From Pachysolen tannophilus NRRL Y-2460 (lineage: Eukaryota): DNA of 56,902 nucleotides. A model generated the notes under the pieces. The model did not search any database and was not told the origin of the DNA. It saw only the letters and a list, made by a program, of their open reading frames with translations. Numbering within the stretch: position 1 is the first letter of the stretch; the number at the start of each line of letters is the position of its first letter. The DNA lies in the NCBI GenBank assembly GCA_001661245.1, contig KV454011.1, forward strand, positions 2,223,271 to 2,280,172. Direction: 5' to 3'. Shown in pieces: positions 1 through 56,902 of the stretch. Both the position numbers and the translations under genes were made by a program.

Positions 1-719
1 ATTGCTGGTAATGAAAAGAGCCAAAATAGAAAAAAACCTAAAAATTGAAACGTAGTTGCGTTTGGACTTGCAATACCATCAGGAATCCTTGTATTCAAAT
101 CATTACCAAAAATTGCTTCAAGCATAATTTGTACACATTGGCCACCAATCCAAGATTGAACACCATACCAAACAATGGCCATGACAACACGATTTATAAT
201 AGGCCATATTGAACCAAATACACCAAAGGATGCTCTACAAGAAACTGGAAAACTTACATGATAATAAGATCCAACTTTCGACGAAACAACAATAAATACA
301 CCCACAATTCCATAACCAAGCCAAACTGTTATCCACACTGCCCACCAAGGTAAACCTGCTTCTACACCAGTGGCTGCAATTTGCCAAGTATTAATATTAA
401 AAGAATCTGCAACCCAAAAGAATACAAAGTTATACCATTTCCAAGTCCTTCTTTCACTTTCCACTGGTTTTAAATCCGCATTATATAAAAATAATTCTTT
501 TACTGAAAGATCACCTTTTTTCTCAAGTTCAATCTTACCTATTACACTCTTTATTGCAGTACTGAATTTCCCACGTCTTTTAATATTTGTAGAATTACCT
601 GAATAAGAACCTAACGAGTTTTCATAATCTTCAATATCGCCATTTTTCAGTTCTTCAAGTACATTAACTTCAAAAGTTGCTTTATTTTTCTGTTCAGTAG
701 TTATAATATCCAGGTCCAT
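1..719 (-). CDS. NCS1-family (Fur4/Dal4/Fui1-type) uracil/allantoin permease, 5' part, truncated by the window edge
   Basis: Manual translation from ATG at 719 gives ...LYNADLKPVESERRTWKWYNFVFFWVADSFNINTWQIAATG...; frame open to the window edge. Absent from the ORF track because the stop is outside the window. Confidence 0.9.
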   Translation of the reverse strand, partial: MDLDIITTEQKNKATFEVNVLEELKNGDIEDYENSLGSYSGNSTNIKRRGKFSTAIKSVIGKIELEKKGDLSVKELFLYNADLKPVESERRTWKWYNFVFFWVADSFNINTWQIAATGVEAGLPWWAVWITVWLGYGIVGVFIVVSSKVGSYYHVSFPVSCRASFGVFGSIWPIINRVVMAIVWYGVQSWIGGQCVQIMLEAIFGNDLNTRIPDGIASPNATTFQFLGFFLFWLFSLPA

Positions 720-926
720 TTTCTCAAATTCTAACTAACCAAAAAAACCACTTTATCGTTCTCCAATACTTCTCAGATACTATCTATCTATTCAAACTCA
801 AGTTCCCACCAGACACATATATGTCTTGAATACTATCTTCAGTGATGGTGTATTTGTTCATTATATATGTAAGTATATACAATATGCACAACAGTTATTC
901 AAAATTATGCATATCGTTTATTATAA

Positions 927-1272
927 CTTATCTGTTACTAGATAAGCTTTATGATAAACTTTTCAACTGCACTGGACAAAAAGGCAGTCAATAGGGCCTT
1001 ATTAGGGGCATCAAGAAGGGCCTCAATAGGGCTTCTCCGTAATTGGAAAATCTTTAAAAGGGAAACTTGATGCTTTTAGTGGACCGTAAAGACGGCGATG
1101 TAAGGTACGATAAACTATTATGATAAGAGACAAGAGAAAAAGACATAAAAAAGCTTAAAAAAACCATCAAAAGGAATAGTACCCGTAACGCAGGTTTATG
1201 ACCTTTTTGTCCATAAAGTTTGCAGATAAGATAGCAACAAAAGCAAGGCTAAGTGAACTTTAATATAGATAA
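927..1272. promoter_or_regulatory. Cluster of GATAA(G) elements upstream of the NCS1 permease (nitrogen catabolite repression-type UAS)
   Basis: CTTATC 927, GATAAG 941, GATAA 953, GATAA 1109, GATAAG 1122, GATAAG 1225, GATAA 1268: seven sites in about 350 bp. Confidence 0.6.
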
Positions 1273-1992
1273 AAGCAAGCTCACTGAAAAGCCTGTTGAA
1301 ACACTATGTTAGAATCTAGTGTAACTTAACTGATGATGATGATGATATTTTTTTTTTTTTGTTTCACTTGCAAAAGTTGGGGAAATAGGCAAAATCTTAT
1401 TATGAGGCTAAATGAAGATGATTTTTGAAAGTTTTCACTGAGTTGATTACTTGATGAGAAGAAAAGAACTCCGTATGACGCTTAACTAACTTTGATTTTT
1501 TTCTTCGGGGTTGTCCATAACTCGTTATTGTGGTTTGGGCCGTAATTGGAAACCCGGATGCAGTGATTCGTACAAGGTAGAGAATAGCGCTAAATACAGT
1601 TGAAAGATAGAAAAAGTTCTTTTTGCTTTTTTCTGTTTTTAATTGGCGACTGTTTCATACGGAGAAAGGCTGTTTCTTATCGGGGAAACCAGTGATTGTA
1701 GATCAAAAAAACACTAGCGGCTGATGTTATCGGAGAATTTTTAGGAAAATGATCATCCTACGTACTTAAAAATATTGACAAATTTAATCTAGTCAATAAT
1801 GGGGAATGTTATTGGATATTTTTGATATTTTTGATATCTTCGATAAAAAGGCTAAAACTAGACAATACATATATTTAATAACTTAAAACCCAAGAGGTAG
1901 AAAAAAAAAATTTTTTTTAAAATAAAAAATAACAAATTAACAATGTCATTTTCCAATTATATTTCTTGGGTTGATGGTTCTTTGATATCATC

Positions 1993-4839
1993 CTATTTTT
2001 GAGGCCTATCTTCATTATTATCACTATTTGCAACGGCAGTTCCAATTTTTTTCACTTCGTCGATTTGAGCTTTACGCAAATGACTTGGGGTGTCACCAGA
2101 AGTGATTATTATCCAAACATCTCTTATTATGGTCAATATAAATAAATAAATCAATTTGGTATAACCTACTTCGTTTTTGGAATTATCTTCTTTTTTGTCA
2201 TTTGAGTTATCAGAGGATTCTTTATTGTCCAATGAAGATTTTAATTTTTCTAAATTTTCGTCATCTTCAAGTCGTATTAAACCTGAATTTACACTCTCAG
2301 TTTTCATCAACATATCTCTTAAACTATTATAAGAATGTAGCTCTAAATTTAATTTTAATGTTTTATTTTCATATGCATTTAAATTTTCAATCAAATTTTT
2401 CAACCTGAAATCTTGTAATTGTTTTAAATTATCTTTTAAATCTTTGATCTTACCATTTAACAATCTGATCTCGTAAACCAATCTTGAATTTAACAAATCA
2501 ACATCTTTTAATTTCAAATTTAAAACATCTTCTTTCGATTTCAACTTAGTATAGAGTTCATCAATTTTTTTAGCACTCAAATTTTTATAAAGTTTGTAAT
2601 TTTTATTATTAAATGGTCCATTTTTCACCGTATGACTATCTGTATTATACATTGAATTCAAATTATTCAAAATTTTTTCAAACAGTGCATTACCTGTTTT
2701 TAAATTGAACAAATACTGCAACTTTATTGATAAAAAATCCGATGATAACTTATCTATGGAAGGTGAAAAATTATAATCCCAGGTTAATAAAGAATCTTCA
2801 AGTACCGAAAAACTCTTTGATCTTTTCAAAACCAAAGAATGATTTAAATTTTTTAACTCAAAATTGGTTTTCTTTTTATTTAATTTCGCAGATAATTCTA
2901 CTATATTCCCACTATTCTTTAAATGCTCCAATAATTGTAAATTAACTTCTTTAAGAATGTAAGGAAATGAAGATCTTCTATTCAACTTCCTTTTAAAATT
3001 TTTATCATTGTCCAACAAATACTCATATGACAATTCTTCTTTAGCTGCAAATTCCGATCTGCTTCCAAAACTTTGATCAGTATTACCGTTAGGCATACCA
3101 AGTCTATCAAATTCAGGCAGAACAATTTTTCCACTTTTCAGATCAGAATTACTATCAGAATTTTCAGTACTGCTGCTTATATAATTTTCAGAATACTTGT
3201 TACCAATGCTCAGATCAGATTTTCCAAAACTTAATTTATCATTACTTGAAGTCTGACTTAAATTATTTGTCCTGTTAGAGTGTGATGGATGTGGAATAGA
3301 CAAGTGATCAGTATTATGTATGTGTGATGATTGTTGATGGCGAGTATCATAATGTCTTGACATTTCATTAAATATTACTGTTGATAAAGCAACTTGATGT
3401 AAATTTACAGGCTCACCTTTCCCTTTAAATAAATAATTTAATCTTTTGCCTTGAATATATAAAATCATTTTGTCTATGTCTAAAGTTTTGAGCTCACCAA
3501 GGGCATTAATATCACTTAAATGGTTACTATTACTATTATTATCATTTAAATGAATTCCTGCTGAAGAAGATAAATTTAAATAAGTTCTACCAGAACTTAT
3601 ATCACTCACTGTATTTTTCAATAATTTTTTAACTTTATGAAAATCATTCTTAAAGGCTTGATTATTGAGCTTATTATTTGTTATCGCCACTAAACTATCA
3701 ATTGTAATTGAATCCAAGAAATATGTTACATTATCACCTGAATGATTATTATTATTATTATTATTACTGTTGTTGTTATTGTTGTTGTTGCTGCTGCTAT
3801 TATTGAAAGGAGAAGAATCAAATTGCGTTGAAGAAGTGACACTTGTACTGTTTCCTGAAACTTTCATATTATATTTTTGAAATTGACCAATGGCAATTCT
3901 AAAACGTTCTACATCTAAAGGATCTTTGGGCACATCAATACTACCACTTACCAAACTTAACCTTAACCTAACAGCTAAAGTGAAACTAAAAATTGCACTT
4001 ATTGTCATTGGAGAAAATAAATCAGCAGTTTTTGGTTTTACGGCATAATATTTTGTTCCAATTAGTTCCCACCATTTCGAAATTGCTTCTTCAGTTTTGT
4101 TGCAAAATAAACCATCACAAAAATTTGCTGCAAGTAAATTGAAATAATATAAGAAAACTTGTAGTATTAAGATTAATTCTCTAGAAGAATAACAAAGATC
4201 AATATTTGGATTAATTTTAAAAGTTTGATTAAATTTATCTTCAATAGATTTTGTTGGTTTTGTTAACATCAATACTGATCTACCACCACAATTCAATTTT
4301 TTCAAATTTAGATTAACAGTGAAAATATCCCATACATCTCTAATATCACCTTTTTCAACTTCAATCAAATTTAAAAAACTTGGGAATTGCGACAAGTTGG
4401 TAACATATAAGATTCCATAAGGTGTATCTTTTGGCTTACAATGCTGAAGTCCAATTAATTCATTCAAAAATGCTTTTAAATGCTCGGGCCATTTTGTTTC
4501 ATTCTTAGTAAACAACGTTAATTGTAACGCCGTTATCTCATCTTCATTACTACCTGTATACGTAGTGATAACATTACTTAATTTCCTTTCACTTACCCAC
4601 TGTTCAACCAAATAAAGTTCAAACCCTTTTAATTTAACTTCCTCGGTAGATATTAAATCATATGGAAATTCATACCTTATACTCTCGATTGATTTAAAAT
4701 CGGGAAATACAAATGTTATAAAATCATTACCATCTGTTATCGATGGATTTTGTGAATATGAACTATTGCTCGATTGTTTTCTAGAATGAACAGCGCTAGA
4801 CTTGGGTGTAACCATATAACCAGAATAGATATTATTCAT
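1993..4839 (-). CDS. Stb6/Stb2-like Sin3-binding protein
   Basis: N-terminal GFELYLVEQWVSERKLSNVITTYTG and FCDGLFCNKTEEAI motifs resemble the STB6 family; C-terminal coiled coil; internal poly-Asn. First ATG at 4839 (the ORF track starts at a TTG). Confidence 0.8.
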   Translation of the reverse strand: MNNIYSGYMVTPKSSAVHSRKQSSNSSYSQNPSITDGNDFITFVFPDFKSIESIRYEFPYDLISTEEVKLKGFELYLVEQWVSERKLSNVITTYTGSNEDEITALQLTLFTKNETKWPEHLKAFLNELIGLQHCKPKDTPYGILYVTNLSQFPSFLNLIEVEKGDIRDVWDIFTVNLNLKKLNCGGRSVLMLTKPTKSIEDKFNQTFKINPNIDLCYSSRELILILQVFLYYFNLLAANFCDGLFCNKTEEAISKWWELIGTKYYAVKPKTADLFSPMTISAIFSFTLAVRLRLSLVSGSIDVPKDPLDVERFRIAIGQFQKYNMKVSGNSTSVTSSTQFDSSPFNNSSSNNNNNNNSNNNNNNNHSGDNVTYFLDSITIDSLVAITNNKLNNQAFKNDFHKVKKLLKNTVSDISSGRTYLNLSSSAGIHLNDNNSNSNHLSDINALGELKTLDIDKMILYIQGKRLNYLFKGKGEPVNLHQVALSTVIFNEMSRHYDTRHQQSSHIHNTDHLSIPHPSHSNRTNNLSQTSSNDKLSFGKSDLSIGNKYSENYISSSTENSDSNSDLKSGKIVLPEFDRLGMPNGNTDQSFGSRSEFAAKEELSYEYLLDNDKNFKRKLNRRSSFPYILKEVNLQLLEHLKNSGNIVELSAKLNKKKTNFELKNLNHSLVLKRSKSFSVLEDSLLTWDYNFSPSIDKLSSDFLSIKLQYLFNLKTGNALFEKILNNLNSMYNTDSHTVKNGPFNNKNYKLYKNLSAKKIDELYTKLKSKEDVLNLKLKDVDLLNSRLVYEIRLLNGKIKDLKDNLKQLQDFRLKNLIENLNAYENKTLKLNLELHSYNSLRDMLMKTESVNSGLIRLEDDENLEKLKSSLDNKESSDNSNDKKEDNSKNEVGYTKLIYLFILTIIRDVWIIITSGDTPSHLRKAQIDEVKKIGTAVANSDNNEDRPQK

Positions 4840-5031
4840 TATAAACCTCCTCCATGCAAGCAACTATCTATTAACTAAATCATTCATCATATAATGGATA
4901 AATAAATTAATAAATGAATTGATATTTTCAATGTATTATCTGAAAATGGGCCATTTCTTTTAAAGGCCTCTCCTGCCCACAGCCACCAACAAATCAAAGG
5001 GGAAGAAAAAAAAAAATAGGCGGCACTTTGG

Positions 5032-5093
5032 CGGGTCAGCATCAACGGGTCAGCCAACTGGTCAGCAAATCGGGCAGCCAACCGGTCAGCCAG
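5032..5093. repeat. Degenerate ~12-bp tandem repeat (core GGTCAGC) in the STB6-like/VPH1 divergent intergenic region
   Basis: Units: cgggtcagcatcaa, cgggtcagccaa, ctggtcagcaaa, tcgggcagccaa, ccggtcagccag. Confidence 0.75.
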
Positions 5094-5537
5094 AAAGCAG
5101 ACGGTAGGACAGCAAGCTGCCTGGAACTAGGTTTTATAGGCGGACAAGTGCAAATTTTAGGCGGCCGGTAAAAAGTGGAATTTCAAAATTACAATCTACA
5201 AGACCAAACTAACTATAGTAAAAGATTATCATAAAGTAAAATGGGTAAGATACACCCTGAAAAAAAGCAATGGACTCAACTTATGGAAATAACTCTCATT
5301 TGTTACAGTCTCTAGTCTCTTCATATGTAATTAATTTTATATATATAAGTGACAGCTAGCATTATTAGTGAGATTTCAAGCACAAAAAACAAAAAAAAAA
5401 AAAAAAATAACAAAATTCAAAAATTCAAAACTCGTCAAATAATCTTACTCTCGGCCAAAATACAACAAAAAGCCTAATTATACAATAATTGTTCATCAAT
5501 TGAGTAATAGACTGTTCATTCAGTTAATTTATTGACA

Positions 5538-8351
5538 ATGGCGGATTCTCGTGAAGCTATATTTCGTAAGTGATGATTTTATATTTTTGAAAAGATTGAT
5601 ATTTTAGATGTATTTTAAAAATTAATAATTTAAAAATATGTGTGGTTGGTTATGATTTTGTTTTAACTTTGAGAATATAGTTAATACTAATAAAATGAGT
5701 TTATAGGTTCTGCTGAAATGTCATTAGTGCAGCTTTATGTTGCCAGTGAAATTTCAAGGGATGTTGTTTTCTTGCTCGGTGAATTGGGTACAATTCAATT
5801 TAGAGATTTAAATAAGGATATAAATATTTTCCAAAGATCTTTTGTTAAAGAAATTAGAAAATTGGATAACCTTGATAGACAATTAAGATATTTACAACGT
5901 ACTATTGAAAGACATCATTCGGTGGAATTGGTAGAAACACCAAGAGGTTTATATAGATCTCCGATTAACCATCCAACTTCATCAGATATTGAGGCATTAG
6001 TTGCAGAAGTTGAATTAGGTGAACAAAGAATTCAAGGTTTAGATACAAATTTTGAAAAATTTAAATTAAAACTTTCAAATTTGATGGAAAATAGAGACGT
6101 TTTAAGAAGTTGTATGGATTTTTTCGAAAATACAAATGTTTATGATATTGAAAGAAATAACGATGTGCCTAATGGTTCATTAAATGATTTAAATACTTCT
6201 CTTGATGAAAATGAAGGCTTATTGGTTTTACAAGAAAGTATAGAAGAAGGATTGGGCCCAATAGCTTTGAATGGAGATGATGATGATGATCCTGATCATC
6301 TTGGACATCATGGTCATGGGTTATCAAATGGACATGCAAATGGCGTTGGTGGTGCCAGTGGCACCGGTAATGCCGGGTTGGGTATGCTTTCTTCGATGAA
6401 TCTTATTGCTGGATCAATAAATCGCGATAAATATATTTTACTTGAACAAATCTTATGGAGAACTTTAAGAGGTAACTTATTCATCACTCATATGCCTTTA
6501 GAAAATCCATATATAAATGTCAAGACAAAAGAAGAAGAATTTAAAGATACTTTTATAATTTTTACTCATGGTGAAAATTTGATAAGAAAATGTAAAAGAA
6601 TTATTGAGTCACTTGATGGTTCTACGTTTAATGTTGAAAGTAATCAACAAATTTTTAATGAAGAATTAAATTCTTTAAAAATTAGAATTGACGATATTCA
6701 AGAAGTTATTAGAAATACAGAAAATGCTTTAAATGTTGAGCTTTCAGCAATTGCATCAAAATTGGAAGATTGGAAAATAACTACAACAAAGGAAAAAGCC
6801 ATTTATGCAACTTTAAACAAGTTTAATTATGATCAAACTCGAAGATGTCTTATAGCAGAAGGTTGGGTTCCAAAAGTAGATTTACCAATTGTTAAAAATG
6901 CATTAAGAGATGTTACCGAGAGATCAGGTACAAGTGTTTCTTCAGTTATTAACGAGTTACAAACAAATAGAACTCTGCCAACCTTCCATAGAACAAATAA
7001 ATTTACTGCAGCATTTCAAGCAATTGTTGATGCATATGGTGTGGCAACTTATCAAGAAGTTAACCCTGGTTTAGCAACAGTTATTACTTTTCCATTTATG
7101 TTTGCAATCATGTTTGGTGATATAGGTCATGGTTTAATTGTTACCTTGGCAGCAAGTTCATTAATTATTTTTGAAAATAAAATTGCATTAATGAAAAGAG
7201 ATGAGATTTTTGATATGGCTTACAGTGGTAGATATATTATATTATTAATGGGTTTATTTTCAATGTACACTGGATTTTTGTACAATGATATATTTTCAAG
7301 AACTATGACTTTATTTAAATCGGGTTGGGAATGGCCAAAATCATTTTCACTGGGAGAAACTGTGGAGGCAACTCAAGTGGGAGTTTATCCTTTTGGTTTA
7401 GATTATAACTGGCATGGAACGGAAAATAACTTATTATTTTCTAATTCATATAAGATGAAATTATCAATTTTGATGGGATTTTCTCATATGACTTATTCTT
7501 TAATGTTTTCATTGGTTAATTACAGATTTTTTAAATCAAGAATTGATATTATTGGTAATTTTATTCCTGGTGTATTATTTATGCAAAGTATATTTGGTTA
7601 TTTGTCATTAACTATTGTGTACAAATGGTGTGTCAATTGGATCAGTATTGGTAAGCAACCTCCAGGATTACTTAATATGTTGATCAATATGTTTTTATCT
7701 CCAGGAACTATTGATGTACCATTATATCCTGGTCAAAAGGGAATTCAAGTCTTATTAGTATTAATCGCCTTAGTTTGTGTTCCATGGTTATTGTTATATA
7801 AACCATTAATGCTACGTTATCAAAACAACAAATCTGTGGCATTGGGATATCAAGATCTTTCACATGAAAGATCTGAACAAAGATTATCAAATGTCAATGA
7901 AGAAAATTTGGATGATGAATTTTTCGTCATTCAAGATTTTGCTGAAGATGAAGCAGCAGAACCATTTAATTTTGGTGATGTGATGATTCATCAAGTCATT
8001 CATACCATTGAATTTTGCCTTAACTGTGTTTCCCATACAGCCTCATATTTAAGATTATGGGCTTTGTCATTAGCTCATAATCAATTATCATCAGTCTTAT
8101 GGAGTATGACCATCGCAAATTCTTTTGGAATGACAGGAAACTTTGGAGTTTTTATGACTGTTGTACTATTCGGTATGTGGTTCGTGTTGACAGTTTGTAT
8201 ATTAGTTATAATGGAAGGAACTTCGGCGATGTTACATTCATTGAGGTTGCATTGGGTCGAAGCCATGTCTAAATTCTTTGAAGGTGAAGGTTATCCTTAT
8301 GAGCCTTTTTCTTTTAAAAACATTTTAGAAAATGAAGTTATGGAATTGTGA
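5538..8351 (+). CDS. VPH1: V-ATPase V0 subunit a, vacuolar isoform; exons 5538-5565 and 5707-8351
   Basis: Spliced N-terminus [20 protein letters not shown]; motifs [57 protein letters not shown]. Confidence 0.95.
5566..5706 (+). other. Spliceosomal intron of VPH1
   Basis: GTAAGT donor, TACTAAT branch at 5685, TAG acceptor; removal restores the conserved IFRSAEM. Confidence 0.92.
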
Positions 8352-9019
8352 AATAGTTCCATTTTCAAGAAGAATTAAATAAGAAAAAAAAAAATATAAT
8401 ATCATATTGGTGTACCTATTATTATTAAGTTTCCTTTTTTTTTTAATGAAAACAAAACTGTTATTTAGAACTTATTTGTCTGTTTGTTAAAAAAAAAAAT
8501 TCATTCCCACTCATATCTTTTAATTTCTTTTCCAATTTCTATTCTTTTGCTTTCAAGTAACTGCGTTTCTTTAGAGTGTTCATATCATAAAATTTCGTTC
8601 CAAAATAGGTGAGTTTTTTTAAATAAAAAAGTGAATTTATATACTTTTTTAAGTATTCTTTTCACTGTAACCTAAGTACATGCATTCAAAGACCTTTTTT
8701 TTTTTCTCAACTCTCTAGACATTCTCCAATATTTCTTCAACATTACCAGGCTTATCTACTAAGAATAAGAGCAATGGTTGTAATTAAAACCTGTTTATTT
8801 CCAATTTCCAATGGTAAAATTATTAAAAATATAATGGAAAAGAAGTATGTCGTGCCAATTCATCCAAAATGCTTAATCGGGAAAATTGTAAACAGTAAAC
8901 AGTTTTTAAAAAAGAAAGGTATAAATCTGGGTCAGTTTATATAGTAAAAGAATATATATATATATATAAAATATTAATTCGAATGGTTATCTAGAGAATA
9001 GGTGGATTAAGGAGGAAAT

Positions 9020-10075
9020 ATGGAGAGGCCGCTTCAGCTGAGAAAGGTTGTTCATAGGACATCTACTATTTCTGGGATATCTTCAAATAATAGTAAAAAA
9101 GGACGTAAAAAGGATTCTATTGAGCAATTCATAACTAGTAATCAAATATTGATTAAATCTAGTCTTTCACAATTACGTTATATGATATTAGTGGATGATT
9201 TGAGTCCCACACCCACTGCTTTGGAGTCATCGGATGAAGTTCCATCTACTCATTCGTACAGAATTTATGTTTGGTCTATTCTCTTGCGAGTTCCACCTTT
9301 AAATACAGATATTTATTTAAAACTTATTTCAAAGGGGAGACCAAGTTGTTATGATAAAATTATAAATGATACTTTTAGAACTTTAACCAGTGATTTGAAT
9401 TTCCATAAGAAAATTAGTGAAAATTCTTTGATAAGAGTATTATCCAGTTATGCATGGTCTCAAGAATTAAATAATAATAATGATATAACTAATTCAAATC
9501 AATTATCACCATATGTCCAAGGAATGAATGTACTTCTAGCTCCTGTTTTGTTTAGTTCCAAGAGTGAACCTCAAGCATTTGCAATTTTCCATCAACTATT
9601 AACTAAAAATATCCCAACGTATGTAACACCAATGTTGAATGGAGTTCATACTGGATTACTGTTATTAGAATTATGTTTAGAAATTATAGATCCTAAATTA
9701 TTTCAATTTTTAGAAACAAAATATTTAAAAGCTGAAATTTATGGATTTGCATCAACTTTAACATTATGTTCATGTACACCACCATTAACTGAAGTTTTAA
9801 AATTATGGGATTTTTTATTTGCATATGGTTGTCATATGAATATCTTATTTATTATTGCTCAATTAATACTATTAAGATCCAAATTAATGGTTTCCAAAAG
9901 TCCAATGACACTTTTAAGAAATTTTCCTCCTTTAAATTCAAAAGAAATTATTAAATTAAGTGTTAGCTTTGTTACAAAATTACCAGATGAATTATATGAT
10001 TTATTATGTAGACACACTTATGATGAAAAAGTGGATCAACTCGTTAAAGACTATACTCTTAAAAGAAATAGTTAA
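9020..10075 (+). CDS. BUB2: Mitotic exit network GAP, TBC domain
   Basis: SSLSQLRY, KIINDTFRT, YVQGMNVLLAP, LCSCTPPLTEVLKLWDFLFAYGCHMNIL are typical of Bub2/Cdc16. Confidence 0.92.
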   Translation: MERPLQLRKVVHRTSTISGISSNNSKKGRKKDSIEQFITSNQILIKSSLSQLRYMILVDDLSPTPTALESSDEVPSTHSYRIYVWSILLRVPPLNTDIYLKLISKGRPSCYDKIINDTFRTLTSDLNFHKKISENSLIRVLSSYAWSQELNNNNDITNSNQLSPYVQGMNVLLAPVLFSSKSEPQAFAIFHQLLTKNIPTYVTPMLNGVHTGLLLLELCLEIIDPKLFQFLETKYLKAEIYGFASTLTLCSCTPPLTEVLKLWDFLFAYGCHMNILFIIAQLILLRSKLMVSKSPMTLLRNFPPLNSKEIIKLSVSFVTKLPDELYDLLCRHTYDEKVDQLVKDYTLKRNS

Positions 10076-10329
10076 CTAAATATAGACAACATACACAATA
10101 AGCATTTTGAATCATTAGAAGAATATAGATTATTTTTGTACGAGTAAGATTATAAAGACCTTATCTTTTTAAATAATAATGATAATAAAATTGTACCTTA
10201 TCTTTTTTTTTTTTTTTTTTCACTCTCTCTTTCATTTATCTATAAGAAAAAAAAAAGAAAAAGAAAACAAACACTTGGAGTTATCTATAGTTTGATAACT
10301 TTTAATACCGTTAAACCTAAGATACAAGA

Positions 10330-11350
10330 ATGAGTTCCACTACAACACAAGTTTATTACGATTTATTGGATAGTGCTAAGGATGCAGTTAGGGATAGATT
10401 ACCTGAATCGTTGTTGAAGCCTAAAGTATTGATTATTTGTGGTTCAGGGTTAGGTGGTATATCAAACACTTTAGAAGGCGAATTATTAGAGATACCATAT
10501 GAACAAATTCCAGGTTTTAAAAAATCTACAGTTTCAGGACATTCAGGCAAGTTAGTCTTTGGTGTTATTGGCCATAATAAAGTTCCTGTAATGTGCATGG
10601 TTGGAAGATTACAGTAAGTTAATGACAATTTTTCTTTACAAAGATGAATTAAATTATGATATACTAATTAATTTTTTAAATTTTTTTTAAAAAAATAAAA
10701 ATATATATATATATAGTTTTTACGAAGGTTATGAGTTTTCAGATACAGTTTTCCCAATTAGATTAGCTTCTCTTCTTGGTGTATCTGTTGTTATTGTAAC
10801 TAATGCTGCTGGTGGAACTAATATAAATTTCAAAGCCGGTGATTTGATGATCATCAATGATCATATAAACATGCCAGGTTTATCTGGGTTTCATCCATTA
10901 AGAGGACCAAATTTGGATAAATTTGGTCCTAGATTTCAACCATTATCTGATGCTTATGATTTTGAATTAAGAAAATTATTCTTTAATAGTGCTAAAGATT
11001 TAAAAATAAATAGGAAAATTCATGAAGGTGTTTATTTTTTCGCAAGTGGACCAACTTACGAAACAAGAGCAGAAGTCAGAGCTATAAGAACACTAGGAGG
11101 AGACGCAGTCGGTATGTCCACTGTACCAGAAGTCATTGTAGCAAGACACTGTGGAATGAAAGTATTGGCCCTTAGTTTAATTACAAACGTTGGTGTTAGT
11201 GATCCTCCACTGAGTGCTTTGGACCATGCACCTTTAAACCAAAAACCCTTGGACGCAGGAATTGCAAGCCACGCAGAAGTCTTGCAATACGCAAACATGG
11301 CCGCGTTAGATGTCCAAAAAATCGTCGCTGCCACTGTCAACCTCTTATAA
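10330..11350 (+). CDS. PNP1: Purine nucleoside phosphorylase; exons 10330-10613 and 10717-11350
   Basis: IICGSGLGG, spliced GRLHFYEGY, TNAAGG, GPTYETRAE, GGDAVGMSTVPEVIVARH. Confidence 0.95.
10614..10716 (+). other. Spliceosomal intron of PNP1
   Basis: GTAAGT donor, TACTAAT at 10662, TAG acceptor; joins CA+T to give the His of GRLHFYEG. Confidence 0.92.
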
Positions 11351-11689
11351 GCTCTCTTTCCAACTCAACTCAACTCATTATATAGAGTCCCTTCATCAAT
11401 CTATAGTACAATATAATATAGTAGTGCGTATATAAACCAAATTCCCAAATAGGAAATAGATAATTTTTTTTGAAATCACAAAAAAGGTCGTGCGAAGAAA
11501 ACTCAACGATGTTTTTTTTGTTTTTTTTTTTTTTGTTTTCTTTAAAAAAAACAAAAAAAACTTTGTAAAATGTATGGCGTAGTAGATTCATCTTTAAACC
11601 TAATTATATTTGATTAATATTAATTAATTATTTAAAAGTTATTGTTAGGATCATTTGAATTGTTGATATAATAATATAGTCAATTGAGA

Positions 11690-12709
11690 ATGGTAAGTGA
11701 AGAATGTATATATTTAATTTTTTTAAATTTATTGTAGTTTTTTTTTTTTTTTTTTTCTTTTACTAACATGAAATGATACGTATTGTATTATAATTTTATA
11801 TAGGTTACAATTGGTAACGCGCATGATGATTTGATTCATGATGCTGTTTTAGATTATTATGGGAAACGTTTAGCAACTTGTTCTTCAGACAAGACCATTA
11901 AGATATTTGAAGTTGAAGGGGAGACCCATAAGTTGGTGGATACATTGAGAGGTCATGATGGTCCAGTTTGGCAAGTTAGTTGGGCACATCCAAAATTTGG
12001 TGTTATATTAGCATCTTGTTCTTATGATGGGAAAGTTTTGATTTGGAAAGAAGAGAATGGTTCTTGGTCAAGTATAGCTGAACATGCAATTCATCAGGCT
12101 TCGGTGAACAGTGTATCGTGGGCTCCTCATGAATATGGGCCAATTTTATTATGTTCATCTAGTGATGGGAAAATTTCTGTTGTAGAATTTAAAGAAAATG
12201 GTACTTTAACACCTATTGTCATACAAGCTCATGCAATTGGTTGTAATGCTGCCTCATGGGCGCCTGCATCTTCTGTTTCACTCCAGCAAAACGGTAATGG
12301 TAATGGTAATGGTAGTTTATCAGAAAGAAGATTTGTTAGTGGTGGTTGTGATAATTTAGTAAAAATTTGGAAATATGATGAATTAAAAAATACATATATT
12401 GAAGAATATGTTCTTGAAGCTCATTCGGATTGGGTTAGAGATGTAGCTTGGTCTCCATCCTTATTAACAAAATCATATATTGCTTCAGCTTCTCAGGATA
12501 GAACAGTTTATATATGGACTAAAGATGATAAACTGACAACATGGGAAAAAAAATTATTAAAAGATGACAAATTCCCAGATGTTTGTTGGAGAGCAAGTTG
12601 GTCCTTAAGTGGTAATATTTTAGCAATCTCAGGAGGTGATAATAAAGTTACCTTATGGAAAGAAAGTTTACAAGGTAAATGGGAATTGGCAGGTGAAGTT
12701 GATCAGTGA
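11690..12709 (+). CDS. SEC13: COPII/nuclear pore WD40 protein; exons 11690-11692 and 11804-12709
   Basis: Spliced start [32 protein letters not shown] repeats; [12 protein letters not shown]. Confidence 0.96.
11693..11803 (+). other. Spliceosomal intron of SEC13, immediately after the ATG
   Basis: ATG|GTAAGT, TACTAAC at 11761, TAG acceptor at 11801-11803. Confidence 0.93.
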
Positions 12710-12905
12710 TTCTTCTTGTAATAAAAAAAAGAAAAAAAAGTATTAGATCTATGTAATTTGTTTTCTTTTCATTTTCTTTTTTTTTGTAACAAACGCTTTC
12801 TAGGAAAAAAAAAAAGAAGTAAAATTTAATATAATATAATTTATATAATTTATTTTATTTTTATCTACTATTTTTAAAAGAGTTTATCAATATCAAAAAG
12901 TAAAG

Positions 12906-12909
<4 letters not shown>

Positions 12910-12961
<52 letters not shown>
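12910..12961. repeat. Poly(dA) tract of about 52 nt between the convergent SEC13 and HRD3 ends
   Basis: Uninterrupted A run. Confidence 0.9.
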
Positions 12962-12963
<2 letters not shown>

Positions 12964-12995
12964 AAAGGATTTATATACACAGTTTGTTTTTATAT

Positions 12996-15505
12996 TTAAA
13001 GAGGAATAACCATGAAATTGAATTCAAAATTAGGACGATTGTCATTATCGTTATTACCTCCGGCTTCTCCTGCTGCTACTCTTTGTTCAAATCTTCTTCT
13101 TGTTCTGTTATGAATGTATATGAATGACCCAACTGCTAGCAGCAAGAATGCAAATATTATCAAATCGTCAAAATCCTCATCTACCATCAGTGCATTATTT
13201 TCATTTGCCTGTTGTCGTCCTTGGTTCTCATTTTCATTATTATTATTATTATTATTGTTATTATTGTTATTGTTATTGTTATTATTGTTGTTATCATTAT
13301 TCACCAGGTTATTCTGATCCAGGATATTTTCATTCAAAAATTCATTATTTGTCTTTTTAATACTTCTGTACAAATTTTTCCAATCACTCCAAGTTCTTCT
13401 CTTTTTAGTTCTATTCTCATCTTCCATACCTTTTGATCCTAATAATCTACTAAACCACATTTTAATTTTTAGTTTAATCAATGCTAATTGAATTGGTAAA
13501 TATGCATCATTTCTTTTCCCTATCATTGTTTTACTTAATAATGCTAGATCATAATATCTTTTTGCCAAATGATAATCTTTAGGAACTCCAAGTCCCATTT
13601 CATACATGTAACCTAAATTGAAACTACCTTGACTTGAATGTCTACTAGAAGCATCTTGATAATATGAAGCAGCTCTATTGTAATCTGGAGGAACAGAATA
13701 AGAATCATTACCAATTTCTTGGGAAAGAGCACCATAATAATATAAATCTCCTAAAAAGACGGTTGAATCAATATTGAATTGTTTTGAAGATCTTGAATAA
13801 TAAGTAAGAGCAGATTGAAATCTAGAAATTGGTAATTTTGGTAAACTTTCTAAATATGGGATTGCTTGATATAAAAGAAACCCTGTAGATGATTGAGCAG
13901 TTTCATAACCTTGTTCTGCAGCCATTGCATAACCAATAAGAGCTAATTCCATGTGATTTTTGGTCAATTTTTTGAAAGCCCATTCCAACGTTGTTATAAT
14001 TGGCTCAATTTTTTCAACAAAAGCTTTATAAATCACAACAGTATCTTCACATGATTTCTTGCCATTTACACCTTTCTCATAAAGAGTTCCAAGATAATAT
14101 GTTGCTTCTTCACAACCACCATAAGCTGCACGTTGCATATATTCAAATCCTTTAGCAGTATCTCCCTTTTTCAATAGATATCTAGCATAATAAAATAAGC
14201 ATCTTTCATTTTTTTGATATGAAACCGATGAATAGTAAAGGTCAGCCATTGCATCATTTGGTTCTTCCAAACCAAGACCATATTCATATATTAATCCCAA
14301 ATCACAAATCGCTTCTATTGAATTAACTGCTTTTTCAGCTTCTTTTAACCATTTAAGAGCCTCATGATAATCTTGTTCTGTTCCTTCACCTCTTAAATAC
14401 ATGTGACCAACCATAGAACAGCATTTAGCTGTGAAAAGTCTATCCACAGGTCTATCACCAGACTCTGGGGTTATTTTACTTAATAGTTCTACCCCATGAG
14501 TGGCACATTCATATGATTTTTCAAATGCTTGTTTATAATCTCTTTTATGGAAATAATCACCAGAATAATAAGCTTTAGATTGATAATAAAGTTGAACTGA
14601 TCTATGATCAGCTGGATCAATATTAATTTCATTAAAGATATTTTTATCATACCCATGATTTTCTGTATTACGTACTAATGAATTAGGTTGTTCACTAGCC
14701 TTTTTACCATAAAGTCCTCCAGAAAAATCCGAAATTCTAACTGAATAACTATCTATATTAGGACCACCTATTGGGCCATTATTAATGAACTCCAATGATT
14801 TTTGAGCTACTATATTATAATAATATAATGCCAATTCACAATTTCTAGGAACAGAAATTCCTTGATAGTAACGATACCCTAAAACCATTGTTGCCCTCAA
14901 ATCACCCATTTCATGAGCAGTTTGATAATGTAATAAAGATTTTGCTTGATTAAACTCAACTTCACCGAAAAGCCCAGTTGCATAAATAAAACCTAGCATA
15001 TAATGAGCAGTAGCATTTTCTCTATTTATATCAGCTAATTTATTATAATATTGTAATGAAAGAGAACCATTTCTTGGAATTGAATAATTTCCAAACATAT
15101 TCATTTCAGCCAACATAAAAGTAGCATCCAGATTATTTAGATCAGAAGCCTGTTGTAATAACTCCAAAGCTCTTAATTGATCTCTCCTCAAAGTTGACAT
15201 ATCGTACATATAATCTCGTCTCACACTATATTCGTTATAATCAATGTTATACATAATCGTCCGACTTTCATCCTCATCTTCATTAATCAATTTAAAATAA
15301 TCCAAAGTTTCAAAATCCTCATCATCATCTGTCTTGAAAGGATACAACAAATCTAGAGCTTGATAATATAACTCCTGAGCAAAAGGTAACGACTCATTCC
15401 TATTAGCTTGTAATACCTGCTGTCCATTCTTGTCTTCATCATATTTCAAATTACCTGATTTCAATTCCGATTCCGATTCAAATTCAAATTCAAATTCTGA
15501 ACCAA
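12996..15505 (-). CDS. HRD3: ERAD Sel1-repeat protein Hrd3, main exon; separated from its promoter and exon 1 in this assembly
   Basis: Multiple Sel1 repeats (AHYMLGFIYATGLFG, ATMVLGYRYYQGISV, FNLGYMYEMGLGVPKDYHLAKRYYD), AAEQGYETAQ and a C-terminal TM helix. No ATG or signal peptide at the ORF start; a 3' splice site (AACTGAT...TTTAATAG) ends at 15506. Confidence 0.9.
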
Positions 15506-16320
15506 CTATTAAAAAGTTCAATTGATCTATAATCAGTTTTAGATGATACAATATCGATTTTTTCTAAATCTGAATTTAAATCATATTTAATTGGGTTAAA
15601 GTTTGGAATTCTATATTCATTTGATTCTGTTGATTTCCTAGAAGTTAACTTTGCCAATTCTAAAGGACCAATATTTGAAATCACATCCACATCCGATGCA
15701 AATCTACTATTTATCATGTTTGTTCTTTTCTTTAAATCATACTTGTTAATTTCTCGAAGTTTTAAATAATAACTAGTCAAATCATTAAAGATTTTATATC
15801 CATCATAGAATTCTCTTACTTGACTCCTAATAATCTTACTCAATGAAGATCGAGGCTTCTCAACAATCCCAGTATTATAAGACCAATGCGATTCATTATC
15901 TTGTTGGTTGGGACATGTAAACCCAAATGATTTCCCAATAAGTTGACCTTCATTATCCTTATGATCTTTAAAAGTAATGTTCAAACTAGAATAACATCTG
16001 GGACAATTGAAACAATTCCCTGAACAATAACTGTACTCCAATTTCATCTCTAGCATACAATGAGGACAGAATTTACATTCCACCTCAGGCTCCAAACATT
16101 TCCTACACCTTATAGAACAACAAGTTGAACAAAACCATAAATTGGAAATCGGATGTAATGTGTTTTCATCTAAAATTGTACTCGGTATCAATGATTTCTC
16201 ATCATCTTCAGTTACAACATCAACAACATCAACCACATCATTAACCGGCTCAGAGCAAGGGCAAAATATCAATATCTCCGGCCTCTCGCCATCGGATAAC
16301 TCATCATCGAGTAAATCCAT
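15490..16320 (-). CDS. Dynactin p62 (DCTN4)-like protein, N-terminal half; genuine part ends at about 15537
   Basis: Cys-rich p62 pattern LHPISNLWFCSTCCSIRCRKCLEPEVECKFCPHCM...CSGNCFNCPRCYSSL; the last ~15 codons run into the HRD3 intron remnant and exon 2. Confidence 0.82.
   Translation of the reverse strand: MDLLDDELSDGERPEILIFCPCSEPVNDVVDVVDVVTEDDEKSLIPSTILDENTLHPISNLWFCSTCCSIRCRKCLEPEVECKFCPHCMLEMKLEYSYCSGNCFNCPRCYSSLNITFKDHKDNEGQLIGKSFGFTCPNQQDNESHWSYNTGIVEKPRSSLSKIIRSQVREFYDGYKIFNDLTSYYLKLREINKYDLKKRTNMINSRFASDVDVISNIGPLELAKLTSRKSTESNEYRIPNFNPIKYDLNSDLEKIDIVSSKTDYRSIELFNSWFRI
15537..15554 (-). repeat. Left inverted repeat of the 1.1-kb inverted segment
   Basis: Minus strand reads ATATTGTATCATCTAAAA; 17/18 identical to 16637-16654 on the plus strand. 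Confidence 0.85.
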
Positions 16321-16558
16321 CTCATATTCTTATTATTATCTATAAAAATAACTAAAAATTGGAAAGACGTGTTTTTCAACTACTTTTTATTATATATATA
16401 AATTGATCATCATCATATCATATCATATCATATAATATAATATAAAGTTAATAATTAAAACTAGAACATAGGAAGAAATCATATAAACTCGGGAGGAAGA
16501 GGTTTATCATTTTTTTTTTTAAATTCTAATCTTATCTATAGATGTCTATTAGTTGCTA

Positions 16559-16604
16559 ATGGTTTGCTTATGGACTTTGGTATTGGAATTGCTGGTAGTA
16601 CTGC
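16559..16604 (+). CDS. HRD3: Displaced exon 1 (signal peptide) of HRD3
   Basis: ATG at 16559 encodes hydrophobic MVCLWTLVLELAVVA (CTG=Ala), followed by a phase-1 GTAAGA donor at 16605 that matches the phase of the acceptor at 15506. Confidence 0.72.
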
Positions 16605-16629
16605 GTAAGAAAATTCAAACAGAATACCA

Positions 16630-17388
16630 ATGAATAATATTGAATCATCTAAAAGCCAACAGAAAGAAAATTTGTTTCCATTACATCAGAAACTTCGATC
16701 AAAAATATCATTGCGATGCAAGAAATGTAGAGATCAAATAATGAAACCAGATTCTGATCCTATATCTACAAAATTTTACAAGAGTAATAATGCTACTACT
16801 GTGCTCCCATTTATACAAATTTCTCCATTGTTAAACAACTTATACAACAACAAATTCATTCCAAATTCCAAAGTTCAATTATTGATGAGTTTTATAAATT
16901 ATTCACCTCAAGAAATGGAAATTTCAATTTCAAGTCTTGATAAATTGTCTCTAACTAAAAATTTCACAGAAACTACTTCGTTATCTGATAACTTTATCAA
17001 GATAAACCTTCCATGCTCAAGTTTTAAACTCAAGCAACAACCTAAAAATCCATTAAAATTGGAAAACTTGATAACAACAATTCCAACTGTGGAATTAAAC
17101 AATTATTCAAGGCTATCAAGAACAGAGCTAATTAATAGAAACAAAGTTATTAAGCGACTCAGTACACCGTCAACCGGCAATTCTCAAACAGTACCTTTAG
17201 ATTCAGGAATCAACTGGTGTACAATCCCATTAGAATTATCAATTGGTGATCTCAGTCAGAATCTCAATCAATACAAAACTCAGTTGAAGATACCATTTTT
17301 CATTAGTATAAAGCAAAAACAAACAGAGAATATAGAGCAGGCATTTGGGATTTGGATAATCGCAAAGTTGGGATATATAGAAGCATAG
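16630..17388 (+). CDS. Dynactin p62 (DCTN4)-like protein, C-terminal half; genuine part starts at about 16655
   Basis: LFPLHQKLRSKISLRCKKCRDQIMKPD matches the p62 motif LxPxxxxLRxKxSxRCxxCxHxxxKP; followed by beta-rich segments and GINWCTIPL. Confidence 0.8.
   Translation: MNNIESSKSQQKENLFPLHQKLRSKISLRCKKCRDQIMKPDSDPISTKFYKSNNATTVLPFIQISPLLNNLYNNKFIPNSKVQLLMSFINYSPQEMEISISSLDKLSLTKNFTETTSLSDNFIKINLPCSSFKLKQQPKNPLKLENLITTIPTVELNNYSRLSRTELINRNKVIKRLSTPSTGNSQTVPLDSGINWCTIPLELSIGDLSQNLNQYKTQLKIPFFISIKQKQTENIEQAFGIWIIAKLGYIEA
16637..16654 (+). repeat. Right inverted repeat of the 1.1-kb inverted segment
   Basis: ATATTGAATCATCTAAAA; perfect 11-bp core ATCATCTAAAA shared with 15547-15537 on the minus strand. 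Confidence 0.85.
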
Positions 17389-17560
17389 ATAGCATAGAAG
17401 TTAATAGAGTCTTTTGTCAATCTCATCAACTTTTGTATTATATTGTATATATTTGTATGTATTCATGTACGTAACGCGCCTTAAAATTATTTATTCAAAA
17501 ATAAAATAAACCAAAACATCAAATTAATAATTAATACAAAAAAAGTTAGCTGAGACAGAG

Positions 17561-18043
17561 ATGGCGTTGGCAAAGAGATCATCCGGAGCGATTGATGAGG
17601 GACTGGAAAGGGAAAGGGAACGAGAACAGGAACAGGAACAGGAACCTCAGTTTTCAACAACTGCTTTAGCAAGAATTTTCCATACGGTTGCATTTGAAAA
17701 TGGAGATACAAGAATAACGAACAGAACTTTGGAGCTTTCGGCAGAATACCTTCGAATGTTTACCAGAGAAGCAATATTAAGGGCAAATGAGGTCAGGATT
17801 CAGGAGTCAATCAAGAATAATAATAAGTTTAAAGTGGAATTAGCTAATAATGTTACGAATAAAAAAGAAAAAAGACCTACTGCTGCTGATCATGAAGATG
17901 ATATGAATCAACATAGTGTAGACGAGGATGATGATGATGATGATACAGATAGAAATGGAGGATCGGGACAGGAGCTCATTGGGGATGTTTTGGATACAAG
18001 GCATTTACAAGATGTGTCAGGGTTGTTACTTTTAGATTTTTGA
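17561..18043 (+). CDS. MHF2: CENP-X/Mhf2 histone-fold protein with an acidic insertion
   Basis: TRITNRTLELSAEYLRMFTREAILRA and C-terminal LQDVSGLLLLDF. Confidence 0.85.
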   Translation: MALAKRSSGAIDEGLEREREREQEQEQEPQFSTTALARIFHTVAFENGDTRITNRTLELSAEYLRMFTREAILRANEVRIQESIKNNNKFKVELANNVTNKKEKRPTAADHEDDMNQHSVDEDDDDDDTDRNGGSGQELIGDVLDTRHLQDVSGLLLLDF

Positions 18044-18148
18044 AAATTGTGAATATAAACATCTACTTAAATAAATTAAAAAAATATTAAAAAATATTAG
18101 TCTTTTGTTCCGAATATTAATAAACTAGTAAAAATAATATGGAAATAA

Positions 18149-19912
18149 TTAATGAGCATGATCACTTGGATCTATTTTAAAAATTTTATCAGGGTTTAAA
18201 ATTCTTAGTGGGTCCAATGACATTTTCAATTTCCTCATTAATGCTACCACATCTTCACCCATTTCTTCTACAAGGTATTCTCTTTTACCATATCCAATAG
18301 CGTGTTCCCCGGTACATGTTCCTTCTAATTCCAATGCTTTTTTAACCATTCTATCAACCAAGTACTGTGCAGTCAGTCTTTGTTCTGGTTTGAACAACAA
18401 AAAAGAATGGAAATTACCATCACCAGCGTGAGCAACCAATGTAGCATTTAATCCAGAATCTTCAATTTCTTTTTTCATTTCTTTCAAAATAATTGGTAAA
18501 TTAGAAATTGGAACTGCTACATCTGTTGTCCAAATTTGAATATCACTACTAATGTTTGCCCTACCGTAGTTTATAGTAGACCATAAAGCAACTTTTCTAG
18601 CACTCCAAAGTTCTTCTTTATCCTCTGGAGATTCTGCAAATTGAAAAGAAGAATTATTATTCTGTTTACAAAGAATTCTTAATTTCTCTGATCGGTGTTT
18701 AATTTCATCTTTAGAATCACCACCTATTTTGAAAAATAATGTTGTCAATTCATCAAATTTCTTGGAAAGTTCACCTGATCGATTTATATACATCATCATT
18801 TTATCATCAACCATTTCCATTGCATTGACATCAATTCCTTGTGCTACAACTTCAGCACAAACTTTAGCAGAATCTTCAATTGTTGGGAAACTAACTACAG
18901 CAACATGTTCAACTTTTGGTTTAACATGTAGTTTCAAGGTTGCCTCAGTGACAATACCTAATGTACCTTCACTACCGATAAATAAACCATTTAAATTATA
19001 ACCTGCGGACGATTTTGTAGATCTTTTCTTGGTTTTAATAATGGTTCCGTCAGCTAAAACCACAGTTAAATTAACAACATTTTCTTTCATTGTTTTATAT
19101 TTTAATGCCTTAGTTCCAGAACAACTATTGGCAATACAACCACCTATCATGGCTCCTGGACCAGGGTCAACACCAATCATCAAATTATATTTAGCCAATT
19201 CCTCATCTAATGATTCCCAACCAATACCAGGTTGTACAACGACATCTAAATCATCCTTATGTATTGAAACAATTTTATCCATATGTGAACAGTCAATACA
19301 GATTCCACCTCTTGTAGGAATAAAGTGACCTTCCAATGAAGAAAGACCACTTGTTGGAACAACAGGAATGATATAATGATGACAAATTTTCATGATTTTA
19401 CTAACTTCTTCAGTAGATTTTGGATATATTATATATTTTGAAATTTGAGTTGGACCAGCATGATGAGAATTGAAATAAGTATCAGCATGATCTTTTAATT
19501 CAGATTGATTCTCTGAAATTTGATCTTCTTTTAAAAATTCACGAAGATCTTTAATAGCATTTGCCAAATCAGTTGGTCCACCATAAACCGGAGGACTAAG
19601 ATCATACAATTTTGTAATTGATGAACGAGGGAAAAGAGCTTCTGGTGGATGTAAACTAATATTATAAGAAGAATAGACTGTACCCAGAAGAACTCCTGTA
19701 ACAAACACAAGACCTGAAGTGATTAAGTAACTTTTCGACTCTTTCTTTTGGTCATCATCTTTCCCATCTTTAGTACCCGAATTAAACCGTTGTTGAGTGA
19801 ATTGCAATGGTAATGATAACCTCGATCTAGATTGAAACCATAAATTCTTAGAATCAACCTTAATTGATCTCTTTACAGCACTTTCCAAATTCTTCTTAGT
19901 TGACCTTATCAT
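18149..19912 (-). CDS. DLD1: Mitochondrial D-lactate dehydrogenase (cytochrome), FAD-linked oxidase
   Basis: Basic presequence plus TM segment; SSLEGH, DPGPGAMIGG, SSAGYNLNGLFIGSEGTLG, HAGDGNFH, GTCTGEH, LNPDKIF. Confidence 0.93.
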   Translation of the reverse strand: MIRSTKKNLESAVKRSIKVDSKNLWFQSRSRLSLPLQFTQQRFNSGTKDGKDDDQKKESKSYLITSGLVFVTGVLLGTVYSSYNISLHPPEALFPRSSITKLYDLSPPVYGGPTDLANAIKDLREFLKEDQISENQSELKDHADTYFNSHHAGPTQISKYIIYPKSTEEVSKIMKICHHYIIPVVPTSGLSSLEGHFIPTRGGICIDCSHMDKIVSIHKDDLDVVVQPGIGWESLDEELAKYNLMIGVDPGPGAMIGGCIANSCSGTKALKYKTMKENVVNLTVVLADGTIIKTKKRSTKSSAGYNLNGLFIGSEGTLGIVTEATLKLHVKPKVEHVAVVSFPTIEDSAKVCAEVVAQGIDVNAMEMVDDKMMMYINRSGELSKKFDELTTLFFKIGGDSKDEIKHRSEKLRILCKQNNNSSFQFAESPEDKEELWSARKVALWSTINYGRANISSDIQIWTTDVAVPISNLPIILKEMKKEIEDSGLNATLVAHAGDGNFHSFLLFKPEQRLTAQYLVDRMVKKALELEGTCTGEHAIGYGKREYLVEEMGEDVVALMRKLKMSLDPLRILNPDKIFKIDPSDHAH

Positions 19913-20286
19913 TTCTGTTACCTTTTACCATCCAATAACAACTTCCATAAACCTGTTTTTACAATCATGTATTATTATTATTATTATTATTCGGACAAAT
20001 CTAATTATTTACTTTTCTCGCTATTTATATATAGGCGAGATATCTATGATCAACTACTAAATCTATTAATATACAACAAGAGATGACTTATATGAGAGGC
20101 AATTAGTTATAATTTCCATGATTGTTGAACTAGTAACCTGCTATATAATTTAAACAAAAATAAAATAAAAATAACCAAACTAAACCAAACCAAACCAAAT
20201 TTCAATTGAATATTTCATTCAAACTCTGTATCTTTGTATCTCTATATAAAACTATATATATATATATATAATTTGATTTTTTTAAT

Positions 20287-21189
20287 TTATGATTGAAATA
20301 ATTCAGGACAAACTTTTGGTATATCAAGTATATTTCTGATTAATGATATTCCTTCATTTTCTGCACTTTTGCTTCTAACTGCTTCTAAATCTTCTTCTCT
20401 TTCGACATATTGAATAACATGTCCCCATCCAAACTTCTTTGCTGCCCGAGTGTTCAAGCCACTATCATCAACGAAATAAGCATTTTTTTTATCCAAGACT
20501 CCAGCTTCTTTCAAAGCTCTATCAAACATTTGAGGCATTGGTTTACAAATTAAGGGGAATTCTTCATAATGACAATAAGTTATACCATCAAATAAATCCC
20601 CAATTCCTAACAAGTGCACCACTCTTAAACCATGATTCTTATAAGCATTGGTAAATAACCATAATCTTTTACAAATTCCATTTTTTTTCAAAGAAAGAAG
20701 CATTTTTCTTAATTCTTCATTTGGTTTTAATATTTTTTCTAATGGTAATGCATCATCAACTAATTTGTTATAATCCAAAGCATTAATCTTATGATTTCTA
20801 ACAAGACCTTCAATGGCTAAACCATATTGAGTATAGTACCTATGATGTAGTCTATGAGCATCTTCATCGTTTAATTTTAAATTATCTTTGAAAAATTTAT
20901 GAATATAAATTTGCATTAAATCATGAATTTTTGTTGAACGCTCATATAAACAATTATCAATATCAAAGAAAAAAACAGGTTCATTATCCAGTTCAGTAAC
21001 AGATCCAAGACCATATGTTAATTTTAACGGAGGAATATATGAAGTCGATGAGTTCAAATGAACATGACTATCCTCTCTTAAGAGAATCTCATCAACTTTA
21101 GATTGTTCATTTTCAGAAAACAATTCATGTTCTTTCAAAATTTGAGCTTCCAAATCCTGGTTATTTATATCGTTTAACGGTAATGCCAT
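20287..21189 (-). CDS. SDT1: HAD-family pyrimidine 5'-nucleotidase (Sdt1/Phm8-like)
   Basis: FFFDIDNCLY, YGLAIEGL, LWLFTNAYKNH, CKP, FVDDS motifs. Confidence 0.88.
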   Translation of the reverse strand: MALPLNDINNQDLEAQILKEHELFSENEQSKVDEILLREDSHVHLNSSTSYIPPLKLTYGLGSVTELDNEPVFFFDIDNCLYERSTKIHDLMQIYIHKFFKDNLKLNDEDAHRLHHRYYTQYGLAIEGLVRNHKINALDYNKLVDDALPLEKILKPNEELRKMLLSLKKNGICKRLWLFTNAYKNHGLRVVHLLGIGDLFDGITYCHYEEFPLICKPMPQMFDRALKEAGVLDKKNAYFVDDSGLNTRAAKKFGWGHVIQYVEREEDLEAVRSKSAENEGISLIRNILDIPKVCPELFQS

Positions 21190-21560
21190 ATCTATATATA
21201 GTAGAAAGAGATATCCTCAACCTAATGGGTTGTCTCTGTTAAATGAATAAGTAAAATAAAATAAAAAAAATGAATGAATGAATAATTCAATTTAAAACAT
21301 ATATTAGTCAAAAATATAAAATGTATAATTTTGAAATCTTAAAAGGGAAGTAAGCAAAAAAATTGATAGAAAGAACAAAAAATGACCAAAATTAAAACCC
21401 ACCGGAACCCAAAGGAACCTAAAAGGAACCTAAAAGATTCCTCTGGGAACCCATAGAATCTTAGAGGATTTCATTTGAGAATGATAATATTAAAAGATTA
21501 GAAAGAAAAAAAAAAAGGAAAAAATTATGTATTTGCTTTACATTCTATTTTCTTTATGAT

Positions 21561-22430
21561 TTACATGAAATCGTCTTCACCAAAATCATCTTCATAATTT
21601 GTGGTATCCACATCCAAATCTTTCTTAAAAGAGCTGTTACCCAAGGAAGGTCTTGCAACTGATTTTGCCTTTTTCTTACCGGCACCTCCTTGAGAAGTAC
21701 CACCTGCTTTTGATAATCTCAGTTGTCTTTCTTCTCTTTCTTTTTCTTTTATTAAGACATTTAAAGTAGAATTAACTTTTCTAACATTTTCCATACTTAA
21801 TGGTTTACATAAATCTCTAATTAAATCAATTGCTAAACTTGAAGTATAATTTAATAAACTTTGATCTGCTAATGCTGTTAAAAGAGGCAGTATAGTTTTT
21901 CTCAATTTTTCATAATCTTGTTTTGTCTCTGGATGGAAAATTGGATTTGTCAGTAATGGAGCATCTTTATTAGAAATAGATGAAGAATTAGTTGCTAAAT
22001 TTTGAAGTTTTTCTTGTTCTAATCTTGCTGCTTTTGCTCTTGGATGTTCATCAGCAACACCTAAACCATCAAATAAAGATGCAGCATTATTCAAATCAGA
22101 CTCCAACTGTGCCTTCTTCAAAAGCTCTGCTCTTGTTTGTTCATCAACTAAATCAATATCCATTAATACTTTAGATTTATTTCCTAATGTATTTTTACCA
22201 TGCTTGGCATTTTTCCTCTTAAGAGCTTCTTCTTCTCTTTTCTTCTTTAAAACAGCTTGAGCAGCAGCTTCTTCCTTTGCCTTCTCCTTTGCCTTTTCCC
22301 TCTCTTCTTCCGAATCAACATCCCATGATTCTAATACAGGCTCATCATCTCCTTCATCTTCCCATGAAGCAGTAACTGCATTCGAATTCGATGAAGTAGG
22401 AACTGCAAAATCTTCATCGTCCCAAGACAT
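21561..22430 (-). CDS. HCR1: Translation initiation factor eIF3 subunit j
   Basis: MSWDDEDF start (ATG at 22430), [19 protein letters not shown] and C-terminal DDFM. Confidence 0.93.
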
Positions 22431-22818
22431 ATTCAATTACAACACACACACAAAAAAAATAAAAACCAATAACCAATAGATTGAAAGAAAGAAAAAAATT
22501 AAACAAATCTCTCAACTAATAAACAATCTCAGAATCTCACAACCTCACAATCTTAGAACCTCACAATCTACTCTTTAATCATCAATCATCAATCATCATC
22601 TTCTTCTTCTTCTTCTTCCAATTGGTTCTTCTTGAAAGAATTTTTCAACTCAAATGGTTTTTGAGGATCGTCACACGACCTGTCTGCTGTCGATTTAAAA
22701 GGCAAAGATGGAGAAGATGATGAAGAAGATGATGATTAAAATGTTTTATTTTATTTTATTTTATTTTATGAGAAAATTTGGGTATTAAAGGTATTGGATT
22801 GAGGTTATAATTGGTAAG

Positions 22819-24243
22819 ATGAGGGTTGCATTTATTCATCCTGATCTTGGGATTGGAGGAGCTGAGAGGTTAGTTGTTGATGCAGCAATTGGACTTCAAG
22901 AGCAAGGAAATGATATAGTGATGTACACGTCACATTGTGATAAGAAGCATTGTTTTGAAGAAATTAAGAATTGTAGTTTGAAAGTTGAAGTTTATGGTGA
23001 TTTTTTACCTACAAGGGTTTTTAATAAGTTTCAGATTGCATTTTCTATATTAAGACAATTATATTTAATTTTAATATTAATATTAAAAGGTGAAATTGGG
23101 TGTATTGATTTATTTATTGTTGATCAATTATCATTTTGCTTACCTTTATTACATTTTTTCAAAAATGATAATGCCAAAGTTTTATTTTATTGTCATCATC
23201 CAGATTTATTGGCAGCTTCTCATGATTCTTTGTTAAGAAAATTTTATAGAAAACCATTTGATTTTATTGAAGAATTTACTACAGGTTATGCTGATAAAAT
23301 TATTGTTAATTCAATTTATACCAAAAAAATATTTAATCAAACTTTTCAAAAATTATATAAATCAGGAATTGAAACTTCAGTTGTTTATCCCTGTGTTGAA
23401 ACTGAAATATTACTTAAAGATGATTCAATAGAAGAAGTTGAAGATTTTTTTAAACTGAAAAAATATTTTCTTTCAATAAATAGATTTGATAAACCAAAAG
23501 ATATAGATTTAGCAATAACTTCATTTAAAAAATTTTTAGATAAAAATGAGAAATTATCTAATATTAAATTAGTTTTAGCTGGTGGTTATGATTCAAGAAA
23601 TATGAAAAATGTTGAATATTTAATTCATTTGGAAAAATTATGTAAAGATTTAAAATTAATTTCATTTATATTTAAAGGAAAATTAACTTTAATGCCAAGA
23701 AATGTTCAAGTCTTATTTTTACCATCCATAAGTTCAAATTTAAAAGATGCTTTAATTTCTAGAGCTGAATTATTATTATATACTCCATCAAAGGAACATT
23801 TTGGGATCGTACCATTAGAAGCTATGAGATTGGGTGTTCCAGTATTAGCTTGTAATAGAGGTGGCCCACCAGAAAGTATCATTGATAATGAAAATGGGTT
23901 TTTAAGAGACCCAGATCCTGAAGAATGGTCAAAAGTTATGGATTTGGTATTAAACAATAATAATAATGAGGTTAAAATGAATTATTTAAAAAATGGTAAA
24001 AAAAGAGTATCTGAAAAATTTTCAAGAAATTCAATGACTGAAAATTTTATAAATATAATTCAAGATACAAAAATTGCTTCATTTAAATTTGATTTTATAA
24101 TTGGGCTTTTGTTAAAAAATTTCATTTTTATATTTATTTTGGTAATTGGCTTCGTGGTGATGAATTGGCACATTTTTGCAAAATATGCAAATGGTTATTA
24201 CTTATCACTAACCCAATTTATCAAATCTAAATATAATTTGTAA
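22819..24243 (+). CDS. ALG2: Alpha-1,3/1,6-mannosyltransferase
   Basis: FIHPDLGIGGAERLVVDAA, FYCH, SINRF, EHFGIVPLEAM and a C-terminal TM segment. Confidence 0.95.
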   Translation: MRVAFIHPDLGIGGAERLVVDAAIGLQEQGNDIVMYTSHCDKKHCFEEIKNCSLKVEVYGDFLPTRVFNKFQIAFSILRQLYLILILILKGEIGCIDLFIVDQLSFCLPLLHFFKNDNAKVLFYCHHPDLLAASHDSLLRKFYRKPFDFIEEFTTGYADKIIVNSIYTKKIFNQTFQKLYKSGIETSVVYPCVETEILLKDDSIEEVEDFFKLKKYFLSINRFDKPKDIDLAITSFKKFLDKNEKLSNIKLVLAGGYDSRNMKNVEYLIHLEKLCKDLKLISFIFKGKLTLMPRNVQVLFLPSISSNLKDALISRAELLLYTPSKEHFGIVPLEAMRLGVPVLACNRGGPPESIIDNENGFLRDPDPEEWSKVMDLVLNNNNNEVKMNYLKNGKKRVSEKFSRNSMTENFINIIQDTKIASFKFDFIIGLLLKNFIFIFILVIGFVVMNWHIFAKYANGYYLSLTQFIKSKYNL

Positions 24244-24442
24244 CATTTAAATTCTTATATATATATATATATATACATATATATTTGTGTGTATTGTTAA
24301 TATACAGGTATAATAAGTATAACTAAACTAAAGATTAAAAGAATAAAAACAAATAAAAATAACAAAACAAATTTAAAAAAAAAAAAAAAAAAAAAATAGA
24401 AAAGAAAAGCCAACTAAAACATATAAAACACTCCATTCCACT

Positions 24443-25786
24443 TTACCTTTGTTGCTGTTGTTGTAAAAGTTGCAGTTCCTGCTGCTGGCGTAGTTGTTGT
24501 TGTTGTTGCTGTTGTTGTTGCTGTTGCTGCAGTTGTTGTTGGTATTGCATTAACTGATACCTTTGTTGCTGTTGTTGTTGATGGAGTTGAGTTACAGAAA
24601 CCCTTGCAGGTGCTCTCACCATATGGAAATACTCATTTGGATTATCGACATCCACAAGGGCTGCTCGGCCATTGATATTACCAATTGAACTATTTCCAAC
24701 TCTTGGTAATAACGCACCTGCAAACATTTCTCTTGCCCTTAAGAAACCAGTCCTTAACCTTGTTGGCATTATTACTTTTTTCTCTAATGGGAATGGGTAC
24801 GAACGTGAAATTCCCTCTATAACTAGTTGTGTCTCTTCATCCTCGTCTAAAGGTAAAAGAGATCCATGTACCAAATCATCCTTTGCTGCCTGAGCAGCTG
24901 CCAGACCTGCAGCAATCTTGGCTTGATTTTTACGCTGGTAAGCAGCTAGTAATTGATCATAAGGAGCAGATCTTCCTAGTACGGCTCTCTTTGCTCCCAT
25001 TGAATGAGTCTTACAAGTTAACGATCTAGCACAAAATCCTCCTCCTGCTAAAGGAACTCCACATTGTTTTTCAACATCAACAGGTCCTTTTGGTTTTGGT
25101 GCAGCTTTTGTCTTTTCCTTTTTCGGTTTCTTTTCTCTTGTTTGCTTTCTCAGTCTCTTCCCTGAAGGGGCATTCAAAGAATTCGGTGTTGAATCCAAAT
25201 TTTGAGAATTATTATTACTATTACTATTATTATTATTCAGTTTTGGTGTATCTTCGTAAATTTCTTGATTTTTTCTCTTTCTCGACATTTTAACACTATT
25301 TGTATTACTATTGCTATTTTCGTTATCGTTATTGTTTATACTATGATTGTTTGTGTTGTTGTTGGTATGCACTGCAGACTTTGATTGTGAAGAAGAATTT
25401 TTCTTTAATTTTGATGTTTCAACGCAAGATTTTATATGATCTGCTAAAAAAGTCTCTAAAATTGGTCTATCACAATGGTTACAAATTCTATAATTAATAG
25501 GAGCACCTAATGGATTCCCACAGTTGGGTTCTGGTAACTTTGGTTTTGAGCTATCTTGCTCTACTGGTAATTGATGTAAATTCTCTAAATAATGACCTAT
25601 TTCTCTCCACAATAGTTTTCCTTTATAATCAGAAGTTGGACCTATATTATCCTGATCCTCCAAATCAAATTTAAAATTAACGTTATCTGGAATAACTCGA
25701 TTGGCACTGGCACCTAATGATTTCTTTAAAATTTCATCGGATATAGTAAAAACTGGTTGTTGTACTCCAGGAACTCTCTTTGACAT
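24443..25786 (-). CDS. SGF73: SAGA DUB-module subunit (ataxin-7 homolog) with C-terminal polyQ
   Basis: Zinc finger YRICNHCDRPIL...HIKSC; SCA7 domain PVDVEKQCGVPL...CARSLTCKTHSMGAKRAV. First ATG at 25786. Confidence 0.92.
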   Translation of the reverse strand: MSKRVPGVQQPVFTISDEILKKSLGASANRVIPDNVNFKFDLEDQDNIGPTSDYKGKLLWREIGHYLENLHQLPVEQDSSKPKLPEPNCGNPLGAPINYRICNHCDRPILETFLADHIKSCVETSKLKKNSSSQSKSAVHTNNNTNNHSINNNDNENSNSNTNSVKMSRKRKNQEIYEDTPKLNNNNSNSNNNSQNLDSTPNSLNAPSGKRLRKQTREKKPKKEKTKAAPKPKGPVDVEKQCGVPLAGGGFCARSLTCKTHSMGAKRAVLGRSAPYDQLLAAYQRKNQAKIAAGLAAAQAAKDDLVHGSLLPLDEDEETQLVIEGISRSYPFPLEKKVIMPTRLRTGFLRAREMFAGALLPRVGNSSIGNINGRAALVDVDNPNEYFHMVRAPARVSVTQLHQQQQQQRYQLMQYQQQLQQQQQQQQQQQQLRQQQELQLLQQQQQR

Positions 25787-26377
25787 AGTATGTTTCAATG
25801 AAAAACAAGTGCCGTTAATGAAATAAAATAAAAATAATATAAAAATATAAAAAATAAAAAAAAAATGCTTTGACTATGCTATTGTTGTCTTCAAGGAATG
25901 TATGGGGAAAAACAAGAAAGTGTTCTTTGATTTGATTTAAATATCTCTTGTCTTGATCTAATCTATTCTTTAAATCAAATTTTGTTCTTCTTCTTCTTCC
26001 TTAGTTTTCAGTTTTTGCCCAAAAGAAAAAAAAATAAAATAAAAAAATAAAAACAAAAATAAAAAAAAAAAAAAAAAAAAAATTGGAAAAATCTATTATT
26101 CAACAGGAAGACTAAACAATCAATTAATAAATCAATCAATTGCTGATACTATTCTTTTTTAAAATTATAAACTTATAAATATATATTATATCCATCTATC
26201 TATATTATCTGCTATGTAAAGAAAGAAAACATTCAATTTGATGTTGTAGCAAAAGAAAAAAAAAAAATCTGAAAAAAAAAAAAAAAACCAAAAAAAATCA
26301 CCAAAAATAGAAACTTCCTATTTAGGAAAGCATACTTTTCCGACTCGCCATTTGGAGGTTCAGATGGTTCAGATGGT

Positions 26378-28699
26378 TTAGATGAGGTCCAGTTGTTGCT
26401 GTTGTTCTCTCAGAAGCTTATTTTTGGCCTTTTCAGTCTTTCGATCGTATTTTGTATCTTCTGGGTTGAATCCTCCTTCTTGTGATTCCCAATAAGCCCA
26501 GTCTGGGGTTTCTGAGACATAATCTAAATCGTTGAACTTGTCACCGGATTCCAACAATTGGAAGAACTTGTTGTAGTTGATATGAGTGTGCCATTTATTG
26601 TTTATCTTAAACTTTGTCTGTGCTATTAAGATACAGCATGAATGTGCATGTTCGCAAGCAATATCATAACTGAATCCTTTTTTTTGTAATTCTTGATTTA
26701 AATTACGAACAAATTGTTGGCATTCTTGATAAAATGGAATATTTTGCATTGTTAAAGGGTTTCCATTACCGCTTGAAGAGCCACAGAATGTTGCTCCTTT
26801 AATTTCAATCAAAGAAGGTTGACCTCTTGCAACCAAATCTGCGTATTCATTAACATCAGTCATATTAAATCCTTTTACTAAAGTTAATCTGAAAACAGTT
26901 CTTTGATGCAGTTGAGTAGTTTTCAAAATTTCTAGGCATTTTAATAATCTTTCCCAATAATCTTTGAATAATGGTCTATCAACTTTTTTCAATGAATCTC
27001 TAGTAGAAGCATCAATAGAAACATATAATTGTGTAACTTTCCCTAATGCATTCAATTGTTCTGGATGTTGGGCATTACAGACTAAAAATGAAGAAATATG
27101 TTTCTCATGTAACATTTCAACAAATTCATTAATATATGGATAAAAAATAGGTTCTCCAACTAAAGATAATGCACAATGTTTCACGGTAAATGCTTCGTTA
27201 AATCTTTCAGCAACCACTCCTGGTACACCTCTCATCTGTTTGATCTTCTTATAATGACCCTCTAATGCTCCTTTCAATATCACCTCAGGACCATCTACTT
27301 GCCATCTCCATGATGTACCAACAGGGTTTGTTCCATGTCTCCAACAAAAGACACATTTATTGGAACATGATAATGAAGGTGTAGTCTCCATACAAAGATG
27401 AGATTTAATACCATAAAATGCAAATTTATAACAAGAACCTCTACCTCTTAATGCAGATTTTGTCCATCTACAAATCTTAACACCCGAATGTGATCCAACA
27501 ACTGTATAACCTTGTTTTGTTAAAGATTTATAAGTTGGTGAATCCTTAGCAACCATCTCCTTAATTTCTCTTCTTTCCATTATATCAACCTCTGATGAAT
27601 CAGAGCTCGACTCTCTTATCATCTTACCCATATCCTCCACATCTACTAAAGTACCTTCAGATTCTCCCGAGCCGCTATCATTGTCGTTGTCATTGTCATT
27701 GTCATTGTCACTGCCAATCTCTTCAATGTCATCACCATCATCGTTATTCCTGTTATTGTTCAAAGTTATTGGTGTATCATCTTTTAAAGACTCTGCAAAT
27801 AAATTTATCCATTCTTCAATTCTATTATCTCCTCCAGTTTTCATACAAATGGTACCAAGAGGGAAAATTCTTCTTCCACCTAATTTCCCTAACCATTTAT
27901 CTGCTAATTTTGCCTGATAACAAAATCTTTCAGGCCATGACTCAGAATCTCCAACACCTAATACTGAGAATCCTGCAAGTTTTTTCAATGGATATTTATC
28001 CACTCTAAAATCGTTAAAAGTTTCTTGTAAAGTCTCCAAGAAATAATCAATTGGAGAATCTGTATCGTACGAAGGTAATACCAATATATATACCAAATTC
28101 GGTAAATCAGCTGGAACATTAACAAAATAATCATCAAGATCATTAACATCATCATCTAAATTTAAAAGTTTAGGCTTGTTTGTCAAGTTAATGTCATTTG
28201 ACAATTTTTGGTATAATTTTTCAGCCGCTCTTTGAGATGATCCTGTTAATGTGGTATAAAAGATTATTATATTTGAATTAAGCCAACTGTTACTCCCTAC
28301 AGATTTCAAAGTTGGCGATAATGATTTGGTCGGTTTCTTTCCCTTGGCATTAATGATTTTTGGAACTCTCTTGGCTTTTATTCTTTCTGATAACAAGTTT
28401 GATTTTGGTTTGAAGCTCAAAGTAAAATCTACTTCATTCGGCACATTAGCAACAGTAGTTGTAGCAGCAGTAGCAGCAGTAGCAACTTTAGCAACTTTAG
28501 CAACTTTAGCAGCAGCGACAGAAGCTATAATCTTACCACTAGAAACATTATCATGCCTTTCACTACTGGCACCATCTCGTTTTTCAAGATTTTTCAGCAA
28601 AAAATAAACTGTCACCACTAACGATACTAATGTCCATCTTCCTCCAGAGACAAGGTATATGAAAAGTGCACCAACTAGCACGAAAGAACTCACACCCAT
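26378..28699 (-). CDS. TYW1: tRNA wybutosine synthesis radical-SAM/flavodoxin enzyme
   Basis: N-terminal TM, flavodoxin TLTGSS, LTKQGYTVVGSHSGVKICRWTK, radical-SAM CSNKCVFC, HCALSLVGEP. First ATG at 28699. Confidence 0.95.
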   Translation of the reverse strand: MGVSSFVLVGALFIYLVSGGRWTLVSLVVTVYFLLKNLEKRDGASSERHDNVSSGKIIASVAAAKVAKVAKVATAATAATTTVANVPNEVDFTLSFKPKSNLLSERIKAKRVPKIINAKGKKPTKSLSPTLKSVGSNSWLNSNIIIFYTTLTGSSQRAAEKLYQKLSNDINLTNKPKLLNLDDDVNDLDDYFVNVPADLPNLVYILVLPSYDTDSPIDYFLETLQETFNDFRVDKYPLKKLAGFSVLGVGDSESWPERFCYQAKLADKWLGKLGGRRIFPLGTICMKTGGDNRIEEWINLFAESLKDDTPITLNNNRNNDDGDDIEEIGSDNDNDNDNDNDSGSGESEGTLVDVEDMGKMIRESSSDSSEVDIMERREIKEMVAKDSPTYKSLTKQGYTVVGSHSGVKICRWTKSALRGRGSCYKFAFYGIKSHLCMETTPSLSCSNKCVFCWRHGTNPVGTSWRWQVDGPEVILKGALEGHYKKIKQMRGVPGVVAERFNEAFTVKHCALSLVGEPIFYPYINEFVEMLHEKHISSFLVCNAQHPEQLNALGKVTQLYVSIDASTRDSLKKVDRPLFKDYWERLLKCLEILKTTQLHQRTVFRLTLVKGFNMTDVNEYADLVARGQPSLIEIKGATFCGSSSGNGNPLTMQNIPFYQECQQFVRNLNQELQKKGFSYDIACEHAHSCCILIAQTKFKINNKWHTHINYNKFFQLLESGDKFNDLDYVSETPDWAYWESQEGGFNPEDTKYDRKTEKAKNKLLREQQQQLDLI

Positions 28700-28977
28700 C
28701 CTCAATAAACCTAAAATACTTCCAAGCAAAAGCAATACCTTTCCAATATTACTTTCTTAAAGGAACCTACAAGTAAAAAAAAAAACTAGAATAAAGAAAG
28801 ATAAAATGAAAAAAAAAATAAAAAAAAAAAAAAAAAAAGAAAGCAAAAAAAAACTTTTCACCTTTATTTTACTCTATGCAGAGATGATAATAGATAATAT
28901 TATATTAGATAAAATATATATATATATATAGATGAGAGCGATAATATACAAGATTGTTTGTGATGGGGAAACGAGCC

Positions 28978-30483
28978 TTAGTAGTTCCTTTCTGAGTTAC
29001 TTTTCTTAAAGATGTTTAAGAATAATGAACCTAGACCTTGAGTTGGTTGTTGTGGTAACTCATTATATGCTAAATATTTGTTTTGTGAAAGTTTTGATTG
29101 TTGAGATTTTTTCTTTTGAAGTTCATGATTGTCTTTATCACCAATAACATGATTTTTCAAAGCATCATTTAGTACTTCTGGTCTATTTATTCTTTTGTAC
29201 ATATTTTTAAGTTCTCTTTCTACAGTTAAGTACATTTTTTGAGAAGCTAGAGGTGCTTGTAAATTATAACCTCTGATTGTATCATTCAATGATTGAATTT
29301 TCAAATTTAAATATGACAATTGTTGATCTTCCCAGTGTTTGTCTCTTAATTTTGCTCCATTATCTTGGGATTCTGCTATCAGGAATTGTTCAATAATTTT
29401 AGATTGATCTTGTAAAGATTTATTTGGGTATTTTTCACAAATCAAATTTATTCCTCGTTTCAACCAATCTTTATCTAAAGAATCTCTAAAATTACGTATC
29501 ACCACTTCTACAGAGCTTTGTTTTTCAATCCAAGGTGGAACAATATCTTGTCTTTTCAAGATATTGTTCAAGTGATATTCGGTTCTATCAATATATGCAG
29601 ATGAAGAATGAGAGTCTTTTTTAAAAGGTTTCCCTCTATTAGGTAAATTTTCAAAATCACCTCTTCTCTTTGCTTCATCAATTCTCTGATCAGCAACAGC
29701 CTTGTATGCATTAACTGTATTGGAAAAAGATGTTGGTATAAACATTTCAGGTCCTAATAATCTTTCTTTATATTGTTCACGCCATTTATCATCTTGCAGT
29801 TTAGGAGTTTTTTCCTTGATTTCATGTTTTGATAAAAGATAATCCAATGATTTCTCTCTTGCATGATTTATTCTTTCACGATTTGGTAATTTTGGTGTTA
29901 TCAAAGAATCTCCATTTTTTTTAGTTATAGATAAAGGTTTATGTTTATCGATTAACATTCTCAATGTAGAATCTTGTTGAGATTCTTTCCCCGACCAAGG
30001 TTGATGTAATGCCAAATCTCTTGAATGCTTATTAACATAACTTTTAATTTTTGAAACTCCAATTTCACGTTGATATTTTTGATCAAAAGAAGCCTGTTCT
30101 AAATTTGAAATAATTTTTTGTAAATTTGGATCAGATTCCATTAAGGATTTTTCAGTATCATTATTATTATTTTTAAAAACATTAGGTTCTTTTGTTATTA
30201 TCTGGTTATAAGGTAAAGCATCCTGAGGAATACCAATACTAGGATCATCTCTTATAGGAGTTGCATCTTCCAGCAATTGTTGTAACCTTCTTTTCATGTA
30301 GCTATCGTCTTGATGATCATCATTACCAAAATTACCATTGCCACTGTCATTACTACCGTTATTGCTACCGCTGTCACCACTACTACTGCCACTACCTGTA
30401 ATTTGTTTAGTTGACGAAAACCTGAGCTTTCCCCTAGATACCACAACTTTTCTCCAACCAATTCTATAACCTCTTGAAAGCAT
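28978..30483 (-). CDS. Probable mitochondrial DUF1992 (DNAJC28-like domain) protein
   Basis: Arg-rich presequence; ADQRIDEAKRRGDFENLPNRGKP, YIDRTEYHLNNILKRQDIVPPWIEKQ, IRGYNLQAP. Confidence 0.8.
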   Translation of the reverse strand: MLSRGYRIGWRKVVVSRGKLRFSSTKQITGSGSSSGDSGSNNGSNDSGNGNFGNDDHQDDSYMKRRLQQLLEDATPIRDDPSIGIPQDALPYNQIITKEPNVFKNNNNDTEKSLMESDPNLQKIISNLEQASFDQKYQREIGVSKIKSYVNKHSRDLALHQPWSGKESQQDSTLRMLIDKHKPLSITKKNGDSLITPKLPNRERINHAREKSLDYLLSKHEIKEKTPKLQDDKWREQYKERLLGPEMFIPTSFSNTVNAYKAVADQRIDEAKRRGDFENLPNRGKPFKKDSHSSSAYIDRTEYHLNNILKRQDIVPPWIEKQSSVEVVIRNFRDSLDKDWLKRGINLICEKYPNKSLQDQSKIIEQFLIAESQDNGAKLRDKHWEDQQLSYLNLKIQSLNDTIRGYNLQAPLASQKMYLTVERELKNMYKRINRPEVLNDALKNHVIGDKDNHELQKKKSQQSKLSQNKYLAYNELPQQPTQGLGSLFLNIFKKSNSERNY

Positions 30484-30814
30484 ATTCTTGTATCGATTTG
30501 ATAAATGAATAGATAACGATTAAAAATTCAAATTATTTTACTAGTAGTGCAAAATTACTACTGCTTATTTTATACTACTTTAAATGTTAAATCAGATATG
30601 CTAAAATTCTAAATAATAATATAAATATAAATCTACCTACCAATAAAAACCAATAAAAAAAGATTTCCCAATAGAAAGGAAGATAGAAAGATAGAAATAA
30701 GGGAGGAGGGAAAATGGGAGTATGTAAATAATAATAAATAAATAAGTTTTTTTTTTTTTTTTTTTTTTTTCTTCATAGATCATTTTATTCAATTTAAAAT
30801 AAATTTGTTTTGTA

Positions 30815-31678
30815 TTAGTTTCTCTTTTTACCTTTGTATACTGGTAATTGAATAGCACGAACTGTAACGTAAGCATTTTCTGGATTTGCCAACCCTGCAT
30901 AAGCGTTATACCAAGAGATGAACAGCGTAATGATTCCAAAGATACCACCTGCTCTTGTACAATTTGTTGAAGGTGCCAATTGTCCTATTGATAATAATAA
31001 AAAAGTTAAATCTAAAAAAAAATATAATGAGAAAAATCCTAAAGTTGATTTCATAGTTGTTAATACTAACATGAATGTAAATATTGTCCAACCTAATAAG
31101 AAAAACCCTGTAGCTACTTCTAAATCTCTTTCATTTGTATAACTACTTGCAATTCCAAACCAAGGAATATTAATTGCACCAAATGACATCCAAAATCCAC
31201 CATAACTTGAAAGAGCTAAAGCACCAAAAGTATTTTCCAATGCCAATTCCCACATTCCTGTACATAATTGAATAAATCCTCCATAAAACATTGCCAGTCC
31301 TATAACTATTCCTGTTTCTGTTACTCCCATTGCTTTTGCATTAATCATTGAAAGAAGAAAAGTTGTTAAAGCAAAAGCAGAAAGACCTAAAGGACCAGGA
31401 TTACCAAATTTATGGATTGAAGGTGCACTTAAACCTGGATTTAAACTACCACCAAATGCTTTTATTAATTCATTTTTATAATATTTTTCTTTACCAATAT
31501 GAATAATTTCATCATTTACACCTGAAGTAATAATTCTTGAAACTCCAGAATGAGAATCTGAATGATGATGTGATGGATATTTTTCAATATCGTGACCATT
31601 ATGAACTGAAGCTAATGAAGAATGAATACTATGATTCGATTCAACTAATGCAATTGGATTCTGGTGATTTTCCGGCAT
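30815..31678 (-). CDS. Gpr1/Fun34/YaaH acetate/ammonium transporter (Ady2/Ato-like)
   Basis: AFGGSLNPG and NPGPLGLSAFALTT signature; about six TM segments. ATG at 31678. Confidence 0.92.
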   Translation of the reverse strand: MPENHQNPIALVESNHSIHSSLASVHNGHDIEKYPSHHHSDSHSGVSRIITSGVNDEIIHIGKEKYYKNELIKAFGGSLNPGLSAPSIHKFGNPGPLGLSAFALTTFLLSMINAKAMGVTETGIVIGLAMFYGGFIQLCTGMWELALENTFGALALSSYGGFWMSFGAINIPWFGIASSYTNERDLEVATGFFLLGWTIFTFMLVLTTMKSTLGFFSLYFFLDLTFLLLSIGQLAPSTNCTRAGGIFGIITLFISWYNAYAGLANPENAYVTVRAIQLPVYKGKKRN

Positions 31679-33162
31679 CCCAAAAAAAAAATAAAAAAAA
31701 AAAAAACTAAACACAAAGTAAATGAAAAAAAAACTTTTAAAAAAAAATAATAAAAAAAAAAGAAAAAGGAAAACTTTTATATATATAAAGAAATATGAAA
31801 AGATTAAAATAAAAGAATATACCCCACCAAACTTACCAAACGTTTAAATAAAAAAAAAAGTTTATTATTATTATAAAATATATATAACAGTATTATATTA
31901 TACTACACGCAGATTTGTACAACGTTTCCTCTCTGTTTTCTGTTTTCTTAGTTGTATTTAAATGTAATTAGTATGTCTTAAAGTGAGCGGCTGCGGCTGC
32001 ATCTGCTTTTCCCAAGTCGGTTCCTAATAATTTTATATAATAACATAGAAAGTGCATCATTTATTATGTATCAAAGAAAAATACCTCTTTTTTTATATAT
32101 ATAAAGCTTTTTGTCCCCAGACCAAGAAAAAAAAATCAAACCTTAGATGTCTATTGGTCAATAAGACATATTAAAGGAGGCTCATCAATAGAGATCTTTA
32201 TTGTTCGGGAATTGAAGTTGGAGAAATAAAGAAATTGAAAGTTAAGAGTTGGGGGTTGGGGGTTGGGGTAGGCTAGGAGGAGTTGTTAAAGAGGGGGTTT
32301 TGGGAGAGTTTCAACCAGTTTTCAGCTTTATAACTAAACTAACTGTTTTTACACTACAAAACTATACATACATTACTTAACGCATAAAAGCTCCACTTTT
32401 CATGAAAGTTACGTAATAAGTAAGTGGTGATTCTGTGATGAGCGGGATTACGTAAGATGCGAGATGAAGAGGAGCTAGTTTAAACTTAAAAAGAAAAGAA
32501 AGCAAAAAAGAAACCCGCTTTTCCCTTTTTGGAGTGTTGTTACAGTGTGCACGATGTTCTTATTTTTTTTTTATTTTTTTTATTTTTTTTATTTTTTTTT
32601 TTGTTCTTTTTCCTCTTTTGGAGTTTTGAAACAAACTACTGAAAGTGCACTACTTTTTAGATTTTTTTTTTTGTTTTCAATACAATTAATTAATTAAGTT
32701 TGGAAAAAGGGCCCTAAAAGATAAGGAACTAGCGAGGAATATGTCCGTAATCGATAAAATAGAATGGACAAGTACGGGACATATTGTTTGATAAAAATAC
32801 AATACAATATATATATATATATCTGATGTTTTTTTTTTTTTTTTTTAGGTCTTTGCGTTTTCTTTTTTTGCCCAGTAAAATTCTCTCAAAGATTTTTCTT
32901 CTTTACCCTATATTTAACCTTCTTCTAGTCATTGCTCTTTTTCCTTTTACTTATAGTTACGAAAAAAATTAAATGATCTCTTTGTTTCTGCACTAAAATT
33001 AAACGAGAATTTTTTATTTTTTTTTTTTTTTTTTTTTTTCTTTCTCTCTCTATCTCTCTATATCTAAATCAAAGTAAAGTTGCGCATTCATTTGACTCAA
33101 TAATTAATAAACTTTGGATTATTTTTTTTTTTGATCTTTTTGCTTTGCTTTTTCTTTGGCTG

Positions 33163-36100
33163 ATGGATAATCAAAAATTTTCTAATTTACCCAAGGCAGG
33201 AAGTAGTAGTGGTGGTGGTGGTAATGGTGGTAGTGGTAGTGGTAGTGGTAGTTATCTGCATGGGAAACAACAAAGAGAAACTCAACATTCAGAACAGCCA
33301 CATAGTTATTCCATGGATAACTACATGGATAACTACATGGCAGAGGATTCATCTATAAATGAATCTGTACTGTCTTCATCGGTATCTACAAGTGGAATTT
33401 CAAATAAATCAAGTTTTTCTATAGCTTCTGCTTTTTTTAACAATCATGCTCCTCATTTGAATTTCCATTCAGGAAGGCATAACTATAACGATGATTTTGA
33501 TAATGATGATAATGCTCCAATTTCTCATAACATGGCTAGGCCTCTGTCACTGTCTCTGACGCTGTCACTGTCTCTGTCTCTGTCACTGAATCCAAGTTCT
33601 TTTGGTAATACCGGACGTATACACTCTTTTCATTCTCATTCACATCATCATATGCCCCATATCCCATTGTTCAAACGTTCTTCATCAATGATTAATGAAC
33701 ATCACAATTCAGATGAATCCTTATTTGCTGGAAATGGGTTGAGCGATGTGTTGGGCAGTGGTACTGGTTCAGGAAGTTCTAGAGGCTCAAAAGGTTCATC
33801 AGAAAGGGCGAAACAAACACTGCACCATCGTACTGGTGGTGCTGGTGGTCGTTTTTTCAAAAATTTGAAAAAATCTCATACAAGTGTTTCACCATCAGGT
33901 TCACAATACCCTTCTTCACTGTCAACTAGTGATGATGAGTTTAAAACAATAAGATTTAAAAATCAAAGTGGTTCATCAGTTTCAATTCCATCATCAGAAA
34001 GTACACCTTTATCAAATACTCCAATTATTGGGACAGATATTCAACCTCAAACTCCACATAATTCTCGTATATCCACAAAAATTCCTTCATCTGTAAATGT
34101 AGCTGCATCATCATCAGTAGAATTAAATAATGAAGTGAAAAAAGAACAAGAAGTATTATTCAATTTATATAAATTTTTCATAAAATTTCAAAAAAATTCA
34201 AAAGAAACTGATTTATTAGATTATGCTTCTTTTAGACTTGAAGCTTGGAGTGATTTTTTATTAACAATTTTACAACTGAAAAAAAATTCATTAATACAAG
34301 AAAAAATTACAAGAAATAATGAATTAAAATTTTTTAAAGATCAAAAATCTAGTGACGAAGGAAGTTTAAATTCAGATTATTCAAATTCAACTTCTGTTTT
34401 TAATCAAGACCCTGAATTAATACAAATCCCAACTATAATAACTTCAAATAGTACTGCTGCTTTAACACTAACAGCATCAAACAAGGAACCAAATGATTTG
34501 GATTCAATCCCAGAAAGTTTTGCAGGATCAGATGACAAGAAAACTCAAAATACACAACTGTCATCAACTGCAACTGCTACTTCATCATTAGCATCTGCAC
34601 TGCAAACTAATGATAATATTGACCCTGATATATTGAGATATTATCTAGTTCAACTTTGGCATATGCAAATTTGGAAAAAATTATTTAATTCAAATTCATT
34701 TGTTACTAGAGATATTTTGAAAAAATCAAAATTATCAAATGATCATGGTGATCACCAAATTTGTCTATTACAAAAACAAGTACCTTATGGTGACCTTAGT
34801 AAAAATAATGAATTCAGTTGGTTATGGAGTTGGCAATTGGCTTATGACGAAAAGGAAAGTGTCATCAACACTATTTCTTTAAGACATGATGAACCATCAA
34901 AAGTAATTGTGGATCGAAATAATAATGCAATATCTGATTCTAGAGGTCAAAATCTTAAATCAATAAATCTGGAATTTATGAATTCAAAAGAGACCCATCC
35001 ATTTTTATCATTATTACAAACTAAATTAAAAGGTTCTAATTATTTAAAAAATTATTCAATTTTCACAACTCCTAGTTATCTGAATTTGCCAATAAAATCA
35101 AATTCTCAAAATATTTTACTTTCATATGACATGTTTTTATCAGTAAAGAAACATGAATGGTTACAAACTTTAAAAGATTGTCATAGAGTTTTGAAAGTAG
35201 GTGGTTATATCCAATTATACATAATGGATATAGAAGTCATTTATTCAAATTTAAATAACAAAAGAGAACATTTTGAATTCACTGGATCTGCCTCAAATTC
35301 TCCATCAGAAAATCCAGGTATTAAGATTTATGAATTACTTCAAAAACTTGCAAAAAAGGATAATTATGAAATTCGTCCAAGTTCTAAGATAATGCAATGG
35401 TTAAAAATTTGTGGATTTAAAGATATCAAATATTCAATTGTTTGTGTTCCTAGAGTTGGTACACCATTGAGTAAACATGATTTTTCCAGATGCAATAGTC
35501 AAAATAATGAAAACGTTGACTTGAAAGGACAGGAACCTTTAAATACCAATAACACTGAGTCAACCATGGCAGCTACCACAGAAACTCCAACTAGTACTCC
35601 CACTGCAATGGTTGCTGCAGAACAAAATTCAATTTCAGCTGGGTTTTCAACTTTAGATACTGTTCCTTCGACTTCTATACATCCCGACTCAAACTATAAT
35701 TATTCAACTCCTCCATCTCCAGCAGAATGTTCGAATAATGAACAACACGCTTCCGGTCTTCGCAAATCTTCAATTTTTACAGATTCGACAATTTCAGATC
35801 ATAATTCATTACAATCAATTAATCAATCTTTAGCTGAATCTTCAAATTCATCAATTAATTTGTCTAATAGAAATAATAGTATACCTGTGACTGGTTTTAA
35901 CTCAGAGGAAAATCATACAGATAATGCTGAAAGTAGTACGGACTCTAAAGTATCAGATTCAAAATCTCATATTACAAAAGATGAACGGTTTGATGATTTG
36001 ATGGGATTTTGTTCTAGTTCTGTGGAATACATAATTGCAAACTCTTTTATTGGTTTAACTCCTGAAACTAAATTTTCTAATCATCCAGTAGGTAATATAA

Positions 36101-36255
36101 ATAACAGAAATGTTTTAAATAAGGAAAAAGAAAAGGATTCAGATGAAGAAATCCTAATGAACTATCTTGATTACAGAATTAATGGAGATGGCACAACCAC
36201 AAAACATTTTGATGAAGGAAGTTGGTCTTTTATGATGCTTACGGCTACAAAATGA
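33163..36255 (+). CDS. Large Ser-rich protein with a possible degenerate class I methyltransferase-like domain
   Basis: Long open frame from ATG at 33163; WLQTLKDCHRVLKVGGYIQLYIMD resembles the MTase RxLKPGG motif; no clear GxGxG motif. Confidence 0.6.
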   Translation: MDNQKFSNLPKAGSSSGGGGNGGSGSGSGSYLHGKQQRETQHSEQPHSYSMDNYMDNYMAEDSSINESVLSSSVSTSGISNKSSFSIASAFFNNHAPHLNFHSGRHNYNDDFDNDDNAPISHNMARPLSLSLTLSLSLSLSLNPSSFGNTGRIHSFHSHSHHHMPHIPLFKRSSSMINEHHNSDESLFAGNGLSDVLGSGTGSGSSRGSKGSSERAKQTLHHRTGGAGGRFFKNLKKSHTSVSPSGSQYPSSLSTSDDEFKTIRFKNQSGSSVSIPSSESTPLSNTPIIGTDIQPQTPHNSRISTKIPSSVNVAASSSVELNNEVKKEQEVLFNLYKFFIKFQKNSKETDLLDYASFRLEAWSDFLLTILQLKKNSLIQEKITRNNELKFFKDQKSSDEGSLNSDYSNSTSVFNQDPELIQIPTIITSNSTAALTLTASNKEPNDLDSIPESFAGSDDKKTQNTQLSSTATATSSLASALQTNDNIDPDILRYYLVQLWHMQIWKKLFNSNSFVTRDILKKSKLSNDHGDHQICLLQKQVPYGDLSKNNEFSWLWSWQLAYDEKESVINTISLRHDEPSKVIVDRNNNAISDSRGQNLKSINLEFMNSKETHPFLSLLQTKLKGSNYLKNYSIFTTPSYLNLPIKSNSQNILLSYDMFLSVKKHEWLQTLKDCHRVLKVGGYIQLYIMDIEVIYSNLNNKREHFEFTGSASNSPSENPGIKIYELLQKLAKKDNYEIRPSSKIMQWLKICGFKDIKYSIVCVPRVGTPLSKHDFSRCNSQNNENVDLKGQEPLNTNNTESTMAATTETPTSTPTAMVAAEQNSISAGFSTLDTVPSTSIHPDSNYNYSTPPSPAECSNNEQHASGLRKSSIFTDSTISDHNSLQSINQSLAESSNSSINLSNRNNSIPVTGFNSEENHTDNAESSTDSKVSDSKSHITKDERFDDLMGFCSSSVEYIIANSFIGLTPETKFSNHPVGNINNRNVLNKEKEKDSDEEILMNYLDYRINGDGTTTKHFDEGSWSFMMLTATK

Positions 36256-36512
36256 AATTCAATTTCTTTTTAATTTTTTTTCCCCCTCTCTATTTATTAT
36301 TATTTATTCATTTTAATTTTTCAATTAGCTTTCTCTTTTGTTTTTTTGCCTATTTTATTGTTATCTTCAAAAGCATTTATCGAAAAGTCATCTTTTAATC
36401 TATTTATTTCGTTTTAATGAGAAATGACCAAAAAGCCATACTTTTTTAACTTCCTTGATGTATTTATGTACGTTTATTGTTTTTTTCTTTGTTTTTTATG
36501 TAAAGTTTTGAC

Positions 36513-36550
36513 GCCGCACTTTTCAAACATATTCAGATGAGCCGCAGTTT
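36513..36550 (-). promoter_or_regulatory. Two Met31/Met32-like sites upstream of the sulfonate dioxygenase
   Basis: Minus strand AAACTGCGGC (36541-36550) and AAAGTGCGGC (36513-36522), compared with consensus AAACTGTGGC. Confidence 0.45.
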
Positions 36551-36915
36551 TTTTTGAACCATTGCACATGTATCTCACTCACCGAACCACGATAAGATAA
36601 AATCTATTTTGAACAAAGGAGAATTTTTTAAAGTCTTGGAGTCCCTCAGTAGATGATGAATAATTTTATATATATATATGGATCTCTGCTTTTTTTGAAA
36701 TCTTAAGAATAAACGGAAACTTGCTATTTAGTTTCCGTTAAATCATTAATCTTTCTTTAACTTCTACCACACTTTTCATGATATCTAATTAGTAATTAAT
36801 AAATAATTTTTCAGCATTAAGCATCTTATTTAAGAGAGATTATATCTCTATGTTTTGTAGAAAGTTTTATCTTTATCTTTGTATTAAGAAACCCCCAGTG
36901 AATTGATTTTCCAAC

Positions 36916-38163
36916 ATGGCAACTTTAACTTTTACAGCTACTGGTTCTCAACCAGAAAGACAATTATCTCAAGAAGAACAAATTGAACAAATCATTAGAA
37001 ATACAGAGAGTGTTAGTATCGGTACTAAATCCAGTGCAGTAGCAGGTCCAGATCCAGAAGGCACAAAAAATTTACCAGAAACTACTCGTAAGAGATTTGA
37101 GAAATATGGGGTTGATATTTCTAAAGGTTATCCTACAAGACCTGATAAGAACTCTATTCCAGTCTATGTTGATGAAGCTTTTGCTATCAGAAATGAAGAT
37201 TACAATTTTGTAGATAGAGGTAAATTTGCAGACCCAGAAAAGAAAGCTTTATTTGGTGCAGCAAAAGAAGTTAAACATTTAACTAAACATATTGGAACAG
37301 AAATTGTTGGTTTGCAATTACAAGATTTAAATGATAAGCAAAAGGATGAATTGGCACTCTTAATTGCAGAAAGAATTGTTGTTTTCTTTAGAGATCAAGA
37401 CTTATCTCCTCAAAAACAATTAGAATTAGGTCATTATTGGGGACAGGTTGAAGTTCATGCACAGACTTCACAAGTTCCGGGTCTTCCTGGTATTACCGTT
37501 ATTTGGGGTGATTATATGAAAAAACATGGATTACCAATTCGTTATAAAAATGCGAAGATTGGAACAAATCAATGGCACACAGATTTGGTTCATGAACATC
37601 AACCTGCAGGTATCACCCATTTGCATAATGATGCTATTCCTGATGTTGGTGGTGATACCCAATGGTCATCGGGATATGCAGCTTATGACAAATTGTCCCC
37701 AGCATTGCAAAAATTCTTAGACGGTAAAAAAGCTGTTTATGTTTCTGCACATTCGTATCTTGACAGAAATGATCCATTTAGTGGCCCAAAGAAGATTGAA
37801 AGAATTCATCCTTTAGTTAGAACTCATCCAGTTACAGGTTGGAAATCATTATTCATTAATAAACCAATGACTAAAAGAATTGTTGGTTTAGAACCTGCAG
37901 AATCTGATCTTATCTTGGACTATTTGTGTAAAGTCTTTGAAAGCAATTTAGATATTCAAGTTAGATTCAATTGGAAGCCAAGTAAACCAGGATTAGGTAC
38001 TTCAGCTCTTTGGGATAACAGAGTTTCTCAGCATTCTTCTGTTTGGGATCATGAAGGTAAAGAACCAAGGCATGGTACAAGAGTTACTTCCTTGGCTGAA
38101 ATTCCATTTTTCGATCCTAACTCTTCATCTCAACGTGAGGCTTTGGGTTTATCATTGGATTAA
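36916..38163 (+). CDS. TauD-family alpha-ketoglutarate-dependent sulfonate/taurine dioxygenase (Jlp1-like)
   Basis: IGTEIVGLQL, VVFFRDQD, WHTD iron motif, GGDTQW, HPLVRTHPVTGWKSLF, WDNRVSQH. Confidence 0.9.
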   Translation: MATLTFTATGSQPERQLSQEEQIEQIIRNTESVSIGTKSSAVAGPDPEGTKNLPETTRKRFEKYGVDISKGYPTRPDKNSIPVYVDEAFAIRNEDYNFVDRGKFADPEKKALFGAAKEVKHLTKHIGTEIVGLQLQDLNDKQKDELALLIAERIVVFFRDQDLSPQKQLELGHYWGQVEVHAQTSQVPGLPGITVIWGDYMKKHGLPIRYKNAKIGTNQWHTDLVHEHQPAGITHLHNDAIPDVGGDTQWSSGYAAYDKLSPALQKFLDGKKAVYVSAHSYLDRNDPFSGPKKIERIHPLVRTHPVTGWKSLFINKPMTKRIVGLEPAESDLILDYLCKVFESNLDIQVRFNWKPSKPGLGTSALWDNRVSQHSSVWDHEGKEPRHGTRVTSLAEIPFFDPNSSSQREALGLSLD

Positions 38164-38303
38164 TGATTTCAGTTATGACTTTTTTTTATTTTTTTTTCAT
38201 TAGTATATTATATATATAGTATCGATAAATTGAATGAATTGTTTATTTTCAATTATTAAATTTTCAAATTAAATCTTAATATCTATTAACTAACTATATA
38301 CTA

Positions 38304-39563
38304 TTATAAATTACTCCACCTATATTCCTTAAAGATAAATTTTTGCTTCCCAAAATCGTCATAACCTCTCTCAATTTCAAATTGAACTTCATGCAAACCA
38401 ATGTCACTTGCCATCTTCCATAACATTTCCCTTTCTTCTTCAAAATTTGTCCTTATCGGTATTTGCAACAATACTCTTGAAATTTCTGTTTTCTTCAAAA
38501 AAATTTCAATCATATTTATCACCCATTGTGGATGCTTAGATGAATAAATTGGATCTGATAAAATTAAAGTATTAAACATGTCAGAGTTTTGTCCATATTT
38601 TTGCTTTAATAAATCTTGAAAATGTTTACTATTTGACCAATCCAAGGCTTCCACAATACAATTACTGGAGATATCGTTAAGTTGAATGTTATAACTTAAA
38701 TTTTCTATTATTTCAGGTAAATCTGTCAGAAATATATTTTCATACCCCAATAAAGCACAAGTGATTCCTACTAATCCAGTACCTGCTCCTAACTCCAATA
38801 TGGGTTCAAATAATAAATTCTGATGATTTGAAACTAGACGTTGTGATAACATTAATGAAGACCCCCATGTTTTTAAGCCCAAATTATCCGAAGTTAATGA
38901 GGGTTCTTTTAATTGAATATAATTTTTACCAGTTTTTTCTGGAAACCCTTTCATCACTATTTTCCTTATAATCTCTGGTTGTGCAGTACGCCCACAATTC
39001 TCAGACAATCTTAAACTGGCTTCTTTCCAAATCTTTTCCTTAAGAAGATCATCTGGTATCCAATCTAAACTTGAAGAGATTATATTTGTCAAATAGTGAT
39101 TAAGATTTTCTGGATTTAAATTTTCAAAAATTAAAGCCAATTTTTTACCTGGAAGCAACGTTGGGGCATTATTCTCAAACCAAGGTAAGCATCTTGAAAA
39201 CTCTTGGTGGTCTATTTCTCTCGATTTTAATTTTGAACTTATAATTTCTTCATCATTGATAATTAAAGTTTTAGTTTCTGTCTCCACCAAGGTACCACCA
39301 AAGTTCATTATTGGATCAGGAGCCAATAATTTCAATAACAACATGATTATCTCACCTGGAAAATTACGTGAAATTGGTGGTAAATCGAGAACATGGACCA
39401 GTAAATCATGAACCAGTAAATCACCCATCAGTAAATCACCCAAATTTTGTAATTGTTCGTCTTTGGTATCAGAAATTAGCGCTATATCATTTCCAACATC
39501 TTCACTTATAGTGATTTTTTGCTTAGATATAAAGTCCAAAGGATCAAAACTATCCTCCTCCAT
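38304..39563 (-). CDS. EFM2: Protein-lysine N-methyltransferase (Methyltransf_16 family)
   Basis: FDPLD start, ASLRLSENCGRTA, EPSLTSDNLGLKTWGSS, LELGAGTGLVG, SDPIY. ATG at 39563. Confidence 0.85.
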   Translation of the reverse strand: MEEDSFDPLDFISKQKITISEDVGNDIALISDTKDEQLQNLGDLLMGDLLVHDLLVHVLDLPPISRNFPGEIIMLLLKLLAPDPIMNFGGTLVETETKTLIINDEEIISSKLKSREIDHQEFSRCLPWFENNAPTLLPGKKLALIFENLNPENLNHYLTNIISSSLDWIPDDLLKEKIWKEASLRLSENCGRTAQPEIIRKIVMKGFPEKTGKNYIQLKEPSLTSDNLGLKTWGSSLMLSQRLVSNHQNLLFEPILELGAGTGLVGITCALLGYENIFLTDLPEIIENLSYNIQLNDISSNCIVEALDWSNSKHFQDLLKQKYGQNSDMFNTLILSDPIYSSKHPQWVINMIEIFLKKTEISRVLLQIPIRTNFEEEREMLWKMASDIGLHEVQFEIERGYDDFGKQKFIFKEYRWSNL

Positions 39564-39651
39564 TAGAGTTCTCCTCAATCTTCAAAACCCTTGAGCTGGC
39601 TATTTCTTTCCTATATCTTGTTCACTTTCTTTTATAGATTAGATCTTTAAC

Positions 39652-39710
39652 TGAAAAATTTTTCTAAAATTCAAAATTTAACGTGCATACATACATTACT
39701 CTCAACGCGT
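39652..39710. promoter_or_regulatory. RRPE (39652-39663) and MCB (39705-39710) elements in the EFM2/PSF2 divergent promoter
   Basis: TGAAAAATTTTT lies near EFM2; ACGCGT lies about 90 bp upstream of the replication gene PSF2. Confidence 0.55.
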
Positions 39711-39798
39711 TTGTCTTTCATATAGAATGAGATTAAAGATTAAAGATTAAAGATCGATGATATAGGAGTTATCAACGTATAGGAGGATATAGAAGATA

Positions 39799-40495
39799 AT
39801 GGCATTACCTAGTAGATTGCAGAAGTCTTTGACTCTGTCAGAAATCAACTTTATAGCTGAAAATGAACCTATCAAAATATTACCAAGGTATACTATGGAA
39901 GGTTTCCAACTTATAGGAGTATGTTAATAATGATATTGTTCTTTTGACATTGATTGTTACTTACTAACCAGGAATGTTTTTTTTTTTTTTTTTGCTTTTT
40001 ATATAGACTCGATTGCCACCATTGAAAGCTATGAAACGAGAGGAGATACCGTTATGGTTACTGTTAATATTGAAGAGTCAGGATAGGTGTAATATAATAA
40101 CACCTGATTGGCTCACGGTGAAAAATTTACATAAAGCATATGAAGAAGAAGTGGAGTTCCCAACAAAGTTTAGTAACTTGCCGTGGCATTGGATAGAGAT
40201 TTCCAAGATGCTTTTGGATAAGGCTTCAGATGATTTAGTGGATCCTCCACATCAATTACGATCATTAATTCAAGATCTTTTAGAAGTTAGATTAACAAAG
40301 ACAAGGCAAGGTATTAAAGAGTTGAATGTTTCATATATACAGTTGGATAACTTATCAATGACTGAAATATCCACATTGAAACCCTTTTGTATCCAGGTTA
40401 TGGATCAGTTGGTTGCTCTTCACGAAGCAGGTACTGATGGAGATGAAGGTCAAGCCCAAGTGGCAGAAGATGAAGACTACGAAGAAGACGACTGA
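39799..40495 (+). CDS. PSF2: GINS complex subunit 2; exons 39799-39918 and 40007-40495
   Basis: MALPSRLQ...EINFIAENEPIKILPR, IPLWL, CNIITPDWL, FSNLPWHWIEIS, LRSLIQDL. Confidence 0.93.
39919..40006 (+). other. Spliceosomal intron of PSF2
   Basis: GTATGT donor, TACTAAC at 39962, TAG acceptor; phase 0 and in frame. Confidence 0.92.
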
Positions 40496-40776
40496 AAACT
40501 TATCTTCACATAAAAATATATATATATATATATTCAACTATATAGATTTATCCTTTTTTTACCTCGTCATTGTAATAGAATTAATCAAAAACTATAATCT
40601 AATCTATTGTCTTTGTTAATTTCTATTAATGTTTATAAACTAGTAGTGCTAATTGGTGTTCTTCCAATTTAAGTAATAATAATTTTTCACAACTGGGTGG
40701 TGATAGGTGACTAAATTATTATAAATTTATTTTATAAATAAAGAAACTGGTATTCAGTTCAGCTTCTAGTTCAAGG

Positions 40777-42702
40777 ATGATTATATTCAAGGGGATAGAA
40801 CCGAGATTTTTCAGGATTTGGTATGGTGGTTGCCGTCGTCTGTTTGGAATTTCCAAAAATATTCATAATTTTAGATCAAATTTGGAGAAAAGTAAGCAAA
40901 CTACAAATGAAAGAAGAGAACTTATATTGTCGATATTGAAATCTACTTCTGGTAAAAGAGAAGCGAGAAATTATTTGAAAAAATATTCATTGTTAAGAAA
41001 TGTTGATGAAGATGGTGGACTTTTAGATTCCAAGATAACTTATGGTAAAGTTAGCGATTTTGAGAATTTTCCCAATGATAACGAGATTTCAAATAATAAT
41101 GGTAATAAGAAGAATAAATACGATAAAATAGTGGATAACTTGATAAATATTGATATAGAGCGTAAAGATCAACAAAATGGATTTGGGAAACAAGATAATT
41201 CAATTACTCATGTTAAAATTGAAGAGACTAGTGATCAAATTGAATTGAATGATATTTTAAGAGTTGCAATTATCAAGATTAGAGATTTTGAAAAACTTTC
41301 TCAAGAAATAATTAATGGTATTTGTTTAACGATATATAATATTGTGAGATTAGGAGTAAGTCCAATTATTGTAATTGATAATTCAACGGAAAATTCAAAT
41401 TCATTATCTACATCACCTAATTTTTCTCAATCAGTTAAAAAAATTCTGGAACAATCAAATTTATTGGTGAAATCAATTGAATCTTTAGCTAAATCTGAAA
41501 ATCATAGTCTTGAAGCACGGTCAATTTTTGGATTATTTGAAATTGATACAACTAAAGATATTAAAAAAATTGTATTACCAGAATTATTAGTGGTTCCATT
41601 AACACAAGGTATCATCCCAATTGTTAATGCAGTTGCTTATAATTTGAAAAATTCAACAAATACTATATTATCCATGGATGATGTATTGAAAATATTAGTT
41701 AAAGATTTAATTCAAGTTAATAATAAAGTAAAAGAAAGTAATAATGATGGCTCTGATTTTTTAACAATTGAAAAAATAATATTTATTGACCCTGAAGGAG
41801 GTATACCTTCTATTGAAAGGTTTAAATCTTCTCATGTTTATATTAATTTATTACAAGAATATGAATCTATTATTTCCGAATTGAATAATGGATTTTTGCA
41901 AGAAAATCATAAAAAAATTCATTTAAATAATTTAAACATTATTAAAGAATTGCTTGATATATCAACTGAATCAACTACTGGTTTGATTACTACACCCAGG
42001 ATTGCTACATTAAAAGTTGGAACAAAATTTACTAATCCTATTATTCATAACGTTTTAACAGATAGACCAATTATTTCTTCATCATTACCTGTAAATTTGA
42101 AGAAAACTCCATTATTAAATACTACTATTATTCGGAAAGGTTTACCTTTAAAAATTATTGTACCTCAATCTAATATTGAAGAAGGAATTGATTTACTTGA
42201 ATATGATAAAAGAGGAATTATTGATTTAAAAAAATTAAAGTCATTAGTTAATGATTCTTTTCAAAGAGAATTAGATTTGAAACATTATTTGAATAGAATT
42301 AATGGTAAAGTTGCTTCATTAATAATAGCTGGTGATTATGATGGAGCTGCTATTATTACCTTAGAATCACCTTCATTTAATGAAAAAATGAAAATACCCT
42401 ATTTGGATAAATTTGCAGTTTCTACAAAATCTCAAGGATCAAGTGGAGTTGCTGATATTGTTTTTAAATGTATGTTAAATAAGTATCCTCAAGAATTGCT
42501 ATGGAGATCAAAAAAGAAAAATCCAGTTAATAAATGGTATTTTGAAAGAAGTAAAGGTAATTTAAACATTGAAAATTCTGAATGGAAGGTTTTTTATAGT
42601 GGCAATAAGACAAGATCAATTGAAGACTTTAAAGCCTATTTTGATATCTGTGAAAATATAGAACCAAGTTGGTTAAATAAAGAGCTAAATACTGTAAGAT
42701 AG
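40777..42702 (+). CDS. ARG2: Mitochondrial N-acetylglutamate synthase
   Basis: ILSILKSTSGKREARNYL, IDPEGGIPSIER, IIHNVLTDRPIISSSLP, YLDKFAV, NPVNKWYFERS. Confidence 0.92.
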   Translation: MIIFKGIEPRFFRIWYGGCRRLFGISKNIHNFRSNLEKSKQTTNERRELILSILKSTSGKREARNYLKKYSLLRNVDEDGGLLDSKITYGKVSDFENFPNDNEISNNNGNKKNKYDKIVDNLINIDIERKDQQNGFGKQDNSITHVKIEETSDQIELNDILRVAIIKIRDFEKLSQEIINGICLTIYNIVRLGVSPIIVIDNSTENSNSLSTSPNFSQSVKKILEQSNLLVKSIESLAKSENHSLEARSIFGLFEIDTTKDIKKIVLPELLVVPLTQGIIPIVNAVAYNLKNSTNTILSMDDVLKILVKDLIQVNNKVKESNNDGSDFLTIEKIIFIDPEGGIPSIERFKSSHVYINLLQEYESIISELNNGFLQENHKKIHLNNLNIIKELLDISTESTTGLITTPRIATLKVGTKFTNPIIHNVLTDRPIISSSLPVNLKKTPLLNTTIIRKGLPLKIIVPQSNIEEGIDLLEYDKRGIIDLKKLKSLVNDSFQRELDLKHYLNRINGKVASLIIAGDYDGAAIITLESPSFNEKMKIPYLDKFAVSTKSQGSSGVADIVFKCMLNKYPQELLWRSKKKNPVNKWYFERSKGNLNIENSEWKVFYSGNKTRSIEDFKAYFDICENIEPSWLNKELNTVR

Positions 42703-43837
42703 ACACTATATAATTTAAGAAGAAGTATTTATTATAATGACTAAATTAGTGGTATTAAACATTGTACAAATAATTATGTCCCCATTCTGGAACAATTTTG
42801 TCAAATCCGGGGTAAAACTTGAAAAATAGATCATCGTGCGGCTCATTGCTTAAAAGACTATTGCTTAAAAAGACCAAGACAACGTCGCAATTCAACGAAG
42901 GAACAGACAGTTTTTTTGGTTTAGCATGAAAGAGAAAGACACTATTAACTAAATCATTCTATTGCTATGATTTTTTTAATTCTTTGCTTTTCGTAGAAGA
43001 ATCAATAAATAATTTTGTTTATAGAAAAAAAAAAAAAGGTATAATATTTGATATTCTTTTCTTTTGTACAAAATGAGTAACGTGGTCACCTGGTGCAATT
43101 TAAATTAATTGATTTAAACTCCGAATATCGAATAGATAGTTAAATGACATATGTTGATTTATTTTTAGAGAAACTCATTTTCGTCATAGTGCTTACATTT
43201 TTTTAGGTTCAAGCCGTAATGGTTGCCTCTCCTCTTTTGAAATTGCTGTATTACAAACAATAATAATTTCATACATGATCTAGAATTATTGACAATTATA
43301 GTTGTAAGATGGTTGAAAAAAGTTCGAAAAAAATCGATGAATTCAGTTGTTTGTAATTTTATTTTTTTTATTATCACCTGGTATTTTTTCTTAATCTCTT
43401 TAAGCTTGTCGTTAAAAAAAAAAGTAGATTAGTTGGTTAAAAGTAAACAAGAGCAAATCAAATTAAGAGTTTAATATTTTTGAACTGCCTTCGCAACCAA
43501 ACCCAAAAATAATTTTATTCAAAGTTTCGGGACTTGGTCAGAAAATAAAAAATAAAAAATGAAAGAGTCAATCATTTTTAGGAAACCGTAACAGAATAGC
43601 TACGAGGTAACGAGGGTCGAGGTTTAATTATTGAGGGGCCAATACCAATGCGAATCATCTTTTAATCATTTTACTGAAGGAAGCAAGTTAAATTAATATT
43701 CAACATGAGGCCAGAAGCCAAGTATAGAATCATTTTTAAATTATCTATAAATACAGGTATAATTTACAAACAACTATCCAAATAATTACAAATAATAAAT
43801 ATTAATATTAATATTAATCAATAATTTCAATTCAAAA

Positions 43838-44407
43838 ATGTCAAATTTAATGGATAAAATCTCAAACAAATTAGGTGGTAACGACAGCCAAAAAACGTCC
43901 AGCCAACAGGACTCTTACGATGGTCCTTCATCAAAGACAAGAAGTCAAGGGATGAGAGGTGGTCAACAAGATCAAACCTACTCTACTCAAAATGATGGTT
44001 TTATGGATAATCAACAAGGTGGTTACAGTGACCAAAGTGGTTACGGTCAACAAGGTGGTTATGGTCAACAGAGCGGTGGTTATGGCCAACAATCTGGCTT
44101 TGACCAAACATCTGGTGGTGGTGGTGGCTACGCCCAACAATCGGGCAGTGGAAACACTTACGGCAACCAATCCAGTGGTGGCCGCAACCAGTATGGCCAA
44201 AGTGGTGGCAGCGGTGGTGGTTATGGTAACCAATTTGATGACGATCTTTCCAGCGGCCAGCAGCAAAGTGGTAGCGGTATGGGTGGCATGGGTGGTCGTT
44301 CTTCTGGTCGCCAGCAAGGAAAGCAATCGTATGGTCTTCCACCAGAAGCTCAACAATACGCCAAACAAGGCATTGACGAAGCTAGCCAACGATTTGGTAA
44401 CAACTGA
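43838..44407 (+). CDS. Gly/Gln/Ser-rich hydrophilin-like, prion-like low-complexity protein
   Basis: ATG in good AAAATG context; QQGGY/GQQSGGY repeats; TATAAA at 43746 and STRE AGGGG at 43634. Confidence 0.75.
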   Translation: MSNLMDKISNKLGGNDSQKTSSQQDSYDGPSSKTRSQGMRGGQQDQTYSTQNDGFMDNQQGGYSDQSGYGQQGGYGQQSGGYGQQSGFDQTSGGGGGYAQQSGSGNTYGNQSSGGRNQYGQSGGSGGGYGNQFDDDLSSGQQQSGSGMGGMGGRSSGRQQGKQSYGLPPEAQQYAKQGIDEASQRFGNN

Positions 44408-44829
44408 GTATAAACTAGGCTTTCTTTCAGGCTCCAGGTTTTTTTTTACTTTTTTTTATTTTATTTTATTTGGAGGGTTGGTAGTTACCTCTATCTTTAT
44501 GGATATTAATCGAATTTATAATGACAACTTGCTTTTTTATATATAGTTTCTTCAGTTGAAGGATGAATGGAAAATGAAATGAAATGAAAAGAAAGTGAGG
44601 ATGTTACGTTTAAGATGTTTGTTCTTTTTACTTTGTAGTTGTTTGTTTTAATTCTGTGTGTAAAGAAACGAGGAGAATTTAATTTGCTTATTAATGAACC
44701 CTGATTAACCACAATTAGTAGGTGAGAGCAAGTTTATATATAAAGGTATTTAAAAGGCAAATATGTATTTAGAAAGAATTGATTTGTCAATATAATTATC
44801 ATTTATTTTAATCATCTGTAGAGTTTAAC

Positions 44830-46731
44830 ATGATGATTTTATCAAATAGTATTAAGAATTTTAAGATGTCAAAGATTAAATGTTTAAATTACTCGAGGTC
44901 AATTGTTTACAGATCTTTTGCTACATCAAAAATGAATAATACTAAAACGCTAATGTCAGCGGTTAAAACTCAATCATTCACTTCATTCTTTGAACCAGAT
45001 CCAGAGACTCCATCACCAAAGAAGGTTATTGAAATTGCAAAAGATGAATCTAAAAGGGAATTTTTACATAAACCGAGATTGTTGGAATCAGGTAGTTTTA
45101 GTTATTGTATTCCTGAAAAAAGAAATAAATACAAATTTTTGTTGGCTAGTGAAAACGCATTGAGAGATCTAGGTTTATCATTGGATGAACAAGATAATCC
45201 TGAATTCCAAAAAATTGTTAGTGGTGAAGAATATTTGGAAAATCCTTTACCGTACAGTCAATGTTACGCAGGTTGGCAATTTGGATTATTTGCTGGTCAA
45301 TTGGGTGATGGAAGGGTTTTAAATTTATTTGAAATTACAAATGATGAAACAAAGAAAAGATATGAATTACAATTAAAAGGTTCAGGTAAGACACCTTTTT
45401 CTAGATTTGCTGATGGGAAAGCAGTTTTAAGATCTAGTATAAGGGAGTTTATTATTTCCGAAGCTTTAAACGCCATTGGAATTCCAACAACAAGAGCTGT
45501 TTCGTTGAGTTTATTACCAAATACAAAAGCTCAAAGAACTTCTGCAGAGCAATGTGCAATTGTTTGTAGACTGGCTGAAACTTGGGTTAGGTTAGGAACT
45601 TTTGATTTATATCGCTGGAGAGGGGATAGAGATGGAATTCAAAAATTATCCAACTATGTAATAGATGAGGTTCTTGGAGGAGAAAAGAATCTTCCAAATT
45701 TTAAAAATGTACCAAAGGAAATTGGTGATTTTACCAAATATGATAGGATGTTTATGGAAATTGTTAGGCTTAATGCTCTTACAGTGGCTAGTTGGCAGAC
45801 TTACGGATTTTTAAATGGTGTCTTAAACACAGATAATACTTCGGTTAAGGGTCTTTCAATGGATTTTGGACCATTTGCCATTATGGATAAATTTGATCCT
45901 AATTATACTCCAAATAGTGAGGACCATAACCTTCGTTACAGTTTCCGTGGAACACCTACTGCCATTTGGTGGAATTTAACAAAATTATGTGAAAACATTA
46001 TTGAATTAATTGGTGCTGGTGGAAAATATATAAATCATGATGATTTCAAAAATGGTAATATTGATAAAGATATGGAAAAGGATATTATTGAAAGAGCAAA
46101 GAAATTGTATGATTTTGCTTCTGATTTTTACTATGATATTTTTTCAAAAGAATATTATAAATTAATCTCAAAGAGATTAGGTTTAACCGAATATTTAGAT
46201 ACAGATCTTGATGAAATCTTAACACCAATGTTGGAAATGTTACAAAAGACAAAATTAGATTATAATAATTTTTTTGTAACTTTACAAAATTGGAAATTTA
46301 AAATTGAAGATCAAGATTTTGATTTTGATCAAGTTACATCCAAATTTATTCCTGAAAATTATGAAGAATTGACTTCCAATACTGTGGATAGAAATGAGGC
46401 TCTGGAAAAATTAAAAGATTGGTTACTGAGTTATAGAGCAAGATTACTGTCTGCCAATATTTCTGATACTCAAAGGTTGGAAATATCTTCAACTGTTAAT
46501 CCATTATTTTTCCCAAAAAATTGGATCTTGGATGATGTTATCCAGTATACACAAGAACATCAAAGTGAAGAAGGAGATGTTGATACCAAGTACTTGAAGA
46601 AACTTCTTTTAATGGTTTCTAATCCATATGATTCTTCGAAATGGGGTGATTTTGGAAAAGATTTGGAAAAAAAATGGTTAAACCAGGTTAATGATGAGAT
46701 GACTATGACTACTTGTAGTTGTTCTAGTTGA
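44830..46731 (+). CDS. FMP40: Mitochondrial SelO-family protein AMPylase
   Basis: YAGWQFGLFAGQLGDGR, ELQLKGSGKTPFSRFADGKAVLRSSIRE, GVLNTDN, DFGPF and C-terminal CSCSS. Confidence 0.93.
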   Translation: MMILSNSIKNFKMSKIKCLNYSRSIVYRSFATSKMNNTKTLMSAVKTQSFTSFFEPDPETPSPKKVIEIAKDESKREFLHKPRLLESGSFSYCIPEKRNKYKFLLASENALRDLGLSLDEQDNPEFQKIVSGEEYLENPLPYSQCYAGWQFGLFAGQLGDGRVLNLFEITNDETKKRYELQLKGSGKTPFSRFADGKAVLRSSIREFIISEALNAIGIPTTRAVSLSLLPNTKAQRTSAEQCAIVCRLAETWVRLGTFDLYRWRGDRDGIQKLSNYVIDEVLGGEKNLPNFKNVPKEIGDFTKYDRMFMEIVRLNALTVASWQTYGFLNGVLNTDNTSVKGLSMDFGPFAIMDKFDPNYTPNSEDHNLRYSFRGTPTAIWWNLTKLCENIIELIGAGGKYINHDDFKNGNIDKDMEKDIIERAKKLYDFASDFYYDIFSKEYYKLISKRLGLTEYLDTDLDEILTPMLEMLQKTKLDYNNFFVTLQNWKFKIEDQDFDFDQVTSKFIPENYEELTSNTVDRNEALEKLKDWLLSYRARLLSANISDTQRLEISSTVNPLFFPKNWILDDVIQYTQEHQSEEGDVDTKYLKKLLLMVSNPYDSSKWGDFGKDLEKKWLNQVNDEMTMTTCSCSS

Positions 46732-47030
46732 GTTGAGAAAGTATTTACATTTAAGTTTAATTTGTAAATTGTCGTTCGCTTTTTATTTTATATTCCGAGA
46801 ATTATTATTAGTTTATATTCCTGTATATTATTGATATGATGGGAAAAGCATATTTATATTAATTCTAATAAATTGCTTTTCATTAAATACGAAAATTAAA
46901 ATATTTAATACATTAAAAAAATGGCATGAGAACAAAAGTAAAGTCAACAAAGGAAACCAAAACTATTAAAACTATTAAATAAATATAAGAAGAATAGTTA
47001 ACAAATAAAGAAATAAAATAAAATAGAAAC

Positions 47031-47392
47031 AAAAAAAAAAAAAAAAAAAAAAAAATTTATATCTACTAAAATGATTAAAAAAAAAAAAAAAAATAGACTT
47101 ATATATATGTATAATAGATATCAATAGGTTCTTGTAATATTTTGATTGAAAGAAAAAAAAAAAAAGTTTAATTACAAATCAAACTCCATTTCAATGTCAC
47201 CATCATCGGCAATTGCTTGTTCATTACTGCTATCACGACCGGCATGAGCAGTACTACTACTATCATCAATTTGACCAAGGCCGCCGTTGTCACCTGTGGA
47301 GACACCTCCTGGATGTTGCATAACCTGTTCATCATCATCATCTTCAAAATCGACTTCAAAGAAATCTTCATCATCACCCACGATTTTTTCAT
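47031..47392. repeat. Direct duplicate of 47585-47953 (3' end of MRS6 and its terminator) flanking the gap; probably an unmerged contig overlap
   Basis: Sequences match apart from homopolymer lengths; the copy ends abruptly at the N run. Confidence 0.85.
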
Positions 47393-47584
47393 NNNNNNNN
47401 NNNNNNNNNNNNNNNNNNNNNNNNNNNNNNNNNNNNNNNNNNNNNNNNNNNNNNNNNNNNNNNNNNNNNNNNNNNNNNNNNNNNNNNNNNNNNNNNNNNN
47501 NNNNNNNNNNNNNNNNNNNNNNNNNNNNNNNNNNNNNNNNNNNNNNNNNNNNNNNNNNNNNNNNNNNNNNNNNNNNNNNNNNNN
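47393..47584. other. Scaffold gap (192 N)
   Basis: Run of N. Confidence 0.99.
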
Positions 47585-47622
<38 letters not shown>

Positions 47623-47732
47623 ATATCTACTAAAATGATTAAAAAAAAAAAAAAAATAGACTTATATATATGTATAATAGATATCAATAGGTTCTTGTAA
47701 TATTTTGATTGAAAGAAAAAAAAAAAGTTTAA

Positions 47733-49691
47733 TTACAAATCAAACTCCATTTCAATGTCACCATCATCGGCAATTGCTTGTTCATTACTGCTATCACGAC
47801 CGGCATGAGCAGTACTACTACTATCATCAATTTGACCAAGGCCGCCGTTGTCACCTGTGGAGACACCTCCTGGATGTTGCATAACCTGTTCATCATCATC
47901 ATCTTCAAAATCGACTTCAAAGAAATCTTCATCATCACCCACGATTTTTTCATATAATAATTTTGCTTCAGTTACTATACCATCATATGATATTTCTGAA
48001 GATGGCATATTTGAATAAACAACACCATGATCTGGAGCTGCTAATGTGGAATTGATATCTTCTTCTTTTTTATTATGATCAAACAATTTAGGTCTAACTA
48101 TTCCAAATGGAGGGATTGCAGAATGTTGTGTAAAGAGTAATTTAAATAAACATTGTATATTTTGTTTTGGAATAAAATCTTTAAAAGATTTACCCAATTT
48201 AACAGAATTTATAACTGGAAGACCATCTGATCTAATGAAAACATCTTGTTCATCCAATGATACATCAAATCCATCTTCTTCACTTTCTCTTAATAAACTT
48301 TCTTCTAATTTATTTAATGCTGTTTCCAAATCTTTTCTTGCTCTATTTCCAGTTTCAATAGTTGATAAATACCATACACTTTGTCCAACTGGACATATTC
48401 CTGATCCACCTGATTGTATAAGTATTTGAACTGGATATTTATTTGCTGTTGGTAAAGAATTAGTTGGGAAAACAATTATACATCCACTTTCATTTTCTGT
48501 CATCCATTCTTTACAAGATTTTTTAACAATTGCAATAAGTCTTGTTATTTGATGTGGTTGATCTGGAACAAATTTTGCATTTTCTGGTGCTTGAGATGGG
48601 GAACAAATGATTTTTTCAGTAACATGAACTTTTGAACCATCTGTGAAAATAGCTATTTTAGAATTTGGGTCATAAGATACTAAACCAGTATCTAATTTAT
48701 AAGTTGCACCAGCTACAGCTGCTGATCTACAAAAACCTTGAGAAATTTCACCTGGTCCGCCATATTTTGAAAACATTACTGGGAAAGAACCATAAACTTC
48801 AAATGAAGACAAATATCTTTTAACTCTTGATAATCCTGCTGGAGTTAAAATATCTGGTGTTGAAGTTAAACCAATTGAATAAACTAATTCATTTACTTGT
48901 GGTTTCAGTAAATTAAATTTTTCTTGTATAAATTGAATAAAAGGTTTTTTTGAATAATTTATCCATTGATCTTTTTGATTTTCATAATCAAATACAAATT
49001 TCATAAATTTCATTAAATATCTTTTTGTTGTTAAACTTAAAGTTTGATCAGTGAAAATATCTTCTTTTGTACTTGCTAATTTTTCAAAAGAATCATTTTC
49101 ATAAGTATGATAAGTACTTAAAGGTTGAAATTCCAAATATTTATAAACTCTTGATTTAATTAATAAAGATAATAAATCTGATTTAGCAAATAAAATTCTT
49201 GGAGTTAAATCAATTCCATAATCTTTTGAATTTAAATCTTGTGGTCTTGGAATATATAATAATGCATCACTAAAACCTTTAAACCCATTATTATGTTGAT
49301 TAACATTATCAACCCACAGTTTAATTTGATCGATGGTTAATGTAGAACAAGTATCACCATAATAAGGATGAGAATCTATATGTAAAACAGATGAACCTTG
49401 CCACAGTAATGCTGCAGCTAATACACTTTCAACTAAACCTGTCCCACATATAACAACATCACATTTTTCTGGAGTTCCTTCCATCAGCGGTTCTTCTAAT
49501 CCAGCTAATGAAGGAATCACACCGCCTTGAACTTGATTTTGATTTTGATTTTGTGCTTGTGCTTGTGCTTGAGCTTGAACTTGAGCTCTAGCTTGAGCTT
49601 GAGCTTGTGCTTGAACAACAGATAACCTTCTTTCAACCACAGATGGTCGGCGCTCTGCAAGATACCGATGCTCAGTAACAGAACTCATCAT
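47733..49691 (-). CDS. MRS6: Rab escort protein (Rab geranylgeranyltransferase component A)
   Basis: ERRPS, DVVICGTGLVESVLAAAL-WQGSSVLHID, DYGIDLTP, YGGPGEISQGFCRSAAVAGATYKL, PSSEISYDG. Confidence 0.95.
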   Translation of the reverse strand: MMSSVTEHRYLAERRPSVVERRLSVVQAQAQAQARAQVQAQAQAQAQNQNQNQVQGGVIPSLAGLEEPLMEGTPEKCDVVICGTGLVESVLAAALLWQGSSVLHIDSHPYYGDTCSTLTIDQIKLWVDNVNQHNNGFKGFSDALLYIPRPQDLNSKDYGIDLTPRILFAKSDLLSLLIKSRVYKYLEFQPLSTYHTYENDSFEKLASTKEDIFTDQTLSLTTKRYLMKFMKFVFDYENQKDQWINYSKKPFIQFIQEKFNLLKPQVNELVYSIGLTSTPDILTPAGLSRVKRYLSSFEVYGSFPVMFSKYGGPGEISQGFCRSAAVAGATYKLDTGLVSYDPNSKIAIFTDGSKVHVTEKIICSPSQAPENAKFVPDQPHQITRLIAIVKKSCKEWMTENESGCIIVFPTNSLPTANKYPVQILIQSGGSGICPVGQSVWYLSTIETGNRARKDLETALNKLEESLLRESEEDGFDVSLDEQDVFIRSDGLPVINSVKLGKSFKDFIPKQNIQCLFKLLFTQHSAIPPFGIVRPKLFDHNKKEEDINSTLAAPDHGVVYSNMPSSEISYDGIVTEAKLLYEKIVGDDEDFFEVDFEDDDDEQVMQHPGGVSTGDNGGLGQIDDSSSTAHAGRDSSNEQAIADDGDIEMEFDL

Positions 49692-49834
49692 AAACTATAT
49701 AAAAATCGTAACCGCCTTTAAAAATTAAAAGAAAACTTTCTCTATTACTATTATTTATACTATGTTCTTTGTTTTTTTTTTTAAATTTTTGATTGACGAT
49801 ATCAATACCCAATGTACATATAATATACAATAAT

Positions 49835-50006
49835 AAATATATATATAATATATATTATATATATATATAAATATATATATACTATTATATTATATTATAT
49901 TATATTATATTATATTATACAATATATTAATCTATATTATATTATATTATACTATTATATTTATTTAATAATTTTTATATTTATTATGTATAAATAGTAT
50001 ATATTA
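49835..50006. repeat. AT-rich microsatellite block, (TA)n and (ATATT)n
   Basis: Almost pure A/T with TA and TATAT repeats. Confidence 0.85.
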
Positions 50007-50222
50007 TGTGTTAGTAATTCTACCATTACAGGTGGTGACTGACCCTTTTCTATTTAATTAGAAAAAATTTTTTTTTTACGTCTTCGAACTCTCGACGAAG
50101 ATTCGGTCGGACAGGAGACAGAACAGCCCCAAAAATCCGACACTTTTTATAAAAAGAAACAGTAAAAAAAACGGCCAGCGTTAATAATACAAAGAAAGAG
50201 AAATAGAAAAAGAAAAAGACAG

Positions 50223-50287
50223 AGGCTAGGGCTAGGGCTAGGGCTAAGGCTAAGGCTAGGGCTGAGGATAAGGATAAGGATAAGCTA
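50223..50287. repeat. Degenerate hexamer array TAGGGC/TAAGGC/TAAGGA
   Basis: About 11 units, drifting from TAGGGC to TAAGGA. Confidence 0.85.
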
Positions 50288-50929
50288 TGGCCAAGCACAA
50301 GTATGAGTAATAAGTGCAAGCCCCAGTTAATTGTTTTTTTAATTTTTTTTTTTTTTTTTTTGAGGGTAAGAAGACTAAAGGTAAGGATGAGAATAAGGGC
50401 GGTAGGGTTGGTGGAGTTGATAGAGTAAAAGCGTGGGTTGAGTAGTTTTTTTGGCGTTTTATATGCGGAGACGCGTGGATTGGGGGCTATTCCGAAAAGA
50501 AATAAAAAAATTTTTTTTTTTTAATTTAATTTAATTTTTTTTTTTAATGATTAATATCCCGCACAGCCCGGGAATATATTTGACTTACCAAATTGGGAAA
50601 TTATTGAAAAAAAAAACCAATTCACTTCAAGGGCGGTATTAAGGTATTGTTTTCTTGGTTTGGTTTAGGGCTGTTTGTTTTACTCTCTTTGTTTTTCGAT
50701 CATAAAAATTACAAAGTCGTGTAAAAACGTTTAAAAACTTTTTTTTTTTTTCGGTTTTTTTTTTTTTTTTGTTGTTTTTTTCACCTCGTTGTCCAAAACA
50801 AGTCAAAGGTTAATCCATACATACATACATATTAGATTGATCTATAATAACAGTGAGTATATTCAATATATATATATTCTATAAGAAAAGAGACCAAAAA
50901 AAAATAAAAATATTCACAGTTTAGAGACC

Positions 50930-52457
50930 ATGAGTTGTAAGTTTAAAGAATTAATTTATTTTTATTTTTTTATTTTAAATTTTAATTTTTTTCTATTTGT
51001 TATATACTAACAATTTTTATTGAATAGTTCGTGCGTTGGATCTCGTCAAACCTTTCACGCCATACCTTCCTGAGGTTATAGCTCCAGAAAGGAAAGTTCC
51101 CTTTAACCAAAGATTGATGTGGACGGGAATCACTTTACTTATTTTCTTGGTGATGTCGGAAATACCGCTTTATGGTATTGTTTCTTCTGATTCTTCAGAT
51201 CCTTTATTTTGGCTTCGTATGATGTTAGCTTCAAATAGAGGTACATTAATGGAATTAGGTATTTCTCCAATTGTTACTTCAGGAATGGTTTTCCAATTAT
51301 TACAAGGTACACAGTTGATTGAAGTTAATATGGATTCAAAACAAGATCGTGAACAATTTCAAATTGCTCAAAAAATTTTTGCTATAATTTTAAGTTTTGG
51401 TCAATCAACTGTTTATGTATTAACTGGAATGTATGGACCTCCATCAGAATTAGGTACAGGTGTATGTCTCTTGTTGATCTTACAATTGGTATTTGCTGCA
51501 ATGATTGTTATCTTATTGGATGAATTATTACAAAAAGGTTATGGTTTAGGTTCTGGTATTTCACTTTTCACTGCTACTACTGTTTGTGAACAAGTTTTTT
51601 GGAAAGCTTTTGCTCCAACAACAGTTAATAGTGGAAGAGGTGATGAATTTGAAGGTGCTATAGTTTCATTCATTCATTTATTATTTACGAAAAAAGACAA
51701 GAGAAGAGCTTTATTACAAGCTTTTTATAGAAATAATTTACCAAATATGTTTCAAGTTTTGACAACTTTTATTGTATTCTTTGCTGTTGTTTATTTACAA
51801 GGTTTTAAAGTTGAAATCCCAGTTAAATCAACAAGACAAAGAGGTCCATATGGTACTTATCCAATAAGACTTTTCTATACAAGTAATGTTCCAATTATGT
51901 TACAAAGTGCTTTAACTTCAAATATTTTCATAATTTCTCAAATGTTATTTACAAGATTCCCAACGAATCCATTAGTAAAACTCTTGGGAACTTGGGATGC
52001 TAGAGCTGGATCTGCTCAACTTTATGCATCAGGTGGATTAGCTTATTATATGCAACCTCCTTTTAATTTAACCGAAGCTTTATTAGATCCAATTAAAACA
52101 GCAATTTATGTCATTTTTGTCTTGGGTATATGTGCAGTTTTTTCAAAAACATGGATTGAAATTTCAGGATCTTCACCAAGAGATGTTGCAAAACAATTTA
52201 AAGATCAAGGATTGGTTATAGCTGGTCATAGAGAAACTTCTGTTTATAAAGAATTGAAAAAAATTATCCCAACAGCTGCTGCATTTGGTGGTGCAACAAT
52301 CGGTGCCTTATCTGTTATTAGCGACTTGTCAGGATGTCTTACCTCGGGAACATCAATTTTATTGGCCGTTACCACTATTTACGGTTACTACGAACTCGCT
52401 ATGAAAGAAGGTGGATTTAGTAAAAACATCAATACTGGATTTGTTGATCTAATGTAA
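50930..52457 (+). CDS. SEC61: Translocon alpha subunit; exons 50930-50936 and 51028-52457
   Basis: Spliced [70 protein letters not shown]. Confidence 0.97.
50937..51027 (+). other. Spliceosomal intron of SEC61
   Basis: GTAAGT donor, TACTAAC at 51005, TAG acceptor. Confidence 0.93.
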
Positions 52458-52977
52458 AAATAGTGTATACTAAAATACAGTAAAGGAAAGAAGAAAGGAC
52501 AAAGGAGAAATATAAGAAAGAAGAAGCAGAATATACATCATATAAAAAGGGAGCATTAGATTGCTACAACAATTTATCAACTTAACTAGTGTTGACAATT
52601 TTGATTTTAATCATATAAATATTTTTTTTTTTTTTTTTTTTTGTTTTATTGATTTTTCAGCAAAAATGAGTTTTTATCCAATTTCAATCTAAGTTGTAAT
52701 AGCCAAGAACATCACAATGGATATATATATATTTATATATATATAGCGTTGGAAATTTTGTTATCGTAATCAATTAAATGAACAAAGTGAAACTTTTATC
52801 TCTTTACCTTTATTTCCTCTTTAGGAAGGACTATCCGTAAGATCTTATAAAATAATCAGCTGAAAGGAAAAGCTTTAGTTTAATATTTAAAGATATCATC
52901 TAATATATTGATTGCTTCATCTATTAAGAAAGGAAGCCATCAGGCAATCAGGCAAACAGGCAAGCAGTATATTATTA

Positions 52978-55900
52978 ATGATGGCTACGTTGACTTTACC
53001 GATTTTACAATTAAACTCTAGGTTGGTATTTATGCCGGGGGTTATTTATAAAACATCATATTCTTATGATCAAGCGAAATTGATTTTGAATAGATTTTCT
53101 AATTTTAGTTCTGACAAGAATTTATTGAAATTTTTAGATTCAAAATCGTCTAAAAGTAATGATGATGATGTTATTGATGTTGAGTTAAGTAAAGATGCAG
53201 TCAAGGGAATTATCCAATTTAATAAGTTTTTTGCAACAGCTGATAGTGACAGTACTGAAGGACAGGATTGGTTAATTATAGGTTGTTTGCCTACTTACGA
53301 CAATAAAGACTACAATGATAAAGTAGCCACCATATGCCGTATTTCTAAAGTTTATGATAATGATTCTGAGGTTATGATTTATTTTCAGGCAATGACTAGA
53401 GGAAAATTAGTTGATACAAATAGTATTAATGAATCATTGATGGAAATTGAAATTGATTTACAAATTGATAACTCTTTTTTAAAACAATTTCAAAAAAATG
53501 GCGGTGATTATTTTTTGAAAGTTTTAAATTTCTTACAAGATATTAATCGCTTTATGGATGAATTTACTTTTGCTTTAAAGATTCAAACTAATAAAAAATT
53601 ATCCAATTCATTGGATCACAATGAAAAATTGAAATACGCTTTTTTAACATTATCACCTTTAGCTAATGTCTTGCATTCTCAATTGTCCAAAAATGAGATG
53701 TTGAATGGATTCCAGAAATTGGAAAAATTATTCAAAAATTTAAATCAACAGTACACAAATGGAACTATGGATTCTCAAGCCACATCTAAGAATTTACTCA
53801 AATTAGCTGATTTATTATTTGCTTTATTTCCATTCACTTTATACCAAAAGACTGGGTTCTTATTTGCGTTTAATAACTTGGAGAAAAGATTAAAAATTTT
53901 CATTTATTCAATTGAATTTGGTATTAGGTTATTTGAAGAATGCCTTAATGTTGAGTTTATATTAGAAAATTGGGATATACTAAAAGCTGAAAATGTTCCT
54001 TCATCTTTGTATGATAAATCTACAAGCAGCAGTTTCAGAAGCAAGTTAATTTCCAACCATTTGAAGAGTTTAAAAATATTAGTTGATGATATTGGCTCAA
54101 AATCCTCACAGGTTTCCAATGGCCAAAAAATTAACACAAGTAATTCAGTTCCTGCTAGAGGATTGCCATTGACTCGTAATAATAACAATACAGATGATAA
54201 TGAAGATACAGATAACGATTTTGCAGGCTTGACAAAATTTATTCAAGAAATCGGTGATTACAAGATTCCGGAAGATGCTGTTAAATTGATTCGTAAAGAT
54301 TTCAACAGATTAAAAAGAATGTCACCAAACCATTCAGAGTATCATTTATTACATTCTTATCTAGAGATTGTGCAAGATATACCTTGGGAATTGAAAGTTG
54401 CAAATCGTGAGAACAGTAATTTCATTGACTTGAGAATTGCTAAGGAACAATTGGATAAAGACCATTATGGATTACAAAACGCTAAAGATAGAATATTACA
54501 ATATTTAGCAGTATTAAACTTGCATGAAATGATAAATAAAAGAAATGTCAAGAATAATGAAGGACTTCCAAGAGAAAATGACAAAATCGAACCAATAGTC
54601 ATTGAAAATTTTAAAAGAACTTCTTTTGGTAAAGCACAACCGCACAGGCAAAGAGAGGAAAAACCAAAACAGAAACTTCAACATCAAACAAAGGCTCCCA
54701 TTCTTTTACTTACAGGTCCACCTGGTGTTGGTAAAACGTCGTTGGCAAAATCTATTGCAACAGCTTTAAATAGAAATTTTCAGCGTATTTCATTAGGTGG
54801 ACTCAAGGATGAATCAGAAATCAAAGGTCATAGAAGAACCTATGTTGGTGCTATGCCAGGTTTAATTGTTCAGGCTTTACGTAAAGCACAAGTGATGAAC
54901 CCTATTATTTTATTAGATGAAATTGACAAAGTTGTAAGTGGTGCTAGAGGTGGAATGAACAGAGTGAATGGAGATCCAGCAGCTGCTTTATTAGAAGTTT
55001 TAGATCCTGAACAGAATGTAAATTTTCAAGATCATTATATTGGATTTCCAATTGATTTATCACAAGTTTTATTTATATGTACTAGCAATGACCATCATTT
55101 GTTGAGTGGTCCTTTAAGGGATAGAATGGAGGTATTGGAGCTTAATGGCTATAATTATTTTGAAAAAATGGAAATTGCTAGAAAATATTTGCTCACTAGA
55201 CAAATTAAAAGAAATGGATTACCACTTGGTTATTCACCAATTCAACTTTCTGATGAAGTACTTTTGAAAATAGCTACGAGTTATACAAGAGAACCTGGTG
55301 TAAGAAATTTAGAGAGACTACTAGGTTCAATTTGTCGTAAAAAAGCCATAGAATATTCTAAATTGTTGAAAGGATCCCAAGATTTGAACAGTATACCTCA
55401 AGGATATAAATGTGTTATAAAAATTGATGATTTACCTAGATATATTGGTATTCCACCTCATTTGACATCTTCTCAAGAACAAGGTATTGCCAACTCATTG
55501 ACTTCAATTAAGTTTGGTATTGTGAATGGCTTAAGTTATAATTCAGATGGAAGTGGTGGTACTTTAATTTTTGAAATGACTGGATTACCTTCATCTAGTT
55601 ACAGTTTACAAATGACAGGTAGATTAGGAAATGTCTTGACAGAAAGTGCTAAAATTGGAAGTTCTTTAATCAGGTCCATATTAAATAAGAATTTATTACA
55701 ATTTAAAAATGGCAAATATGATTGTTTAAAATTATTGGAAAAATTGAATAAAATGGAAATTCATTTACATGTTCCTCTGGGATCAATTTCTAAAGATGGA
55801 CCAAGTGCAGGAATAACAATAACTTTATGTTTATTATCATTATTATTAGAAAAACCTGTTCCTTCTAATATTGCTATGACTGGTGAAATTACACTAAGAG

Positions 55901-56349
55901 GATTAGTTTTACCTATTGGAGGTGTTAGAGAAAAAATTTTGGGAGCTCATTTAGCTGGTAATATAAGTAAAGTCTTGTTACCGAGATTAAATAGAAGAGA
56001 CATTATTGAAGAGTTCATAACCAATAACAATTCTATAACCAAAAGTGAAGAAAAAGATCATTTATTAACACTTCTCATAAAAAATGAAGAAAAATTGTTA
56101 TCGTCATCATCATCAGCATCATCACAACACAAGAATCAAATTTTTGAAGAACCAGAACAATGGGTAAAGGAGAAATTGGGAATTGAAATCATGTATGTTG
56201 AAGAATTTGCAGATGTAATACAAGCGGTTTGGGGACATAATACTGAAGCCTCAGATGATTCAAATGATGCCAATAACAGTGATGACGATATTAAAATTGT
56301 TGGAATTGAGCAAAAGAACAAATTCCTGACACCTTTAAGTAGACTATAG
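52978..56349 (+). CDS. Peroxisomal Lon protease (LONP2/Pln-like)
   Basis: Walker A GPPGVGKTS, GHRRTYVGAMPG, LLDEIDK, catalytic KDGPSAG, GGVREK and C-terminal PTS1 SRL. First ATG at 52978. Confidence 0.93.
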   Translation: MMATLTLPILQLNSRLVFMPGVIYKTSYSYDQAKLILNRFSNFSSDKNLLKFLDSKSSKSNDDDVIDVELSKDAVKGIIQFNKFFATADSDSTEGQDWLIIGCLPTYDNKDYNDKVATICRISKVYDNDSEVMIYFQAMTRGKLVDTNSINESLMEIEIDLQIDNSFLKQFQKNGGDYFLKVLNFLQDINRFMDEFTFALKIQTNKKLSNSLDHNEKLKYAFLTLSPLANVLHSQLSKNEMLNGFQKLEKLFKNLNQQYTNGTMDSQATSKNLLKLADLLFALFPFTLYQKTGFLFAFNNLEKRLKIFIYSIEFGIRLFEECLNVEFILENWDILKAENVPSSLYDKSTSSSFRSKLISNHLKSLKILVDDIGSKSSQVSNGQKINTSNSVPARGLPLTRNNNNTDDNEDTDNDFAGLTKFIQEIGDYKIPEDAVKLIRKDFNRLKRMSPNHSEYHLLHSYLEIVQDIPWELKVANRENSNFIDLRIAKEQLDKDHYGLQNAKDRILQYLAVLNLHEMINKRNVKNNEGLPRENDKIEPIVIENFKRTSFGKAQPHRQREEKPKQKLQHQTKAPILLLTGPPGVGKTSLAKSIATALNRNFQRISLGGLKDESEIKGHRRTYVGAMPGLIVQALRKAQVMNPIILLDEIDKVVSGARGGMNRVNGDPAAALLEVLDPEQNVNFQDHYIGFPIDLSQVLFICTSNDHHLLSGPLRDRMEVLELNGYNYFEKMEIARKYLLTRQIKRNGLPLGYSPIQLSDEVLLKIATSYTREPGVRNLERLLGSICRKKAIEYSKLLKGSQDLNSIPQGYKCVIKIDDLPRYIGIPPHLTSSQEQGIANSLTSIKFGIVNGLSYNSDGSGGTLIFEMTGLPSSSYSLQMTGRLGNVLTESAKIGSSLIRSILNKNLLQFKNGKYDCLKLLEKLNKMEIHLHVPLGSISKDGPSAGITITLCLLSLLLEKPVPSNIAMTGEITLRGLVLPIGGVREKILGAHLAGNISKVLLPRLNRRDIIEEFITNNNSITKSEEKDHLLTLLIKNEEKLLSSSSSASSQHKNQIFEEPEQWVKEKLGIEIMYVEEFADVIQAVWGHNTEASDDSNDANNSDDDIKIVGIEQKNKFLTPLSRL

Positions 56350-56810
56350 TTAGTTAGTTAGTTAGTTGTATATAGATTTTATTTTGTTAATTATTAGAAA
56401 GACCTGTTCACAAGTGTGCACTATCTTATACGCACAAGTGCTTATAAGAGCGCAATGCGTACAGCAAAAAGCGGTACGCATAATTGAGCGCTTAAGTACT
56501 AACTTGCGTACCGCATTGTAGGGCTAAAAGCGCGCACAATTTTGCTTTCCAATTTTTTTTTTTTTTTACTTTTTCTTATTTTCGAAAGCAGAAAGAGATT
56601 TTATTTCCTTTAAAAGAAGAAGACAACTAAATGAAACCAAGAAGATTAGTTTTAAGTGTAATTTATTTATTTTCATTGTTATTTCATTTCAATTGATTGC
56701 TTTTCTTTCTTTCTTTTATTTTCTTTTTCTTTTTTTCTTTTTTTTTTTTTTTTTTTTAATCTTTTTGATCGACCTTAATTAAAACTTGATCCATTATTGG
56801 GAATTTCAAG

Positions 56811-56902
56811 ATGGCATCATCAATTCATTTTTTTAGATATTAAGGGGAAGCCATTATTATCCAGAGATTATAAAGGTGATATTCCCAGTAGTGCTTAGAA
56901 AA
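56811..56902 (+). CDS. APM1: AP-1 adaptor mu subunit, 5' fragment truncated by the window edge
   Basis: Manual translation MASSIHFLDIKGKPLLSRDYKGDIP matches the mu1-adaptin N-terminus. Confidence 0.88.

Follow-up and report, generated by a model that had tools for sequence, protein, structure and literature searches.

The 1096-bp block at positions 15512 to 16607 of the window (the whole stretch of 56,902 nt analysed here) has very probably been placed in reverse in the draft assembly, and we put the probability that it is an error of this kind, and no genuine genomic feature, at about 0.9. The DNA of the organism most likely carries the block the other way round, with the genes for dynactin p62 (529 aa) and HRD3 (854 aa, no intron) intact and diverging from an AT-rich spacer of about 240 bp. 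The earlier note on this region had been headed by a reversible switch and had ranked a private inversion and an artefact as at least as likely. The contigs built from sequencing reads support the artefact; the switch of the headline finds no support in them.

As assembled, the p62 gene is divided between the two strands, and so is HRD3. The N-terminal half of p62 is found in a minus-strand ORF of 276 aa (15490-16320), which matches the Pfam family Dynactin_p62 (PF05502) at positions 1-75 (E 1.2e-12, 47.8 bits), and the C-terminal half in a plus-strand ORF of 252 aa (16630-17388), which matches the same family at positions 280-355 (E 2.7e-8, 33.5 bits). Both scores lie above the gathering cut-off of PF05502, which is 25.3 bits. 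The body of HRD3 includes a minus-strand ORF of Sel1 repeats at 12996-15254 (Pfam PF08238, E 1.7e-35, 120.6 bits). The features, in window coordinates, are as follows.

12996..15511, minus strand: HRD3 body, with Sel1 repeats (PF08238) and a C-terminal membrane segment; its homologs are named HRD3.
15512..16607, no strand assigned: the reversed block, whose length is 1096 nt in the window but 1099 nt in the contigs; the alignment shows 3 gap letters and 0 other letters.
15512..16320, minus strand: p62 5' part, probably stranded by the misorientation, with its start codon at 16320-16318; it matches PF05502 and, in a profile made from 18 homologs, spans positions 7-238.
15537..15554, minus strand: left 18-mer, p62 coding sequence (DIVSSK), off the breakpoint.
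16321..16558, no strand assigned: divergent p62/HRD3 intergenic spacer, 21% G+C, containing both homopolymer discrepancies.
16559..16607, plus strand: HRD3 5' end, probably stranded in the same way, with the ATG and a hydrophobic leader (16 codons plus 1 nt).
16608..17388, plus strand: p62 3' part, stop included, whose frame carries on from 15513-15512 over the joint; it covers profile positions 245-477.
16637..16654, plus strand: right 18-mer, p62 coding sequence (NIESSK).

Public sequencing runs that match 14300-17900 number five, four of them from one sample and study (2010-2011) and the fifth, dated 2023, from another sample in another study; no RNA run is listed for the interval. The sequence of each run consists of contigs built from its reads, and contigs of four runs, three from the first sample and one from the second sample and study, were aligned to this interval. 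In every one of the four, a single contig (8280, 11025, 8280, and 5757 nt) spans all 3601 bases, and each of these contigs is made up of three abutting pieces, of which 14300-15511 and 16608-17900 share a strand and 15512-16607 lies on the opposite one. The joints are 15511/15512 and 16607/16608, and no letter at either of them fits both sides in the contigs of the four runs. The assembled arrangement is absent among these contigs, a kind of sequence that drops rare variants. Over the 3601 bases, the window and the contigs differ in base sequence only by two homopolymer lengths, both within the block, and the 2505 flanking bases show no difference at all. The homopolymer at 16354-16358 is A5 in the window and A6 in the contigs, with the extra A behind 16353, and the one at 16510-16520 is T11 in the window and T13 in the contigs, with TT added behind 16509; all four runs agree on both. 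Read-derived sequence from two samples and two studies contradicts the assembly at sharp block edges and is otherwise, these homopolymers apart, identical to it.

When 15512-16607, and no more, is reversed, p62 becomes a continuous ORF of 529 aa and HRD3 a continuous ORF of 854 aa, in which the ATG at 16559 begins a hydrophobic N-terminal leader and the frame runs on into 15511-12996. Because HRD3 forms a single frame of 854 aa in the read-based orientation, no intron is needed. These restored frames bear out the earlier claim that both genes are broken as assembled and that the opposite orientation is the functional one. An exhaustive search with the N-terminal part of p62 returned 228 relatives (E <= 0.001), the best with 43-45% identity, and most of the top relatives are 420-530 aa long; none among the 228 is a protein of the same species able to show the junction. 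When the same part was searched among longer proteins, none of 1464 candidates reached E <= 0.001, which is weak evidence only. A p62 profile was made from 18 of the best 30 relatives, picked by hand and 422-527 aa in length. The restored 529-aa protein aligns to it in one stretch over positions 7-477 with 390.8 bits, as compared with 381.7 bits for the product of the flip between the two 18-mers described below, and of the 18 homologs, 12 have residues aligned with the 24 that are unique to the read-based flip, as counted by eye from the alignment. With both halves above the PF05502 cut-off and collinear in one restored protein, the product would be a member of the p62 family.

For HRD3, ten homologs were picked from 57 matches for comparison. 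The restored leader aligns with hydrophobic N-terminal leaders in eight of the ten; P0002 has none and P0009 has a short start only. For the relatives P0009, P0010, and P0023, the sources give the name ERAD-associated E3 ubiquitin-protein ligase component HRD3, and Ogataea species, at about 42% identity, are among the nearer relatives. The leader, the Sel1 repeats, and the relatives named HRD3 together argue for a predicted HRD3 / SEL1L protein, that is, an adaptor of the ERAD ligase. To judge from the frames and alignments, the opposite orientation restores the features that are broken in the assembly, with both predicted products collinear with their homologs.

It had been claimed that a pair of 18-bp inverted repeats, at 15537-15554 and 16637-16654, marks the breakpoints. 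In the window, the two 18-mers are inverted repeats indeed, complementary at 17 of 18 positions, but the breakpoints are elsewhere: the true block boundaries are 25 and 47 nt away from the 18-mers, and the joints there share no nucleotide. In the read-based orientation, both 18-mers are on the plus (p62 coding) strand, which in the flipped sequence carries them at 16565 and 16637, and they form a direct, in-frame repeat with a distance of 72 nt (24 codons). The inverted repeat is a by-product, in that the misorientation has made a direct repeat of p62 into an inverted one. A search for the 18-mer word gave two matches in the window at no more than one mismatch and none in 100 shuffles for that word. 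Inverted pairs of 17/18 quality within 2 kb occur at four places in the window, whereas 20 first-order Markov simulations gave 0-2 (mean 0.65); direct repeats of comparable quality occur at 22 places. Such an inverted pair is uncommon, not unique. The direct repeat sits in a variable linker of p62. Between the sequence separating the two copies and the sequence after the second 18-mer, no further similarity was found, and a longer tandem duplication looks unlikely.

Flipping 15537-16654, the segment bounded by the 18-mers, had been said to restore p62. It does give an open frame, of 505 aa, but it is not the flip found in the contigs, which reverse 15512-16607 instead. Between 15512 and 16643, the two flips disagree at 789 positions and, since the contigs have no other letters, the flip at the 18-mers is excluded. 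That candidate, contradicted by the contigs, also requires an intron in HRD3, for which the true orientation has no need. The spliced HRD3 that had been proposed, with an intron made up of 16605-16654 joined to 15536-15506, is spurious, an uninterrupted frame of 854 aa being present. The share of sampled words of 14300-17900 found in the runs is 0.96 in each of the five, compared with 0.971 expected for the read-based form; this measure cannot tell the two flips apart once indels are counted, and it speaks for consistency only.

How might the block have come to be reversed? In an inversion-type misassembly, a small contig or a gap fill stands in the wrong orientation within a draft scaffold. 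The present case is like this in that its edges can be seen only where the assembly disagrees with the read contigs, in that the other orientation restores two ORFs, in that the consensus inside the block is poorer, and in that the scaffold holds a further gap with duplicated flanks. It differs in its ends. Where a contig has been misplaced, its ends are usually marked by Ns or by bases that are missing or repeated. The ends of this block abut exactly, with no Ns and no bases lost or duplicated, which counts against a misplaced contig as the cause. A search of the literature on small misassemblies by inversion in draft genomes of yeasts, limited to those parts of the sources that were accessible, found nothing specific. 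As a best guess, the scaffold had the reverse complement of a small contig, or of a gap fill with a lower-quality consensus, pasted into it. Such a paste would account for the blunt, base-exact edges without a repeat as well as for homopolymer miscalls limited to the block. The occurrence of homopolymer undercalls only inside the block suggests that its sequence came from a different, poorer source than the flanks.

The same blunt edges can be read in another way, as a one-off inversion fixed in the assembled clone or DNA preparation, in which two double-strand breaks were rejoined without homology and both HRD3 and p62 were knocked out; the sequenced runs would then stem from cultures without the inversion. 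The block is balanced and base-exact and has no Ns, as clean end-joining would give, and both genes could plausibly be dispensable for a yeast in culture. However, the intact form is carried by two samples from two studies which match the window at every other base of the 3601, homopolymers apart, and the confinement of the miscalls to the block points to the source of the sequence and not to biology. In addition, the scaffold has another flaw, at 47 kb, and errors in draft assemblies are a priori far commoner than blunt 1.1-kb inversions that hit two genes at once in a type culture. We consider a private inversion improbable, and a block placed in reverse by the assembly remains the reading that we prefer.

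The second flaw, at 47 kb, had been noticed before, and it is real. It is a gap of 191 Ns (47394-47584) with duplicated flanks: 47078-47392 equals 47641-47953 at 100% identity and a spacing of 561-563, within the interval 47031-47953. The arrangement looks like an unmerged overlap of contigs, as far as its sequence goes. Given a gap of 191 Ns with flanks duplicated at 100%, the scaffold is an unfinished draft. Long poly-A runs adjoin the flanks of the gap, and their lengths differ between the two copies. Through the duplication, the 3' end of a GDI-family gene (minus strand, 47733-49691) is present twice, and a spurious ORF arises at 47244-47633.

A third reading is that of a reversible inversion which turns HRD3 and p62 on and off jointly, the assembled orientation being a minority state in the population. 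The divergent promoter that the two genes share does lie inside the block, and two orientations are on record, if only one in the assembly and the other in the read contigs. If the switch were true, with the minority form hidden from the contigs, a block without flanking repeats would be flipping and would be switching off a component of ERAD and a subunit of dynactin together. Several observations are against it. At the true boundaries there is no inverted repeat, a complementary flank being absent there even at 1 nt (1-4 nt were checked), and the 18-bp repeat is direct in the intact form. One of the two states would destroy both coding sequences, and not merely uncouple a promoter from them. 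In four of the four runs, the contig passes unbranched through both joints, whereas a substantial mixture of orientations would be expected, from the way de Bruijn contigs are constructed, to branch the assembly graph. As had been stated before, no recombinase is visible in the window: no Pfam family of recombinases, integrases, or transposases was found in 28 of the 30 ORFs of at least 120 aa in the 56.9 kb, the two left out of the scan being the end-truncated 3-719 and the antisense 27595-28008. Likewise, the search, confined to the 56.9-kb window, gave no sign of a recombinase or long homology tract able to drive the inversion.

Switches of the kind first pictured for the block are familiar from bacteria. 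The bacterial promoter switches fimS and hin consist of a promoter segment of about 0.3-1 kb with short inverted repeats at its exact boundaries, and they require a site-specific recombinase. The likeness is that of a short, promoter-bearing segment with short inverted repeats, as initially imagined here; the difference is that the present block has no boundary repeats and that no recombinase was found in the window.

Among yeasts, the parallels are the flip/flop regions. In the mating-type switching of Ogataea polymorpha, a region of 19 kb is flanked by two identical inverted repeats of 2 kb, which recombine with each other, and silencing is brought about by proximity to the centromere (PMC5720833). 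As here, a chromosomal segment of a budding yeast is recorded in two orientations, and there the orientation sets which genes are expressed. In contrast, the present block measures 1.1 kb, has no repeat at its boundaries, loses coding sequence in one orientation, and appears in the reads in a single orientation. The flip/flop polymorphism of Saccharomyces cerevisiae chromosome XIV comprises 24 kb between almost identical 4-kb inverted repeats, with genes intact in both orientations (PMC9731477). It, too, is a region on record in two orientations, but the block considered here lacks flanking repeats, and its assembled orientation breaks two genes. The remark in the earlier note that the repeats of yeast flip/flop regions are far longer than 18 bp is correct for these two, with 2 kb in the first case (PMC5720833) and 4 kb in the second (PMC9731477), and their length tells against a switch at the present locus. 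To judge from these two examples, regulated or recurrent inversions in budding yeasts have long repeats at exact boundaries and keep their genes intact, and neither holds here. Accordingly, we give the reversible switch hardly any credence, less even than a private inversion, and return to the misoriented block as the explanation.

What follows for users of this genome is mainly a matter of hygiene. The deposited scaffold makes two ordinary genes look broken and invites wrong gene models, such as a split p62, a leaderless HRD3, or an HRD3 with an invented intron. More generally, the signal that a flip restores two ORFs can stem from a misoriented block, and a short inverted repeat nearby can pass for a recombination site. 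Such cases are quickly settled once the exact breakpoints have been compared with sequence built from reads.

Some minor observations concern HRD3 and its surroundings. Near the C-terminal end of HRD3 there is a run of about 20 Asn codons (13114-13360), with spurious poly-Leu and poly-Tyr ORFs on the opposite strand. CTG codons look like Leu and not Ser: the HRD3 CTG at 15110-15112 (LNN-L-DATF) stands opposite V, I, or some other hydrophobic residue in the majority of the ten homologs, and two further CTGs lie within the hydrophobic leader of HRD3 (16559-16607). The few sites looked at hint that this yeast may use the standard code rather than CTG=Ser.

Elsewhere in the window, an ORF of the PNP_UDP_1 (purine/uridine phosphorylase) family at 10847-11350 matches its profile only from position 92 on. 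An upstream frame on the same strand (10321-10617, MSSTT...), for which no Pfam match was found at E <= 0.05, may be the first exon of this gene, with a short intron in between.
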